A stretch of 59,146 nt of DNA, counting the filler, from Candidatus Woesearchaeota archaeon (GTDB lineage: Archaea; Nanobdellota; Nanobdellia; Woesearchaeales; GCA-2685855), in NCBI GenBank assembly GCA_002685855.1. It is 4 parts of 4 records of this genome, joined end to end, with 100 filler letters (N's around TTAATTAATTAA, not from the genome) between each part and the next. Parts side by side here need not be neighbours in the genome. Positions count along the whole stretch, not along the records: positions 32,566 to 48,542 come from NYYS01000023.1; 3 more parts are not named here. One strand, 5' to 3'. The notes beneath the pieces are model-generated. The model was not told the origin of the DNA and searched no databases. It saw nothing but the letters and a program-made list of their open reading frames with translations. The translations under genes were made by a program, and so were the position numbers. This document shows positions 1 through 59,146 of this stretch, piece by piece. How positions within the stretch are numbered: the stretch's first letter is position 1; the number at the start of each line of letters is the position of its first letter.

Positions 1-138
1 CTGCCCCTGAAAAACTTTTCTACAACAACCAAGAACTCAAACCCTACGCCCTAAAGGACGTAGTACTCTTTATTTTCAGTATAGAAAAGAAATAGTTGTG
101 TTTATCATACTTACTTGTGAGTGATGAAAAAAATAAGA

Positions 139-146
139 TTTATAAA
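139..146 (+). promoter_or_regulatory. archaeal TATA box, probable leaderless transcript
   Basis: TTTATAAA with A-rich BRE-like sequence upstream, 23 nt before the ATG at 170. Confidence 0.55.
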
Positions 147-169
147 GAGGGAGGGGTTTCTTTAATAAA

Positions 170-1456
170 ATGAGCGAAGATATCTTTGGACGAAGTGAAA
201 AACTCTTGAAAGGAGTTGAAAGATTAGGCAAGTTCGGATCACGATTTAATTATTATCCCTATAAAGAAGCAGGGAGAATGATTGATAGAATGACGGGTCT
301 TGCTTCCGAAATACCCTCTTTTGATTCTCCGACTACTAACGAAGAAGTATTACAAACAGAGTTAAAAAGAAGATTGATTGGAGAGGCTTCTTATTTAGAG
401 CAGGTGTTGAGCGGTAGGAGATATGACTTTGATACTGTGGTTTCACTCCATGGAATTCCGTTTGAAGATATTGCCGTGTTACGACCTTGGCTTGAATCGC
501 ATAAAGATGAAACTCTTGAGGGAATTGAACGACTCTTTCAAACTTCAGACATTGAAAGTTTTGAGTTGGGTTTGCCAGTAGACATTCCCTCTGTTCGCAG
601 ACAGGCAGAGGAGTTTGCGGCAGTCCATATCCAAAAGTATCATAAAAGAATAGGAAGATTGTTAGAAGAATTGACAGAAGTTGGTGGGTTCTTAAGAGAT
701 ATAGATGCAGTTCCAACAACTGAAGCAAGATCTTATTTTCATCCATTAACAAAAACATTAGCAATAGGTATTGCTGCAATCTGCTATATAACAGAGGATG
801 AAAGTCTGCATATCAGAGAAAGAGATTTAATTACATTATACGGCCATGAAGGAATGGGGCATGCACTAAATGATGTTGTGACTGTTTCTAATGGATTACC
901 TTACTTTCTAACACACAGCACTTCATTGACCAAGACCACAAAAGAGTCTGTTGCTCAATTCTATGAAAAACAACTCTTTAAAGATCTTAGAGCCTCACCC
1001 GAAACACAGAAAGCACTAGGAATACAACATTTATTTGAAGAAATTTATAAGGAAGCAACAGATATTGATAATTTAAATAAATACTCTTTGAGACTCTACC
1101 AGTATGCAATTACTGTTCTTGCAAATAAAGAACTGGGAGACCCTAAAGATCCTGTTACAACTAAAAAGAAGATCGATTTAATTAGAGAGGTTACATTAGA
1201 TCCAACATATCCTGTTAATATTGTCGATCATACGCGAGACAAATTTGACTCAGAGGGAAATTTATCTCCTCAGATTGTTAGTGAACTTATCTATTGTGCT
1301 CAACCTGTACAACGTGCACTTCAAGAGTTTAGAAATTCAGGATCTCACTATGAAGGAGAAGGTCGAAGCAGAATTGATAGAACTCTATTAACAGGATTTT
1401 GGACACCGTTAGGGTTTGAACAAAATGCTTTGATAGAAGCAAGAAAAGACAAGTAG
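170..1456 (+). CDS. putative gluzincin-like metallopeptidase with HExxxH motif
   Basis: 428-aa ORF; HEGMGH followed about 26 aa later by TKESVAQFYE. Confidence 0.5.
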   Translation: MSEDIFGRSEKLLKGVERLGKFGSRFNYYPYKEAGRMIDRMTGLASEIPSFDSPTTNEEVLQTELKRRLIGEASYLEQVLSGRRYDFDTVVSLHGIPFEDIAVLRPWLESHKDETLEGIERLFQTSDIESFELGLPVDIPSVRRQAEEFAAVHIQKYHKRIGRLLEELTEVGGFLRDIDAVPTTEARSYFHPLTKTLAIGIAAICYITEDESLHIRERDLITLYGHEGMGHALNDVVTVSNGLPYFLTHSTSLTKTTKESVAQFYEKQLFKDLRASPETQKALGIQHLFEEIYKEATDIDNLNKYSLRLYQYAITVLANKELGDPKDPVTTKKKIDLIREVTLDPTYPVNIVDHTRDKFDSEGNLSPQIVSELIYCAQPVQRALQEFRNSGSHYEGEGRSRIDRTLLTGFWTPLGFEQNALIEARKDK

Positions 1457-1460
1457 GTCA

Positions 1461-1739
1461 TCATATCATTCTAATAAGAATTAGACCAAGTAGTATGATC
1501 ATAATAAGGGAGATTATTGCGAAGGTAATAAGATTCTTTCTTTTCTTCTTTTTAAGGATTGTGAGGCGTTGTTCGAATGTGGGTGCTGAGAGGTCGGGTT
1601 CTCCAGCTGGGTGGTAGGAAAGGATGATGAGGCCTTGATTCTGAAGTTCTTTTGCCCATTCTTCTATTTTTACAGTGGATGTTTTGAGGAGGGAGGCGGG
1701 AAGGAGATTTTTGTCCTTTTTTAGAGATATGTTTGTGTT
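1461..1739 (-). pseudogene. start-less open frame: wHTH-like segment plus C-terminal TM helix (remnant or non-canonical start)
   Basis: Open frame read by hand: ...ASLLKTSTVKIEEWAKELQNQGLIILSYHP...KKKKRKNLITFAIISLIMIILLGLILIRMI*; no ATG/GTG/TTG near the 5' end. Confidence 0.45.
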
Positions 1740-1785
1740 TCAAGGGATTTCTCTGTTTTTTAAGAAGGGAGGTTTAAAAATATTT

Positions 1786-2202
1786 CTAAATTACTTTGAT
1801 CTCTTTGAGATCTGGGAAGTAGCGCTGAACGATCTTTTCGAGTTCTCTAAGGTTTTGAGCACGTGCTCCGATGATAAGCCCTTTTGAGCGGGTGTCTTTT
1901 CCTGTAATTGTTACAATGTTATCTTGCTGGACGAGGTCCTGGACAGGTATGGGTGCTATCATGTTGATAATGAACTGGGGCATTACTTCTGAGTATTCGA
2001 CGATTTTAACTTTTTTCTTGAGAAGTCGTTCTAGTTTTTCGAGGTTTGACTTGTTTTTACCTAGTGCTCTGCCGAGTTCTCCTGGCAGTACCACGAAGAC
2101 GAGTTTTTCTTTTAGGAAGAAGGTATCTTTTAGTTTGGCTCGAGTTATTTTTTCAAATAATGACATGAAACGGATTGTGTCGAGGTCGTATTTGAAACTC
2201 AT
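1786..2202 (-). CDS. nusA: archaeal NusA (KH domains)
   Basis: GELGRALGKNKSN and GLIIGARAQN KH motifs; canonical position after rpl30e; ATGA overlap favours start at 2202. Confidence 0.93.
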   Translation of the reverse strand: MSFKYDLDTIRFMSLFEKITRAKLKDTFFLKEKLVFVVLPGELGRALGKNKSNLEKLERLLKKKVKIVEYSEVMPQFIINMIAPIPVQDLVQQDNIVTITGKDTRSKGLIIGARAQNLRELEKIVQRYFPDLKEIKVI

Positions 2203-2453
2203 TTTAGAAGGCCAAGAATAGCAACACAAAAAGGTTTTTTACAGAGGGTTCCAAGTTCGTCGTTTGTGATCTCGAGGTGGATCAGTTCTGTGTCTGAAAG
2301 GGAAATATAATGGTCGAGGTCTGCTTTGAGTGTTTCATCGCAATTTTTAGCTATGAAGATTTTTAAGAGTTTTGAGGCTCGTAATGCTTTCATTACTTCT
2401 TCTTTTCCAAGTAAGAGTTTGTCTGATCCTATAAGTTTCTTTATTTCTTCCAT
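2199..2453 (-). CDS. rpl30e: 50S ribosomal protein L30e
   Basis: IFIAKNC...ELGTLCKKPF motif; position in the RNAP operon. Confidence 0.92.
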   Translation of the reverse strand: MEEIKKLIGSDKLLLGKEEVMKALRASKLLKIFIAKNCDETLKADLDHYISLSDTELIHLEITNDELGTLCKKPFCVAILGLLK

Positions 2454-2454
2454 G

Positions 2455-3594
2455 TTACTTCACCTTTGTTACGAGTCCAGGGAGACCTGTTCCTACAGGT
2501 ACAACTTGGTTAAGCATGACGTTTTCTATGACACTTGAGAGTTTATCTCTGTCTCCCATCATTGCTGAATCCATTATATGTCTTATAGGGGTTTCAAAGG
2601 ATGCGCGTGCGAGTACTGAACTCTTGTCTTTTACTATTCCGTACCGGTTTATTCCGGAGACTTTTCCACCCATGCACATGGTGTCTGCGACAAGCATGAT
2701 GTGACGTATGTCCACGTTTAATCCTTGTGCCTGGATGACTTTGTAGAGTTCATCAATGATTATTGCTCGTGCTGCTTCGATTCCAAGGACTTTGTTTGTT
2801 TCGAAGATGTTGTTTGTTCGGGTTCTTGTTGTGTCAACGACTTCTAGTTTGAAGACGTCTTTGAGGTTTGATCCGAGGGTTACGATGAGGTATTCTTCTC
2901 CTCTTTTTACAGGGAGTACTTGTCGTATTCCTTTGATTCCATGAACATAGACGAGTTTAATTTTTTCTTTGAATTTGTAGAGGTCGTTGATGTTTTCGTC
3001 TTTTTCAGACATTTTTACGATAAGTTTATCTCCTTCGAGCTTAAAGGAACATGCTTTTACACTTTTTTGGAGGATTTTTATTAATTTTTCTGGTTCGAAG
3101 TTGAGGGCTTCGAGTTTTCTGCTGTCAAGTTTTATCTCCATGGTGAGTTGTGCTATGTCTATTGAAGCTTCTGAGATGAATTCGTCAAATTTTGTTTCTT
3201 TGAGTGATTCTGCAATTTTCTTTATATCTTTCCCTTTGTTAAACGGATCGTTGAGGTATATTTCCATCATTTCTGTTGATATCTCTTTTCTCCCATCAAG
3301 GATTTCAATGAGTCTTGGAAGACCTGTTGTGACGTTCATTTCAGATACGCCAGCGAAATGGAATGTATTTAATGTCATTTGTGTACCTGGTTCACCTATA
3401 CTTTCTGCGCAGACAAGTCCGACTGCTTCTCCGGGCTCAGCCACAGAGGTGATGTATTCCTGATATACTCTTTCAAATATTTTTTTTAGACGTGCAGGCG
3501 TGATTTTTTCTGGGAGAGACTTCTCTAGGTCCAATAGAATACTGGGTGGAAGTTTATGTTCGTATTCTTTTAAGAGTTTTTTTACATCTGCCAT
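2455..3594 (-). CDS. rpoA2: RNA polymerase subunit A'' (Rpo1C)
   Basis: [34 protein letters not shown]; probable start at MADVKK. Confidence 0.97.
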
Positions 3595-3598
3595 TTTA

Positions 3599-6163
3599 TT
3601 ACTCCGTGAGTTCAATAATTTTTTTAACGTTGATTGTTCCGCCTTCGCTTTTGCTTACGTCCATTCCGTCTTCGCCATAGCTGAACTGGATGATTCTTTT
3701 TGCGGAGTCTCTTACAGTGAAATCATATTCAATTTTTACGTCTTGAAGTGCGTTTGCCAGTCTTCGATAGAGGTATCCTGATTTTGGTGTTCTTAATGCG
3801 GTATCCATCATTGAATCTCTTCCTGTCATTGCCATGAAGAATAGTTCGTGTGGTTTTAGTCCTGATTTGAAGCCGTTTACGATGAATCCTCTTGCTGCAC
3901 TACCAAGGTCGCCTTTTTTGAAGCAGCTGAGGGTTCTTTCTTTAAATCCTGTTGCGATTCTTCCTCCACGCAGTGCTTGTTGACCTACGCATGCAGATAT
4001 CTGAGCGAGATTAATAAGATTTCCTCGTGCTCCGCTCTTTACCATGGTCATTGTGTCTGACCCTTGTGGTGCGTTTTGGGCGACAATTTCTCCTGACTCA
4101 TTTCTGGCTTTGTTTAGTGATTCTAGTATTCTGACTTCAAGGGTTTCAACCAGTGAACGTCCCGGGAGGAGTTCGAGTGTTCCTTTTTCGAATTCTTTGA
4201 TGTATTTTTCAACTTTTTTCATTGCATCCGAAAGTACGGTGTCAACTTCTTTTCTTGCTGTTTCTGAAAGGTCGGTGTCGTTGATGAGTGAGCTGAATCC
4301 GTATTTTAAGAGTGCTGCAATTCCTAATCTGTTAAAATTTCCTAAGAGTTCGATGATTGCTTTTTCTCCGTATTGTTTGTGGAGATTTCGTAGTAGAAGG
4401 CCTGATCCTTCTCCGAGGTTTGCGGAGTCCATGTATCCTTCGATGATTGTACCGTTTTTAATGATGACAGGATCTCCTGATTTTGTTTTTCCAATAAAGT
4501 TGAAATCTTTAGGGAGAAGTGCAGAGAAAATTTCTTTTCCTGAATGCTTTTCTTTTTTTGCGAGTCCTGAAAAGTCGGTTGCGCCAGCATAGGAAAGAAG
4601 ATCTATTGCTTCTGAATGGGGAATATCAACATTTCTTGTTAGGACATAGTTTCCTGATATACTGTCTTGTTTACAGGCGATGATGCTTAATCCATATCTT
4701 GGGCTGATAATTTGTGTTTGTACTTCCATAAGAATTTCTGCTTCTGCACGTGCTTCTTCTGTTTGAGGAATGTGTAGGTTCATTTCGTCTCCGTCGAAGT
4801 CAGCGTTGTAGGGAGCACATACTGCGGGATTTAATCGGAGTGTCAGGCCAGGAAGGACGCGTATTCTGTGGCACATCATGCTCATTCTGTGCAGGCTTGG
4901 TTGTCGGTTAAATATTGATATGTCTCCGTCCATGAGGTGGCGTTCTACAATGAATCCTGGTTCAAGTTCTTCAAGGAGCTGTTCTTTTGTTTCGTCAGTG
5001 ATTCTTTTTCTTCTTCCATCTGGACGAATAACATAGTTGGATCCAGGATATTCTTTAGGACCGTTCTGAATGAATTGTTTAAGGAATTTGAGGTTCCATT
5101 CTGTGACTCTTTCTGGAACTGTAAGTTTCATGGCAATCACTTTTGGAACGCCGACTTCGTTAATGTTGAGTCGAGGGTCTGGGCTGATTACGGTTCGTGC
5201 TGAGAAATTTGTTCGTTTTCCTGCGAGGTTATGTCTAATTCTTCCTTCTTTTGAGCTTATCCTGGCAGAGATGGTTTTTAGTGGCTGGCCGCTTCGGTGA
5301 CGAGCAGGCGGGAGTTGGGCGATTTCGTTGTCGAAGAATGTGGTGATATGGTATTGGAGGAGGTCCCAGAGGTCTTCAATAATTATTTCCGGGGCTCCGG
5401 CATTGATATTTTCAAAGAGACGCTGGTTGATACGGACGATGTCTCCTAATTTATGGGTGAGATCATCTTCGCTTCGTTCTCCGCTTTCGAGTGTGATACT
5501 TGGTCGCATTGTTACTGGAGGGATGGGTAATACTGTTAGCACTGCCCATTCGGGTCTCATTGAATCAGGTCTTATTCCAAATATTTTTAGGTCAGAGTCG
5601 GATATTCTTTCCAGTCGGGCTCTGACTTCGATTGGTGAGAGTCTTTTTTCGTCTTCTAAAAAGGTTGATGGTTTTTCGAGTGTTACTTTTGATTGTTTTG
5701 CATTACAGTGGGGGCATTTGCTTACTGTTTTGAGAGATGTTATGATCTCTTTTACTTGTCCTCTTCTTTCGGTTACTCCGAAGTTTAGGCTTATCTTCTC
5801 GAGAACGTTCATTGCTTTTTTTATTTTGTCGTCTGGTATTAATACGCGGCCGCATTGTTTGCATGAGCAGCGTAGGAGATCGAGAATGACGCTTATGAAT
5901 TTGATGTGTATGATTGGACGTGCGAGTTCGATGTAGCCAAAGTGTCCGATGCATTCTTTGAGCTTTGAACCGCATGTTTTGCATTTTAGTCCTGGATCGA
6001 TTACGCCGAGTCGTACATCCATGAGTCCTCCGTCAACAGGGTACCCTTCTTTGTCGTAGAGTTCGGGTGTAACGATTTTAGCTGAAGCTAATTCTTTAAT
6101 GAATTTTGGACTCATCATGCCAAATTCTATAATTTCAACTTTTTTATGAACGTGTTCATCCAT
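3599..6163 (-). CDS. rpoA1: RNA polymerase subunit A' (Rpo1N)
   Basis: Catalytic [11 protein letters not shown], Zn-binding CKTC...[14 protein letters not shown]. Confidence 0.98.
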
Positions 6164-6173
6164 TTTTCCCTCG

Positions 6174-7976
6174 TCAATATTTGCTCTTCAACTTCATTCT
6201 TGGATAGACCATTAAGGACTTTAATTCATCTAGTAAGAGTTTGAATGCATAACTTATTTCTACGTTTGAAATTGATACGTTTTCGCCGCAGGTTGGGCAG
6301 AAACTTCTGTTTTTTCGTGCATCATAGATCGCAATTACTCCACACGACTCGCATACAGGAACGATTGTTTTGTCTGCATCGAATCGTTCTTTTAAGAGTA
6401 TTGATGTTCCGTGTGCTACGAAGGTGTCTTTCTCCATCTCTCCGAGTCTGAGTCCTCCTTCTTTTGCGCGTCCTTCAGTGGGTTGTCGTGTAAGGAGCTG
6501 GATTGGACCTCTTGCCCGGGAGTGCATCTTGTTTGCTACCATGTGTTTTAGTTTCAGGTAGTACATGTTTCCGATAAAGATGTTTACTTTGAATTGTTTT
6601 CCGGTGTGTCCGTTGTAGAGGATTTCTGTTCCGTTTTCCCGGAATCCTAGGGAAGAGAGTTCTTTTCTGATGTCTCCTTCTGTTTCAGAGCTAAATGTTG
6701 TAGCGTCTATAAATCTTCCTGCCATTGCTGCTGTTTTTCCAGAGATGAGTTCCATAAGGTGGGAAACGGTCATTCTTGAGGGAATTCCGTGTGGACTGAA
6801 AATAATGTCGGGCTTTACTCCTGATGCTGAGAAGGGCATGTCTCGTTCGGGTACGACGAGGCCGATTACTCCTTTCTGGCCGTGCCGGGAGGTAAATTTA
6901 TCTCCAATCTCAGGTACACACATGTTTCTGAGTCTTACCTGAACTAGTTTATTTCCTTCATTGTTTTCTGTGAGGAGGACGAAGTCTACTACGCCATGTT
7001 CTCCGTGTGCTAATGTCATGCTGCTTTCTCTTTTGACGTTTGATGTGAGATTGTATTCGTCGAGGCTGCTGAGGAATCTGGGAGGAGAAACTTTTCCTAT
7101 GACTACGTGTCCTTCTTCAACTTTTGCTTCGGGAGAGATAATTCCGTCTCCTTCGAGAAATTTGTAGTCTTCTTCGCTTTTATAGCCTTTGACATCTTTG
7201 TCAGGGATTGAGATTTCATCGATAAGGCCGCCGCTGTAGCGGAGTTCTTCAGCAATTACCGGCCGATAGTATGATGAGCGGCCTAATCCTCTTTCGATTG
7301 AACCTTTATTGATAATGATTGCGTCTTCCATGTTGTATCCTTCATAGCTCATTACTGCTACAACAACGTTTTGTCCTGAAGGATGTTTTTCGTATTCGGA
7401 GATGTCGTGCATGATACTTTTAATAAGGGGAACTTGCGGGTAGTGCAGTATATTAACATCCATATCCATACGAACAAGAAAGTTTGTTGCATAGAATCCG
7501 ATGGATTGTTTCTGGTTTTTTGATCCCTGGTTGAGACGTACTCCATGATTGTGAGATCCAAATGGGACGAGGCTTGTGCAGATGCCAAATATGTCCAATG
7601 GAGTGATTTCCATGTGGGTATGTTCTTTTGTGAGTTCTTCTTCGGAAAATGCAACTAAGGTGTTTTCTTCTTCTGCTGCGTCGAGATATTCTATTACTCC
7701 TTGTTTAACAAGGTCGCTCCATGTGAGTCCTCCTTTCTGAAGTTGTGCGATATGGCGCTCTGACAGGAGAGGTTTTCCGTCTTTTACCACGATTAATGGA
7801 CGTATTGGACGACCACCTGAAATTTCTACGAATATTTGGTCTGTTTTTTTGTGATGAAAGATGTTTATTGATTCTGAGAGTTTTCCCATTCTTCGTGAAG
7901 AGATTACTTTATCTACAAAGTCTTCGGGGTCAGATACTTTACCTGTGTATTTATTATTTAGAAAAACGTCAGTCAT
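6174..7976 (-). CDS. rpoB1: RNA polymerase subunit B' (Rpo2C)
   Basis: GYNMEDA, GDKFTSRHGQKG, GGLRLGEME, C-terminal Zn finger. Confidence 0.97.
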   Translation of the reverse strand: MTDVFLNNKYTGKVSDPEDFVDKVISSRRMGKLSESINIFHHKKTDQIFVEISGGRPIRPLIVVKDGKPLLSERHIAQLQKGGLTWSDLVKQGVIEYLDAAEEENTLVAFSEEELTKEHTHMEITPLDIFGICTSLVPFGSHNHGVRLNQGSKNQKQSIGFYATNFLVRMDMDVNILHYPQVPLIKSIMHDISEYEKHPSGQNVVVAVMSYEGYNMEDAIIINKGSIERGLGRSSYYRPVIAEELRYSGGLIDEISIPDKDVKGYKSEEDYKFLEGDGIISPEAKVEEGHVVIGKVSPPRFLSSLDEYNLTSNVKRESSMTLAHGEHGVVDFVLLTENNEGNKLVQVRLRNMCVPEIGDKFTSRHGQKGVIGLVVPERDMPFSASGVKPDIIFSPHGIPSRMTVSHLMELISGKTAAMAGRFIDATTFSSETEGDIRKELSSLGFRENGTEILYNGHTGKQFKVNIFIGNMYYLKLKHMVANKMHSRARGPIQLLTRQPTEGRAKEGGLRLGEMEKDTFVAHGTSILLKERFDADKTIVPVCESCGVIAIYDARKNRSFCPTCGENVSISNVEISYAFKLLLDELKSLMVYPRMKLKSKY

Positions 7977-9454
7977 TCTTCCACCTCCAATCCAAGACCT
8001 TTAAGTGAAGCGAAGACTTCTTCTTCAGAAGCTTCTTTTGTTGTGCTACTAAGGAGTGCAAGGTTTTTTCTTAATCCGATGTTTGTTCCTTCAGGAGTTT
8101 CTGTTGCGCAGAGGCGACCTAAATGGGTTGCATGGAGTGCTCGTGCTGCAAAGTTTTCCTGGGTGTTGCTTAATGGGCTGATTACTCTTTGTAGATGTGA
8201 TAGTGTTTGTAAAAAGTTGAGACGTTCGATACGTTGACAGACTCCTTTTCTTCCTCCAACCCAGTTTCCTGTGGCCATACTGCTTTGGATTCTTTGGGAG
8301 AGAAGTTTGTCTCGAATAATGACTTTTATTGAGGGTATTTTTCCTCGTTTCACGATTCGTTGAAAGTTATAGAGCATGTCTCCGATTAATACTTTAAGGT
8401 TGATTCGAAAGAGGTCGGATAAGAGGGCTCCGCTCATCTTGATTTTTTTGTTCATGTAGTGATCTTTGTCATCTACGGGAAGTTCTTCTCCTGAAACTCT
8501 GATGAAGTGTTGGAGATATTTTGCAAGATTTTTTGCTTTTTGAAGTCTGTGTTCGGGAAGGACTCCTATATGTGGTAGGAGATATTTATCAAGGATTTCT
8601 CGTGTTCGTTCGACACGAATCTCTTTGCTTTGAGTAATTCCTATTTTTTTTGCGACAAAGTCTAAGGCGTCTTCATCGGTTTTTATATCCATGAATTCAT
8701 AAAGATTGACATAGACGTTTGAGTCTTCAGCCAGGTCTATGCTCTTCATAATTTCTTCATCTTTTAATACGCCTAATGCTTTAATAATAGGGACAATAGG
8801 GATTCTTTTTACGCGTGTGAATGTTATGTAGAAGATGCCGTCTTTGAGTTTTTCAATTGAGTGTGGAATTTTGTAGCTTCCACGTTCTGAAAATATGTTT
8901 CCTGAATATGCAGAGATTCCTGTGTTGTTTTTTGTGACCAGCATCTTATTAGGAGCGAGGTCTTCAATTTTTATTATTGTTTTTTCAGTCCCATTAATGA
9001 TGAAATAGCCACCGAGATCGTAAGGGTCTTCACCTTTTTTTACGAGTTCTTCTTTTGAAAGTTTGTGAAGATGGCAATACCTGCTTTTGAGCATTATGGG
9101 AAGGGTTCCAACCTGTGTTTGAAAACTTTCTCTTTGAATCCCGTTGATGTGAGCAGATATCTCCATATATATAGGAGCTGCATAGGAGAGTTTTCTGAGT
9201 CGGGCTTCTACAGGGTAGATGTTTCTCTTACTTCCATCTGCTTCTGTGATTTCGGGTTTTGAAACCCATATTTTGTCGAGTCGGATCTTCATATCATCTA
9301 CATTTATAGGGATTATTGTTGGTTCGATCTCTCTGTTTTCATCGATGATCTTCTGAAGTTCAAAATCAATAAAGTTGTTGTAGGATTCAATGTCTGCTTT
9401 AATGAAGCCGTTTTCTTCAAAGAATTTTTGGAGGAGAATATTGCTTTTATTCAT
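7973..9454 (-). CDS. rpoB2: RNA polymerase subunit B'' (Rpo2N)
   Basis: PVEARLRKLSY, GGYFIINGTEK, ETPEGTNIGLRKNLA. Confidence 0.97.
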   Translation of the reverse strand: MNKSNILLQKFFEENGFIKADIESYNNFIDFELQKIIDENREIEPTIIPINVDDMKIRLDKIWVSKPEITEADGSKRNIYPVEARLRKLSYAAPIYMEISAHINGIQRESFQTQVGTLPIMLKSRYCHLHKLSKEELVKKGEDPYDLGGYFIINGTEKTIIKIEDLAPNKMLVTKNNTGISAYSGNIFSERGSYKIPHSIEKLKDGIFYITFTRVKRIPIVPIIKALGVLKDEEIMKSIDLAEDSNVYVNLYEFMDIKTDEDALDFVAKKIGITQSKEIRVERTREILDKYLLPHIGVLPEHRLQKAKNLAKYLQHFIRVSGEELPVDDKDHYMNKKIKMSGALLSDLFRINLKVLIGDMLYNFQRIVKRGKIPSIKVIIRDKLLSQRIQSSMATGNWVGGRKGVCQRIERLNFLQTLSHLQRVISPLSNTQENFAARALHATHLGRLCATETPEGTNIGLRKNLALLSSTTKEASEEEVFASLKGLGLEVEE

Positions 9455-9686
9455 CGATTACCACCCGATAAAATGTGCTTACCTTTGCTGTTGGACTTTT
9501 TCTTTTGATTTTGACAATGTCGCCTACTTTTAAGGCGAGATGAGAGATGGCAGGATCTTTACTATTTATTTTAGGAAGTTCCTGTCCTGTAAGACCATAC
9601 TTTTTAAGGAGTTCTTCTTTCTCTTTATCAGAAATCTTTTGGTGTTCAGGAACCAATACATGAGTGATGTCGGGGTTTTCTGCCAT
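9447..9686 (-). CDS. rpoH: RNA polymerase subunit H (Rpo5)
   Basis: HVLVPEH...LPKI...DP...GDIVKIKRKSPTA...YRVV. Confidence 0.97.
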   Translation of the reverse strand: MAENPDITHVLVPEHQKISDKEKEELLKKYGLTGQELPKINSKDPAISHLALKVGDIVKIKRKSPTAKVSTFYRVVIDE

Positions 9687-9701
9687 TTTTTATGATTGAA
9701 A

Positions 9702-9835
9702 TGGGCCGGACGAGACCTTCAGATCGGTGTTGGGTGTCCAGCACCAATATTTGAACTCGCGACCCTCCGCTTAAAAGGCGGATGCTCTATTGTCCTATCA
9801 GGCGTTAGCCTTCATCCGGACTAAGCTACCGGCCC
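9702..9835 (-). tRNA. tRNA-Lys(UUU) with two non-canonical introns (D-loop 9790-9815; T-loop 59/60 9716-9749)
   Basis: Removing both inserts gives GGGCCGGTAGCTTAGTCCGGTAGAGCATCCGCCTTTTAAGCGGAGGGTCGCGAGTTCAAATCTCGTCCGGCCCA, a canonical cloverleaf; junction helices GTCC/GGAC and TTCA/TGAA carry 3-nt bulges. Confidence 0.92.
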
Positions 9836-9845
9836 ACAAGGAAAG

Positions 9846-9990
9846 CGCCCTGGCCGGGACTTTCAGTGGATTTTTTTTTTCCAATTTGAACCCGGGTCGA
9901 AGCCTTGCTGCTCGCATTGAACGACAGGGCTTCATGATAGGTTTCGCATCACCACAATGTGGATAATGAGCCGAGCTACACTACCAGGGC
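9846..9990 (-). tRNA. tRNA-Asp(GUC) with three introns (D-loop ~9941-9969; 37/38 9906-9921; 59/60 9860-9884)
   Basis: Spliced product GCCCTGGTAGTGTAGCTCGGCCTATCATGAAGCCCTGTCGAGGCTTCGACCCGGGTTCAAATCCCGGCCAGGGCG folds as an archaeal tRNA-Asp; BHB-like junctions. Confidence 0.92.
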
Positions 9991-10114
9991 GTATTTGGAA
10001 GGGATAAACATTCTTCTATCTAGCATGTGACGTGTAGATGATTAAGAACTTCCCCAACTGTCATTTTGAGTACTCATTTGAGCTTGCCCGGATCTCCTCA
10101 GAAACAGCACTCCA

Positions 10115-10122
10115 TTTATAAA
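10115..10122 (-). promoter_or_regulatory. TATA box upstream of the tRNA-Asp/tRNA-Lys/rpo unit
   Basis: TTTATAAA on the minus strand about 125 nt upstream of tRNA-Asp. Confidence 0.4.
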
Positions 10123-10158
10123 CGTTGTGGTTTTTTAAGGCCTGAGAACCTGAAAGGG

Positions 10159-10665
10159 CTATTTTTTCCTTTTTTTCGATCTTTTAGAGGATTTATTTGA
10201 GGTTTTTTTAGGTGTTTTCCTGGATTTTTTGGCAAGAGGGTGTTGAATGGAGATTACCCGAGTTTTCAGGGTTTTTCTTTTGTTTCCATCCAGGCCATAG
10301 GTTCCGGGGCCTGTTTCAGCTATAATAAGAAGACCTCCAAGGATGGCCAGGTTTTTAAAAAAGTGGATCTGTTGTGAGGGGTTGGTGAGTTCTCTGTGAA
10401 AGATGAGTGTTGTGATGATAAGGAAGAGGATGAGCAACCAGGCTCCTGTACGCACTTTATAGCCTAGGATGAGGGAGATGACGCCGAGAGCTTCTACGAG
10501 GACCGCAACGACAAAAAAGAAGGGGACTGCGACCATGTCTAAAGAGAGCATATAGGTCATTGTAGATTGAGGATCGAGGAGTTTTCCTAAGAGCGCCATG
10601 ACAAATATGAACGAGATAAGTATTCTTCCAAAAAAGAGACTCCAATCAAGTGCATTTTTTCCCAT
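10159..10665 (-). CDS. DoxX family membrane protein with Lys-rich tail
   Basis: GRILISFIF...VEALG...LG...HFFKNLAILGGLL...GPG.YGLD; four hydrophobic segments. Confidence 0.85.
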   Translation of the reverse strand: MGKNALDWSLFFGRILISFIFVMALLGKLLDPQSTMTYMLSLDMVAVPFFFVVAVLVEALGVISLILGYKVRTGAWLLILFLIITTLIFHRELTNPSQQIHFFKNLAILGGLLIIAETGPGTYGLDGNKRKTLKTRVISIQHPLAKKSRKTPKKTSNKSSKRSKKRKK

Positions 10666-10764
10666 GATAGATACCGTGTGTGCTCATTTATGAGATGTTA
10701 GAGATTATATAAATGTTTGGAAAGGATGGGATTCTTTATAAATGGATCCTGATTTCTGTTCATT

Positions 10765-11040
10765 ATGTTTGAATCACCTGAACGGGCTATTGCAGGAATG
10801 CTTATTGAAAAGGCAGAGCGGTGGAGAAGGGGGAAGCGTGAGCCTGGTTTTAAGGATAATAAGATGTTTTGCAAGCCAGAAGATATTACTGCGTTAGTGA
10901 GGTTGGATGAGAATGTCCATGTGGTGAAGTTGAATGAGCCTGTGGGAGATCATTATATTCATGAAGTGATCTACAGAGGATATTGGTTTCAGGCTGCTAC
11001 GCAGGAGAGGGATGAGCGGCTTGAAGTGTATATTTCTTAG
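10765..11040 (+). CDS. hypothetical protein
   Basis: 91-aa ATG ORF, TATA-like TTTATAAA about 22 nt upstream, fills the intergenic space. Confidence 0.6.
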   Translation: MFESPERAIAGMLIEKAERWRRGKREPGFKDNKMFCKPEDITALVRLDENVHVVKLNEPVGDHYIHEVIYRGYWFQAATQERDERLEVYIS

Positions 11041-11144
11041 TTTTTAAAGGATAGATTTAAAAAGAAGGCAGGATTTGCTTTGTTAGCGAGATGTGGGTGT
11101 TGCTTGCCTGAATCGTGTGATCATGAAACAATGGAGGCAGTACT

Positions 11145-11714
11145 ATGGGATATTTAAAATATGTTCGAGATTTATGGAAGAGGCCCAAGAAGGAGTTGGG
11201 AAGTGTTTGGAAAGAACGATTGATTGCTTGGAGGCAGGAGCCGGTTTCTGTAAGGATTTCTCGGCCTACACGAATTGATAGGGCTCGGAGTCTTGGGTAT
11301 AAGGCTAAGCAGGGTTTTCTTATTGTGCGTCAGCGTTTGTTGCGGGGCGGAAGGCAGCGACCCGATATTAAGAGTGGAAGGCGGCCGAAGCATTTTGGGC
11401 AGCGGCTTACTTTGAAGAAGAATTATCAACAGGTTGCTGAAGAACGCGTGAGCAAATTGTATAAGAATTGTACTGTTGTGAATAGTTATCTTGTTGCAAA
11501 GGATGGTTTGTATTATTGGTATGAAATTATTCTTGTTGACCGTAATCATCCGAATGTTGTGAAGGATAAACAGCTTTCAAATCTTGCAAAGAAGAAAGGA
11601 AGAGCTCAACGTGGTTTGAGTTCTGCAGGAAGAAAGGGTCGTGGTTTACTTTGTAAGGGGAAGGGTGCTGAGAAGATTCGGCCGAGTTTGCGGAGTAATA
11701 AGAGATTACGATAG
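11145..11714 (+). CDS. rpl15e: 50S ribosomal protein L15e
   Basis: RPTRIDRARSLGYKAKQG, NSYLV, YEIILVD. Confidence 0.97.
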   Translation: MGYLKYVRDLWKRPKKELGSVWKERLIAWRQEPVSVRISRPTRIDRARSLGYKAKQGFLIVRQRLLRGGRQRPDIKSGRRPKHFGQRLTLKKNYQQVAEERVSKLYKNCTVVNSYLVAKDGLYYWYEIILVDRNHPNVVKDKQLSNLAKKKGRAQRGLSSAGRKGRGLLCKGKGAEKIRPSLRSNKRLR

Positions 11715-12323
11715 GATCCTGGCTGTAGCAGAGTCGGGGTCGAGTTTGTTTTTTATTTTTGTTAGATCTTCTTTGATATCGATATCTGTTTCTGATGGGA
11801 GCAGTGCGTAGTGTGTGTTTTGTTGTTTTATTTTTTTTGTTGTTTGTTCGAAGTCGATTCCTTGTGAGAATGTTATTCCGGAAAAGATGTCGAGGGGTTC
11901 TTTCATGGCGACGAGGTAGTAGCCTCCTCCTGTGTCGGGTCCGAGAACAAGGTCTTTATTATTTAATAAACTAAATGCTTGGTGGATTCGTTCTGTTTTG
12001 AGTGTTGGAATGTCGCTTCCTATAATTGCAATTTTTTCAAAGTTGGGTAAGAGGTCTTGAAAAGCGAAGAGCATGTGGTCGCCTAGATTTGAACCTCTCA
12101 CTTCATAGAATTCAAGTTGGGTGTATAGTGTTTCGAAGGCTTCTTTATCTTTGGATGGGCAGGCGAGAAGGAGAAGATAGTCTTTTTCCTGGTGTTCTTT
12201 AATTAGGTCCTGAAGGAATGCGGCATGGAGGTTTGCTGCAAATTCCATTCCGAGATCTTGTCCAAGGCGGGTCTTAACATTGCCACTACTAGGATATTTT
12301 GAAAATATTAAAAGTGCATTCAT
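11706..12323 (-). CDS. DUF2064/TIGR04282-type GT-A/CofC-like transferase
   Basis: IFSKYP..G.VKTRL, LG..M..AF, IIGSDIP, VLGPDTGGGYYL, DID..EDL. Confidence 0.85.
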   Translation of the reverse strand: MNALLIFSKYPSSGNVKTRLGQDLGMEFAANLHAAFLQDLIKEHQEKDYLLLLACPSKDKEAFETLYTQLEFYEVRGSNLGDHMLFAFQDLLPNFEKIAIIGSDIPTLKTERIHQAFSLLNNKDLVLGPDTGGGYYLVAMKEPLDIFSGITFSQGIDFEQTTKKIKQQNTHYALLPSETDIDIKEDLTKIKNKLDPDSATARILS

Positions 12324-12324
12324 A

Positions 12325-12888
12325 CTAATTTCCAACAAAAAGAAGATGTTTCTCTGTTCCTTCGAGTTCTTTTAGAATTCTTCTAATTACTGCTTTTTCT
12401 GGATCTGGCATGAGCTTTACTCTTTTTTTAAGATCTACAAAGCTTTTGAAGGGGTCGCCTCTTCTTTCTTCTACTATCTCCCACATGTGTTTTTTTCCTA
12501 CTCCGGGGAGTAGTTCGATGGTGTGCATTCTTGTTGAGAGTGGCTGGGCATTGTTGAAGAATTCAACAAAGCGGAGTTCCTCTTTGATCACAAGAGATTT
12601 TACCACATGTTCGAGTTCTTCCCTAGCTGTAGAGGTGAGTTTATCCAGGCTTAGTTTTCCGTTTATATGGTGTATCTGGTCTCGTTTCTGGTCTCCTACA
12701 TATACTTCGTGGAGGGGTTGGAGGAAGACGCCTTTTTTTGGTACGAGCTCCAGAAGGGTGAAATGGTCTTTTCCAAGGGCTTGTACAATAGCCGTCTTTC
12801 TGTGTAGGGGGGTCTTATCAAAAGGATAGCCGTTTGGCAAGAAGTCTAGTACTATGGCTTTTTCTTCTTTTGCGACCACTGAAACCAC
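12325..12888 (-). CDS. DUF655 RNA-binding protein
   Basis: AIVLDFLPNG, FTLLEL, FFNNAQPLSTRMHTIELLPGVGKK; conserved position after rpoF. Confidence 0.92.
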   Translation of the reverse strand: MVSVVAKEEKAIVLDFLPNGYPFDKTPLHRKTAIVQALGKDHFTLLELVPKKGVFLQPLHEVYVGDQKRDQIHHINGKLSLDKLTSTAREELEHVVKSLVIKEELRFVEFFNNAQPLSTRMHTIELLPGVGKKHMWEIVEERRGDPFKSFVDLKKRVKLMPDPEKAVIRRILKELEGTEKHLLFVGN

Positions 12889-12948
12889 CCCGAGGTTAAT
12901 AGTTATGAATTGACTGAGTATAAAAAGTTTACGAAAAGAGGCGCTGTG

Positions 12949-13302
12949 CTAATCTTTTTCCGGAAGATAGTCTTTGACTGCTTTCACTATCTTGTCCATT
13001 GCATCTTTTGTGAGGTTCATATTGTAGCCTGAAAGGACAAATTTTAGTTCATCCACTGTTCCCGGCAGAAGATCGACGATTTTAGCAATATGATGGGCTT
13101 TAAAGCGAGGAATTTCAAGGTCACTGATCTTTTTGAAGAGCTGTTCTACATCCTTTTTTGAAGGAACATGAAAGGTGTTGAGGTAATCTTCTACTTTGTT
13201 TGCTCTGAAGCTGAGTTCTCCATCTCTTTTTTTAATGGCTTTTAGCTCTGCTTTTACCTGGGACATTGTTACGGGTTCTTGTTCGATGAGTTCGGGGTTC
13301 AT
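12949..13302 (-). CDS. rpoF: RNA polymerase subunit F (Rpo4)
   Basis: ELSFRANKVEDYL, AKIVDLLP.TVDELK; rpl21e-rpoF-DUF655 synteny. Confidence 0.9.
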   Translation of the reverse strand: MNPELIEQEPVTMSQVKAELKAIKKRDGELSFRANKVEDYLNTFHVPSKKDVEQLFKKISDLEIPRFKAHHIAKIVDLLPGTVDELKFVLSGYNMNLTKDAMDKIVKAVKDYLPEKD

Positions 13303-13303
13303 T

Positions 13304-13591
13304 TTAGCCTCTGAGATGGACGGGATGGACGATTAGGGGTTTTTCTTTTTTCCCGTCTTTTATAGATACTTCGTAGCAGGTTCCTTTTTTACAGGTAATT
13401 ACACCGGTTTTGCCGTTAAAACGAGGAAAATGCATTCCTTTCTGGATGGCTGGTTCGGCCTTGAGGGTTACTTTCTCACCTACTTCAAAGGTTTGAAGGT
13501 AGTTCCTGAGACTGGTTTTTCCTTTATCTCGGATATTTTTCTGAAGCTTAAAACGGGTTTTTCTTCGAAATCCGCCTGCTCTGGTTGCCAT
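13304..13591 (-). CDS. rpl21e: 50S ribosomal protein L21e
   Basis: GFRRKTR, KGMHFPRFNGKTG, IVHPVHL. Confidence 0.97.
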   Translation of the reverse strand: MATRAGGFRRKTRFKLQKNIRDKGKTSLRNYLQTFEVGEKVTLKAEPAIQKGMHFPRFNGKTGVITCKKGTCYEVSIKDGKKEKPLIVHPVHLRG

Positions 13592-13715
13592 ACAGGCAAG
13601 GAACTCTACGCCATTTATAAAGGTTTCTTAAGGGCTGTTTAATCGAAAAATATAAATATTAGCGAGAGTAGAAAAGATGAGAAATGAAGCTGCTGAATTC
13701 TAAAAACCGAAATGA

Positions 13716-13820
13716 ATGAGTAGAATGGAAGATATTCTTTTAACCAAGTGTGGCCATTGTAAGGCGAAGTTACTGGAAGAGGATAGTGTTTGTGGGAAGT
13801 GTGGTCGAGAAGTTTTGTAA
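13716..13820 (+). CDS. zinc-ribbon microprotein (31-34 aa), absent from the ORF track
   Basis: MSRMEDILLTKCGHCKAKLLEEDSVCGKCGREVL*; CxxC-x10-CxxCG; alternative ATG at 13725. Confidence 0.65.
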   Translation: MSRMEDILLTKCGHCKAKLLEEDSVCGKCGREVL

Positions 13821-13824
13821 TGCT

Positions 13825-14562
13825 TTAGGTCTGTTTTTTCTCTTCTGTTTTCTCGGGTTCTTTCTTTTCCTCTACTGGGAGAAGTCTGTTTATGGTGTCG
13901 TCAGAGATTCCTGCTTCCACCATCTTTGCTTTGATGGCTGAGCGGTCTTTTCCTTTCATCTGTTCAAGAATTGCATTTGCTGAGGCGTCTTCTGCAGCGT
14001 GTTTTTCAGCGAGTTCTGCCTGGAGCTTTTTTCGTTCTTCTTCAAGCTCTTTTTGTTCTGCTGCTGAGATCTCTGTTTTTTCCTCTTTGATCTCTTTATC
14101 ATAGGCTCCTTCTTCGACTTTTTTAAGGGCTTCTGTTGCTGCGAGGCCTTCAACCATGACGCCCATGCTGTTGCAGGTGCCTATGATCTCTCTTACCTTC
14201 ATCTTAAGGTCTTTGCCGAGAAGGGCGTCCTCTTTCATCTTTGCGATCTTGATTAATTGTTCGATTTTGAGGTCTGCAACTTTCTCTGTTTTTGGGTTTC
14301 CGGATCCTTTGTCTACGCCTGCTTCTTTTTTTATGAGGGCGGAGGCAGGAGGGGTTCCGATTGAGATTGTGTATTCTTTGGATGTAGTGTCTACTTCAAC
14401 GTTTACCGGGACTTGCATGCCTTTGAAAGATTCTGTCTTTTTGTTGATGTCGCTGACTACCTGGCCGATGTTTACGCCTAAGGGTCCTAATGCGGGTCCT
14501 AATGGAGGGGCTGCAGAGGCTTTTCCTCCTTCGATTAGGACATCAACTGCTTGAGTTGCCAT
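13825..14562 (-). CDS. rpl11: 50S ribosomal protein L11 with about 80-aa C-terminal extension
   Basis: GGKASAAPPLGPALGPLGVN, GTPPASAL, IIGTCNSMGV. Confidence 0.95.
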   Translation of the reverse strand: MATQAVDVLIEGGKASAAPPLGPALGPLGVNIGQVVSDINKKTESFKGMQVPVNVEVDTTSKEYTISIGTPPASALIKKEAGVDKGSGNPKTEKVADLKIEQLIKIAKMKEDALLGKDLKMKVREIIGTCNSMGVMVEGLAATEALKKVEEGAYDKEIKEEKTEISAAEQKELEEERKKLQAELAEKHAAEDASANAILEQMKGKDRSAIKAKMVEAGISDDTINRLLPVEEKKEPEKTEEKKQT

Positions 14563-14619
14563 AGGTGGAGGAAATGGGGTTTATTTAAATAGGTTTTGGA
14601 AGGGTTAGAAAAGGGTTTT

Positions 14620-15360
14620 TTAGATGACTTGGACGGGTTGAACAGCATCATCTGAGAGAAGGGTTACTCTGTTTCTGCCTGTTGTTTTAGATGTGTAGAG
14701 TGCGTTGTCTGCTTCTGTATAGAGGATTTGGTGTAGGTCGTCTGTTTGAAGGGGTTCTGTTTGGTAGTAGTTAGGGAAAAAGCGGAAATCAACGCAGAAT
14801 GTGCCGAGGCTGGCAGTGATATTATGTTTGATGTGTCGCAATTGAGTGTTTTCTATGTTTTTTCTGATTTGTTCTGATATGCGATCTGCTGTTGTATCGT
14901 TTGCTCCTGGGAGGATGATTGTGAATTCTTCTCCGCCGACACGATAGGCTCGATCTGTTGCTCTGATTGAGCGTTCCATTGTTCGGGCGACAACTTCAAG
15001 TACGATGTCTCCAGCGGGATGTCCAAAGGTGTCGTTGACGTATTTGAAATGGTCTATGTCGAGAGAGACAAGAGAGAGATAGTGGCTGTTTGGGGTGTCT
15101 GACGGGTGTATAGCTCGTTCTATACAGTCATGTAGGTCGCGGGTAAATGCAGCTCTGTTTCTGAGTCCTGTTAGTGGGTCTCGTTCTGCCTGGTGTCGAA
15201 GGCGGTTGTTTTCTTCTTCTAATGTTTGAATTCTTTGGGCTAGACGTTTGAGATAGTCTGGTCTGGGGAAGGCTGTGAGGGGGTTGTCAAGTTGATCTCT
15301 TTGAGGGGGGGTCATTCCGTCTGAAAGAATATCGAAGATTACTTGTTTGAGGTCTTGCAT
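14620..15360 (-). CDS. GGDEF-domain diguanylate cyclase with N-terminal coiled coil
   Basis: DPLTGLRNR, DIDHFKYVNDTFGHPAGD, RATD I-site, RVGGEEF, ADNALYTSKTTGRNRV. Confidence 0.93.
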   Translation of the reverse strand: MQDLKQVIFDILSDGMTPPQRDQLDNPLTAFPRPDYLKRLAQRIQTLEEENNRLRHQAERDPLTGLRNRAAFTRDLHDCIERAIHPSDTPNSHYLSLVSLDIDHFKYVNDTFGHPAGDIVLEVVARTMERSIRATDRAYRVGGEEFTIILPGANDTTADRISEQIRKNIENTQLRHIKHNITASLGTFCVDFRFFPNYYQTEPLQTDDLHQILYTEADNALYTSKTTGRNRVTLLSDDAVQPVQVI

Positions 15361-15491
15361 GGGTGTTGGCTTTTAGATTGGTTTAAAAAGGTTTTGTTTT
15401 TTACTATTGATGAATGGGTACTTTAATTGTTTTCTGTATAGAAGTTAAATAGGGGTTTGGGGTTTGTGTTAAAAAGAAAAAGAAAGAAAAG

Positions 15492-15920
15492 TTAGAAAAC
15501 GTTGTTTAAGAGATACTCCCTTTCGCCACTCTGATCTTCGGTGTAGTGGCCCTTCTGGAGTGCACCAAGACCGATCAATCCACCTTTTCCTAGAAAGGCG
15601 CAAACGCGTTTACCTTCTAAATTGGCAAACCGTTCTGAAAAAATACTTACTAAGATACTACCACGCCAAGCAAGTTCAACGTCCAAATCTTCTGCTAAAC
15701 CTTGAAGTTTTCTATTTTCTTCATAGAAGATCTTACCCCTTCCCTGGCCACCATGAATGGCTACTTCCCAACCTTGTTTTAAAGTTGGATCTTCTTGTAC
15801 AGCCAAATCATCAATAAATCGAACATCACCAATCGTGGCAGTATCTGTCACCATTCCTTTTTCCAAACAAGTTTTTATATCTTCAGCTGAAATATCTGAT
15901 GCAAAATATATTCGTAACAT
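15492..15920 (-). CDS. hypothetical protein
   Basis: 142-aa ORF with GGTGAT RBS-like site upstream; no recognised motif. Confidence 0.6.
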   Translation of the reverse strand: MLRIYFASDISAEDIKTCLEKGMVTDTATIGDVRFIDDLAVQEDPTLKQGWEVAIHGGQGRGKIFYEENRKLQGLAEDLDVELAWRGSILVSIFSERFANLEGKRVCAFLGKGGLIGLGALQKGHYTEDQSGEREYLLNNVF

Positions 15921-16299
15921 TTGATATCACCTAAAAGAAAGAAACCAATAACAATTTATAAATCTTTCTTTTTTATCACTTTCGAATGGTAATTTGACAG
16001 GACAAATTATTATTTACAATATAGTCACTAAATCGTTCCTAACTTTCTCTTTGAGAAAGTATAGTCACTAGCGCTCCTAAGTTCACTAGCGGTGAACTAT
16101 AGAAAAAAACATCCCCCCTCCCGGAGACAATAGTTTTAGTAGAAAAAAAAGGGACAGATATAGACTTTAACAACACTATTTCAACTCCAACTTTATAAGT
16201 CCATCGCTACCTACAAGCCCATAATCCCTGTATATAAGGTATATACTAAAAAAAAAAAACCAATACTTATTTAAATAATTATTTTTTATATCAATCGAA

Positions 16300-16453
16300 A
16301 TGAAAATATATCTGATTAGACACGGAAAGCCAAAAATAGTCGATAATGATTTTTACAGATGTCATCTTAGTGAAGAAGGAATTAACCAAACTAAAAAGTT
16401 GGCCACTTCAGGAATAATACCCAAGCCAAGTTTAATATTATCCAGCCCATACA
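16300..16453 (+). CDS. histidine phosphatase (PGM family), truncated at contig end
   Basis: IYLIRHGK...LSEEG..Q...ILSSPY. Confidence 0.8.
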
Positions 16454-16553
16454 NNNNNNNNNNNNNNNNNNNNNNNNNNNNNNNNNNNNNNNNNNNNTTA
16501 ATTAATTAANNNNNNNNNNNNNNNNNNNNNNNNNNNNNNNNNNNNNNNNNNNN
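16454..16553. other. artificial contig linker
   Basis: N run with central TTAATTAATTAA (stops in six frames). Confidence 0.98.
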
Positions 16554-17060
16554 ACGGGGTTTGAAGTAGATGTCTTCTCCGAAGTCGTGGAAGAGTGCTC
16601 CTTTTATTGCGGCCATTACGTAATAGGTTGGTAGATCTTTATCTTTGAGAAGGGAGTCTATTCCTCTTGCCAAGCCTGTTGGGTGATAGATAGCATAGTC
16701 GTCTCCGTTTTTTCTTCGTTTATCCTGGTAGCCTTCGATACAGATTTCGATCGATTTTCGCATGAGGTAGCGGAAGGGGTTTTGTTCATCATCAAAGATT
16801 GTTAGGCTGTGGTGCGGCATCATCTGTGCGAGATAGCTTTCGAGGTTTTGGTGAAACTGTGGGCGATCGTGGAGGTCGAAGCCTGTTCTGTTGTGTGCTT
16901 TGTCATCTATTTGCTCAACTATTGCGGGAATAAGCCGGGAGAGGGTGCGTTTTGCGCCATTGAGTTGGCAGGTTTCTTTAAATTCTTCGGCAAATTCGCT
17001 GTCCTGTTGGTCAATATTTGCACGAAATCGTTTTTTCTTTTTTTTTGTTGAATGAGGCAT
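16554..17060 (-). CDS. RelA/SpoT-type HD hydrolase domain protein, truncated at contig end
   Basis: RRKNGDDYAIYHP..LA...ALFHDFGED resembles the RxSGEPY..HP...LLHDxxED pattern of RSH/Mesh1 HD domains. Confidence 0.65.
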
Positions 17061-17244
17061 TTTTTCTTAATAAATGGAAAGCGAGAATGTTTAAAAAAGG
17101 TTTCGAGGAGGGTTTATAAAGGAATTGGATAGGTATTTTATAGATACTAGTATTTTAAGGATATTCTCATAGGAATATTTCTTTCAGAAATCTTTAAATA
17201 ATGAGGGGGATGTGCCCTCTTACTACTAATTGGAGGAATATAGA

Positions 17245-18453
17245 ATGGAAAACCATACATATTTTTTTACATCAGAGAGTGTGACCGAGGGTCATCCGGA
17301 CAAAGTTTGTGACCAGATTTCAGATGCTGTGTTGGACGCTGTTCTTGCGAACGATTCTGGGGCAAGGGTTGCGATTGAGTGTTTGACAAAGACGGGTTTT
17401 GTACTTGTTGCAGGTGAGTTGACTACGAGTGCCTATGTTGATATTCAGCAGATTGCCCGGCGTACGATTAAGGATATTGGGTATAATCGGCCAGAGTATG
17501 GGTTTGATGCAGATACCTGTGGTGTGATTGTTTCGATTTCTGAGCAGAGTCCGGATATTTCACAAGGAGTGAGTGAGGGTGCGGGTTTGTTCAGCGAGCA
17601 GGGTGCTGGTGATCAGGGGATGATGTTTGGTTTTGCTACGAATGAGACTGAGGAGTTTATGCCTTTGCCTATTGTGCTGGCTCATAAGTTGACGAAGAAG
17701 TTGACTGAGGTGAGGAAGACGGGTACGCTTCCTTTTTTGCGGCCGGATGGGAAGAGTCAGGTTACTGTTGAGTATAAAGAAGGCAAACCGGTTCGTGTGG
17801 ATGCGGTTGTTGTGAGTGCGCATCATGATGCGGATGTTTCTCATGAGGAGCTTTCTAAGGAGTTGAAGGCTCGTGTTATTCTTCCTGTTGTGAAGGATTG
17901 GGTTGATGAACAGACGAAGTTTTTTATTAATCCTACAGGGAAGTTTGTTGTGGGGGGGCCTGTTGCAGATGCGGGTTTGACAGGTAGGAAGATTATTGTT
18001 GATACGTATGGGGGGCATGGAAGTCATGGCGGGGGATGTTTTTCAGGTAAGGATCCTTCAAAGGTTGATCGGAGTGCGAGTTATGCTGCGCGGTATATTG
18101 CGAAGAATATTGTTGCTGCGGGTCTTGCGGATAAGTGTGAGGTTCAGTTGGCGTATGCGATTGGTGTTGCTGAGCCTGTTAGTGTATTAATACACACGCA
18201 TGACACGAATCGAATTCCGAATGAGAAGATTCGCGAGTTGGTGTTGAAGCATTTTCCTTTGAAGCCGCAGGATATTATTAAGCAGTTGGATCTTAAGAGG
18301 CCTATTTATAGGAAGACTGCGTCGTATGGGCATTTTGGGCGGAATGATCCTGACTTTTCTTGGGAGAAGCTGGATAAGGTTGAGGCGTTGGTTGCTGATG
18401 CAGGTGTGTTGGCAAAGCCTGTTGCGACGGGTGAGCAGGTTCCTTTGGATTAA
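17245..18453 (+). CDS. metK: S-adenosylmethionine synthetase, bacterial/eukaryotic type
   Basis: [49 protein letters not shown]. Confidence 0.97.
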
Positions 18454-19754
18454 AGCTCTCTGTCTGAGTGTTCAATGATTACAGGTGTTGGCCTGTATTC
18501 TATTTTTTTTTGGAGGTGGCGGATGTCTTCTGTTATGAGGAGAATTCCGCCATTTGTTATGTTTTTTCTTTCTTTGATTGCTTGGGCATAGTGTGGTTGG
18601 TGGCTTGAAGTGATGATGATGCCGGTTCCTGTTTTTCCTTGTTGGGTGTCGTTCGGGTTGGGATAGTTTATGAGGTAGCGAAGGGGTTGAAATGTGGGAT
18701 GGGGGTTTGTTCGTATTTCTGTGATGTGGTAGATTCCTTCGGGTGTTGCTTTGTCTCCTTCTTTTGTTTTGGGATGAGGGTTTGTTCCGAGGGTGATTGG
18801 GAATGTGTGGTCTGTTTTCCATCCGTGTTCGGTGTTTATGAGAAATGAGAGGGTGTATTGGTCTTTGTCGATGTAGAGTGATTGGATTTCATGTTCTCCT
18901 AGGAGTTGTTGGGTGCGTTGTTCGTTGTATTGTGTTTGTTGTTGAGCTGTTTTTTGGGGTGGTATTTGGGTGTTTGGCATTCTTTTTTCTATGAAGTCGT
19001 ATCCTTCGAGGATGGTTATTATTGTTGTGAGGGCGAGGAGGAATTTTGCAATGCGTGCGTTTCGTGTGTTCTTTCTTTGTTGTTCCATGGCTATGATGTG
19101 GTTTTGGAGTACTGATTCAAAGCCGCGTGCTTCTTCTGCTTGTTGGTGGTAGTCGTAGTGTTCGAGGAGTTCTGTCCATCGTTGGGTGTCAAGGTGGAGT
19201 TGGGTGAGTTGGGTGATTTTTTTAGGTTTCCATTTTGTTTTGACATAGGTTTGTTGGAGTTTTTTGAGTTGTTGGAGTGCTTTTTCTGCTTCTTGTTGGT
19301 GTTCTGTTGGGAGGGGTTGGGTTCGGAGTTTTCTTTTTTTGTCGTCGAGAGTTTGGGTGTAGAGGTGGATTCGTTGTTCTAAACTGTGGTTTCTCAGAAG
19401 GGTTGCTTGTTGTTGTATTTGTTGTAGTTGTTCTTCTTGTTTTTTGAGTGTTTGGAATGTTGGTTGTTGTGTGAGGAGGTGTTGGGCGATGGTATCAAGG
19501 GTTTGGTGGAGGTGTTCCTGGTGTGTTGTTGTTTTTTGTTGATGGGTGTGTTCTATTTGTTGGAGAAGGTCTTCTTCGGCAGGTGTTTTTTCTTTTTCTG
19601 GGTTGTTGAGTGGGAGGTAGGATTCTCTTGTTGTGGTTATCCAGTCTAGTGTTTCTTGGGGTGTTTGGAGGTGTTGGGCTGTTTGGAGGTGTTGTTCGAG
19701 GTTTTTTCTGGTTAGGTGAGGGTGTTGTGTTTTTCTGTTTTGTGTTGGGGACAT
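18450..19754 (-). CDS. coiled-coil plus TM plus degenerate L,D-transpeptidase (YkuD-like) domain
   Basis: IDKDQYTL...FPITLG...[14 protein letters not shown]...INYPNPND...GTGIIITS...TNGGILL; catalytic His and Cys positions substituted. Confidence 0.75.
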
Positions 19755-19756
19755 TG

Positions 19757-20839
19757 TTAGTCCCTGTGTCGTTGGTGGTAGTGTTGTTCGAGTTGGTCGA
19801 AGATGTCGTCAGGGTTTTGTGCTTCGGGAACAAAGGGTGTTGGGAGTTTGGGTGCTGTTGTTTTAAGGAGTTTTTTTGTTGTGAAGTGTGTTTTGTGTTC
19901 TACTTGGTAGAGTTCCTGAATGAGCGTTTCTACGTCTTCTGTTTTTGTGAAAAATTCTTCTGGGAGGTCGTCGAAGGGGCTGTAGAGTTTGGCTCTTTGG
20001 AGTGCTTGTCCTATTCCCTGGTGGAGTCGTACGAGTCTGTCCGATATTGTTGTGATGCGTTGTTTGTATTCTGTTGTAAGTCTTCGTTGGTGTGCAAATC
20101 CTGTTATTCCTTCGTCGATGACGTCAAGGGCGGTTGTTATGGTTTGGAGTTGTTCCAGGGTGTTTTCTTTTGCTTTGTGGAATTGTCTTTGGGGGAGTGT
20201 TTCGATGTTTGGGTGTTTTCTGTTTTGGGGGTGTGATTCGAAGTAGGCTTGTTCTTGTTCCTGGACTGCTTTGTAGCCTTTTGCGAGTTCTTTTCGTACT
20301 TCTGTTAGTTCGTCGTATGCGAGTTGTGCATTGTCGAGTTCTGTTGTGAGGATGGTGTCTTTTCTTGTGTAGAGTGATCCTGCATGTTTTCCTGTTTGGA
20401 TGAGTTCTTGAAGAATGGGGAGATAGTTTTCTAGTTGGTCGGTGAGTTGATCTCTTTGTTGTTGGAGTGAGGGGGTTTCTTGGATGGTTGTGTTGACTTT
20501 TTCTTCTATGAATATGCTTTTTATTGCTTTTGTGAGTGTTCTGAAGAGGCGGGGGAGGTATCCTTTTATTGTTCGGCTTTCTATTCTGTAGCTTCCGTGT
20601 CTGAGTTCCTGAAGTGCTTCTTTTGCTGATTCTGTGTAGGAGTCGTATTCTTTGAGGGTATGGAGGTAGGAGTCGTATTCCTGTCTTGAAGTGATGTGTT
20701 TGCTGAAGAAGTAGTCTGCGCTGAATCTTCCATCGAGAACGAGTTGTACTAATTCAGAGGTTGATTCTTGTTGTTTTTCCTGCACAATCTGTTGGATATT
20801 GAGGATTTTTTCTTTGTTGGGTTGGGGGAGTGATTCCAT
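19757..20839 (-). CDS. hypothetical coiled-coil protein
   Basis: 360-aa helical, heptad-rich ORF; 2-nt gap to the downstream gene. Confidence 0.7.
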   Translation of the reverse strand: MESLPQPNKEKILNIQQIVQEKQQESTSELVQLVLDGRFSADYFFSKHITSRQEYDSYLHTLKEYDSYTESAKEALQELRHGSYRIESRTIKGYLPRLFRTLTKAIKSIFIEEKVNTTIQETPSLQQQRDQLTDQLENYLPILQELIQTGKHAGSLYTRKDTILTTELDNAQLAYDELTEVRKELAKGYKAVQEQEQAYFESHPQNRKHPNIETLPQRQFHKAKENTLEQLQTITTALDVIDEGITGFAHQRRLTTEYKQRITTISDRLVRLHQGIGQALQRAKLYSPFDDLPEEFFTKTEDVETLIQELYQVEHKTHFTTKKLLKTTAPKLPTPFVPEAQNPDDIFDQLEQHYHQRHRD

Positions 20840-20872
20840 TTTTTTAGAGCTTTCGCTAGGTCTATGCTGTTC

Positions 20873-21319
20873 TTAGTGGGTGTCTGGGAGAGGGATAGAT
20901 TGGAGCCACCTTCCTACTTTGTTGAGGAATGGGGTTGTTTCTTTTGTGTCTGTAGAGATATAGATGGTGTCAGGGACTGTTATTCTTAGGGTATCGTTTA
21001 TGATGGTTGTGAGTGTTTCAGGAAGGCAGGGATGGTAGTTTGTTCCATGGACTGTTCCGTCTTCCTGTACTGGAAAGCGTTCTCCTGTGGCTGTATTGTG
21101 CTGGTAACAGGTTAATGTGTTTGTTTCGGTGAGTTCGAGATCGTGATGGAGGGAGAAGGGATGAGGTGTGAATCCTTCTTCTACCTGGATTCCTGAGTAT
21201 TTGATAGGAAGGATGATATTTCTTCGTAGTTCGTAGAGGTCTCCAAGATAGGCCGCTGTGAAGTAGCTTCCTATGAGTGCTGTTCCAAGAAGGGCTTTTG
21301 AGATAAGGGTGAATGCCAT
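20873..21319 (-). CDS. hypothetical membrane-anchored protein
   Basis: 148 aa with N-terminal hydrophobic helix. Confidence 0.65.
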   Translation of the reverse strand: MAFTLISKALLGTALIGSYFTAAYLGDLYELRRNIILPIKYSGIQVEEGFTPHPFSLHHDLELTETNTLTCYQHNTATGERFPVQEDGTVHGTNYHPCLPETLTTIINDTLRITVPDTIYISTDTKETTPFLNKVGRWLQSIPLPDTH

Positions 21320-21472
21320 AATTGAGAAGAAGCAGGTATTCTTAATATGTCTACTGGCAATTTTTTCGAAAGATTTTCGAGAGTTTTAGAGTATTTCCGT
21401 ATTTAGATGGGTAGCAAGATGATAAAAAGAGAATAAGAGAAGAAAAAAAATAAAAAAGGGAGGCTTAGTGCC

Positions 21473-24400
21473 TCATTTCTTTTCCTGTGCCTTTTTGACA
21501 AAGAGTCCTACAAAGACGATCACTACCAGTACGAGCACGATCCATGGCCAGGGGCTTGATTGTGCTCCTTCTCCTGCAGCAGATTCATCTGCTCCTATTG
21601 TTTCTGTTGCAGGCGGTGTTTCTCCGGGTGTTTCTGTTTCTGGTGTTTCATCTGTTGTTTCTGCTTCTTCCTCTGTAACAGGTTCTACAGCTCCTACTGC
21701 AAAGACAGAGAGTCCGGGTGATTCTGCACTAAATGTGTATTCTGTGTCGTCTTCTCCTGTCTGTGTTGTGACAAGTTCGGTCCATGCTGCGTCTGCATAT
21801 CTGAGCAGTACTACGGTTGCAACGTCGATGCTTCGTGCTTCTAGCCAGTTCTTGGTTACTGTGAAGTCGATTGTTACTGTTCCAACGTCTGTTTCTTCGA
21901 GGTTTTCGTGTGTAATCTCTACGTATTGGTAGATTGACTTGTCTGCAGGTGCTGATGGTGCTGCTGAAGGCAATGTAGCTGTCTTGATCACTTCAAAATC
22001 TACACTTGTGACTGTGTTGAGGACTTCGAAGGTGATGCTTGCAAAGGAGATTGCTGCATCTTTGACTTCGACAATCTTATCTCCTACAGCGAGTTCGCTG
22101 AAGAAGAAGCTCTTCTTGACTTCTGCTGTTGCTTCTTCGTCTGCTGAAGCGGCTCCGCCACCACCGCCTCCGCCACCTGAGCTTGAGCTACTGCTTGAGC
22201 TGGTACTACTAGACGTTGAGCTGCTTGTGCTGCTTCCCAGGTCACCTGTTCCCCAGACACTGAACTCACATTCTGGGATTTCGAACTTACAGGTTTTGTT
22301 AAAGCTTGCGTTTAAGGTCACGTTGTCTGTCTTGTTTGTACATCCTGAGAGGTTGTCTGCACAGTGCCAAAGTTCTGTTCTTGCACAATCTTCACTCTGA
22401 ATTGGTATCTCGAGGAGACATCTCTCAGGTTGCAGATTGTTGATGATCTTTGATGCTGCATCTGGCCCCATTCCTGTATACGGTCCTACAGTGTTTGCTC
22501 CTTTTGGAAGATCTCCTGTTGCGTCAACATCTTTGATCTTATCGTTCAGGTTGAGCTCTTTGAGTGTTGCTCCCATGAGTTCAATGCCAAAGATACCTGT
22601 GTCGTTTCCTGATGCGTTCACTGAGAGGTTGATGTTTACCTTTCTTCCTTCTGTGTAGTTTACCAGGAGTCCTGCTGACTGTCCACAAACCTGTCCTTGC
22701 TGGTGTTCGTAGGTTCCATCCTGCCCAACGTCGTATTCGACTAGCCATCCTGCGGGTACTTCAATTCTTGTTGTGAAGTTACAGAGCGGACAGTCTGTTG
22801 AGTTTACTGTTGTGGTGTTGAAGCACTTACTTACTGCACAGTTGCCTGTCTCGTCGCATACTTTCAACTTGTAAAAGTACATGACATTGTTAGTTAGTGC
22901 TGCTGTGACGCCAAGGGTGGTGTTGGTGTTTGCATAGATCTCTGCGCTGTGCCACTTCTTGTATGTCTCTACTGCTGCTGTAAGTACACCCAGGTCGTCG
23001 ATTGTGTCGTTGATTGTCGCACAACCTGAACTGTTATGATACCACCAGAGTGTTCCGTTTGCGGGTTCATCTGTTGAATATGTCACGTAGAGACTGTCTG
23101 GGTATTTTTCCACCTTGTTGGTTTTTATCTTTGGTGCAGATGTGTCGTTGTAGTTAGGATCTTCAACACCAAGAGCGTTGGTTACACAGTAGGTGTGGCC
23201 TTTACAGTCTGGGTCAAAGCATCCTGCCAGTTCATCTCCGTCGTTGTCGATTCCGCTATCAAAGCAGTCTTCCTTTTTGTCAAAGCCGTGCTGGAAGAAC
23301 TCTGTACAGTCTGGGTCTTCCTGAGATGAAATGCCGTCTCCGTCACAGTCTGCTCCTTTTTCCCAGCAGCATTCTACTCCAAAGTCGATTGTTCCCGGAG
23401 TAAAGTATCCTGGACTTACACTATCCTGTACATTAGTAGAGTTTCCTGATCCGTTATCTGTTGCGGCTGCTACTCTGAATGTTGCTGTTGGAGAGTAGAG
23501 GCTGCCATACTGTGCAAGATCATCCTTTGCTACACCCATCACAAGTCCTCCAGCTTCCTGGCAATCAAATGCGTGTCGCAGTTGTAAGGGAATCTCTGAT
23601 GCAACCCATCCACCACTGACGCATCGGTATCCAATAGATGTATCTGTTAGGTCTCCATTGGTGAAGTTTCCTCTATAGGCAAGCTTGAACTCAAATCCTA
23701 CCAGATTACTATCATGGTCTGCTGCGCAGTTGTTTGTCGAGTCGTCATCTGCGTCGAGGTAGACCCATGCAAGGATGGGCTCTGCCCCATTTCCTTGACC
23801 TGAATCCATTCGTACTCCGTTACAAAATCCTGCTTTCTTTACATCGAGTACATTGACACCGAATCCCCATGCATCTCTCATGTCTTTAAGGCCAACACCG
23901 CAGATATCTGTTGTGTTACTGAGGTTGGTTTCGTTTGAACCTGTTTCCCGGCAGGTATCTGTGGCAATGATGAGTGGTGCACCAAACTCTGCCTGCTTAA
24001 AGAAGCCTGCAATGGTTTTATCTTCGCACCAGCCTGTGAGCCATTTACATTGTGCGTTTGCATTACATCCTGTTTGGTTGCCGATACTGAAGCAAGCAGG
24101 TTCACAACGAGCTCCATAGCCATCATCCATCCAAGTGCAGTTTCCTGCTGAACCGTTTACACAGGCGTCAGAATTCTGTTGGAGGCTGAAGTTCATAAAG
24201 CATTGTTCTGCCATTGTTGAACAGAATCCTCCAAAGTAGTCGTCGTTCAACCACATACATCCGAGGCTTGCATCACAATTACCTTCTGCGTATTGTTCAC
24301 AACCGGCCGCAAAATTGAGGTCGCAGAATTCCATCCGCTCATCCATGAAGGAACATTTTTCCTGGGCGTTACACCCAGACTCGTTTCCGTTGTAGAGGAA

Positions 24401-27136
24401 GCAGCTGCTTCCGCCAAAGCCAAAGTCTCCTCCTCCGAAGTCGCCTGGTTCACAGAATCCTGATGACTGTGAACAGTTAGTGTTACCAGTACAGAGAGAT
24501 GCATTTAATCTGTAGCTCTCATTAAAGCAGATTGAATCACAGCTTCCCATAAAGGGATCCCATGCACAACCTCCTTTGTTATTACATGCTGTTGCGTTCC
24601 AAGCCACTGTTTCGTTCATACTACATTGGTCCATGACAAAGTCGCATCTTGAATAGTTTAGGTCTCCAAACTGCTCTGTAACCCATTCACAATGGCTTCC
24701 CGCTGTTGTACAATTAGATGAATTCATGGCATTCCAGCACTGCATTCCTGCAGTTTCATTGATTCCGCACATTGCGCCAAATCCTGTGACCCAACTGCAG
24801 TTATTTGTTGTACAATCAGTTTGGCTTCCATCATAGATCCAACACTGAGCGCCAGGAACATCGCAGATTTCGGTTCCATAGTTATCGAGCCAGCTACAAC
24901 TGTTCGATCCGCAGTCGTCTGCATTCTTCCACTGGAAGCAGTCCTTGAAGTTTCCGCCGCAGAAGGGGTCTGAATAGCATTCTGAATCTGCACAATCTAC
25001 CTTTTGATCTCCATCATTGTCCATTCCGTCATAGCAGAGCTCTGAACCTGAACCCCCTTGTCCTACTTTGGAACAGCGTGCTGTTGTGTCGTCCCATTGG
25101 CAACTGTTCTGGGTGCCGAGACCAAAGTCAACACAGATGGTTTGATCAAAGCATTTTGAACAGTCATCATTACAGCTTTTATCGTTTGCGCTCATACACC
25201 TTCCTTCTGAAGGATCGTTCGGGTCTCCTATCCACTTACAGTTAGCCCGTGATTCTTTACACGCTGTTTGTGGTCCTCCTTCCATAGGATCACCAAGGTA
25301 GGTACAGGAATCACAATCACTGTGGCAGTCCTTTGTGCCTCCTTTGTCAAAGAAATCTTTGACCTCACACATACCAATTCCATTAGGGGCGGTGAATGTT
25401 GCATTAGCCGCTACGAACTGACATTTTCCTGATTTCGAGTTCTCACAGGCACTTTGTGCGCCTGAAACATTTGTCCAGTTTGCACCACTTGACTGAAATT
25501 CACAGGCCCAACAGTTGGTATCACAGGTCTGACCGCCACCAACACCAAAGGCCATCTCGCAGTGTCCTTCTGGGATCGAGTTGTTATCAGAGTCACAGTA
25601 GGATTCTATGATCCACTTTCCTCCGGCATATTCACAGTTTTTCTTGTTCTTTATATTATACATACCGCCATCGTCAAGGCCGTCTGTCTTGAAGGTACAG
25701 TGTTTGGTGGTATTATCCCATCTACAGGGCATATACCACGGCGGCCCAGCTACTTCGTTACAGTTTGCCTGATTGCTGTAGAGCTCAACATCTTCACAGA
25801 AATCTTTACCGTCACCTTGGTCTTTGAGGTCGTCCCAACATTGGGTCGTATAGTAGTTCTGGGTACAGTTGGTTCCGTTCCAGCTACAACAGGTTGAGAA
25901 TGCAGACATCTCGTTGCATGCCTGTGAGTCGTTGAGTCGAAGACAGGAGAGCATTCCATCTGAAAGATTTGCATTGTTCTGGCAGAGAGATCCATCCCAG
26001 GTACAGCCAACCGTCCAATTACACAAAGTTTCATTAAAGTCAAATACATAGCATCCTGGATTCCAATCGTCATGGACATCGTAGCTCGGTTCCTGACAGG
26101 TTGAATTTGTTCTGTTCCAGAAACAGTAGAAACTTTCTAAACAATCCCATTCAGTAGTAAAGTTCGCACAGGTAGTGCTTGTATAGCTCTCGTAACACCA
26201 AGGTGCACTCCAGGCACAGGTTAGTCCTACGGTGTTGTTTACACATGCAGTATCAGTTGTTCCATCATAGTCCCAACAACCAGGTTGCTGGCACCATCCA
26301 ATGTCTCCTGTTATCCAAGTACAGTTGAAGCCTGCTCCGCTTCCTGCAATACAATCATTTTGTGTTGTGTGATCCCAACAGCTAACATCATAGCAAAAGG
26401 GCGACTCCCAGGTACATCCTGCTGTGTTACATGCTGTCTGGTTTGTATTATCATACTGCCAACAACTGTTTCCTTCATAACAATAGAAAGCGTTTGAATC
26501 CCATGCACAGGCAGAGTCTGCTACACATGCTGACTGGTTTGCGTGTGCCTGATCCCAACAGTCTGACTCATCACAGGTAGAAGATTGTGCATTCCATGCA
26601 CAGCCAGATGCAGCATTACAAGGTGTTGCTGCTGTATGACTCCAGCAGCCCTCTTCAAAACAGTTTCCCCATTGACAGCTTCCTGTTGCGTCACAACCGG
26701 TCTGGTTGTTTATTCCCCAACACTCCATCGAACCCGTACATTCAAGGTACCAACTACAGGACTTGTCAAACGAATTGTTTATACAGTTAGTATCGTTTGT
26801 CCCAGAAAAGCTCTCACAATTTGCTTCTTCACAAAATCCTTCACTTGCAGAAAACCAAGTACATACTGTCCCTATTGAGGCATTGCTGGCATTACAGCCT
26901 ACCTCATTGTAGAGTCCCCAACAACTTATTGTTTCACAATAGGGATCCCACCATTGACAGGTGGCGTCTGCGAGACAAGATGTCGGATTATAGTTGTAGT
27001 CTGCACAAGCAGCAGATGCGTTGGATGAAAGAAAGATGCTCATCATCACGACGATGATTGAGAAAAAGGTTAATTTTGTAATAGCTTTTTGTCTAGCAAC
27101 AGAATTCATAACAGATACCATGGTTATTCCCCTCAC
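21473..27136 (-). CDS. giant Cys/Trp-repeat cell-surface glycoprotein with PGF-pre-PGF domain and C-terminal TM anchor
   Basis: Signal peptide, many CxW repeats, CxDGxDNDGD..DC.D..C motifs, many NxS/T sequons, Ser/Gly linker, YQYVEI...FTVTKNWL...AESPGLSVFAV, TM plus basic tail. Confidence 0.85.
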   Translation of the reverse strand: MRGITMVSVMNSVARQKAITKLTFFSIIVVMMSIFLSSNASAACADYNYNPTSCLADATCQWWDPYCETISCWGLYNEVGCNASNASIGTVCTWFSASEGFCEEANCESFSGTNDTNCINNSFDKSCSWYLECTGSMECWGINNQTGCDATGSCQWGNCFEEGCWSHTAATPCNAASGCAWNAQSSTCDESDCWDQAHANQSACVADSACAWDSNAFYCYEGNSCWQYDNTNQTACNTAGCTWESPFCYDVSCWDHTTQNDCIAGSGAGFNCTWITGDIGWCQQPGCWDYDGTTDTACVNNTVGLTCAWSAPWCYESYTSTTCANFTTEWDCLESFYCFWNRTNSTCQEPSYDVHDDWNPGCYVFDFNETLCNWTVGCTWDGSLCQNNANLSDGMLSCLRLNDSQACNEMSAFSTCCSWNGTNCTQNYYTTQCWDDLKDQGDGKDFCEDVELYSNQANCNEVAGPPWYMPCRWDNTTKHCTFKTDGLDDGGMYNIKNKKNCEYAGGKWIIESYCDSDNNSIPEGHCEMAFGVGGGQTCDTNCWACEFQSSGANWTNVSGAQSACENSKSGKCQFVAANATFTAPNGIGMCEVKDFFDKGGTKDCHSDCDSCTYLGDPMEGGPQTACKESRANCKWIGDPNDPSEGRCMSANDKSCNDDCSKCFDQTICVDFGLGTQNSCQWDDTTARCSKVGQGGSGSELCYDGMDNDGDQKVDCADSECYSDPFCGGNFKDCFQWKNADDCGSNSCSWLDNYGTEICDVPGAQCWIYDGSQTDCTTNNCSWVTGFGAMCGINETAGMQCWNAMNSSNCTTAGSHCEWVTEQFGDLNYSRCDFVMDQCSMNETVAWNATACNNKGGCAWDPFMGSCDSICFNESYRLNASLCTGNTNCSQSSGFCEPGDFGGGDFGFGGSSCFLYNGNESGCNAQEKCSFMDERMEFCDLNFAAGCEQYAEGNCDASLGCMWLNDDYFGGFCSTMAEQCFMNFSLQQNSDACVNGSAGNCTWMDDGYGARCEPACFSIGNQTGCNANAQCKWLTGWCEDKTIAGFFKQAEFGAPLIIATDTCRETGSNETNLSNTTDICGVGLKDMRDAWGFGVNVLDVKKAGFCNGVRMDSGQGNGAEPILAWVYLDADDDSTNNCAADHDSNLVGFEFKLAYRGNFTNGDLTDTSIGYRCVSGGWVASEIPLQLRHAFDCQEAGGLVMGVAKDDLAQYGSLYSPTATFRVAAATDNGSGNSTNVQDSVSPGYFTPGTIDFGVECCWEKGADCDGDGISSQEDPDCTEFFQHGFDKKEDCFDSGIDNDGDELAGCFDPDCKGHTYCVTNALGVEDPNYNDTSAPKIKTNKVEKYPDSLYVTYSTDEPANGTLWWYHNSSGCATINDTIDDLGVLTAAVETYKKWHSAEIYANTNTTLGVTAALTNNVMYFYKLKVCDETGNCAVSKCFNTTTVNSTDCPLCNFTTRIEVPAGWLVEYDVGQDGTYEHQQGQVCGQSAGLLVNYTEGRKVNINLSVNASGNDTGIFGIELMGATLKELNLNDKIKDVDATGDLPKGANTVGPYTGMGPDAASKIINNLQPERCLLEIPIQSEDCARTELWHCADNLSGCTNKTDNVTLNASFNKTCKFEIPECEFSVWGTGDLGSSTSSSTSSSTSSSSSSSSGGGGGGGGAASADEEATAEVKKSFFFSELAVGDKIVEVKDAAISFASITFEVLNTVTSVDFEVIKTATLPSAAPSAPADKSIYQYVEITHENLEETDVGTVTIDFTVTKNWLEARSIDVATVVLLRYADAAWTELVTTQTGEDDTEYTFSAESPGLSVFAVGAVEPVTEEEAETTDETPETETPGETPPATETIGADESAAGEGAQSSPWPWIVLVLVVIVFVGLFVKKAQEKK

Positions 27137-27312
27137 ACATTTTTTTTATAATAATATTATGTTGTATTCTTCTATTCTTCGCATAGGTTATATATAAACA
27201 TTACGATGTTATCTAGGAAAGGTTATGGATAAAAATATTTTGCAGGTGTTGTCTAAAATGTTTAAGTTTTAATTTAAAACTATTTAGGTTTTTTGTGTTT
27301 GAAAAAGAAAAG

Positions 27313-27463
27313 CGCTGCGGCCCGGACTTTCATCAAGGTTTTCCCTTGTTTTGAATTTCCCGATCTTTGCGAACGTTTCTTGGAGACTTCGCAAGGATCT
27401 CCGGGAATTCCGGAAGGAACTGGCTCTCAAGGCCAGCGCAATACCAGATTATGCGACCGCAGC
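27313..27463 (-). tRNA. tRNA-Ser(UGA) with two T-arm introns (53/54 27356-27400; 59/60 27327-27349)
   Basis: Spliced GCTGCGGTCGCATAATCTGGTATTGCGCTGGCCTTGAGAGCCAGTTCCTTCCGGAATTCCCGGTTCAAATCCGGGCCGCAGCG with long variable arm; junction helices TCCC/GGGA and TTCA/TGAA. Confidence 0.88.
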
Positions 27464-27575
27464 GCATGCGCAGGTCGCGACCGAAAACAACAGATGTTTT
27501 CGCGTATGCGACCGCAGCGTTTTTGCATAGATCGCGACCGAAAACAACAGATGTTTTCGCGTATGCGACCACAGC
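27450..27575 (-). repeat. tandem repeat (55/57-nt period) of the tRNA-Ser 5' 14-mer separated by a hairpin unit
   Basis: TATGCGACC(G/A)CAGC at 27450, 27505 and 27562; identical TCGCGACCGAAAACAACAGATGTTTTCGCG at 27475 and 27532. Confidence 0.92.
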
Positions 27576-27642
27576 ATGTTTGTCTAGAAAAGGGTATGAT
27601 TTTTAAACTTATTGAATTAGGACGTTCATACGGGTTCTGCTG

Positions 27643-28149
27643 CTATTGATGGTAGCGGTACATGTTGAGAAAGCTTTTTACTTCATTTTTGAGGTCGGTG
27701 CAGTGTTGTTTTGCTGCTGCTTCTGAGGCTTCTGAGTATTGTTTGTAGATGAACTTGTCGAAGAGTGTTCTGAAGAAGTGGAAGACAGCGCGGGTTTCCC
27801 AGGTGCCTTCGTAGTCGGTTGTGTGGTAGGCGTCGAAGATGATGCTGGCTTTTCCTTTGACAAGGTGAAGTTTTGCTCCGTTTTTTTCGATTTCTACATC
27901 GTTCAGATGGGTAAAATAGCCTGTTACTTTTATTTCGATCTTGACATAGTCAGTGATTTTTTTATAAGGGATTATTTCTAAGGTTACTTGTTTTCCTTCT
28001 TCGTAGACCTCTTCGTAGTTTTTTGTTTCCATTTTGTCAAAGCCGCGTACGCTGAACCATTTGTCGATCATTCGGTAGAGGCCTTTTAGATCTATGAGTC
28101 CTTCGTATTGGATTTGGTCTCCGTCCACAACTGTTTTTATTTCTGACAT
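27643..28149 (-). CDS. hypothetical protein (paralog of 28151-28684)
   Basis: Shared Y.GL.D..GLY.....WF...E....E pattern. Confidence 0.8.
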   Translation of the reverse strand: MSEIKTVVDGDQIQYEGLIDLKGLYRMIDKWFSVRGFDKMETKNYEEVYEEGKQVTLEIIPYKKITDYVKIEIKVTGYFTHLNDVEIEKNGAKLHLVKGKASIIFDAYHTTDYEGTWETRAVFHFFRTLFDKFIYKQYSEASEAAAKQHCTDLKNEVKSFLNMYRYHQ

Positions 28150-28150
28150 G

Positions 28151-28684
28151 TTACACCATTGTTGGATAGGCTGATTCTGATGTTTGTATACCTAGATATT
28201 TTTTGACTTGGGTCATGAGGTCCATAACCTGGTAGGTGAGCGGATCATAGTGGCCTGTTTCAAGGTCCCAGCGGGCAATGATGTCTTTGTATATTTTAAA
28301 GAGGAGTTGTTTGAATTTGCCTTCTTTGTATTGGTCTTGCCAGTCGAGTTCTACTTCGACTTTGAAGTTGATCTGGATTCTGCCTGTCATGCGTTTCATG
28401 GTTTTCCCGTTGATGGTGACGTCTACCTCTTTTGAGTCGAACGTATGAAATGCAATGGTTACATGGTATTTGACGAATTCGGTGACCTCTTTTTCTGCTA
28501 CCCAGTCGAGTTCTATCTCGTTTCCGAGGGGGCTGTAGACTTTGTCTTTATAGCGTTTCTCCCACCACCTGTAGCGTTGTTTTTGGAACCAGTCTGCCAT
28601 GAATTTGTAGAGACCGTCGTAGTCGTAGAGTCCTTTGTAGCGGATTATTAATGGTTTTCCAACAGGATCGACTTTTTTGGACAT
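28151..28684 (-). CDS. hypothetical protein (paralog of 27643-28149)
   Basis: YKGLYDYDGLYKFMADWF...EKEVTEFVKYHV. Confidence 0.8.
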   Translation of the reverse strand: MSKKVDPVGKPLIIRYKGLYDYDGLYKFMADWFQKQRYRWWEKRYKDKVYSPLGNEIELDWVAEKEVTEFVKYHVTIAFHTFDSKEVDVTINGKTMKRMTGRIQINFKVEVELDWQDQYKEGKFKQLLFKIYKDIIARWDLETGHYDPLTYQVMDLMTQVKKYLGIQTSESAYPTMV

Positions 28685-28806
28685 TATGTTTTTAAAGAAT
28701 AGTGAGTTTATATATGTTTCTAAATGGGTGGACGTGAGAATTTAGGGAAAGGCTGGAGAAGGTGGGCAGCGTTTGTGTTGGTATGTTGTTGATATTTTTT
28801 TGAATA

Positions 28807-30693
28807 TTACCTGAGTCTGATACTGTCCAGGTTGCGAGGTGCTACGGTTTCGATCTTGTAGGCGCGTCGTATGCTTCCGCAGAGGTCGAGGATGCGGGAG
28901 TTTTCGCCGTGGTTGACGATGACTTTTTTGGGGCGAGGGATGCATTTTCCTACGAAGTTCATGAGTTCGGATCTGTCTGAGTGGGCGCTGATTTCTATTT
29001 TGTGGACTTCCATTTTTATGGGGATGACGTCGTTTTTTTGGCCATCTTTGAAGATGATTTCTCTTTCCCCTCTTTGTATGCGGCGTCCGAGGCTTCCTTC
29101 TGCCTGGTAGCAGCTGAAGACAAGGCTGTTTTTTGCGTTGTCGGCGAGGTGTTTTAGGTATTCTACGCTGGGTCCTCCGATGAGCATTCCTGATGTTGCG
29201 ACGAGGATGCAGGGGCCTTCTTCTTCGATGACCTGTTTTCGTTCTTTTTGTGATCCGACACGTTTGATGTTTTTTGCGAGGAAGGGATTGTTTTCTGTGT
29301 GGAAGATTTGTTGGCGTACTGTTGAGTTGAGGAATTCTGGATAGGCGGTGTGGATTGCGGTGATGTCCCATACTAATCCGTCGATGTAGAGGGGGATCTC
29401 TGGGATCTTTTTTTCTCTGATAAGTTTGTCGAGGATGATGATGACCTCTTGTGCTCTTCCGCTTCCGAGTGTTGGCATGAGTATTTTTCCGCCTCTGTTG
29501 ATGGTATTCACAATGATTTCTGCGAGGTATTTGTCTTGTTCTTTTGCAGGGGCCATGACGTTGTCCTTGCCGCCGTAGGTGGCTTCGATCATGAGGGTTT
29601 CGAGTCTTGGAAATTTGGTTGCTGAAGGGGAGAGGAGTTGGGTTTTTCCGAATTTCATGTCTCCTGTGTAGAGCATGTTGTGCAGGCCGTTTCCGATGTG
29701 GAGGTGGACCATTGCGCTTCCGAGGATGTGTCCTGCTTCGTAGAGGGTGAGTCGTACGTCGGGGGTGATGTCTGTGACTTCTTCGTAGTTGAGGGTTACG
29801 GTGTGTTTGAGGCATTCTTTGACTTCTTCGCTTGTGAAGATAGGTTCTTTTCCTTCTCCGCGCATGATTTTTATCATGTCGAGTTGTAGTAGGCTCATGA
29901 TGTCTCGTGTTGGTTCTGTGCAGTATACAGGTCCTCTGTAGCCGAATTTGAAGAGATAGGGTAATAATCCTGTATGGTCGAGGTGTGCGTGGCTGATGAT
30001 GACTGCGTCGAGTTCTTTCATGTTGAATTCTGGGCTGTCCAGATAGGGGTAGTCTCCTTCATGTGAGGGGTCTATTCCACAGTCGAGGAGGATTCTGCTT
30101 TCCGGTGTTTGGAGAAGGAGGCAGCTTCTTCCTATCTGTCTTGCGCCACCGAGGTAGCTGATGCGTACCCATTCTTCTTTTTTTGCTCTGAGCCAGCCGT
30201 TGTAGATGCGTTCTCCTGTTTTGTGGAGGAATTTTCTTCTGTAGTCGCTGTTTTGGTAGAGTACGGCTCTGATGTTTTCTATGATGTTAGATCTGATTGG
30301 GGGGGTTCGTTTGATGATGGGAACCCAGCGGGTTTGTTTTTTTATTTCAAGGAGGTTTTCTCCTTGTTTTCCTATTGCTAATCCGGGTTTTTCTGATTCG
30401 AGAATTACGATGCTTCGTTGGGGGTCGAAGATGAGGTTGTCGATCTGTGTTTCTTTGCCGATGATCTCTTTTATGATTTTTTCTGCTTTTTCCTCTTCGA
30501 TGGTTATGGATGGGTCGGGTCGGAGTTCGATGCGTTTTTTTATTTTTCCGACTATTTCCTTGATCATTCCTTTGTTGTCGAGGAAGAAGTCTATGTCTTT
30601 TGTGTAGAGAACGATGTTTGCTCCTTCAAATGTTGCGTCGTTGATTTTTCCTGTTGGTAGGTCTTTAAGGATTTCTTGTAATATGTCACTCAC
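28807..30693 (-). CDS. fttA: aCPSF1/FttA beta-CASP ribonuclease with KH domains
   Basis: PGLAIGKQG KH motif, SHAHLDH, AGHILGSA, SAHSDR; follows psmB as is typical in archaea. Confidence 0.96.
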   Translation of the reverse strand: MSDILQEILKDLPTGKINDATFEGANIVLYTKDIDFFLDNKGMIKEIVGKIKKRIELRPDPSITIEEEKAEKIIKEIIGKETQIDNLIFDPQRSIVILESEKPGLAIGKQGENLLEIKKQTRWVPIIKRTPPIRSNIIENIRAVLYQNSDYRRKFLHKTGERIYNGWLRAKKEEWVRISYLGGARQIGRSCLLLQTPESRILLDCGIDPSHEGDYPYLDSPEFNMKELDAVIISHAHLDHTGLLPYLFKFGYRGPVYCTEPTRDIMSLLQLDMIKIMRGEGKEPIFTSEEVKECLKHTVTLNYEEVTDITPDVRLTLYEAGHILGSAMVHLHIGNGLHNMLYTGDMKFGKTQLLSPSATKFPRLETLMIEATYGGKDNVMAPAKEQDKYLAEIIVNTINRGGKILMPTLGSGRAQEVIIILDKLIREKKIPEIPLYIDGLVWDITAIHTAYPEFLNSTVRQQIFHTENNPFLAKNIKRVGSQKERKQVIEEEGPCILVATSGMLIGGPSVEYLKHLADNAKNSLVFSCYQAEGSLGRRIQRGEREIIFKDGQKNDVIPIKMEVHKIEISAHSDRSELMNFVGKCIPRPKKVIVNHGENSRILDLCGSIRRAYKIETVAPRNLDSIRLR

Positions 30694-30727
30694 TAGAATG
30701 CACCTCTTGTATGTTAAAAAAATGTAT

Positions 30728-31354
30728 TTAGAGTTTTGTTTCTACGATTTTTTCTAAAACTTCTCGGACGCCATCTTTTGTGATGACGACGACGTTTATG
30801 CCGTTTCCGCTTGCTGAGTCTCTCTGCATTGCTGTGTTTATGCACTTGATTGCGAGTTCTACGCCTTCTTGTTCTGTTAAGCCGGGTTTGTATTCTGATT
30901 CGAGAACTCCGTAGACAAATACTGATCCTGATCCTGAGCTGACAAAGTCGTCAATTTCGCTGACTGCTCCGTCTGGGTAGAGGTCGAATAGGTGAAGGTC
31001 TGTGTCTGCTCCTGCTAATATGAAGTGTGTGATGCCAGGTATTACAGAGAAGTTTCTGATGTTGCCGTACATGTATCCTGCAAGGAGGTTTGCTACTTCT
31101 TTGAGGGTGTTTTCTCTTCCGGTTCTGATCTCTTTGAGTTTGAGTTCGGCTTTGAGGAGTTTTACTAAGAGTTGGATGTCTGATACTGTTCCTGCTGTTG
31201 TGATGGCTATCTTGTTGTTTATTGGGATTACTTTTTTTACTTTTTTGTCTGCTATAAAGTGGCCTGCTGTGGCTCGTTTGTCTGCTGCCAGGATAAGGGC
31301 ATCTTTACAGACGATTCCTACTGTTGTTGTTCCAGTTTTGAGAGATTCTTCCAC
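30728..31354 (-). CDS. psmB: proteasome subunit beta
   Basis: KTG/TTTVG propeptide site, ADKRATAG, GSGS, RDSASG. Confidence 0.97.
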   Translation of the reverse strand: MEESLKTGTTTVGIVCKDALILAADKRATAGHFIADKKVKKVIPINNKIAITTAGTVSDIQLLVKLLKAELKLKEIRTGRENTLKEVANLLAGYMYGNIRNFSVIPGITHFILAGADTDLHLFDLYPDGAVSEIDDFVSSGSGSVFVYGVLESEYKPGLTEQEGVELAIKCINTAMQRDSASGNGINVVVITKDGVREVLEKIVETKL

Positions 31355-31442
31355 TCTGTTTTCACCATATTTTTATTCGGAGAATGCTTTTCTTGATGGC
31401 TGTAACGGGTTTCTTTTTATAAAGTTTTTGGTTATTCTACTA

Positions 31443-31952
31443 TTAATAGGATGGAAGGGCAGGGCAGGGACCGGCTATTGTTGGGGTTCCTGTAGCGTCT
31501 TTTACATTGGCGAGGAGGGTTCCTGTTGCTCTGTGTATGGGAGAGCCTGTCTCTCGTTGGTAGAGGATTTCGATGTTGAATTTTACCTTGTTTCTGGGCG
31601 GGAGTTCGGGTGCAAAGGGAAGGCAGGAGAATGACTCTGTTGTTGATGGGTCAAATCCGCCTATTCTACAATTACACTCATCGATGTGGCCATAGCTTTC
31701 TGTTGAGATATTGAGGTAGTGGATCATGATGGGTTTGCCAAATTCGTTTCTGATGTCGAGTTCTACGAGGTTTTTGAATACTTCGAAGTCGACGCATTGG
31801 AGCTGGTTGCTGATTTCGCAGGATTCTTTTATGTATCTGCTGGGTGAGAGGATGCCGAAGTAGCTGAGTGTTCCGATTGTGAGGAGGATGAGGACGAGTA
31901 TCCAGCCGTAGGTTACTATAAATTCAAGGCTTATCTGGGCTTTTGTTTTCAT
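31443..31952 (-). CDS. type IV pilin-like protein (class III signal peptide)
   Basis: KA/QISLEFIVTYGW plus hydrophobic helix, then Cys pairs. Confidence 0.8.
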   Translation of the reverse strand: MKTKAQISLEFIVTYGWILVLILLTIGTLSYFGILSPSRYIKESCEISNQLQCVDFEVFKNLVELDIRNEFGKPIMIHYLNISTESYGHIDECNCRIGGFDPSTTESFSCLPFAPELPPRNKVKFNIEILYQRETGSPIHRATGTLLANVKDATGTPTIAGPCPALPSY

Positions 31953-32422
31953 TGGACTGCTCCGCTTATTGTTCCTTGTACGTTGTGGGTTCTTGTGCTT
32001 GCTATTTTATTGTGGACGATGTTGAGGCCTAGTTCTTCTCTTTGTCCTGGTGTGAATACTGTTGTTAGAAAGTCGCAGGTGAATTCAAGGGTTTCTCCGT
32101 TCTGCATGAGGACGGGTGGTGGTGGGCTGGGCGGATCACAAGGGATCTCTTCTTCTGTTGTAAGGGATTTGGCTTGGAGACGTACTTCTGCCTGGTGGCC
32201 GAGGTTGTTTCTGAGCATGAGTTGTGCTCTTCCTTTTCCTGCATTATCTACGAGTTGGAACTCTTCGCAGGCGAATTCTGTTCCTGTCTGGCAGGAGTCT
32301 GGGAGAAGTCTGTCTGTGTTTGAAAAACCAAGATAGGCAATTGCAGCAAGACCTAAAAGGATCATCATTAATGCCCAGCCATAGGTTGTTATAAATTCTA
32401 GGGATGCTTGTGCTTTTTGCAT
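31949..32422 (-). CDS. type IV pilin-like protein (class III signal peptide)
   Basis: KA/QASLEFITTYGW plus hydrophobic helix; paralog of its neighbour. Confidence 0.8.
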   Translation of the reverse strand: MQKAQASLEFITTYGWALMMILLGLAAIAYLGFSNTDRLLPDSCQTGTEFACEEFQLVDNAGKGRAQLMLRNNLGHQAEVRLQAKSLTTEEEIPCDPPSPPPPVLMQNGETLEFTCDFLTTVFTPGQREELGLNIVHNKIASTRTHNVQGTISGAVQ

Positions 32423-32465
32423 ATTTAATTTCCTAGAAGCTGTTTTTTATAAATGTTTGTACAAA

Positions 32466-32565
32466 NNNNNNNNNNNNNNNNNNNNNNNNNNNNNNNNNNN
32501 NNNNNNNNNTTAATTAATTAANNNNNNNNNNNNNNNNNNNNNNNNNNNNNNNNNNNNNNNNNNNN
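32466..32565. other. artificial contig linker
   Basis: N run with TTAATTAATTAA. Confidence 0.98.
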
Positions 32566-32855
32566 AAATAATAAAAATTAAATTCTGCATCCCGGGCACG
32601 CTCAATCATCTTCTCAAAACTATCCTCAGGATACCCTACATCATCATTACTATTAATCCCAACAACATCCAGCTCATCCTCAAACTCCTCCTGAATCTGC
32701 TTAATACGCTCCTCATACGCCTCTGCATATGGACAATGATTGCACGTAAACACAACCAACAGCAACTTTTTCCTAAAAAAACCATCAGAATACTCCTTCC
32801 CATCAACAGCAGTCAGCTTAAAAGGAACAATCCCATCTCCAATTTTTAATCCCAT
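32566..32855 (-). CDS. thioredoxin-fold AhpC/TSA family protein, truncated
   Basis: FTCNHCPY, GINSND..YPEDSFEKM. Confidence 0.88.
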
Positions 32856-32932
32856 ACGATCACCTGCCCAAAGGACTCAAAACACCTTTTAAATGATTTG
32901 TAACCATTGACAAGTAATAACATACCGAAAGA

Positions 32933-32940
32933 TTTATAAA
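32933..32940 (+). promoter_or_regulatory. BRE-TATA promoter
   Basis: CCGAAAGA-TTTATAAA 24 nt before the ATG at 32965. Confidence 0.6.
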
Positions 32941-32964
32941 GAAAGGTACTCTCATCTCGCTGAT

Positions 32965-33384
32965 ATGGCAAAAACCAAAGCAAAAAAGAGAAGATCAGCA
33001 CAAACAAACGGAGAACTCACAGATCTCCTTACACAGAAGTCTCAGGACATCTTCGACCTTCCAGAACCCTGGAACCATACAGGAACACACCAGGAAATAG
33101 ACCCAGAAGGCTACATCATAACAACACTCTCCTACCAATACAACTCAACACCCATCACCATGGAGATAAAAGTCTATAAAGACAGAGCAGGAACACCCAA
33201 AAAAGTAGCTCAAACAGTCTATCGGCCCGCCAAACACAACGGTGGACGCAGACCTCTCTGTGAAGCACCAACAAGATATTGCAAAGACAAAACAGTACTC
33301 AATAAAGACATCACAGAATACCTAGAAAGACACACTCCCAGAATAGAAGAAGTAGCAGCACGTACTCTTCCAACTCACACCTAA
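32965..33384 (+). CDS. hypothetical protein
   Basis: 139-aa ORF with promoter at leaderless distance. Confidence 0.65.
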   Translation: MAKTKAKKRRSAQTNGELTDLLTQKSQDIFDLPEPWNHTGTHQEIDPEGYIITTLSYQYNSTPITMEIKVYKDRAGTPKKVAQTVYRPAKHNGGRRPLCEAPTRYCKDKTVLNKDITEYLERHTPRIEEVAARTLPTHT

Positions 33385-33425
33385 TCTTCCCAAAGATTAA
33401 TAAACCCCTTCTTTTCCATCCCTGA

Positions 33426-34952
33426 ATGGAACAAAAAACCCTTCTCCAACAGATCGAACTATTCGAACTTGAACTTATGCAGGAATACCACCAACACTCT
33501 CTCGGAATAACCGAAACCATCAACACAGAAACCATCTACAAAAAATTCAATGAACTATTCAAAAAAGAACACATCACCACCCAAAAAACCGTTCTCAAAA
33601 CACTCACAGACCACTTCCAGAAAAGAGAACACACCTACCTCTTAAAATTCTTCATCGAACACTGGCTCGAACACCACCTCACAAAACTAAGCGACACCCT
33701 TTCAAACAAAGAAGCATCCGCAACAGTAACCTGGAAAGACAAAAAAATACCCCTCAGACAACTCGGAATAGAAATAGCAAACACACCCGAACAACAAACA
33801 AGAAAACAGATGTACGAACTCAGCATCCCCATAAAAGAAGAACTCCTCAAACTCGAAAAAGAGATACTCGAAAAAGCAAACACCCTCAGAACAGAACTCG
33901 GATACAATACAGAAATAGAACTCTACAAAGAACTCAAAGAAGTAGACTACAAACAACTCCTCCAACAACTCCTCCCATTACTCACACAAACAGAAACAAT
34001 CTACACCCACCAACTAAAAAAACTCCTCAAACAACACAACCTCTATATCAACAATATCCACCATTATGATCTCTCCTTCCTCATGCGCGCAAAACAGTTC
34101 GACACCCACTTCCCAAAAGAACAGGCAATTTCCACATTAAAACAAACCTGGCTCAGCCTCGGATTCGATCTCAACACACAAAAAAACATCATCATCGACG
34201 CAGAAGAACGCCCTAAAAAAGTGCCCCGCGCCTACTGCATGCCACTCAAAGTACCCCAGGAAGTCCACCTCGTCATCAAACCCAAAGGAGGACAAGACGA
34301 CTACCAGGCACTCCTCCACGAATCAGGACATAGCCAACACTACGCCAATACAAACAACGAACTCCCTTACCCCTTCAAACACATGGGCGACCATGCAGTC
34401 AGCGAAACCTACGCATTCCTATTAGAATACCTGACATTAAGCAAAGAATGGCTCACAACCTACACATCATTGAAAGAAGAATCCCTTACAAACTACCTCG
34501 ACTTCAACTGGCTCATCAACCTCTTCTTTGTCAGACGCTACATCGCAAAGTTCATCTACGAAATGAAATTCTATTCCAACGACCTCAGAAAACTCGACAA
34601 AGAATTCCAGCCAACAAACCAAACATACAATTCAAGAGCAGCGATGTACAACCACATCCTCACCCAAGCAACCCACTTCGACTACCCCGAAATTAACTAT
34701 CTGTCGGACATCGACTCAGGATTCTACGTTGCAGACTACCTCAGGGCATGGGTCATGGAAGCACAACTAAGATCCGTCCTCATAAACAAGTTCACAAACA
34801 CCTGGTTCACTAACAAAGAAGCAGGAGACTACCTCAAAACCTACTGGACACATGGAAACAAACTCAACATCAACGAAATAGCCAAGCAGGCAGGATTCCA
34901 AAACCTCGACATCCAGCCCCTCCTCCAGCAGCTCTCTCATCCCCCTACATAA
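33426..34952 (+). CDS. M3-like gluzincin metallopeptidase
   Basis: IDAEERPKKVPRAYC, LLHESGHSQH, SETYAFLLE, YVADYLRAW. Confidence 0.82.
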   Translation: MEQKTLLQQIELFELELMQEYHQHSLGITETINTETIYKKFNELFKKEHITTQKTVLKTLTDHFQKREHTYLLKFFIEHWLEHHLTKLSDTLSNKEASATVTWKDKKIPLRQLGIEIANTPEQQTRKQMYELSIPIKEELLKLEKEILEKANTLRTELGYNTEIELYKELKEVDYKQLLQQLLPLLTQTETIYTHQLKKLLKQHNLYINNIHHYDLSFLMRAKQFDTHFPKEQAISTLKQTWLSLGFDLNTQKNIIIDAEERPKKVPRAYCMPLKVPQEVHLVIKPKGGQDDYQALLHESGHSQHYANTNNELPYPFKHMGDHAVSETYAFLLEYLTLSKEWLTTYTSLKEESLTNYLDFNWLINLFFVRRYIAKFIYEMKFYSNDLRKLDKEFQPTNQTYNSRAAMYNHILTQATHFDYPEINYLSDIDSGFYVADYLRAWVMEAQLRSVLINKFTNTWFTNKEAGDYLKTYWTHGNKLNINEIAKQAGFQNLDIQPLLQQLSHPPT

Positions 34953-35079
34953 CACAACAACAAAAGCCCACCTCTACGCTCTCTTTTACGTCGCCAAAAC
35001 CACATCTTTCCTTTCTATAGCTCCAACAGCCATTGAAGTCTTCAACATATTTAAATAGAAGCTCCTCTTTTACAAAGAA

Positions 35080-37209
35080 ATGACATACAAAACAACCCTA
35101 TTACTAACACTCGTACTACTCGCAACGCTGGCAGCATGCACTCCGCAACAAGACACCTCTGCACCAAAAACCTTTGAATCAAAACAGCAGATCATGGATC
35201 ACATAGAAGAATCAAGATCCGGAATGTTCGGAAGAGGACTCTTCGTAGGACAAACAAAAACAATGGTTGCAGACTCAGCCACGCTGGGCGCAGTAGAAGC
35301 AGCCGCACCTTCTGCATCAGACTTCTCCACAACCAACATCCAGGTCCAGGGAGTTGACGAAGCAGACATCATAAAAAACGACGGTAAATACATCTACACC
35401 CTCTCCGACCAAACCCTTTCCATAGTAAAAGCCTACCCTGCAGAAGATGCAGAAATCCTCTCGCAAATCCAATTCAACGATCGACCATTTGAACTATTCA
35501 TCAACAACGATCGCCTCATCATTTTCGTAGACACCCAGAGCTATAACGAAGAATCCCTTTCTGGAAAACAGGTTGGCGGAACCAAAGTTATCCAAAGCTA
35601 TCCTCGCTACACAAGAACAACCAACTCAATCATCTACGACATCACAGACAGAACATCTCTCGAAAAAATCCGAACAATAAGCATGGACGGCTACTATCAC
35701 GACTCAAGAATGATCGACAACACCATCTACTTCATAACAAACCAATACATCCCCCACTACTCTGATTACGAATTAGAGCTTCCAATCATCGCCTACGATG
35801 GCATCGAAATACAAAAAACACCCTCAGACATCCACTATTTCAACATCATCGACAACAGATACCAGTTCACAAACATCGTCGCCTTCAACACCAATACTCC
35901 TGAAGTAAAATCCACAACCTACCTTACAGGAAACTCCAACACCCTCTATGCCTCAACAGACGCACTCTACATCACACAAGAACACTACATGCATCCAAGA
36001 ATAATGAGAGACCTCTTCCTTGAAAAGGTCATCCTTCCCGCCCTTCCTTCACTAGAGAAAACATCCATACAAAAAATTCAAAATACAGACAACAAAACCC
36101 ACGAACAGGATCAGGAGATAGCATCAATCCTTAACAACTACATGGAAAGCCTCACAGAAACAGCAGTAGAAACACTCTACACCGTAATGCTTGAAGGACA
36201 AGAAGAACTCGAAAAAGAGCTCGAAAAAGAAAAGGAAAAAACATCCATCCACAAAATAAAACTCGACAAAACAACCATAGAATACACAAACACAGGAATC
36301 GTTCCCGGAAGAGTCCTAAACCAGTTCTCTATGGACGAACATCTAGGAAACTTCCGAATAGCCACAACCACAGGAAGACTTACCCGATCAAACGATCTGT
36401 CAACAACAAAAAACCATGTCTACGTCCTCGACGAAACCATGACCCTTATCGGATCCCTTGAAGACCTTGCACCCGGCGAAAGCATCTACTCAGCAAGATT
36501 CATGGGAGACCGCGCATACCTTGTAACATTCCAAAAAGTAGATCCCCTCTTTGTCATCGACCTCTCCATACCCGAACAACCAACCCTGTTAGGAAAACTC
36601 AAAATTCCTGGTTACTCAGACTACCTCCATCCCTATGATGAAAACCACATCATCGGCCTGGGCAAAGAGGCAATAGCAGCAGAAGAAGGAGACTTCGCCT
36701 GGTATCAGGGAGTAAAACTAGCACTCTTCGACGTATCCGACCCCACTAACCCTAAAGAACTCGCCAACTACCAAATAGGAGATAGAGGAACAGAAAGCTA
36801 CGCCCTCCATGACCACAAGGCCTTCCTCTTCAGCAAATCAAAAAACCTCCTCGTACTTCCCATCCTCCTTGCAGAATTCGACGAAGAACAACCCACAGAA
36901 CAACGTAATAGGTGGCAACGCGGAGACTACACCTACCAGGGCGCATACATCTTCACCCTTTCACCCGAACAAGGCATCCAGCTCAAAGGAAGAATAACCC
37001 ATGTCGAAGACCAAACATCCTTCCTAAAAAGCGGCTACTACTATTACAACAACCACGACGCAATAAAACGAAGCCTCTACATGGACAACACCCTCTACAC
37101 CATCTCAACAGGATCAATCAAGATGAACAACCTCGACGATCTTGAAGAGGTGAATAGGGTAACCCTGATAGAACAAGAAGAAACGCCCCGACCCTTCCAG
37201 ATAGCATAA
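35080..37209 (+). CDS. secreted beta-propeller domain protein, lipoprotein-like signal
   Basis: LAAC lipobox-like; STTNIQVQGVDEADIIKNDG, LNQFSMDE, FQKVDPLFVIDL, LKIPGYSDYLHP. Confidence 0.9.
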   Translation: MTYKTTLLLTLVLLATLAACTPQQDTSAPKTFESKQQIMDHIEESRSGMFGRGLFVGQTKTMVADSATLGAVEAAAPSASDFSTTNIQVQGVDEADIIKNDGKYIYTLSDQTLSIVKAYPAEDAEILSQIQFNDRPFELFINNDRLIIFVDTQSYNEESLSGKQVGGTKVIQSYPRYTRTTNSIIYDITDRTSLEKIRTISMDGYYHDSRMIDNTIYFITNQYIPHYSDYELELPIIAYDGIEIQKTPSDIHYFNIIDNRYQFTNIVAFNTNTPEVKSTTYLTGNSNTLYASTDALYITQEHYMHPRIMRDLFLEKVILPALPSLEKTSIQKIQNTDNKTHEQDQEIASILNNYMESLTETAVETLYTVMLEGQEELEKELEKEKEKTSIHKIKLDKTTIEYTNTGIVPGRVLNQFSMDEHLGNFRIATTTGRLTRSNDLSTTKNHVYVLDETMTLIGSLEDLAPGESIYSARFMGDRAYLVTFQKVDPLFVIDLSIPEQPTLLGKLKIPGYSDYLHPYDENHIIGLGKEAIAAEEGDFAWYQGVKLALFDVSDPTNPKELANYQIGDRGTESYALHDHKAFLFSKSKNLLVLPILLAEFDEEQPTEQRNRWQRGDYTYQGAYIFTLSPEQGIQLKGRITHVEDQTSFLKSGYYYYNNHDAIKRSLYMDNTLYTISTGSIKMNNLDDLEEVNRVTLIEQEETPRPFQIA

Positions 37210-37330
37210 AGAAACACCTTTAAACCCTCTTCATCCATTTCCCCCACGGACTACCAAGCAGAGATCAACAAGATCGAACACGTCAGAACCTGGATGACTA
37301 AGGTCTCCTCCTTCAAACACAAAAAAAACA

Positions 37331-37506
37331 CGCCCAGGGTGGGACTTTCAGGGATCTTCCGATTTCTTCGCAGCCTACTGGACTTCACGAAGTGAACGTC
37401 CAGGAAGTCTTCTTCTACGAGATCTTTGAAAGATCTCCTTTGAACCCACGCTCCACAAGGGACGAGCTTAGCAGGCCCGCGCAATACCAGGCTATGCGAC
37501 CTGGGC
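37331..37506 (-). tRNA. tRNA-Ser(GCU) with a 94-nt T-loop intron (37345-37438)
   Basis: Spliced GCCCAGGTCGCATAGCCTGGTATTGCGCGGGCCTGCTAAGCTCGTCCCTTGTGGAGCGTGGGTTCAAATCCCACCCTGGGCG; TTCA/TGAA junction helix. Confidence 0.9.
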
Positions 37507-37604
37507 GTACCCCTATGGAACCCAACCCTTTTTTTAAACATTCCGATTCTAAACACATCCGCTCTAATAGGTAAATATTTAAACTTCAGACCCTCTCCTC
37601 AACC

Positions 37605-37964
37605 ATGACCAAACAACCCATCACAACCCTCAAAGAGGCCCAGGCCCTTGTCAAAAACTTTGCCCTCAGAAACAACTGGAAAGACACCCCCAACATCGAC
37701 AAGTTCGACCACCTCCACGAAGAGCTCCTTGAGATGTCTCAGCACCTCCGCTACAAAACAGAAGAACAAAGAATTCAAATCATCCAGGAAAAAAGAGAAG
37801 AATTCAAAGACGGAATAGGAGACCTCTTCTTCGCCCTCTGCCGACTCTCCAACCAGCTCAACATCGACATCGAGGAAGCCTTCAACACAGTAAAAGACGA
37901 AATCCTCGAAAAATACGATCACAAACAACAAGAAAACAATCTTACAAAAGACCAAGGGCTCTGA
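37605..37964 (+). CDS. MazG-like NTP pyrophosphohydrolase
   Basis: HLHEELLEM...DGIGDLFFAL..L.N.L.IDIEEAF. Confidence 0.8.
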   Translation: MTKQPITTLKEAQALVKNFALRNNWKDTPNIDKFDHLHEELLEMSQHLRYKTEEQRIQIIQEKREEFKDGIGDLFFALCRLSNQLNIDIEEAFNTVKDEILEKYDHKQQENNLTKDQGL

Positions 37965-37968
37965 ACTC

Positions 37969-38901
37969 CTAAACAGAACCTCTATATACTACGGCAGGAC
38001 GAACAGGTAACGACATATTACGCGCTATTCCACAATCTAGATAAAAATCTTCAGCACGTATCCCTATCCCGGTTACACTTCCGCCCGTGGGTGGAACATA
38101 GAGCATACTTCCTGATTTATCTCCGCCGTCTCTATACATGTGCCACTTCTTAGGCAGTCCGACATCGGTATGGTGTTCAATAAGCTCTTTGATAAGCAGA
38201 CTTCTTTTGTTTTCCAGCGTATTCTTCATCTTTTCCACGCACTTTCTGAGCCCTATTTCACCCACCTGTGGCCATTCAACAAAGAGGCCTTTCTCTCTCA
38301 TTGCATAACGCGCATGAACCCATTCCATGCTGTCATCTGTGTTGATACCTATTAATGCCTTTTCCAGCCGATTAGGGTCTACTTGCTCTCCCGAAGGACT
38401 AAACACAGGCTCCCTCGCATAGACTCCTCGTTGAAGCGTTCTGATAAATGCGAGATGGTGGACGGGCGCCATCATAAACTGTCCTTTATCATACAGGTAG
38501 GATAATGCTTCATCAAACGTAAATAATCGTGGAGTATGTCGACTACTGGGCTGATTATGATTATACTCAGAAATACAAACAGGATCAAGACCAACCTCGA
38601 TAAGCCCCTTGTTCTTTGTTGAAACAAGAATGTTCTCCTCCAATGAACTACCTTTAGAAGCTTCTTCAGATTTTTTGGGTTTACTCTCTTCGATCCCGCG
38701 TAGTAGAGTACTATTCAGTCCAATCTTCTCAGGAGAAACTCCGCACAACCGTGCCCCTTCCTCCACAAGCTCCCAGGCAAGCCCGCCTAATTTCTTGCCA
38801 CCATTTCGGATATCTAAACCAATATCAATAACGTTATCAAATGTGATAGGATTACCTTCTCTAATATTCTTCCCATAAAAATCTCTGCTGTCGCCTCTCA
38901 T
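37969..38901 (-). CDS. hypothetical protein with CLec/DGR-target-like C-terminus
   Basis: EWVHARY...GLPKK...YVPPTGGSV...FYLDC...SLPVRPAV; start placed at MRGDS from TATA spacing. Confidence 0.55.
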   Translation of the reverse strand: MRGDSRDFYGKNIREGNPITFDNVIDIGLDIRNGGKKLGGLAWELVEEGARLCGVSPEKIGLNSTLLRGIEESKPKKSEEASKGSSLEENILVSTKNKGLIEVGLDPVCISEYNHNQPSSRHTPRLFTFDEALSYLYDKGQFMMAPVHHLAFIRTLQRGVYAREPVFSPSGEQVDPNRLEKALIGINTDDSMEWVHARYAMREKGLFVEWPQVGEIGLRKCVEKMKNTLENKRSLLIKELIEHHTDVGLPKKWHMYRDGGDKSGSMLYVPPTGGSVTGIGIRAEDFYLDCGIARNMSLPVRPAVVYRGSV

Positions 38902-39008
38902 ATCTCTTAAAAAACACCCTGCATTTATAAACCTTACTATCGTAATCACTCGAAAGTGACTTATTTATAAACAAGAAACCATAAAAACACCCCTAACAGC
39001 CCTTATTC

Positions 39009-39635
39009 ATGCCACAAACCACGAAAATTCTCCAACTCCTCAAACACCACTACCCCAAAGCAAAATGCACCCTCACACACAATTCAGCCTTCCAACTCTT
39101 AGTTGCCACAATCCTCTCCGCCCAATGTACAGATAAAAGAGTAAACCTTGTCACAAAAACCCTCTTCAAAAAATACAAAACAGCTAACGACTACGCTACC
39201 GCTCATATGAACGAACTCGAACAAGACATCCGATCAACCGGCTTCTACAGAAACAAAGCCAAAAACATCCAAAAAACAGCCCAAATCCTAAAAAACAAAC
39301 CCGTCCCAAACACAATGGAAGAACTCATCCAACTCCCCGGCGTCGCCAGAAAAACAGCAAATGTCCTATTAGGAACCTGGTACAAAAAAAACAGCGGAAT
39401 CGTTGTTGACACCCACGTAGCAAGAATCAGCCAAAGACTAAACCTCACACAACAATCCAACCCAGAAAAAATAGAACAAGATCTCATGAAAATTATCCCA
39501 CAAACAGAATACACCCAATTCTCCCACCAACTCATCCAGCACGGAAGAACCCTCTGCAAAGCACAAACCCCCCAATGCAAGAATTGTTTCCTCCTTCCTC
39601 TTTGCCCTGCAGGGAAAAGAACCATAACTATATAA
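39009..39635 (+). CDS. nth: endonuclease III
   Basis: LLVATILSAQCTD, HhH LPGVARKTANV, VDTHV, C-x6-C-x2-C-x5-C Fe-S motif. Confidence 0.96.
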   Translation: MPQTTKILQLLKHHYPKAKCTLTHNSAFQLLVATILSAQCTDKRVNLVTKTLFKKYKTANDYATAHMNELEQDIRSTGFYRNKAKNIQKTAQILKNKPVPNTMEELIQLPGVARKTANVLLGTWYKKNSGIVVDTHVARISQRLNLTQQSNPEKIEQDLMKIIPQTEYTQFSHQLIQHGRTLCKAQTPQCKNCFLLPLCPAGKRTITI

Positions 39636-39657
39636 AAGAGAATAATTCAAAAAAACA

Positions 39658-41631
39658 ATGAAACCCTACCTCTTACTCATCCTCCTCCTGCTTCCCTTTG
39701 TCTTAGCAGAAGAAGACCAACTCAACAAACTCGAATCCCTTTCCCTAAAACACACAATATCCAACACAATAAACATAGAACCCGAATCATCAGACTTTAA
39801 AGTGTCCACCCTTGAAGCAAACCTAACCTGGTTTCCCAGAATAAGTTATAGGCAGGGAAGAAAAAGTTTTACAACAACACCGCAAGCAGAAGTAACCGAC
39901 ATCATTCATTTTTCTTGGGAAAGCCCCTCATTAAAAAATACCTTAAAAGTAGAAACTATTCTAGAAAACACAAACGACTTCGTCAGAGTCAAAAAAAAGG
40001 TCCCCTTTCCCATCAGAAACCTCGACCCCGAATTCAGCAAATACATCCAACCACAGGAGATCATCGACATCACCCCCGAAATAAGATCCCAAGCATCTGA
40101 AATCGCAGAAGGCAAAGACGATCTCTACGAAATCGTCTTTGAATTAGCAAAATGGGCACAAGACAATATCGAATACAACCTTTCCACAGTAACTGCAGAA
40201 GCAAGCCAAAAAAGCAGCTGGGTCATCCAGAACAAAATAGGAGTTTGCGACGAACTCACATCCCTCTTCATCAGCATGGCCCGCTCACTCGGAATACCTG
40301 CCCGATTCATCTCAGGAATCAGCCACACCAACCTCGAGCTTTTCAAAAACAAATGGGGACCCCACGGATGGGCAGAAGTATACTTTCCAAACATCGGCTG
40401 GATCCCTTTTGACCCAACCTATGGTCAATACGGATTTATCGATGCTACACACGTAAAACTAAAAGAAAGTCTCGACGCAAAAGAACCCTCCATCCGCTAC
40501 ACAACAAAAGGAAGAAATATCAAACTTGAAGCAGACAGCCTCGACTTTGACACAATAGTTTTATCCCAAGGAAGGATATCCCCCTCAGTTACAGATCTTT
40601 CACTTAATCCACTTGAAAAAGAAGTTGGATTCGGAAGCTATAATCTTATAACTGTAGAAGTGGAAAACAGAAAAGACTACTATGTCCCCGTAAGCCTTCA
40701 ACTTTCAAAAACATCCGAACTCGAATTCTTTGAAGATCTAAATAAAGTCATCCTTCTTCGACCCAAACAAAAGAAATCAGTTTCTTGGAAACTTAATGTA
40801 CCAAATAAGCTAGAAGAAGGATACGTCTACACCTTTCCCCTGGAAATCCATGACTCTCGGGGAGGAATTGCAAAAACATCATTTACCTCCCAAAAAAGTT
40901 TTACAGTATTTGGAGAAAGTTATGTAGACCAAATTATGCTCACACAAAAAACAGATGACTTCCCTTTAAACGATGACGTCTCATTAGACTGCGCATTAAT
41001 TGATGACAAACTCTATGCAAACCAGGAAACAACACTCACCTGCACACTCCTCAATAATGGAAAAGAACAACTAAAAAATATAGACTTCTGCATCACAGAA
41101 GAATGTGAAACACTCAACTTAAAACCAAACGAACCTTACGAAAAAACAGTTACAATAAAAGAAAGCGAAGAAGGAGTAAAAACACTACTATCCACTGCAA
41201 CACGAAATGACCTCAGCAAATCAGACTACGTTGTTCTCTCTGTCTTAGACCAACCACAACTCACCATTCAAGATATCATCGCTCCAGAAACACTTAACTT
41301 CCGTGGACAAAAAGAAATCGCATTCACCCTCTCAAAAATATCCCAAAGTAATCCGCAAAACGTACGCATACTCCTCGATCACAAAAACATCCAGAAAGAC
41401 TACTACTTTCCCGAATTTGATAGAGACAACACCTTTCGAATCATGCTCAAAGGAGACGTCCTCCACCTAAAACAAAATCAATTCACAATAACAGCAAAAT
41501 GGACAGACCTCAACAACAAACAGTTCTCAACAGAAAAAACATTTATAATAGCCCTTGAAAAACCAACCATTGGACAACGCATCCTCATCCACCTCAACCA
41601 ACTCGCCTCAAAAATAGATGGTTGGATATAG
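39658..41631 (+). CDS. secreted transglutaminase-like (Cys-His-Asp) protein
   Basis: Signal peptide; GVCDE...GIPARF...HGWAEVYFPNIGWIPFDPT. Confidence 0.88.
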   Translation: MKPYLLLILLLLPFVLAEEDQLNKLESLSLKHTISNTINIEPESSDFKVSTLEANLTWFPRISYRQGRKSFTTTPQAEVTDIIHFSWESPSLKNTLKVETILENTNDFVRVKKKVPFPIRNLDPEFSKYIQPQEIIDITPEIRSQASEIAEGKDDLYEIVFELAKWAQDNIEYNLSTVTAEASQKSSWVIQNKIGVCDELTSLFISMARSLGIPARFISGISHTNLELFKNKWGPHGWAEVYFPNIGWIPFDPTYGQYGFIDATHVKLKESLDAKEPSIRYTTKGRNIKLEADSLDFDTIVLSQGRISPSVTDLSLNPLEKEVGFGSYNLITVEVENRKDYYVPVSLQLSKTSELEFFEDLNKVILLRPKQKKSVSWKLNVPNKLEEGYVYTFPLEIHDSRGGIAKTSFTSQKSFTVFGESYVDQIMLTQKTDDFPLNDDVSLDCALIDDKLYANQETTLTCTLLNNGKEQLKNIDFCITEECETLNLKPNEPYEKTVTIKESEEGVKTLLSTATRNDLSKSDYVVLSVLDQPQLTIQDIIAPETLNFRGQKEIAFTLSKISQSNPQNVRILLDHKNIQKDYYFPEFDRDNTFRIMLKGDVLHLKQNQFTITAKWTDLNNKQFSTEKTFIIALEKPTIGQRILIHLNQLASKIDGWI

Positions 41632-41710
41632 TGAACACTAGTATGAATCCCCTCTTACACTACTTTAAATATTCTATATCATTAAATACCTATTTTTCCT
41701 TCCCTATCAC

Positions 41711-42910
41711 ATGGGGAGAGTGGATATAAACGGCGCACGAATAGAAGAACAAGATCTTGAAATGATGCGCGGTTCCCTCACCATTCTTAAACACGTCTTT
41801 TCACTTGTACGTTCTACACCGCTCGAAGACGCAATGAGAAACGTAAAAGACATGGAAACCAAAATTGCACAACGATACAGTAGAAAAGACGGAAAAGATA
41901 CCATCTACATCGATGTTATTGCAGAAGAAGCAATCTCTGTTGGATCCGAAGGATCCCGAGGTCACATCGGATTCTTTCACGGCATCTACGATAAAAGCGG
42001 CACCGTCATCACAGAAGAACGCGGAAAAGTAGGAGAAATAGCAATCGGCGCACACACCCCTGTCATCATCTCAGACCCCATAGACAGATCATCCTATATG
42101 AAACAAGTTGTAGAGTTCTATAGAGACCAAAAAGTTGGTGACAGAAAACTCACAGTCAACGACACAATAGGAGAAGCATTTGATTTCAAAGTAAATGCAA
42201 TCGGCCCTCACAAAGCAATGCGTGAAGGACCCAACTCATCCGTAACCTTACTAAAAGACAACCGAATAGTCTACAGCCTCATTCTCAACCTCTTCAACGG
42301 CGACATCTATATCGCATCCCCACGCGGAGTCTATAAAGGTGACATCAGAAAGGTAACAAGACCCTCAGATATAGACTCAGAAATCCGATTCAATAAAGAC
42401 GAACTCAGAGAGATGCTCTGCTACACCACAGATCAAGGAAAATACGAAAGCAACAGAAAAGGAACCCATCTTCGTTTCTTCGACCTCTACAAAAATGCAC
42501 CCTCCCCCACCGGACCCCTACGCTTCACCTACCTCATAAAAACAGAAGAAGATCCTCCCCTGCCCGTCGGCGTCATCGCACACAACGGAGAAAAAATACA
42601 AGAAGCCCTCCCTAATATCGCAATAGCATTCTTCTCCAACCAGATGGTCGGCTACAAACTCTACTGCGACCGCGGCTCACAAGAATTCCGTGCAGAACGA
42701 CTCATGACACCCTCTTTGCAAGACTCCATCTACAACGGAGACATCCACACAAAAGGAATCAAACTCGCATTCCTCAGCAACTACACCTACCCCTCAGAAT
42801 TCAGAGACACAACCGCCTTCTGCCACATAGACAACGACTTCGCCTTCACCGTCCTCGAAGGAATGCGCCACCAAGAATACTGTGAACGGATATTGAGACC
42901 TTCTTCGTAG
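41711..42910 (+). CDS. divergent inositol monophosphatase/FBPase (FIG) superfamily protein
   Basis: IDVIAEEAI, VITEE, IISDPIDRS (compare DPIDGT). Confidence 0.55.
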   Translation: MGRVDINGARIEEQDLEMMRGSLTILKHVFSLVRSTPLEDAMRNVKDMETKIAQRYSRKDGKDTIYIDVIAEEAISVGSEGSRGHIGFFHGIYDKSGTVITEERGKVGEIAIGAHTPVIISDPIDRSSYMKQVVEFYRDQKVGDRKLTVNDTIGEAFDFKVNAIGPHKAMREGPNSSVTLLKDNRIVYSLILNLFNGDIYIASPRGVYKGDIRKVTRPSDIDSEIRFNKDELREMLCYTTDQGKYESNRKGTHLRFFDLYKNAPSPTGPLRFTYLIKTEEDPPLPVGVIAHNGEKIQEALPNIAIAFFSNQMVGYKLYCDRGSQEFRAERLMTPSLQDSIYNGDIHTKGIKLAFLSNYTYPSEFRDTTAFCHIDNDFAFTVLEGMRHQEYCERILRPSS

Positions 42911-43017
42911 ATAAGATTCTGGGCCATTTAAAAGCAACTCATTCTGCCCAAAAGTCACAAAGAATCTGAACATATTATTTACACAAATGATTTAAATCAC
43001 TCCACATTATGTTCTTT

Positions 43018-44337
43018 ATGGTTGACGTTTTATTAATAAATTCGCCTTTGTTCAGAAATAAAGTAACAGGATACACAGAAGATTCATTACCTCCTCTAGG
43101 TTTAGCATATATAGGAACAGAACTAAAAAAAAAGGGATTTGATGTTGATCTACTTGATACTGTATCAAAAAACATGCCTTTAGATGAAATAATAAAATAT
43201 ATTGAATCTCTAAAACCAAGATTTACAGGATTAAACATATTTTCAACAAATTTCGACCTTGTTCAAGAGATTTTAGAAAACATAAACACAAAAACACATT
43301 TTCTGATAGGAGGACAAGTTACTAAAAACACGCACCAGAGAATAATACAATTCAAAACAGAAAATCCTTTAGATGTAGTGTTGGGAGACGGAGAATATAT
43401 AACTCCTGAACTAGTAGAAGGAGATCCCAAAGAACAACCTCTCTATTTTGAAGACCAAAGACGCGTTTTTAGAGTTGATGCAAGTTCAACATATTTCCCT
43501 CAGGATATTTCAAAACTAGGCATCGATCGTTCATTTTTTGAGAATGAACCTATTGAAAACAAATTTGGACAAACCGAGGCAAACATTATTACAAGCAGAG
43601 GGTGTATGTATAACTGTGCTTTTTGCGGAGCTGCAAGAAGCCTAAATAAAGGTCTGCCTATAAGAACCCGCTCCGAAGAAAGTATACGAGAAGAAGTAGA
43701 TCAACTGTCGGGATCTTATGAAGGATTAGATAGTATTAGAGTCCTAGATGACCTATTCCTAAGGACTGTGGAGGACATAGACAAAGCAGCCAGGATTTTT
43801 CGAAATACATCCTATTGGAGAACAATGGCTCACGCACTATCTTTTAGAAATGCTCAACAAAACGATTTTCAAACCTTGAGTCGAAGTGGATGTTTTGAAA
43901 TATTTATAGGTATAGAATCAGGATCACAGAAAACCTTAAAAAACATTAACAAGTCACATGATATAGAATATATAAAAAAAACCATAGAAAATTTAGTAAG
44001 TTCAGGAATCCATGTTAAAGGATATTTTATCTATGGATTTCCACAGGAAACCGAAGCAGAAATGGAAGAAACATATACCTTGGCTCAACAATTAAAACAA
44101 CAATCAACAAGATATTCAGGAAATTTTACAGTTAGTGTTTTTCAGTTTAGACCATATCATGGAACAATACTGTATCAAAGAATGGGGGATGATGCCAGAA
44201 CATTACGTTTCAACAGAAATACTAGATTAAAACTTCAAAGAAGATCTCAGTTTAATTTTCATGCAGGTAATTTTAGCAATGCAAGTGATGAAATTGTAGA
44301 ATCTTACGTGAAAAAAACCATGTTATTAAACCAATGA
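43018..44337 (+). CDS. cobalamin-binding radical SAM protein (class B methyltransferase-like)
   Basis: PPLGLAYI B12-binding domain; TSRGCMYNCAFC; DDLF; GIESGSQKTL. Confidence 0.92.
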   Translation: MVDVLLINSPLFRNKVTGYTEDSLPPLGLAYIGTELKKKGFDVDLLDTVSKNMPLDEIIKYIESLKPRFTGLNIFSTNFDLVQEILENINTKTHFLIGGQVTKNTHQRIIQFKTENPLDVVLGDGEYITPELVEGDPKEQPLYFEDQRRVFRVDASSTYFPQDISKLGIDRSFFENEPIENKFGQTEANIITSRGCMYNCAFCGAARSLNKGLPIRTRSEESIREEVDQLSGSYEGLDSIRVLDDLFLRTVEDIDKAARIFRNTSYWRTMAHALSFRNAQQNDFQTLSRSGCFEIFIGIESGSQKTLKNINKSHDIEYIKKTIENLVSSGIHVKGYFIYGFPQETEAEMEETYTLAQQLKQQSTRYSGNFTVSVFQFRPYHGTILYQRMGDDARTLRFNRNTRLKLQRRSQFNFHAGNFSNASDEIVESYVKKTMLLNQ

Positions 44338-44906
44338 TACAAAATATAGGTAATTGTAAGAGATGTGATTTATATAAAAATCAGAGACCTATATTAGATA
44401 CAGTCAAAACAGGAGATGTGATGTGGGTCGGTATATCTGCTAAAGAAACAGAATCTTCCATACATAACCGTCCTCTAGCAGAAAATACTATTACTGGAAA
44501 AATTATTCATCGGATAGAAGACCTGAATCCCCAACTAATATTTTACAAAACAAATCTTGTTAAATGTTTACCCTTAAACAACAAATTAAAAATACGTTAC
44601 CCTGAAACATCAGAAAAAGAATGCTGTTATCCAAATTTCCAGCAAGAACTAATAGAAATAAATCCAAAAATAATTTTTTTACTGGGTAAAAAAACAGCAA
44701 TGTTTATATTATCAAAATACAGTAAAAAAATAACGAAATTCAACACAGATTTCAAATATGTGGCCTATAAACATAAACAGTTTACATTTATTCCTATTCA
44801 CCATCCAGCATACATGTATAAATATAAACAGAAAACGATCCCTATTTACATTAATTCAATCTCATCCATTATGCGAGGAATAACAACTAATGTCCGAAGA
44901 AAATGA
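44334..44906 (+). CDS. uracil-DNA glycosylase superfamily protein (family 4-like, Fe-S)
   Basis: CKRCDL, TNLVKC.P, EKECC, PKIIFLLGK, IHHPAY. Confidence 0.85.
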   Translation: MIQNIGNCKRCDLYKNQRPILDTVKTGDVMWVGISAKETESSIHNRPLAENTITGKIIHRIEDLNPQLIFYKTNLVKCLPLNNKLKIRYPETSEKECCYPNFQQELIEINPKIIFLLGKKTAMFILSKYSKKITKFNTDFKYVAYKHKQFTFIPIHHPAYMYKYKQKTIPIYINSISSIMRGITTNVRRK

Positions 44907-45591
44907 AATCAAAATAAAAATAGTAGATATAAAAAGTTTATCAGAATTAATTAACCTTGTCGAAGAAACATTTAAAATAAACTTCAACACAACAAAAAAA
45001 GATAAAGATGTCTACTATGATCTACCTAATAACTACTATTTCAATCTAAATCACGGATTACGAATAAGAAATGAAAATGAAATTGCATACAAAGCACTAT
45101 ATTATGTTCCTGAAAGAAAACAAAATCCCTGGTTTGTCTTTGAAAAAGAATATGAACTACCAATTTCAAAAGAGAATCTCTTGGAACTATTTACTATCGC
45201 AAACATAAACTGTGATATTGTCCTGAAAAACAGTATCTCGATCGACGAACTTAAAGAAATATTAAAAAAACTCAATTTTATAGAACACATAAAAATAAAT
45301 AAAATAAGACAGATTGCGAAAAACGAACAATATGAACTCTGCATCGACCTCGTGGAAAATTTAGGCCTGTTCCTAGAAATAGAAAGTCATGACGTTGAAA
45401 TTATTGTAGCCATACAAAAAAAGTTACCCTTCAGATATAAAGAGATAAGACATGGATACCCCAATCTCTATGCTAAAGAAATCAAAAAAATCAACATACC
45501 TGACTTCAAAGAAAAATTCCTTCAAAATCCTGAATGGAATTTTCTAAAAGGCCAAAAAGAAATCATAAAAGAACTTCTTAAGAAATCATAA
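44890..45591 (+). CDS. CYTH/triphosphate-tunnel enzyme (class IV adenylate cyclase-like)
   Basis: ENEIK ExExK motif, DVYY, LRIR, KIR, CIDLVENLGLFLEIE, GY. Confidence 0.85.
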   Translation: MSEENEIKIKIVDIKSLSELINLVEETFKINFNTTKKDKDVYYDLPNNYYFNLNHGLRIRNENEIAYKALYYVPERKQNPWFVFEKEYELPISKENLLELFTIANINCDIVLKNSISIDELKEILKKLNFIEHIKINKIRQIAKNEQYELCIDLVENLGLFLEIESHDVEIIVAIQKKLPFRYKEIRHGYPNLYAKEIKKINIPDFKEKFLQNPEWNFLKGQKEIIKELLKKS

Positions 45592-45606
45592 GGAAAACAT
45601 ATCTAA

Positions 45607-45702
45607 TCAACCTAGCAATCCCACAAAATATTCCTCGCGCTTAACAATCCCCTTCCCCGTATTCACAACCACAACCGTATCACCTGCACCTATTAAGCCC
45701 AT
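45607..45702 (-). pseudogene. possible C-terminal remnant of a fold-type II PLP enzyme (threonine synthase-like)
   Basis: MGLIGAGDTVVVVNTGKGIVK resembles the G..VV...TGxG.K terminus. Confidence 0.35.
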
Positions 45703-45772
45703 CTCTAACTCAATTTATCTAAAATACGAATATTTAATAATACACATCTTCTCTCCATTCAGAGGTATTTAA

Positions 45773-46924
45773 ATGGTGATCTCAAACCTAGAAAAATTAT
45801 ACAACAGGTATTTCTTTTCTCCGTTTATGGGACTATTGCTGGGCTCAGAAGCCAAAGAAATCTTGAGGACTGCTGGTGACGCCATTATTGATGCTAAATG
45901 GGAAAAAAGAAATTTCTTTTATAACTCTTTTATTAATGCAGCCTTTGGGAATATTGGTTTTGCACAATTAATCCTTACAAGACGGTGTAATATCAAGTGT
46001 CCGAACTGCAATGTTCCTTTATCCGCAGACTACGAGATGTCTTTGAAGGAATGGAAAAACATTGTTAGGTTGCTTTCTGATCATGTTCAGCCGAGCATAA
46101 TTTCTATTACAGGAGGAGAACCTTTATTACGTAAAGATGATTTGGTAGAAATAATTTCTGATTTTACTGAGAGAGATATTCCTGTCTCTTTGAACACCAA
46201 CGGATTATTGCTAGATGAAACCATACTGCGCGAGCTCCGTGATGCAGGACTCGTATCATTAGCTGTATCTTATGATGGCATCAAACCAAAATCAAGCAGC
46301 AAAGTGATTGAAAATGCAGTTTTAGCAAAATACCTTGGTATTGATACTACGCTTCAAATGACCATATCTGATAGGAACATGCATCTTGCTTACGATATTA
46401 GAGATATAGCATTCAGTCACAATCTCGGATTTAGCCCGTTAGTCATGCAAAATCTGGATGGCATGTTTTCATCGGGCGCATATGATCAACCGAATGAGGA
46501 TTTTGTTAGAAGCTTTTTTAGTGATGTTGTGAATGAAACAAGAAAATTTCTTACAAACAATAATTATAGGAACAGCGTAAAGTACTATGAGTACATCAGA
46601 GACAATTATCCGAGACTCTGGCATTGTGAAAAATATAATTGGCTAATTATTAACGAAGACGGTCGTATGATGCACTGTCAGGAGATTGCACCTTCTGAAT
46701 TCAAATTGGCAGATATTCTTGAAAATCCGAGAGACTTTGTTAAATATCGGCAGGAGAATGCAAAAGATTGTTTGGGTTGCCACTACAATTGTTATTTTGA
46801 ATCAGAGAACCGTGGTTTGGGAGGGCTTGCAGATTTGGTAAAAATGGACTATCGGACCAGAGCCGTCCTTGGCCTTAGAGGAATGAATCTGTTATCCGAA
46901 ACTATCGAGACCAAACAGCTTTAG
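45773..46924 (+). CDS. radical SAM protein with SPASM/Twitch domain
   Basis: CNIKCPNC, ITGGEPLLR, NTNG, DG...CQE...CLGCHYNC. Confidence 0.9.
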   Translation: MVISNLEKLYNRYFFSPFMGLLLGSEAKEILRTAGDAIIDAKWEKRNFFYNSFINAAFGNIGFAQLILTRRCNIKCPNCNVPLSADYEMSLKEWKNIVRLLSDHVQPSIISITGGEPLLRKDDLVEIISDFTERDIPVSLNTNGLLLDETILRELRDAGLVSLAVSYDGIKPKSSSKVIENAVLAKYLGIDTTLQMTISDRNMHLAYDIRDIAFSHNLGFSPLVMQNLDGMFSSGAYDQPNEDFVRSFFSDVVNETRKFLTNNNYRNSVKYYEYIRDNYPRLWHCEKYNWLIINEDGRMMHCQEIAPSEFKLADILENPRDFVKYRQENAKDCLGCHYNCYFESENRGLGGLADLVKMDYRTRAVLGLRGMNLLSETIETKQL

Positions 46925-47063
46925 AATAGGAAAAGTTGATCTGAGTTTTACGCAATCCTCTACAGGGCATCTTTCGTCTGCCTCTAGACATTAAGCCCGA
47001 GCCTAAAGAGAAGAATCAGCCCTCCTCAAAAACCTTTATAAACACAATCAATCCCCCCAACCC

Positions 47064-48542
47064 ATGGACTCCTACGATCCTTTAAAAGACGAACCCAAAA
47101 TCCAAAAACAGTGGGAAAAAGAGGGAATCTACTCCTATAATCCAAAATCCGAAAAACCCGTCTTCTCTATAGACACCCCTCCCCCAACAGTATCCGGCCA
47201 AATGCACCTCGGACACGCACTCGCCTACTCCCAAACAGACTTCATAGCCAGATATCAAAGAATGAAAGGAAAAAACGTCTTCTACCCCTTTGGCTTCGAC
47301 GACAACGGATTACCAACAGAACGCTTTATTGAAAAAAAACTCAAAATAAGAGCCAGAGATATGCCCCGCCCAAAATTCGTAAAACTCTGCCTCAAAGAAA
47401 CAGAAGAAACAGAAAAAGAATTAAAACAAGACTGGTCAGCATTAGGAATCAGCCCAGACTGGAACCTCTGCTATCGAACCATCGATCCCTATGTTACAAA
47501 ACTCTCCCAGCGAAGCTTTCTCGACCTAAACAAAAAGAAAAGAGTCTACAGAAAAAAAGCCCCAACCATCTGGTGCCCAACCTGTCAAACAGCCATAGCA
47601 CAAGTAGAACTCGAAGACCATGAACGCCCTGCAACTTTCAACGACATCATCTTCAAACTCGAAACAGACGACGACCTCATCATAGCAACAACAAGACCTG
47701 AACTCCTCAGCAGCTGCGTCGCCATCTTCTACCACCCAACAGACGAACGCTACAAATCCCTAAAAGGAAAAAAAGCAACAGTCCCCCTTTTCAATTACAA
47801 CGTAGAAATCATGGAAGACGAACGCGTCGACCCAGAAAAAGGAACAGGCATCGTCATGTGCTGCACCTTCGGCGACCAAACAGACATGGAATGGTACTTT
47901 GCCTACAACCTTGAACTCAAAGAATCCATCTCAAAAGATGGAAAGATGACCAAACTAGCACAAAAATATCAAGGCCTAACAATACAAGAAGCAAAAAAAG
48001 CCATCACAAACGACCTCAAACAAGCCAACCTACTAACCAACCAAAAACCAATCTCACAAACTGTCAACGTCCACGAACGCTGCCAGACCCCCATCGAGAT
48101 CCTCAGCAGCAAACAATGGTTCATCAAATACCTCGATCTAAAACAGGACTTCCTCGACGCAGGAGACAAACTCAACTGGTATCCAAAACACATGCAAGTC
48201 CGCTACAACAACTGGATCAAAGGACTCCAATGGGATTGGCTCATAAGCAGACAAAGATTTTTCGGAATACCCTTCCCTGTCTGGTACTGCAACAAATGCC
48301 AAGAACCACTCTTTGCCCAAGACAACCAACTCCCTGTCGACCCTACAACCACACAGCCAAAACAAACCTGTCCCTGCGGATCAAAAGAGTTCACACCCGA
48401 ACAGGACATCCTCGACACCTGGGCAACCAGCAGCCTTACCCCCCAAATAGCCACAAAATGGACAGAAGACGAAGACTTCTTCAAAAAAATGTTCCCCATG
48501 TCGTTAAGACCAAACGGACACGACATCATCACATTCTGGTTA
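47064..48542 (+). CDS. valS: valine--tRNA ligase, truncated at contig end
   Basis: DTPPPTVSG.MHLGH, GTGIVMCCTFGD, DWLISRQRFFG, DTWATSS. Confidence 0.95.
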
Positions 48543-48642
48543 NNNNNNNNNNNNNNNNNNNNNNNNNNNNNNNNNNNNNNNNNNNNTTAATTAATTAANN
48601 NNNNNNNNNNNNNNNNNNNNNNNNNNNNNNNNNNNNNNNNNN
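48543..48642. other. artificial contig linker
   Basis: N run with TTAATTAATTAA. Confidence 0.98.
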
Positions 48643-49390
48643 AAAGCATCTTGCAAAAGGAAACCGCTTCCTCCTTGCTTACGCCATCGCATTTTTCCCC
48701 TTCATCTACATTATGTCATCAAAACTCCAGGGACACAGCTACCACTATTTTCCCATCATTCCTGCATTTGTTCTCTTAATAGCTTACGGCTTTGTCTCAA
48801 TCGCAAACATCCTATCAGCACTCCTTAAAAAAAAATGGATCGCTCCCATCATCCTTATCCTCCTCTGCCTTCCCTTTCAAGCCTACCCTGTAATTGGAAA
48901 CACCCTTTATGGAGAATCAAAGATCGCCATTGACAGACAGTTCAACTGGCACGCATTCGGACTCGACACAGCCGGCGAATACATGAAAACCCACAAAGCA
49001 GAACAAGACGGCGTCATGTTCACAACAGGACAAAACTATGGAGTTATGTGGCACGGTGATATCAACGGTGTAGGAAAAATACCCTCTCCTACAGAGATGC
49101 AGGATTTAGAAAAAGAATACAACTTCAACTGGATCTTTGTCTATGCAAACGAAATCCCAATCGTAAACGACCCGGTTCGCTGGCCCTATATCAGCGAAAA
49201 CTACCAATTAGCCCAGATCGGCTTTCTTACAACAAGCGGCCAGCCCCAGATCCACTACATGCTTCTAAAACGTGGTGGCACCTTCAACTTCAGCGAGCTC
49301 CCACAACTCATAGGAAATAAGCCCCCTCAGACCCGCACCTACGAATTCACCTCAGGAACCTTGGATATGCAGTATGTGAACGTTATTTAG
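48643..49390 (+). CDS. C-terminal part of a GT-C (PMT/ArnT-like) membrane glycosyltransferase, 5' truncated
   Basis: HSYHYFPIIPAFVLLIAYG TM pattern followed by a soluble domain; frame open from the contig edge. Confidence 0.55.
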
Positions 49391-49473
49391 GTTTTTCTAA
49401 ACAGGTTCTAATCAGACAAATATGAGAAAATAATAGAAACATTTATATACATGTATATCTTTGTAGATACATT

Positions 49474-49716
49474 ATGGGGGACATATATTTTGAAGGAAAA
49501 CAAATAGTCATCAAAGTCCATGCCATTAAGCGAGCAAGACAAAGAAATATCGCATTTCCTGATCATGTTTTTACAGTACTTAAAACAGGTAAAGTTTATA
49601 GATTCGGAAAACAAGGAATCAAATTTATTAGCAGGTCAAAAAGAGGTTCAATTATCTGTGTAGGAGAAGATTTAGGCCAGGTTATAATAATAAAAACAAT
49701 AGAAAGAGGTAATTAA
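49474..49716 (+). CDS. DUF4258/RelE-like putative toxin
   Basis: HAIKRARQRNI...VLKTG...VIIIKTI. Confidence 0.65.
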   Translation: MGDIYFEGKQIVIKVHAIKRARQRNIAFPDHVFTVLKTGKVYRFGKQGIKFISRSKRGSIICVGEDLGQVIIIKTIERGN

Positions 49717-49717
49717 A

Positions 49718-50080
49718 ATGAAACAAAAAAAAGCTGAAAAATTGTTGAGTGCTCAGAAATCGGGTGGATTTCTGACATGTCCTGTATGTAATAAAGAAGA
49801 AATGGAAAGACGGAAAGATATTATGGAACAGGACGGGATCGAATTTGAAGCATATCGATGCTCAAATTGTGGAGAAGAGATAATGACTATGAAACAGTTG
49901 AAGGTGCTGGCAGGAAAATACAGAAAATTAAGGAATGCAAAAGATATAACCTTTGCCAAATGGGGAAATAGCATTGCAGTTAGAATTCCAAGCGATATTG
50001 CGGATGAATTTAGCATATCTGCTGGAACACATGGAACCTTGACTAAAGATAAAGACGGAATTAAAATAATCCCTACATAA
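49718..50080 (+). CDS. YgiT/MqsA-type Zn ribbon fused to AbrB/MazE domain
   Basis: CPVC...AYRCSNCGEE plus KWGNSIAVRIP. Confidence 0.8.
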   Translation: MKQKKAEKLLSAQKSGGFLTCPVCNKEEMERRKDIMEQDGIEFEAYRCSNCGEEIMTMKQLKVLAGKYRKLRNAKDITFAKWGNSIAVRIPSDIADEFSISAGTHGTLTKDKDGIKIIPT

Positions 50081-50151
50081 AACTGTTATTTTCCTTTTGG
50101 AGGTCATTTTAAGGAACAGGAAAGTTATAGTCCCAGCACTTGCTATCAAAA

Positions 50152-50487
50152 ATGAAAAGAACACGATGCGAAGAATGTAACGGAAAGATCATAAAGAAAA
50201 AGATAGATTTCCGTCTTTACGGAATAAGTTTAGGACTATTTCCTGCTGAAGTTTGCACACAATGCGGAGAAGAGATCTTTGATGAAGAAACATCTGACAA
50301 GATAGACGCAGTCGCAAAAGCAAAAGGTCTCTGGGGTCTTGGTGCCGAAACAAAAATATCAAAAAGCGGCACCTCCTTAGCAATCACTGTAAACAAAAAA
50401 ATTGTAGATTTCATGAACCTTAAGAAAGGAGAAGCAGTCTACATCCATCCTGAGACAAAAAACAGGTTAGTTATTGAGATTCAGTAA
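50152..50487 (+). CDS. YgiT-type Zn ribbon fused to AbrB-like domain
   Basis: CEECNG...AEVCTQCGEEIF plus KSGTSLAITV.K.I....LKKGE.V. Confidence 0.8.
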   Translation: MKRTRCEECNGKIIKKKIDFRLYGISLGLFPAEVCTQCGEEIFDEETSDKIDAVAKAKGLWGLGAETKISKSGTSLAITVNKKIVDFMNLKKGEAVYIHPETKNRLVIEIQ

Positions 50488-50531
50488 TAGCAGGTAAACA
50501 CAATTCTAGAGGACAGAGGTATGTATAACGC

Positions 50532-50951
50532 CTATGGAGAAGAAAAAAGATTAATCATATCGCAGGTTTTAAGATTAGGTATTTTATCTTGTTTCTTAAA
50601 ATGCTTGTCGTCTGACCAGATTACTGCATTATTTTGACAGAGGGCAGTTGCTATAAATGTGACATCCTCAGGATCAATATGTTCCATGATTTTTTTAGCT
50701 TCATCCCAATTCATAAGAACTTCTTCTGTTGGGATAAGTCTTACAAATTGGAATAGCTGATCTAAGATTCCTAAGAATTCATGTTCAGAAAGGCCTGATT
50801 TTTTAAGTATAAGACTTTTATATTTCCTAATTTTATGGAGTGAACCTTCAGGAAAACAAAAGTCTTGCTCAGATTTTACAATAAGTTCTCTTGTGGTAGA
50901 ATCTCTAATTAAAGCAGAAAGAAGAACGTTGACGTCGACAATAATAATCAT
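50532..50951 (-). CDS. PIN-domain (VapC-like) toxin
   Basis: IVDVNVLLSAL...DPEDVTFIATA...IWSDDKHF. Confidence 0.9.
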   Translation of the reverse strand: MIIIVDVNVLLSALIRDSTTRELIVKSEQDFCFPEGSLHKIRKYKSLILKKSGLSEHEFLGILDQLFQFVRLIPTEEVLMNWDEAKKIMEHIDPEDVTFIATALCQNNAVIWSDDKHFKKQDKIPNLKTCDMINLFSSP

Positions 50952-50954
50952 CCT

Positions 50955-51182
50955 TTATTTAGCTCGGTTAAGTTCCTCAAAAACGTCTTTATTTATTTTA
51001 TGAGCTATTTCATTCACTTCTTTATTGGTCAATTTACTTTTCTTTGCTATTTTATCCATCACTTCTAACAGCTCAACCTTCTGAGCAATAGATTTTCTAA
51101 CTACTTCACTCCAACGAATTTCGGAGTGCATCTTCATTCTTTCATGTAAATCATCAGGTATGGCTAAGGTTAAATTGGTCAT
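50955..51182 (-). CDS. ribbon-helix-helix antitoxin
   Basis: MTNLTLAIPDDLHERMK.H.EIRWSEVVR; directly upstream of the PIN gene. Confidence 0.85.
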   Translation of the reverse strand: MTNLTLAIPDDLHERMKMHSEIRWSEVVRKSIAQKVELLEVMDKIAKKSKLTNKEVNEIAHKINKDVFEELNRAK

Positions 51183-51333
51183 GCTTAAAAATCACCTCCA
51201 GGTTTTTTTAAGCCCCCTCAGATGTCTTGGGGGTTTAATCACCTAAGTGGATAGATGTGATTACACATATTTAAACCTTCCGATTTCCTTCAACCAAACA
51301 TTTAAATATCCTCCTCAGACCCGCTTCTATACA

Positions 51334-52128
51334 ATGAAACCCGCATTTGGCTATATTCCCCAGAAAAAAGCATGGAAAGACCTCCTTGTCCGCTGCATAG
51401 GAATCCCGCACCCCTATGGCCGCATGAGAGCCATGCGCGTACTTAAATACCTCTCCCGAAAACACAAAAAGATCCTCGACGTAGGATCAGGAGAAGGAAT
51501 CTGGAGCGTTGAACTCGCTCGGAGAGGCTTCGACGTTACCGGAATCGACCTCTCAGCAACCGCAGTCGAGAACGCCAAAAAAGCAGTACAAAGAACCAAA
51601 ACAAAAGCAGACTTCTATGTAGGAGATGCACAACACATCAAACTAAAAGAAAAAAACTTTGACCAGGCCATCTGCCTTGACGTCATGGAACACGTTGATG
51701 ACCCAACACAGGTCATCAAAGGAGTCTCAAAACACCTCAGAAAAGGAGGAATCTTCATCGCAACAGTCCCCACCCCACTCTACCTAGTAAAATCTCTGCT
51801 TCCCCTAAACTTCAAAAAACATTGTAAAAAGATCGGGCACATCCATGACGGATTCTACTTTGACACCATGAAGAAGATGTTCAACAAAGAAGGATTCAAA
51901 ATCATAAAACACGAATACTTCGGAAGAGGATTCTCCCGCATCATTCTTGAACTCCTCTACGCCTGCGCAGGACACGGACAACTCCAACGCTACAGAAAAA
52001 AGATGTACGACTACCACTATTCCACTTTATTACTCTTTTTTCTTATCTATCCTATTCTGTTAACCGATTACCTCTTTCCAAGAAAATCAAAAGGTGCGTT
52101 TGTTCTTCTTAAGGCAGTGAAGCTTTAA
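51334..52128 (+). CDS. class I SAM-dependent methyltransferase
   Basis: ILDVGSGEG, VTGIDLS, FD...CLDVMEHV. Confidence 0.9.
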   Translation: MKPAFGYIPQKKAWKDLLVRCIGIPHPYGRMRAMRVLKYLSRKHKKILDVGSGEGIWSVELARRGFDVTGIDLSATAVENAKKAVQRTKTKADFYVGDAQHIKLKEKNFDQAICLDVMEHVDDPTQVIKGVSKHLRKGGIFIATVPTPLYLVKSLLPLNFKKHCKKIGHIHDGFYFDTMKKMFNKEGFKIIKHEYFGRGFSRIILELLYACAGHGQLQRYRKKMYDYHYSTLLLFFLIYPILLTDYLFPRKSKGAFVLLKAVKL

Positions 52129-52143
52129 TTATGATTAAGAGTT

Positions 52144-53868
52144 CTAAATCTTTTTCAATTTTTTAATATCATACACATGAAAACTGTACTCAAACTGTTG
52201 AACAGGAACATACTCTAACAACCACCGATGACAATCGGTCTTCATCTTTGCAGCACCAATAACAAACACTCCCACAGTAGGCTCACACGGAACCGGTTCT
52301 GCATCAATACCATACACCGCAACATCAAAGAACTTGGGTGAATTCTCTCCAAGATAACTAAACCTATAATCCACAAACCCCTCCTCCTGAACAAACGCAG
52401 AAACCCGCTTCAACCCCTGATTCAGATCAACATTATTATCCAGCAGCACACGATACCCCTCAGACGGCCCCACCAGTTCATTAAAATAGGACATTGTAAA
52501 CGGAGCAATAAGAATCAACGCAACCAGATACCACAAACATAGCACCTTCACAAGACCCAACTTAAGGTCAACACGCTTCAACACCACCCCATCAAACAGG
52601 TTCCCAATAAACAGGTAGATCAACGGAAGAACGGCCATCACATACCGAATTCCGATCTGCTTTGTCGACAAAAAACTAAACGCGCCCAGAATCACAATCA
52701 CAGGAAACAGCAGATGCAGATTCTTCTCAATCAACAACCGCTTCCTCCACAACACATACCCCAGCGCCCAAAAGAACAAAATTAAAAAAGCAAGCGGCGT
52801 CTTCACAAGCAAGGCAACAAGATAATAATACCAATACCCCTCTGTGCTCTTCTCACCAAAAAGATAGGTCTCACTCTTCTGATTCTTCCACATATGATAA
52901 CTCACACCCTTAACATAGGACGTTGGAAACACAGAAGGAAAAGCAGCCAACTCCAGCATCTCCTCCTTGTAGGGAAGCGAGGTCCCCTCAATAATCTCCA
53001 TCTCCTCCTCACTAAACACAAGCGGCTGAAAACTCCCCTGGAACAGATAACTCAGATTCACTAAAAAACAAAACAACAACACAACCAACACACCATGCAA
53101 GATCAACACCCAACTCTTCCTCCTGCTCCTCCTACTCTTCTCCAATGCATACTTCAGATTCCCAGGAGCAGCCTTCTGAAAAAAAAGCACATACAACAAC
53201 ACAAGAAAACCCGAACCCAAAAGCAGAATAGCAGTAAACTTTGTAAGAAACGCAAACGCCAGACTCAAACCAAGCCACACAACATTCCTATTCGATGCCT
53301 TCTGCGTATACGCATAGAGCCGCCACACAAACAGCACAACAGCCAAAGAAAAAATAAGATCATTATACACAATTGGAGTATTCGCAATAATAGTAGGACT
53401 AAACCCTGTCAAAAAAGAGGCCAGCAACCCCGCACTCCTTCCAAACATACTCCGCCCAACAACAAACACAACAAACACCAGCAGCATCCCTAAAAGAATC
53501 AGAGGAATCCTGCTCCAAAACACGATCGCATCAACCCTTTCCAGATTATCCTCATACATAAACCTGATTGCACTATGCTGATAATGCTCTTTCTGCCACG
53601 AAGTAGAAAGGATTTCATCGTTCAGATCCATAAAAAGCAGCGGCAACCCTGAAACAACCTTGCTCAACGGAGGATGCACCTCGTTCCCCTTCCCCGCATA
53701 CTCGCCCGTCTTCAGAAAACTATACCCTGCAAAGATATGCCCTCCTTCATCAAACATAAGATTCGTCGTACTATTCTGCCACAACGAAAAAAAGCCAAAC
53801 CCTACCATAAAAAGAATCACAACTGCATAGGTCACTTCCTTCTTCTGAGTCCATGAGGGAATCTTCAT
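52144..53868 (-). CDS. GT-C (ArnT/PMT-like) glycosyltransferase
   Basis: FDE..HI..G, HPPLSK, multiple TMs, TKFTA, GIRY. Confidence 0.85.
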   Translation of the reverse strand: MKIPSWTQKKEVTYAVVILFMVGFGFFSLWQNSTTNLMFDEGGHIFAGYSFLKTGEYAGKGNEVHPPLSKVVSGLPLLFMDLNDEILSTSWQKEHYQHSAIRFMYEDNLERVDAIVFWSRIPLILLGMLLVFVVFVVGRSMFGRSAGLLASFLTGFSPTIIANTPIVYNDLIFSLAVVLFVWRLYAYTQKASNRNVVWLGLSLAFAFLTKFTAILLLGSGFLVLLYVLFFQKAAPGNLKYALEKSRRSRRKSWVLILHGVLVVLLFCFLVNLSYLFQGSFQPLVFSEEEMEIIEGTSLPYKEEMLELAAFPSVFPTSYVKGVSYHMWKNQKSETYLFGEKSTEGYWYYYLVALLVKTPLAFLILFFWALGYVLWRKRLLIEKNLHLLFPVIVILGAFSFLSTKQIGIRYVMAVLPLIYLFIGNLFDGVVLKRVDLKLGLVKVLCLWYLVALILIAPFTMSYFNELVGPSEGYRVLLDNNVDLNQGLKRVSAFVQEEGFVDYRFSYLGENSPKFFDVAVYGIDAEPVPCEPTVGVFVIGAAKMKTDCHRWLLEYVPVQQFEYSFHVYDIKKLKKI

Positions 53869-53929
53869 ACCAAATAGAAGCCAACTCTACTTTAAAAACA
53901 TTTTTATACTCTCCTCTGTTCTGAAACCC

Positions 53930-55447
53930 ATGCAGGAAAAAGAATCAAAAGTCGGCAAAACTGCTGTATTCGGCACCAGCATCGTCTTTATTCTCGCCCT
54001 AGCAGCAGCACTCATCGGCTACATCGTCCGCATGTACCTCTCCCGCAACCTCTCAATCGAGCATTTCGGACTCTTCTACGCCGCATTCTCCTTTGTCGGA
54101 CTCTTTGCAATCTTCAAAGACCTCGGCATGAACCAAGGACTCGTAAAATTCATCGCAGAATACAAACTAAAAAAACGCATGGACATTGTAAAAGGTTTCA
54201 TCCTCTCTGTTTTTGGATTCCAAATACTCCTATCTTGTATCGTAGCAGTCCTCCTCTTCCTGCTCGCACCCTGGCTTTCACGAGTCTACTTCCACGAACC
54301 CCTTGCAATACCCGTACTCCGCATCCTAGCAATTATGTTCTTTCTTGTCCCCCTCGAAAACATCTTCAAATTCTCATTCCAGGGATTCAAAAAAAACACT
54401 CTTTATGGAATAACAGACCTCTTCAAAATATCCATCATCCTCACAATAACATACATTCTCATGGTCAGAGGATTCGAAATCTTCGCACCCGCACTCGCAT
54501 ACGCATTAGTATTCCTCGTCCTCGCCATGATCTACCTCCCCATCTTCACACTCCATGTCTTCCCAACCTTCTTCCGCATCAAAGCACACTTCACAAAAAA
54601 ACTCTGCAAAGACCTCTGGAAAACATCCCTGCCCATGATCCTCGCAGCATCCGCAATCGCAGCAATGATGCAAACCGACACCGTAATCCTCACCTACTTT
54701 CGCTCACTCAAAGAAGTAGCAATCTACCAGGTCGTTTTCCCAACCGCCAGACTCCTTTTCTACTTCTCCCGTTCCCTTTCCGCAGTCATCCTCCCTGTAT
54801 CATCCGAACTCTGGATCAACAAATCAAAAACACAACTCCAAAACCTCGTACAATTCATCTATAAATACGCCATCATCATCGCAATCCCCCTTTCACTCAT
54901 CATGTTCTCCTTCCCCATCTTCATTATCAATCTTCTGTTCGGAGCAGACTACATCTCAGGAAGCCTCACCCTCCAAATCCTCAGCCTCGGCGCACTCCTC
55001 TTCACAATAGTATTCGTCAACCAATCCCTCCTCCTCGCAACAGACAAAGCCAAAATAAACGGAACTGCAATGCTCTGGGGTGCAGCAGCAAACATAATCA
55101 TCAACATCATCCTCATCCCCATCTTCGGAATCATCGGAGCAGCCATTGCCACTGTCACCGCCTACGCCCTAATCATGACCATAACACTCAAAGAAATTAA
55201 AAAGTCCATCACCTTTATCACACCCTGGAAAGAGTGGTGTATCGCGCTCCTTTCAGGAGCGGTGTTCTACCTTATCACAACAGCAATTAAATCAATACAA
55301 ATAAACGCATTCATTCAATTCTTTTCTGGAATCATCCTCGGAGGAATAGCCTACCTCGCAATACTCCTCCTAACAAAAGTCATCAAGAAAGAAGAACTCA
55401 TCCAGATCAGGAATATGCTTCCTTTCCTGAACAAACATAATAGGTAG
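53930..55447 (+). CDS. Wzx-like oligosaccharide flippase
   Basis: About 14 hydrophobic segments; R.L....FG, DLG, TD..IL, LIP.FGIIGAAIAT. Confidence 0.9.
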   Translation: MQEKESKVGKTAVFGTSIVFILALAAALIGYIVRMYLSRNLSIEHFGLFYAAFSFVGLFAIFKDLGMNQGLVKFIAEYKLKKRMDIVKGFILSVFGFQILLSCIVAVLLFLLAPWLSRVYFHEPLAIPVLRILAIMFFLVPLENIFKFSFQGFKKNTLYGITDLFKISIILTITYILMVRGFEIFAPALAYALVFLVLAMIYLPIFTLHVFPTFFRIKAHFTKKLCKDLWKTSLPMILAASAIAAMMQTDTVILTYFRSLKEVAIYQVVFPTARLLFYFSRSLSAVILPVSSELWINKSKTQLQNLVQFIYKYAIIIAIPLSLIMFSFPIFIINLLFGADYISGSLTLQILSLGALLFTIVFVNQSLLLATDKAKINGTAMLWGAAANIIINIILIPIFGIIGAAIATVTAYALIMTITLKEIKKSITFITPWKEWCIALLSGAVFYLITTAIKSIQINAFIQFFSGIILGGIAYLAILLLTKVIKKEELIQIRNMLPFLNKHNR

Positions 55448-57167
55448 GGAAATCACCCAGCATCATCCCCGCTTCACAACCTTCAACATCTGCAAACCCG
55501 CCCCATTCAGACAACGGCATAATAATATCATACGTACGATCCTGAACATTCTCATCCATCCATCCTTCATCCTCAATCCATACCCTACGCTTCTCCCCCA
55601 GAGACTGACCCATCCAGTCATAAAACAGCCCGGTCCGAACAAGATAGGTAGACTTTGTCACAATCGTTTTGTCAAGCGGAACCATCTCCATCTCCTGGGA
55701 AACAAGACTGTTATTCACAAAGAAACTATTCTGCGGGAAAATCAAAAAGAAAACAGAGGCCGCAAGCAAACACCCAAACAACACCTGCAGAACAACCCGC
55801 TGAATCCGTTTAATAAAGAACAATGGAACAAACACAAACGGCAACGCCCACACAATCAATGTTGCAGCATTATCCCTAAACATCAAATAACTATAGAACA
55901 ATGCATCATGCACATTCACATAATACAATAGAACAAAATAGACACCAAATGAACCTGCCAACAACGCCGGCTTTAGCTCAGTCTTTCGAGTCATCAAATC
56001 TGCAATAAGAATAAAACTCAACGGAAGCGCAGACAGCATATACTTCTCTGTTCCATGAGCTCCACCACCCTTTGTAAACGCAGCTGCACAATAATAAAGT
56101 ATAACCCAGCCAAGAAGCATAATCTCAGGACGCATAATAAACACACGCACCTTATCCAGTGCACCATTCCACCTCCCTTGTTTCAACTCCTGCACAACCT
56201 TACAGGCCATTTTGAAAAACACAAAAAACGACAGAAGCGTAATAATAATAAGAAATGCAACATGGGCAGCAGTAAGCTGTACCATCATCTTTCCAATATG
56301 CACAGAGGTATCCCATAACGGAGAAGCCAATCCAAGCGTAGTCCGTTTAGTAGTCACAAAAGCGATCTTAAACCAGTGAAGATCTGTAGCAAAATAATCA
56401 TAAATATACCATGCCAGAACCATGCCAAGACTCACAACAGACATAATAATCGGCCCGCGAAACCGTTTATGCACAAGCTCATAAAAAATAAGATAAAAAA
56501 GAAACAAGACCATACTCATACGCATCAGCATTCCCGCTCCAATCAAAAAACCAATAAGCCAGATACTTCCATACCCCTGGCTCTTTCCCGCTACAACCCG
56601 TTCATTCCACCGCACCCACAGCCAAAAACACAGCATAATAACACTAATAACAATAACCTCCTTAGTCAACCGATACGACAGACTCAGCACATGATACGAA
56701 CTCACTGCTGCAAGTGCTGCAGTAAACAATGCAACCTTTCGATTATACAACTGCCGAGCAAGAAGATACAACAGAATAATCGTGATCAAACTAAAAATAA
56801 GCACTCCTGAACGAAACGCCACCTCTCTACTCACAGGAAGAAATGCAAGAGGCGTATACATGATAAAACTCAACGGCGGATGATAATAGAGATGCTCTAT
56901 CGGCGGCTCCTTAATAATCTCATATCGTTCCTCTCCTGTACAATTAAGAGGAATCTTTTCAGGAAACCCCTCGGGAGTATCACAACGATAAATAACCGTA
57001 TACGGCGTCTTCAATTTTGCAAGACTTTCAATACCTAACGCCATCTGATCTTCATCATTAGCAAAATTCAATCCAACCTGAGGAACACGAAATAACACAG
57101 CCACAAAAAGAATTATTAAAAGGATCTTAATCTCATTCTTCTTCCTTATGTTCAGCTTCTTCTTCAT
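55407..57167 (-). CDS. GT-C (ArnT/PMT-like) glycosyltransferase
   Basis: DE motif after TM1, HPPLSF, LLYLLARQLYNRKVAL, multiple TMs. Confidence 0.8.
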   Translation of the reverse strand: MKKKLNIRKKNEIKILLIILFVAVLFRVPQVGLNFANDEDQMALGIESLAKLKTPYTVIYRCDTPEGFPEKIPLNCTGEERYEIIKEPPIEHLYYHPPLSFIMYTPLAFLPVSREVAFRSGVLIFSLITIILLYLLARQLYNRKVALFTAALAAVSSYHVLSLSYRLTKEVIVISVIMLCFWLWVRWNERVVAGKSQGYGSIWLIGFLIGAGMLMRMSMVLFLFYLIFYELVHKRFRGPIIMSVVSLGMVLAWYIYDYFATDLHWFKIAFVTTKRTTLGLASPLWDTSVHIGKMMVQLTAAHVAFLIIITLLSFFVFFKMACKVVQELKQGRWNGALDKVRVFIMRPEIMLLGWVILYYCAAAFTKGGGAHGTEKYMLSALPLSFILIADLMTRKTELKPALLAGSFGVYFVLLYYVNVHDALFYSYLMFRDNAATLIVWALPFVFVPLFFIKRIQRVVLQVLFGCLLAASVFFLIFPQNSFFVNNSLVSQEMEMVPLDKTIVTKSTYLVRTGLFYDWMGQSLGEKRRVWIEDEGWMDENVQDRTYDIIMPLSEWGGFADVEGCEAGMMLGDFPTYYVCSGKEAYS

Positions 57168-58441
57168 TCAATAACCTCTAAAGCAGCCTTTAACACACCG
57201 TCAACATAATGCGAAGCATCCGCCCTCTTCTTAAGACCTTCCTTCTCCCCAATAAAAATTGTGGTTACCCCTGCCCGATTACCTGCAACAATATCCCTCC
57301 AGCTGTCTCCAATAAGATAACTCTTCCCGGGATCGATCCCGTGTCTATAAATTGCCTCAAGAATCATCCCTGCCTGCGGCTTCCTGCACTCACACGCCTT
57401 CCGATACTCACTATAGGGCGCATCTGCGTGCTGCGTCTCAGGATGATGCGGACAATAAAACACATCGATAATCTTCCCCCCTTCAGCTTCAGCCAACTCC
57501 TTTACCCGCGCATTCATTGCCTCAATCTCCTCAATACTACACATTCCACGTGCAACCTGCGGCTGATTTGTAACAATAATTAAAAGATACCCCTTCCCAT
57601 TCAACACCTTCACTGCCTCTGCAACCCCGGGCAATAGTTCGATCCTATCCAAAGAATCCACCAAACCAACCTCCTTGTTCAGCGTCCCATCCCTATCCAG
57701 CAACACCGCCTTCTTAGTCCCCTTTCTCTCCTCTACAAACTGTTTTACAACAATATGCTTTTCAACAGCAGCAAACCGATCAGGCGTCCCCATATCCTTT
57801 GTGTAATCATCAGAGATATACCCAAACAACCCCTTCTCAGAGCTAATCAACAACGGAAAAAGATCTCTCTCAAGATTCTGTTTCCCCTCACCAATAAGCT
57901 CCATAACCTCTCTCCTAAAAATAAAACTCCCTGCATTTGACAGATTCACAAACCGTTCATCCTTCCCCGGCCTATGCAGCACACCTTCCACCCGTCCCTC
58001 AGAATTCAACTCAACAATATCAGTATCATACGGATGTGTCGATCCATGAACAAAAATCGAAGCCAACGCTCCCTTCTCCTTGTGAAACTTAAAAAACAAA
58101 GAAAGATCCAATTCAGAATAGACATCCCCATGCAACAAAAAGAAATCATCATCCGCCAAAGCTGCTGCATTCTTCACACAGCCCGCAGTTCCCAACGGCT
58201 CCTCCTCCAGACTATACTCTATCCGAACACCAAAACCAGAACCATCCCCAAAATGTTCTTTGATCTGATCAGCACCATAACCAACAAGCAACACAATATC
58301 ACAAAACCCATGCGATTTACAAGTCTCAATAACATATTCAAGAACAGGCTTCCCGCATACAGGCATCAGAGGCTTAGGAAGTTCGCCACTTAAACTTTTC
58401 AGTCGTGTACCCTTTCCGCCAGCCGTAATAAGAACTTTCAT
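57164..58441 (-). CDS. fused HddC-like nucleotidyltransferase and GmhB heptose-1,7-bisphosphate phosphatase
   Basis: AGGKGTRL...PKPL...LGTAG; DRDGTLN, VTNQ, CPHHP...CECRKP, IGDS..D. Confidence 0.9.
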   Translation of the reverse strand: MKVLITAGGKGTRLKSLSGELPKPLMPVCGKPVLEYVIETCKSHGFCDIVLLVGYGADQIKEHFGDGSGFGVRIEYSLEEEPLGTAGCVKNAAALADDDFFLLHGDVYSELDLSLFFKFHKEKGALASIFVHGSTHPYDTDIVELNSEGRVEGVLHRPGKDERFVNLSNAGSFIFRREVMELIGEGKQNLERDLFPLLISSEKGLFGYISDDYTKDMGTPDRFAAVEKHIVVKQFVEERKGTKKAVLLDRDGTLNKEVGLVDSLDRIELLPGVAEAVKVLNGKGYLLIIVTNQPQVARGMCSIEEIEAMNARVKELAEAEGGKIIDVFYCPHHPETQHADAPYSEYRKACECRKPQAGMILEAIYRHGIDPGKSYLIGDSWRDIVAGNRAGVTTIFIGEKEGLKKRADASHYVDGVLKAALEVIE

Positions 58442-59023
58442 TCATTCCTCCTCCCTCGAACACCCATCCTCTACCAATCCACAAATAATATGACCTGCAG
58501 TAATATGACTTTCCTGAATGCGTGCAGTATTTCTGCTTGGAACGTTCAACTCAATATCTGCCAATCCATGCATCTTCCCACCACTCTCGCCAGTAAACAA
58601 CACCGTTGCCCCGCCCTTCTCCTTTCCAACACGAAGACCCTCCGCAATACTCGCACTATTCCCCGACGTACTAATTCCAACAACCACATCTCCAGGCATA
58701 CAAAACCCTTCCACCTGACGTGAAAAAACAGAATCAAACCCATGATCGTTTGACTGGGCAGTAACCGATGACGTATTTGTATGAAGTGCAATTGCAGGAA
58801 GAGATCTTCGTTCTTTTTCAAACTTGTTCACAAGCTCTGCTGCAATATGTTGTGCATCTGCAGCACTCCCGCCATTCCCAAAAATAATAAGCTTTCCACC
58901 TTTCTGATATGAACTAATCATCATCTCTGCAATCCGGGCAATCACATCTGATTGTTCCAAAAGCTTCTCCTTTACTGCAATCGATTCCCGAATCCGTTCG
59001 TGAATAATCTCCTTCATAGCCAT
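58442..59023 (-). CDS. gmhA: sedoheptulose-7-phosphate isomerase
   Basis: GNGGSAADAQHIAAE, ND..F..VFSRQ, ISTSGNS, RIQESH; TGATG overlap favours start at 59023. Confidence 0.95.
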   Translation of the reverse strand: MAMKEIIHERIRESIAVKEKLLEQSDVIARIAEMMISSYQKGGKLIIFGNGGSAADAQHIAAELVNKFEKERRSLPAIALHTNTSSVTAQSNDHGFDSVFSRQVEGFCMPGDVVVGISTSGNSASIAEGLRVGKEKGGATVLFTGESGGKMHGLADIELNVPSRNTARIQESHITAGHIICGLVEDGCSREEE

Positions 59024-59145
59024 CAATCCTTCACATGATTTACCGTAAGATACTCCTTTGCCTCCCATACCTGTAATCCTTTACTATCAAAATCAAACTC
59101 AACCGTCTTGCATCCCTTCTTCTCAAGTGCTTTCTGCACCGCCTG
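59023..59145 (-). CDS. C-terminus of probable HddA heptose-7-phosphate kinase (GHMP), 5' truncated
   Basis: ...QKALEKKGCKTVEFDFDSKGLQVW...* abutting gmhA. Confidence 0.55.
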   Translation of the reverse strand, partial: QAVQKALEKKGCKTVEFDFDSKGLQVWEAKEYLTVNHVKD

Positions 59146-59146
59146 C

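Follow-up and report, generated by a model that had tools for sequence, protein, structure and literature searches.

The tRNA-Ser(UGA) gene of a Candidatus Woesearchaeota archaeon (GenBank assembly GCA_002685855.1) is preceded by a tandem array of two units, each consisting of a copy of the 5' end of the same tRNA followed by a hairpin. The units belong to a tRNA-leader cassette which is real, widespread and structurally conserved, and which has apparently not been described so far. We favour, at about even confidence, the reading that the units represent a small hairpin cassette of Woesearchaeota-type genomes, non-autonomous and trimmed off as a leader.

The array at the tRNA-Ser(UGA) locus

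The window (the whole stretch of 59,146 nucleotides analysed here) consists of four contigs (C21-C24) separated by N spacers at 16454-16553, 32466-32565 and 48543-48642, and only 16554-32465 is contiguous with the array. All features of the locus described here are on the minus strand. Each unit starts with a copy of tRNA nt 1-14; after this come a stem-loop, the GGTC, an arm of 11 nt that is antisense to nt 11-1, and lastly a linker of 4-6 nt. The outer copy (27575-27562) has T in place of C at position 5. The core of unit 1 (27536-27561) has 2 bp, a 1-nt bulge, an 8-bp stem with a 5-nt loop and the conserved GGTC; its antisense arm (27525-27535) lies in register against copy nt 11-1, where 8 of 11 positions pair, and is followed by a 6-nt linker (27519-27524). 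The middle copy (27518-27505) is exact, as seen in the sequence and by repeat search. Unit 2 then has a core identical to that of unit 1 (27479-27504), an arm (27468-27478) identified by pairing and fold, and a 4-nt linker (27464-27467). The third copy (27463-27450) is the start of the tRNA body; the presumed RNase P site is 27464/27463.

The three 14-nt copies are spaced by 57 and 55 nt, and the two units share an exact repeat of 39 nt. Of the 51 tandem-repeat rows obtained for the window, that of the array scored highest (194; period 57, 2.2 copies), and the fold of each unit was better than those of its shuffles, with z about -4.2 to -4.3. A TATA-like box is located at 27607-27600, 24 nt before the outer copy, with the spacing found at tRNA genes that have no units. 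The sequence-only reading had reported both the two tandem copies with identical hairpins and a TATA box at 27608-27601, about 25 nt upstream of the outermost copy. Both are confirmed, the box with a shift of one position.

That reading overlooked two introns in the T arm. The tRNA-Ser(UGA) gene (27313-27463) is 83 nt long once spliced in silico, with G73 and no encoded CCA. A 45-nt putative intron at 53/54 (27356-27400) has an hBH-type splice motif, and its removal gives a canonical T arm; a 23-nt putative BHB intron is located at 59/60 (27327-27349), a position at which introns are present in many relatives. The gene matched Rfam RF00005 at 27463-27313 with 31.5 bits, and the in-silico spliced sequence was called as tRNA-Ser(tga) with a normal T arm. 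ARAGORN called zero tRNAs on the window and misses tRNA-Ser(UGA) because the T arm carries the two introns. An oligo-T run at 27302-27311 is a likely terminator. Among the window region and 8 further loci, no Rfam family matched the unit, and the tRNA alone passed.

The genes adjoining the locus encode an FttA/aCPSF1 nuclease and a proteasome subunit. Two similar-looking proteins of 168 and 177 aa, neither with a Pfam match, are encoded immediately upstream of the promoter of the tRNA (27643-28149 and 28151-28684, minus strand). A gene at 21473-27136 (minus strand) encodes a secreted cysteine-rich repeat protein of 1887 aa with a C-terminal membrane anchor, also without a Pfam match.

There is next to no probability that the array is an assembly artefact. 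Although the whole array is not spanned by any single public contig, its unique junction between the units is bridged by contigs from three runs in two studies, of which one run is possibly the source sample. Arm and linker differ between the two units, and the unit family is widespread. The array is not taken as an artefact because the junction is bridged and the layout recurs elsewhere.

Distribution of the unit among tRNA genes and genomes

The array had been treated as a one-off; it is instead a member of a widespread covarying family. A genome search for the hairpin found that in the source genome a unit also precedes tRNA-Ser(CGA) on C65 and tRNA-Thr(UGU) on C16, each with the 5' end of its own tRNA. 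A covariance model matched 4 units in this genome, all at tRNA starts and nothing else, and gave 3-6 matches per genome across five genomes. Comparison with relatives showed the same layout in many other genomes. A pattern for an upstream copy with the TCGC core matched 80 of 401 genomes of the order, some of them by chance and not all of them fetched; the reversed control pattern matched 0. Among 190 tRNA starts in the fetched loci we found 138 genes with 156 distinct units, a proportion that gives no prevalence because the loci were chosen for units. The four Ser anticodons account for 127 of these genes, and 11 could not be parsed. At the level of the phylum, 21 of the 121 genomes drawn matched the covariance model, and the listed positives were all within the same order.

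Copy number ranges from 1 to 4 per array, the largest arrays having four units, and from 1 to 8 per genome. Units are 45-118 nt long with a variable, unpaired 3' linker of 3-53 nt, and the direct repeat flanking the insert is 12-14 nt. Copies are about 95% identical to their own tRNA at nt 1-7, a figure biased by the picking rule.

The host tRNAs (the four Ser isoacceptors, Thr and Arg-UCG) all have GCAUA or GCACA at nt 10-14. At tRNA-Thr starts the pattern matched in 15 of 401 genomes, 10 of which were unit-like by eye, and units were found on tRNA-Arg-UCG too. Copies were present at 0 of 65 other tRNA starts in the fetched loci, and the common TAGCTY class gave 6 pattern matches in 151 genomes, none of them a unit. 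In G096, a single-contig genome, 3 of the 4 Ser genes carry units and 0 of the 26 other tRNA matches examined do (30 of 36 in all). Among the matches listed, Poseidoniales-type and some other matches were without an upstream copy. The tRNA-Pro(CGG) gene of the source genome is an exception with a different layout, missed by the scan of other tRNAs: it has an intron in the D loop, and 30 nt of leader and 5' end are duplicated around a long hairpin (G000:C18:55240-55500).

In viral contigs the full pattern had 0 matches, and no tRNA-linked unit was found there. A viral origin was rejected since the 14 core-pattern matches in these contigs were not tRNA-linked and look like chance.

Structure and covariation

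Of the 156 units, 101 could be anchored on the core only and the remaining 55 have variant cores. In the anchored units the antisense arm pairs with the variable nt 4-7 in 277 of 404 cells, compared with 154 +/- 9 after permutation. In an independent metagenome set picked on the core alone (58 units parsed from 65 loci, with about ten chance matches retained), arm pairing was 120 of 232 against 70 +/- 7 permuted. The covariation of 82 aligned units was 0.365, whereas shuffled units gave 0.132 and slid partners <=0.116, and RNAalifold gave the same fold; related units are not independent in these covariation and permutation statistics. In the 11 genomes (of 25) that qualified, each arm was also compared with all tRNAs of its genome that bear units: 28 of 33 fitted their own tRNA better than the others, 1 was tied and 4 did worse.

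Pairing is uneven along the helix. Positions 7, 9-11, 14, 15 and 17 are paired in 93-100% of units, and positions 8 and 3-6 in about two thirds (in the 101 units, 93 at position 7, 67 at position 8 and 100 at position 10). A conserved 2x1 internal loop is formed by A12-U13 opposite C (AU/C), and it is probably the recognition site of the cassette's mover or binder. The pair next to this loop, at nt 14, covaries (AU 66, CG 9 and GC 2 of 82). A group I P1 helix and a ribosomal protein S8 site were considered as well and set aside, as nt 14 shows covariation with the base located two positions ahead of the arm. In 6 of the 6 parsed units whose tRNA has C13, the unit kept U13, and the core is therefore element-derived and not copied from the tRNA. 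Stems are identical at 11.1 of 15 positions within genomes (36 pairs) and at 6.1 between genomes (738 pairs). G-U pairs outnumber A-C pairs by 54 to 29, favouring the transcribed strand.

Promoter position, splicing and processing

A TATA-like motif at -36 to -25 was found before 61 of 135 outermost copies, 2 of 19 inner copies, 0 of 138 tRNA bodies and 11 of 21 genes without units. The outer copy therefore holds the ancestral start and the units probably lie inside the transcript, which supports the earlier proposal that the repeats are probably transcribed.

The same promoter position would be expected if the outermost copy were the true 5' exon, with the rest removed by an EndA-type activity in one or two recursive steps, or with an intron being born. 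The source genome has EndA and RtcB genes plus many non-canonical introns, and folding is predicted to be favourable when the upstream copy occupies the acceptor stem. BHB introns are known to have spread among tRNA genes in Thermoproteales (PMC4090602). The geometry of the unit argues against splicing: the internal loop is 2x1 where a BHB would have a 3-nt bulge; in-register pairing of the arm is seen at 184 of 303 positions, pairing after such a bulge at 95 where 85 are expected; and the bases past the putative 3' cut agree with the tRNA in only 10-35 of 101 units. Plain 13/14 introns numbered 0 in 251 genomes, the single match being a short unit. Some outer copies are decayed at nt 1-4, for example that of the Thr unit of the source genome.

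Splicing in an RNase P-less cell was first suspected because RNase P RNA and HARP were both not found in the source genome, whose assembly is 94% complete. Of 141 genomes of the order, however, 128 have RNase P RNA (RF00373), unit-bearing ones among them (the tally includes the unpublished genomes G111, G120 and G131, on which no unit claim rests). Rpp29 is present in the source genome, and HARP passes the cut-off in 0 of 401 genomes. These counts led us to reject RNase P loss as the reason for the units. RNase P-less archaea of the Nanoarchaeum type have a leaderless tRNA system, to which the RNase P RNA of the relatives and the Rpp29 of the source genome do not correspond.

With RNase P RNA common in relatives, no plain 13/14 intron and a geometry that fails for BHB, splicing is very unlikely, and recursive BHB splicing was dropped after negative geometry and ligation tests. 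Two ideas of the sequence-only reading thus found poor support. Both the intron-birth intermediate and the alternative 5' exons are at odds with the missing plain 13/14 introns and BHB geometry, with the finding that no ligation product restores the tRNA and with the RNase P RNA of the relatives. Its third idea, a target-duplicating palindromic mini-element, is the best supported. RNase P cleavage at the last copy would be the simplest route to the mature tRNA, since RNase P RNA occurs in relatives and Rpp29 here, and since the BHB tests and the 13/14 search were negative.

Whether the spare copy could be locked away from the tRNA was modelled by folding at equilibrium, without tertiary contacts or folding order. 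In 45 models the spare copy takes the acceptor strand with a mean probability of 0.70, against 0.26 for the last copy; at the tRNA-Ser(UGA) locus the values were 0.47 and 0.53. When the arm was scrambled, pairing between last copy and acceptor fell in 36 of the 45 models; when the spare copy was scrambled instead, correct acceptor pairing rose only to 0.55. These model results cut both ways for locking. As the spare copy is not locked at equilibrium, a lock must rest on folding order or tertiary contacts.

Comparison with known elements

By the features compared, the cassette does not qualify as a BHB intron, a MITE, a REP or an integrative element. Like BHB introns, the unit is a small hairpin insert that recurs at tRNA genes of a genome and has an arm fitted to the host exon. 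Unlike them, it duplicates the exon, has no BHB and needs no splicing: two 3-nt bulges with a 4-bp helix were not found, and removal did not restore the tRNA. The tRNA-Ser(UGA) gene holds two true introns beside its units. Relaxed splice motifs and tRNA disruption are reported for DPANN (PMC5829648).

Like the bacterial REP/MITE palindromic repeats, such as the GTAG and CGTC families, the unit is a short imperfect palindrome with conserved unpaired bases, non-autonomous and sometimes clustered (PMC3733652). It differs in having 1-8 copies per genome, almost all at tRNA starts, and a target-specific antisense arm. High-copy dispersed intergenic palindromes and an association with Y1 (RAYT-type) were not found, nor were the terminal inverted repeats directly inside the target duplication that define a MITE; the 3' end is the variable unpaired linker.

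In Caldiarchaeum subterraneum, the tRNA-Thr gene has a pNOB8/SSV-type arrangement in which a tRNA 5' fragment and an insertion lie upstream of the intact tRNA (PMC3293823). Integration of this type and the unit are alike in the direct repeat of the tRNA 5' end and in the restored gene. The Caldiarchaeum insert is 1.8 kb long and encodes a recombinase, whereas the unit is 40-100 nt, non-coding and within the transcription unit. Unlike the SSV/pNOB8-type insert, the unit carries a host-tuned antisense arm and forms arrays; it has the repeat of the tRNA end, of 12-14 nt, and no integrase or cargo between the repeats.

The array can also be compared with CRISPR-like arrays, in which short, promoter-proximal repeats are separated by differing inserts. 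In the unit array the repeat is the tRNA start and the inserts are homologous hairpins, not foreign DNA.

The unit is undescribed in the literature searched, which comprised main texts outside subscription journals. The accessible part of PMC4390854 does not contain this layout, and that of a preprint on Asgard tRNA introns (10.64898/2026.10.13.758758) mentions neither the layout nor Woesearchaeota, DPANN or leaders.

Origin and possible role of the cassette

In the reading we favour, the cassette lies between promoter and tRNA body, where it is placed at the D-stem 5' strand of GCAUA/GCACA tRNAs. Its arrival would leave the 12-14-nt direct repeat seen in the loci, and an intact tRNA therefore follows the cassette. 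From the promoter position, it would be co-transcribed with the tRNA; the antisense arm may zip up the spare 5' copy once made, and RNase P would cut at the last copy, the leader being discarded. The observed covariation may reflect RNA-level selection that keeps the arm matched to the host tRNA. The patterns within genomes suggest that cassettes spread among tRNA genes, and that copy number changes by slippage or conversion at the repeats. Whether the cassette works in this way as a safe-harbour mini-insertion at tRNA genes is, in our judgement, evenly balanced.

Patchy presence, within-genome sharing of stems and mixed arrays favour mobility. A protein gene, which we take from its translation to be exosome rrp41-like (G434:C5, 22550-23000, minus strand), has a unit at its start; the first 17 nt of the gene are duplicated, and the unit creates an 18-codon mini-ORF and a new Shine-Dalgarno sequence. 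This is the only clearly non-tRNA case among the model matches whose context was read (of 56). Terminal inverted repeats were absent from the element ends. A search for mobilising enzymes covered four families in 5-14 genomes each, and none of the four was associated with the units. Y1 transposase (PF01797) was found in 1 of 7 unit-bearing and 0 of 7 other genomes. GIY-YIG matches occurred in 3 unit-bearing genomes and 1 other, all in frames of 511-555 aa, and no small nuclease tracked the units; reverse transcriptase occurred in 0 unit-bearing genomes and 1 other, and Cas1 in 1 of 5 unit-rich genomes. The cassette is retained in several genera and families, which is also compatible with a host function.

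Such a function is possible but rather doubtful. The leader would then be an RNA module retained by the host as a switch or decoy tuning the supply of Ser, Thr and Arg tRNAs. As a switch, the arm would pair either with the spare copy, so that the tRNA folds and RNase P cuts, or with the real 5' strand, so that maturation is blocked. The effector might be a protein binding the AU/C loop, or a released acceptor-like hairpin of 50-70 nt that tunes supply or decoys a tRNA-targeting enzyme. The near-invariant core with compensatory changes at the pair beside the loop, the predicted two near-isoenergetic folds, the excess of G-U over A-C pairs on the transcribed strand, the near identity of copies to their own tRNA (subject to the picking-rule bias noted above) and the restriction to GCAUA/GCACA tRNAs all agree with a host module. 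Less easily reconciled with it are the lack of units in most genomes (80 of 401 match), presence that differs among isoacceptors, copy numbers of 1-4 and the unit at the protein gene start. If true, the host device would give isoacceptor-level control of, or a decoy for, Ser, Thr and Arg tRNAs in symbionts, and would represent a class of leader that is undescribed for archaeal tRNAs.

It is unlikely, more so than a host module, that the units are neutral debris, either scars of integrative elements or products of replication template switches at a hairpin, in which the target is copied once forwards and once backwards, with no selection afterwards. Intact tRNAs preceded by fragments of tRNA 5' ends are known where elements have integrated (PMC3293823, PMC9897764), and these genomes contain other duplications around hairpin insertions, at tRNA 3' ends, the tRNA-Pro start and the end of a gene which we take to be secY-like. 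The standard core is absent in 55 of 156 units. Yet independent decaying scars would not be expected to show uneven pairing along one helix or a core common to many families, and the spacers of 40-100 nt encode nothing.

For the entry of DNA inserts into archaeal tRNA genes, the 2026 preprint on Asgard introns (10.64898/2026.10.13.758758) found no general route. The hairpin cassette is an insert that can be defined and counted: its target (GCAUA/GCACA) and its landing point are fixed, the target is duplicated, the structural core is conserved, and there is spread within genomes. It occurs in a lineage rich in non-canonical introns and gives a testable handle on how inserts arrive at tRNA genes. 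It is also a possible new small structured RNA and a caution for tRNA annotation of DPANN genomes.

Other inserts and duplications

Several other inserts were observed as well. At L363 (G234:C28:11000-11600) an outer tRNA-Ser(CGA), which carries a leader unit too, is interrupted after the variable arm by a stretch that includes a whole further tRNA-Ser(CGA), whose acceptor stem differs, and the 3' part of the outer tRNA resumes downstream. Nested tRNAs were also seen at L361 (G023:C28), L052/L362 and L106. At L359 (G184:C4:1-450) the tRNA-Ser(GCU) gene has an inverted unit abutting its 5' end.

The last 27 nt of the presumably secY-like gene (G000:C52:24235-24370) are duplicated around a hairpin insertion. 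At L332, L348, L351, L334, L355 and L356, tRNA-Ser genes have their 3' ends duplicated downstream around inserts, and these include the linker motif of the 5' units in reverse complement; the motif occurs within introns as well. The 59/60 introns of different tRNAs in G000 share long blocks (C23:4780-4943, C65:1592-1750, C65:9840-10030 and C18:57330-57460), a sharing that resembles intron transposition.

Follow-up and report, generated by a model that had tools for sequence, protein, structure and literature searches.

A widespread cassette of a B12-domain radical SAM enzyme and a UDG-like protein, here in a Woesearchaeota genome: a possible anti-phage system

OxsB, a radical SAM enzyme with a B12-binding domain, acts on dAMP, dADP and dATP together with a phosphohydrolase, OxsA, and neither a glycosylase nor a kinase partner is mentioned in the available portion of the source (PMC9204698). 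Prokaryotic viperins (pVip/VakA in PADLOC) are found in defence contexts and combine a radical SAM enzyme with a nucleotide kinase. They have no B12 domain, unlike the enzyme described below, and we know of no viperin system with a glycosylase partner. UDG-fold and HhH-fold glycosylases that destroy modified phage DNA are described, under the names Brig1, Brig2, Brig3-BapA, Dag1 and Dag2, in the available portions of two reports (10.1101/2025.10.29.685425, 10.64898/2026.02.25.707755), and the cassette analysed here is likened to them by that description. According to the same portions, Brig3 shares an operon with a base-editing enzyme, which is a glucosyl hydrolase where the cassette has a radical SAM enzyme; the word 'radical' occurs in neither of the two main texts.

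The window, meaning the whole 59,146-nt stretch analysed (filler included; four joined parts of the Candidatus Woesearchaeota archaeon assembly GCA_002685855.1), contains three overlapping genes on the plus strand of the part from NYYS01000023.1. The first, rSAM (43018..44337), encodes a 439 aa radical SAM enzyme of an uncharacterised family with a B12-binding domain; the second, UDG-like (44334..44906), encodes a 190 aa member of the UDG superfamily; and the third (44890..45591) a 233 aa CYTH, or triphosphate-tunnel, protein, the first two being core genes and the third accessory. An ORF finder gives the first ATG of rSAM at 43009, but the start was set at 43018, where MVDV opens the protein in the database as well as both of the nearest homologues. 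The overlaps measure 4 nt (ATGA) and 17 nt, as in the preliminary description, and its domain assignments held, with every Pfam match above the curated cut-off: Radical_SAM 78 bits (cut-off 29.5), B12-binding 50.8 (32.1), UDG 45.7 and CYTH 46 (23.2). Apart from these domains, the cassette proteins reached no curated family cut-off and no named system was recognised, in agreement with the earlier failure to find one. Nor did the literature yield a description of the gene combination, the one paper naming each term, once each in its available portion, being on jumbo-phage genomes; a prior bioinformatic mention is conceivable.

Each cassette position is conserved to a very different degree. Counted from rSAM as the anchor, which does not give the frequency with which UDG-like genes have an rSAM neighbour, a UDG-like gene lies next to rSAM in 122 of 127 distinct loci (rSAM groups at 90% identity; 155/161 loci before grouping). 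The pair spans several bacterial phyla, and three proteins are natural rSAM-UDG fusions. A dTMP-kinase-like gene is present in 22 groups and absent from the other 105, as it is from the window; MazG is found in at least three copies, directly after UDG in L015, L039 and L064; and an RmrA/PIN pair lies upstream in 62/127 groups. CYTH is beside rSAM in just 2/127. Hence the neighbourhood comparison proposed in the preliminary description upheld the rSAM/UDG-like pair and not the trio, which was rejected as a conserved unit. The exchange of partners across copies instead implies slots for rSAM and a glycosylase, with or without a kinase and with or without a nucleotide phosphohydrolase. The earlier scheme of making, excising and pool control survives in this form, the third position being filled in relatives by a kinase, MazG or NUDIX.

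The radical SAM enzyme has an N-terminal B12-binding Rossmann domain followed by the radical SAM barrel. Near-invariant motifs among 128 core sequences are CxxxCxxC, GG, G(D/E)GE, DDLF, GIESG and KGYF. The [4Fe-4S] cysteines C196, C200 and C203 (CxxxCxxC, 43603..43626, plus strand) are kept in 128/128 core and 5/5 sister sequences, whilst G98, G123 and E/D126 are each found in 128 core sequences and G99 in 125. An AF2 model (pLDDT 85.7) matches TsrM, MgmA, OxsB and AprD4, with further fold matches to CysS and TokK. AprD4, one of the top matches, is cobalamin-independent. Among the best 25 of 36 matches to NCBIfam radical SAM models, none of the named families (HpnJ, BchE, PhpK, ApyD, AprD4 and others) passes, the highest score being 88 bits where 600 are required; TIGR03916, which we take to be the model of the radical SAM protein linked to UdgX, is not among these 25. 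The domains and motifs are those of a class B radical SAM enzyme, which may bind cobalamin and methylate, although non-methylating members such as OxsB exist, according to the available portion of PMC9204698, from which the names of the GG and GE cobalamin-side motifs are also taken. OxsB matches rSAM in both sequence (E 2.5e-7) and fold (TM 0.64), yet shares only about 16% identity with it, is 744 aa long with extra domains, and has CX4CX2C in place of CX3CX2C.

The UDG-like protein, in contrast to the Brig and Dag enzymes, is close to the family 4 UDGs (UDGa; 4zbx, 1ui0), usually with an Fe-S cluster. With these and UdgX it shares the fold (TM 0.76, the model being compared with 4zby), four Fe-S cysteines, TN and HP(S/A); it differs from family 4 in having GLSA for GE(A/G)PG, Leu for the stacking Phe, and a family-specific K-x-R-Y-P and Y164. 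The window copy retains C8, C11, C78, C98 and H157-P158, the Fe-S cysteines and HP motif previously noted, and its GISAK (residues 33-37; 44430..44444, plus strand), earlier seen to replace GEAPG, stands opposite that motif in an alignment with 4zbx, a family-4 enzyme from Sulfolobus. The isoleucine is a local variant, since the family consensus is GLSA(V/K). Motif A reads G-L/I-S-A/S in 117/117 sequences, none having GE(A/G)PG, with G33 and S35 invariant. As S35, the base-reading Asn (N74) and the motif B His (H157) are kept in all 117, the absence of GEAPG gives no reason to think the protein inactive. The four Fe-S cysteines are kept in 103/117 and mostly lost in 10/117. Scores fall below the cut-offs of family 4 (TIGR00758, 59.8 vs 125.3; NF040953, 64.1 vs 250) and of the UdgX type (TIGR03914, 27 vs 189.95 bits). 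The protein is predicted to be a family-4-derived DNA glycosylase for 5-substituted uracil or a thymine analogue. It is the only Pfam UDG found in the window host, and so an ordinary repair role is conceivable there; in all five bacterial hosts tested, another UDG is present that scores better than the cassette's. One genome (G483, 93% complete) has UDG-like alone, with no rSAM found.

A sister operon is carried by Streptomycete plasmids and the temperate phage SF3, in which it lies between the lysis genes and the integrase. Its rSAM clade has the same family motifs (profile E about 1e-77 against the main clade), but in 10/10 loci an AlkA-like glycosylase replaces the UDG fold; a search of the PDB with its profile gave 10 matches, every one a 3-methyladenine glycosylase, the best at E 1e-5. 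Hence the requirement at this position seems to be for a glycosylase and not for one particular fold. Since the bases taken by AlkA folds normally differ from those taken by UDG folds, the product may not be the same in the two clades. One position alternates between NUDIX (nine loci) and MazG-like (one), and the operon also has a kinase. A candidate homology between the Streptomyces upstream gene and a Bacteroidota membrane protein was rejected (hhalign probability 0.3).

One dTMP-kinase subfamily is common to both clades (E 1e-63). All 26 sequences keep the counterparts of R70, R92 and Q101 in the S. aureus enzyme, whilst an acid at E11, which presumably binds the 3'-OH, and an aromatic at F66 are each found in 0/26; these absences suggest that the enzyme acts on an altered substrate. 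However, it is the only Pfam thymidylate kinase in three of five hosts tested, and could simply supply dTDP. It matches VakA weakly (E 8.8e-9), and rSAM matches no pVip model at E 0.01. Against PADLOC PDC-M51, whose A component is radical SAM-like and B component kinase-like, rSAM gives E 1.2e-13 and the kinase E 2.5e-10; neither match is strong or specific, and on PDC-M51A a B12 rSAM unrelated to the cassette scores higher than the cassette's own (54 vs 48.7 bits).

The CYTH protein retains EXEXK (E4-N-E6-I-K8), R58, R60, K68, K138, R140, E163 and E165, and scores below the cut-off for CyaB, the class IV adenylate cyclase (TIGR00318, 40.3 vs 57.95 bits). Its family is small, patchy and archaeal, with 21 homologues and presence in 3/401 genomes of the order. 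The gene has the same low GC as the core genes; neither of its two nearest relatives in genomes has an rSAM or UDG-like gene beside it. It is a local add-on that likely fills the nucleotide-phosphohydrolase slot in the window copy. The other CYTH neighbour of an rSAM, in L030, is distant (E 5.8e-5) and separated by a 163-nt gap, and perhaps there by chance, being absent between the same flanking genes in the related locus L111. On contig C58 a divergent CYTH of another type accompanies a different B12 rSAM in a sugar-nucleotide cluster, and was judged unrelated.

The cassette forms an AT-rich island (43018..45591), with the lowest GC of the genome at such length: 0.310, against 0.423 +/- 0.025 over 1603 windows of the same length, none of which is as low. 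C at third codon positions is 0.13, 0.13 and 0.22 in rSAM, UDG-like and CYTH, compared with 0.44 in the upstream gene and valS, bearing out the contrast with C-rich flanks reported earlier. Synonymous-codon likelihoods, at the 62nd-94th percentile of the genome, are ordinary and give no support for a foreign origin; nevertheless, the GC outlier and the presence of rSAM in just 1 of 301 genomes of the class support the horizontal acquisition already put forward, the window holding one copy of a mobile rSAM-plus-glycosylase cassette. A separate public contig (L083) shows no difference from the window copy along 3122 nt, a stretch that takes in the boundary with the host gene upstream; it may come from the same sample. 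No convincing bounding repeats or att sites surround the island, no empty site was found, and contigs of four sequencing runs contain no joint that skips the cassette; in run X1 read depth on the cassette is similar to that on its flanks. Predicted sigma-70 promoters number 16, where chance alone would give 17.6, in a scan blind to archaeal promoters, which also returned no terminators.

At least 128 rSAM loci are found in GTDB genomes and 454 in metagenomes. The cassette is AT-richer than its flanks in 83/97 loci and broken in L007, L061, L063 and L138. Kiwa, DarTG, CBASS and type I R-M are found among the neighbours, many of which are housekeeping genes; collections of lytic phages nearly lack the system, and the main clade occurs on one viral contig. 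An antiviral role is suggested by neighbourhood only.

What is observed is the genes and how closely they are coupled, the fusions, the interchange of partners and a patchy distribution. On this basis we propose, with a probability of roughly 0.4, a 'mark and excise' anti-phage system: rSAM would alter a thymidine-type nucleotide, which would enter phage DNA and be excised by the UDG-like protein. The preliminary description of a nucleotide or base-modification module is supported to this extent, its activity being inferred. The substrate of the radical SAM enzyme would be a free nucleotide of the dTMP/dUMP type, and the reaction most likely an alkylation at the C5 substituent or close to it, with sugar chemistry conceivable; a thymidine-type free nucleotide is indicated by the kinase subfamily common to both clades. 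This dedicated dTMP-kinase-like enzyme would raise the product towards the triphosphate, and host kinases would serve in the window copy, where its gene is absent. Fast-replicating phage DNA would then incorporate the analogue and the glycosylase would make an abasic lesion at each site, whilst a phosphohydrolase (NUDIX, MazG or, here, CYTH) would hold the analogue low in uninfected cells; in Bacteroidota copies, an RmrA-type repressor/peptidase would gate expression. It is rather doubtful, though possible, that the host itself writes a foreign thymidine-type base into invading DNA for a dedicated UDG- or AlkA-fold glycosylase to shred the marked genome; to our knowledge, the known defence glycosylases read only phage-made marks.

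The rSAM-UDG fusions are no less compatible with DNA as the substrate of rSAM than with free nucleotides. Together with near-obligate adjacency, they favour editing at the DNA level, in which rSAM would convert hypermodified phage thymine to an excisable base, or the UDG fold would be a base-flipping subunit, and draining or recycling the modified nucleotides of the phage would fall to the kinase and phosphohydrolases. The dispensability of the kinase (105/127 groups), the solitary UDG-like gene of G483 and the BapA/Brig3 precedent, as partially available, point the same way, but a specialised anabolic kinase in both clades and an rSAM in which Pfam recognises no DNA-binding domain make this unlikely. 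The radical SAM enzyme might alternatively make a nucleotide analogue of the viperin or oxetanocin kind that is toxic or terminates chains, to be activated by the kinase, the glycosylase and phosphohydrolase only protecting the producer. OxsB and the sugar dehydratase AprD4 among the top structural matches, the kinase's missing acid at E11 and weak matches to VakA and PDC-M51B, and the sister operon's Streptomycete plasmids agree with such a weapon; it is nonetheless improbable, as base excision does not undo a chain terminator, the glycosylase is the most constant main-clade partner, at times fused, and no exporter is conserved across the loci.

Were the cassette to serve repair or detoxification and not defence, removing and recycling unusual thymine that is alkylated, oxidised or competitor-made, in the manner of the UdgX/radical-SAM repair operon, this would suit the classic house-cleaning folds (glycosylase, NUDIX, MazG), the retained pocket residues N74 and H157, and a window host with no other UDG found. 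We think it distinctly improbable in view of the very patchy spread (1/301 and 2/401 genomes), the AT-richness relative to flanks, the association with RmrA/PIN and with accessory regions of prophages, and the broken copies. More improbable still is an alternative thymidylate route, in which rSAM would methylate dUMP to dTMP, with the kinase, dUTPase-like MazG/NUDIX and UDG excluding uracil from DNA, and the target being uracil-DNA phages or thymidine depletion. A methylase-type enzyme, dTMP kinase, pyrophosphatase and UDG fold do map onto the dU/dT axis, and the cassette kinase is the sole thymidylate kinase found in 3/5 hosts, but an AlkA-like replacement is unfit for uracil, the kinase pocket departs from the canonical one, and the UDG-like protein has no family-4 motif A.

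Under the mark-and-excise reading, the parts of this widespread, uncharacterised enzyme set point to a so far undescribed modified nucleotide that has its own specific glycosylase. If true, this would mean new radical SAM chemistry on nucleotides, a UDG family with a new specificity and, possibly, a natural antiviral nucleoside analogue. The swaps of UDG with AlkA and of NUDIX, MazG and CYTH mean that two to four small genes in a laboratory strain would be enough to test the hypothesis, and there are cultured carriers and, for the sister operon, a named phage, SF3.

Downstream of the cassette lies a second radical SAM gene (45773..46924, plus strand; 383 aa) without a B12 domain. It has no homologue in any of 160 related loci, and matches viperin models over residues 67-178 only (47 vs 180 bits). 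It is unrelated to rSAM and lies outside the conserved cassette; its GC is 0.379 and its C3 0.185, and it was possibly co-inserted.

The cassette at 43018-45591 comprises three genes on the forward strand: a radical SAM enzyme with a B12-binding domain (rSAM; 43018-44337), a UDG-like predicted DNA glycosylase (44334-44906) and a CYTH triphosphate-tunnel protein (44890-45591). It lies wholly inside one contig, C23, of the several joined with N gaps in the window, and the sequencing runs containing its DNA are marine metagenomes. The three ORFs of the preliminary description, with their 4 and 17 nt overlaps and Pfam identities, were all reproduced, as was their AT-richness: the GC content of 0.310 compares with 0.423 +/- 0.025 across 1603 windows of the 953 kb genome, none of which was as low, and the third codon positions lack the C-richness of the neighbouring genes.

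Database homologues numbered 1951 for the rSAM (E<=0.001), the best 120 all being at least 46% identical, 392 for the UDG-like protein and 21 for CYTH. Scanning with the rSAM alignment identified 128 relatives in GTDB, with hosts including Bacteroidota, Bacillota, Patescibacteria, Campylobacterota and Pseudomonadota, at least 454 in metagenomes and one in IMG/VR. The best 80 of the GTDB and best 80 of the metagenomic relatives were kept; once duplicates L082, L083 and L163 had been removed and the window added, the set comprised 161 loci, on which co-occurrence counts were anchored by the rSAM. The UDG-like gene lies directly downstream in 149, divergently upstream in two and elsewhere nearby in four; five loci end too early to show it, and it is absent from one (L063), whose rSAM is broken. 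Grouping at 90% rSAM identity left 127 groups, with neighbours that were UDG-like in 122, RmrA-like in 62, PIN-like in 62, a membrane protein in 41, dTMP kinase-like in 22 and MazG in at least three, the last a lower bound, as the scan covered 110 proteins, made up of cluster representatives and some of the 215 candidate neighbours. CYTH adjoins the rSAM in just two, against 122 for the UDG-like gene, and the trio earlier proposed as a make, excise and pool-control module is not the unit, although the module logic was largely right. The conserved core is the pair of rSAM and UDG-like genes, and the feature at 43018-45591 is genuine, belonging to a cassette that is widespread and uncharacterised. 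When 401 genomes of the phylum were searched from the UDG side, the UDG-like gene was found in two, the host and G483; in G483 it stands alone between two housekeeping genes (L187:1498-2064), with no rSAM detected in the genome and two other UDGs present. Profile search of 1.84 billion representatives found three rSAM-UDG fusions (P0281, P0287 and P0288) within the best 150 matches; in P0287, W replaces G at many conserved positions, an indication that its host reads TGA as Gly and that the sequence was translated with another code.

All cluster-side and cobalamin-side motifs of the rSAM are conserved, and its model (pLDDT 85.7) matches TsrM, MgmA, OxsB and AprD4 (TM 0.58-0.66, 15-19% identity), whilst no NCBIfam family cut-off was passed among the best 25 of 36 matches; the reaction type is not readable from these motifs, folds and scores. 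The UDG-like protein has a family-4 fold (TM 0.76) and falls below the family-4 cut-offs. G33, S35, P47, N74, R88-Y89-P90, H157-P158 and Y164 are invariant in 117 distinct sequences, ten of which, short copies of the Patescibacteria type, no longer have most of the Fe-S cysteines; judged from this alignment, the stronger constraint is on the pocket rather than the cluster. S35 occupies a position that is catalytic in UDGs of other families, and there is no conserved counterpart of the Glu with which family 4 enzymes keep thymine out; together these point to 5-substituted uracil as the predicted substrate. Another UDG was present in all five bacterial hosts tested; in the window archaeon Pfam revealed no further UDG beside the UDG-like gene.

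A sister rSAM clade, about 30% identical, was found by tblastn on six Streptomycete plasmids and in the temperate Streptomyces phage SF3, and a viral scan added three contigs, two of them nearly identical. Its members share N73, R241, DDLF, KGY, RPY and R409 with the main family, residues mostly absent from an unrelated B12 rSAM used for comparison. All ten sister loci have the order AlkA-like, rSAM, dTMP kinase, then NUDIX (nine) or MazG-like (one), and all lack the UDG-like gene. The AlkA-like gene has Pfam support below cut-off; with a profile of five sequences, all ten PDB matches were 3-methyladenine glycosylases (best E 1e-5). The kinases of both clades form one subfamily. Among residues listed for the catalytic site of S. 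aureus thymidylate kinase in one table of PMC13026990, R70, R92 and Q101 are kept in 26/26 cassette kinases, whereas E11 is replaced by N (20), G (3), S (2) or C (1), and F66 by V (24) or I (2). In the cultured phage SF3 all four genes (L181:8130-11503, gp35-gp38) lie between the lysis genes and the adjacent integrase, making this operon a ready test system.

The CYTH tunnel motifs are intact. The gene occurs in three of 401 genomes of the order, the other two copies lying amid housekeeping genes; the CYTH protein of the same-order genome G619 is labelled Woesearchaeota by NCBI, which indicates that the host is a Woesearchaeales-type archaeon. Given the overlap, the low GC in common and the precedent of NUDIX and MazG at the same operon end, CYTH is somewhat more probably than not a local recruit to the phosphohydrolase slot, and not a defining part. 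In homologue P0248 the domain is fused to a nucleoside 2-deoxyribosyltransferase (PF05014), by its predicted domains a link between the CYTH family and nucleotide processing. In G340, a 35% relative starts 5 nt after a different B12 rSAM (L167:7528-9641), upstream of which is a HAD-like fragment; this is a second rSAM-CYTH pairing in the order.

One rSAM and one atypical dTMP kinase are combined with glycosylases of two unrelated folds and phosphohydrolases of three, likewise unrelated, and the simplest reading of such exchangeable partners is an abnormal thymidine nucleotide. By chemistry that we infer, the rSAM would make this nucleotide, which could reach DNA. A mark-and-excise defence, every chemical step of which is likewise deduced, is the preferred reading, with a probability of about 0.4; rather doubtful is a host-written mark, in which the host rSAM product would be written into invading DNA and then excised by the glycosylase. 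Neighbours of the pair include Kiwa (L045), DarTG (L035), CBASS (L048), an HNH nuclease (L010) and type I R-M (L084), and also many housekeeping genes. It is unlikely that phage bases are edited at the DNA level, or that the genes form a nucleotide-analogue weapon with self-resistance. A repair role is improbable, and an alternative thymidylate route very improbable.

Brig1 (PMC11078745) is among the closest known systems, as are family-4 UDG/UdgX, PDC-M51 and the viperin-kinase systems, the latter through PADLOC labels. OxsB/OxsA (PMC9204698), Brig3-BapA (10.64898/2026.02.25.707755) and Dag/Brig2 (10.1101/2025.10.29.685425) also belong here. Cassette membership is established in none of the closest named systems, and no description of the gene combination was found in the literature searched, mostly excluding subscription papers; the UDG-like defence-candidate lists of bioRxiv studies could contain the UDG-like family.

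Within 301 genomes of the class, the rSAM occurs in the host itself alone. A FastTree phylogeny of 134 rows places the window's rSAM with two metagenomic proteins (62-64% identity), on a branch separate from the Bacillota and Bacteroidota clades; as phyla mostly cluster, no donor can be read from it. Of 97 long loci, counting redundant ones, 83 have a pair that is richer in AT than its flanks, the mean difference being 4.9 points. Split or truncated rSAM copies (L007, L061, L138, L139 and L063) suggest frequent decay. In L059, L070 and L156 the two genes are divergent or convergent, near ORFs resembling, by eye, Tn7-type transposition genes; Kiwa-like genes come next in L070. A RosmerTA-like pair, an RmrA-like HTH/peptidase (E 2e-50) and a PIN-like gene, is present at L016:8386-9985 and in 61 other groups; in most Bacteroidota copies it precedes the rSAM and is translationally coupled to it. 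Between PIN and rSAM, Bacteroidota copies (L025:9156-9968 and 40 other groups) encode an uncharacterised membrane protein of ~260 aa, whose soluble portion is similar to clusters without a name and, weakly enough to serve as no more than a lead, to DUF5919 (score 0.88).

In the window, host-like composition is seen 3-5 kb upstream of the cassette in a sub-threshold MazG-like small protein (37605-37964, +) and an endonuclease III-type HhH-GPD glycosylase (39009-39635, +), and also in a 399-aa protein (41711-42910, +) with no Pfam match and a weak match to FBPase/inositol-phosphatase (E 0.002). A second radical SAM gene 3' of the cassette (45773-46924, +), with a partial, sub-threshold viperin-model match and an unusual CxxCxxxxCxC-type C-terminal motif, is, like the cassette, less C-rich than host genes, and may have been co-inserted with it.
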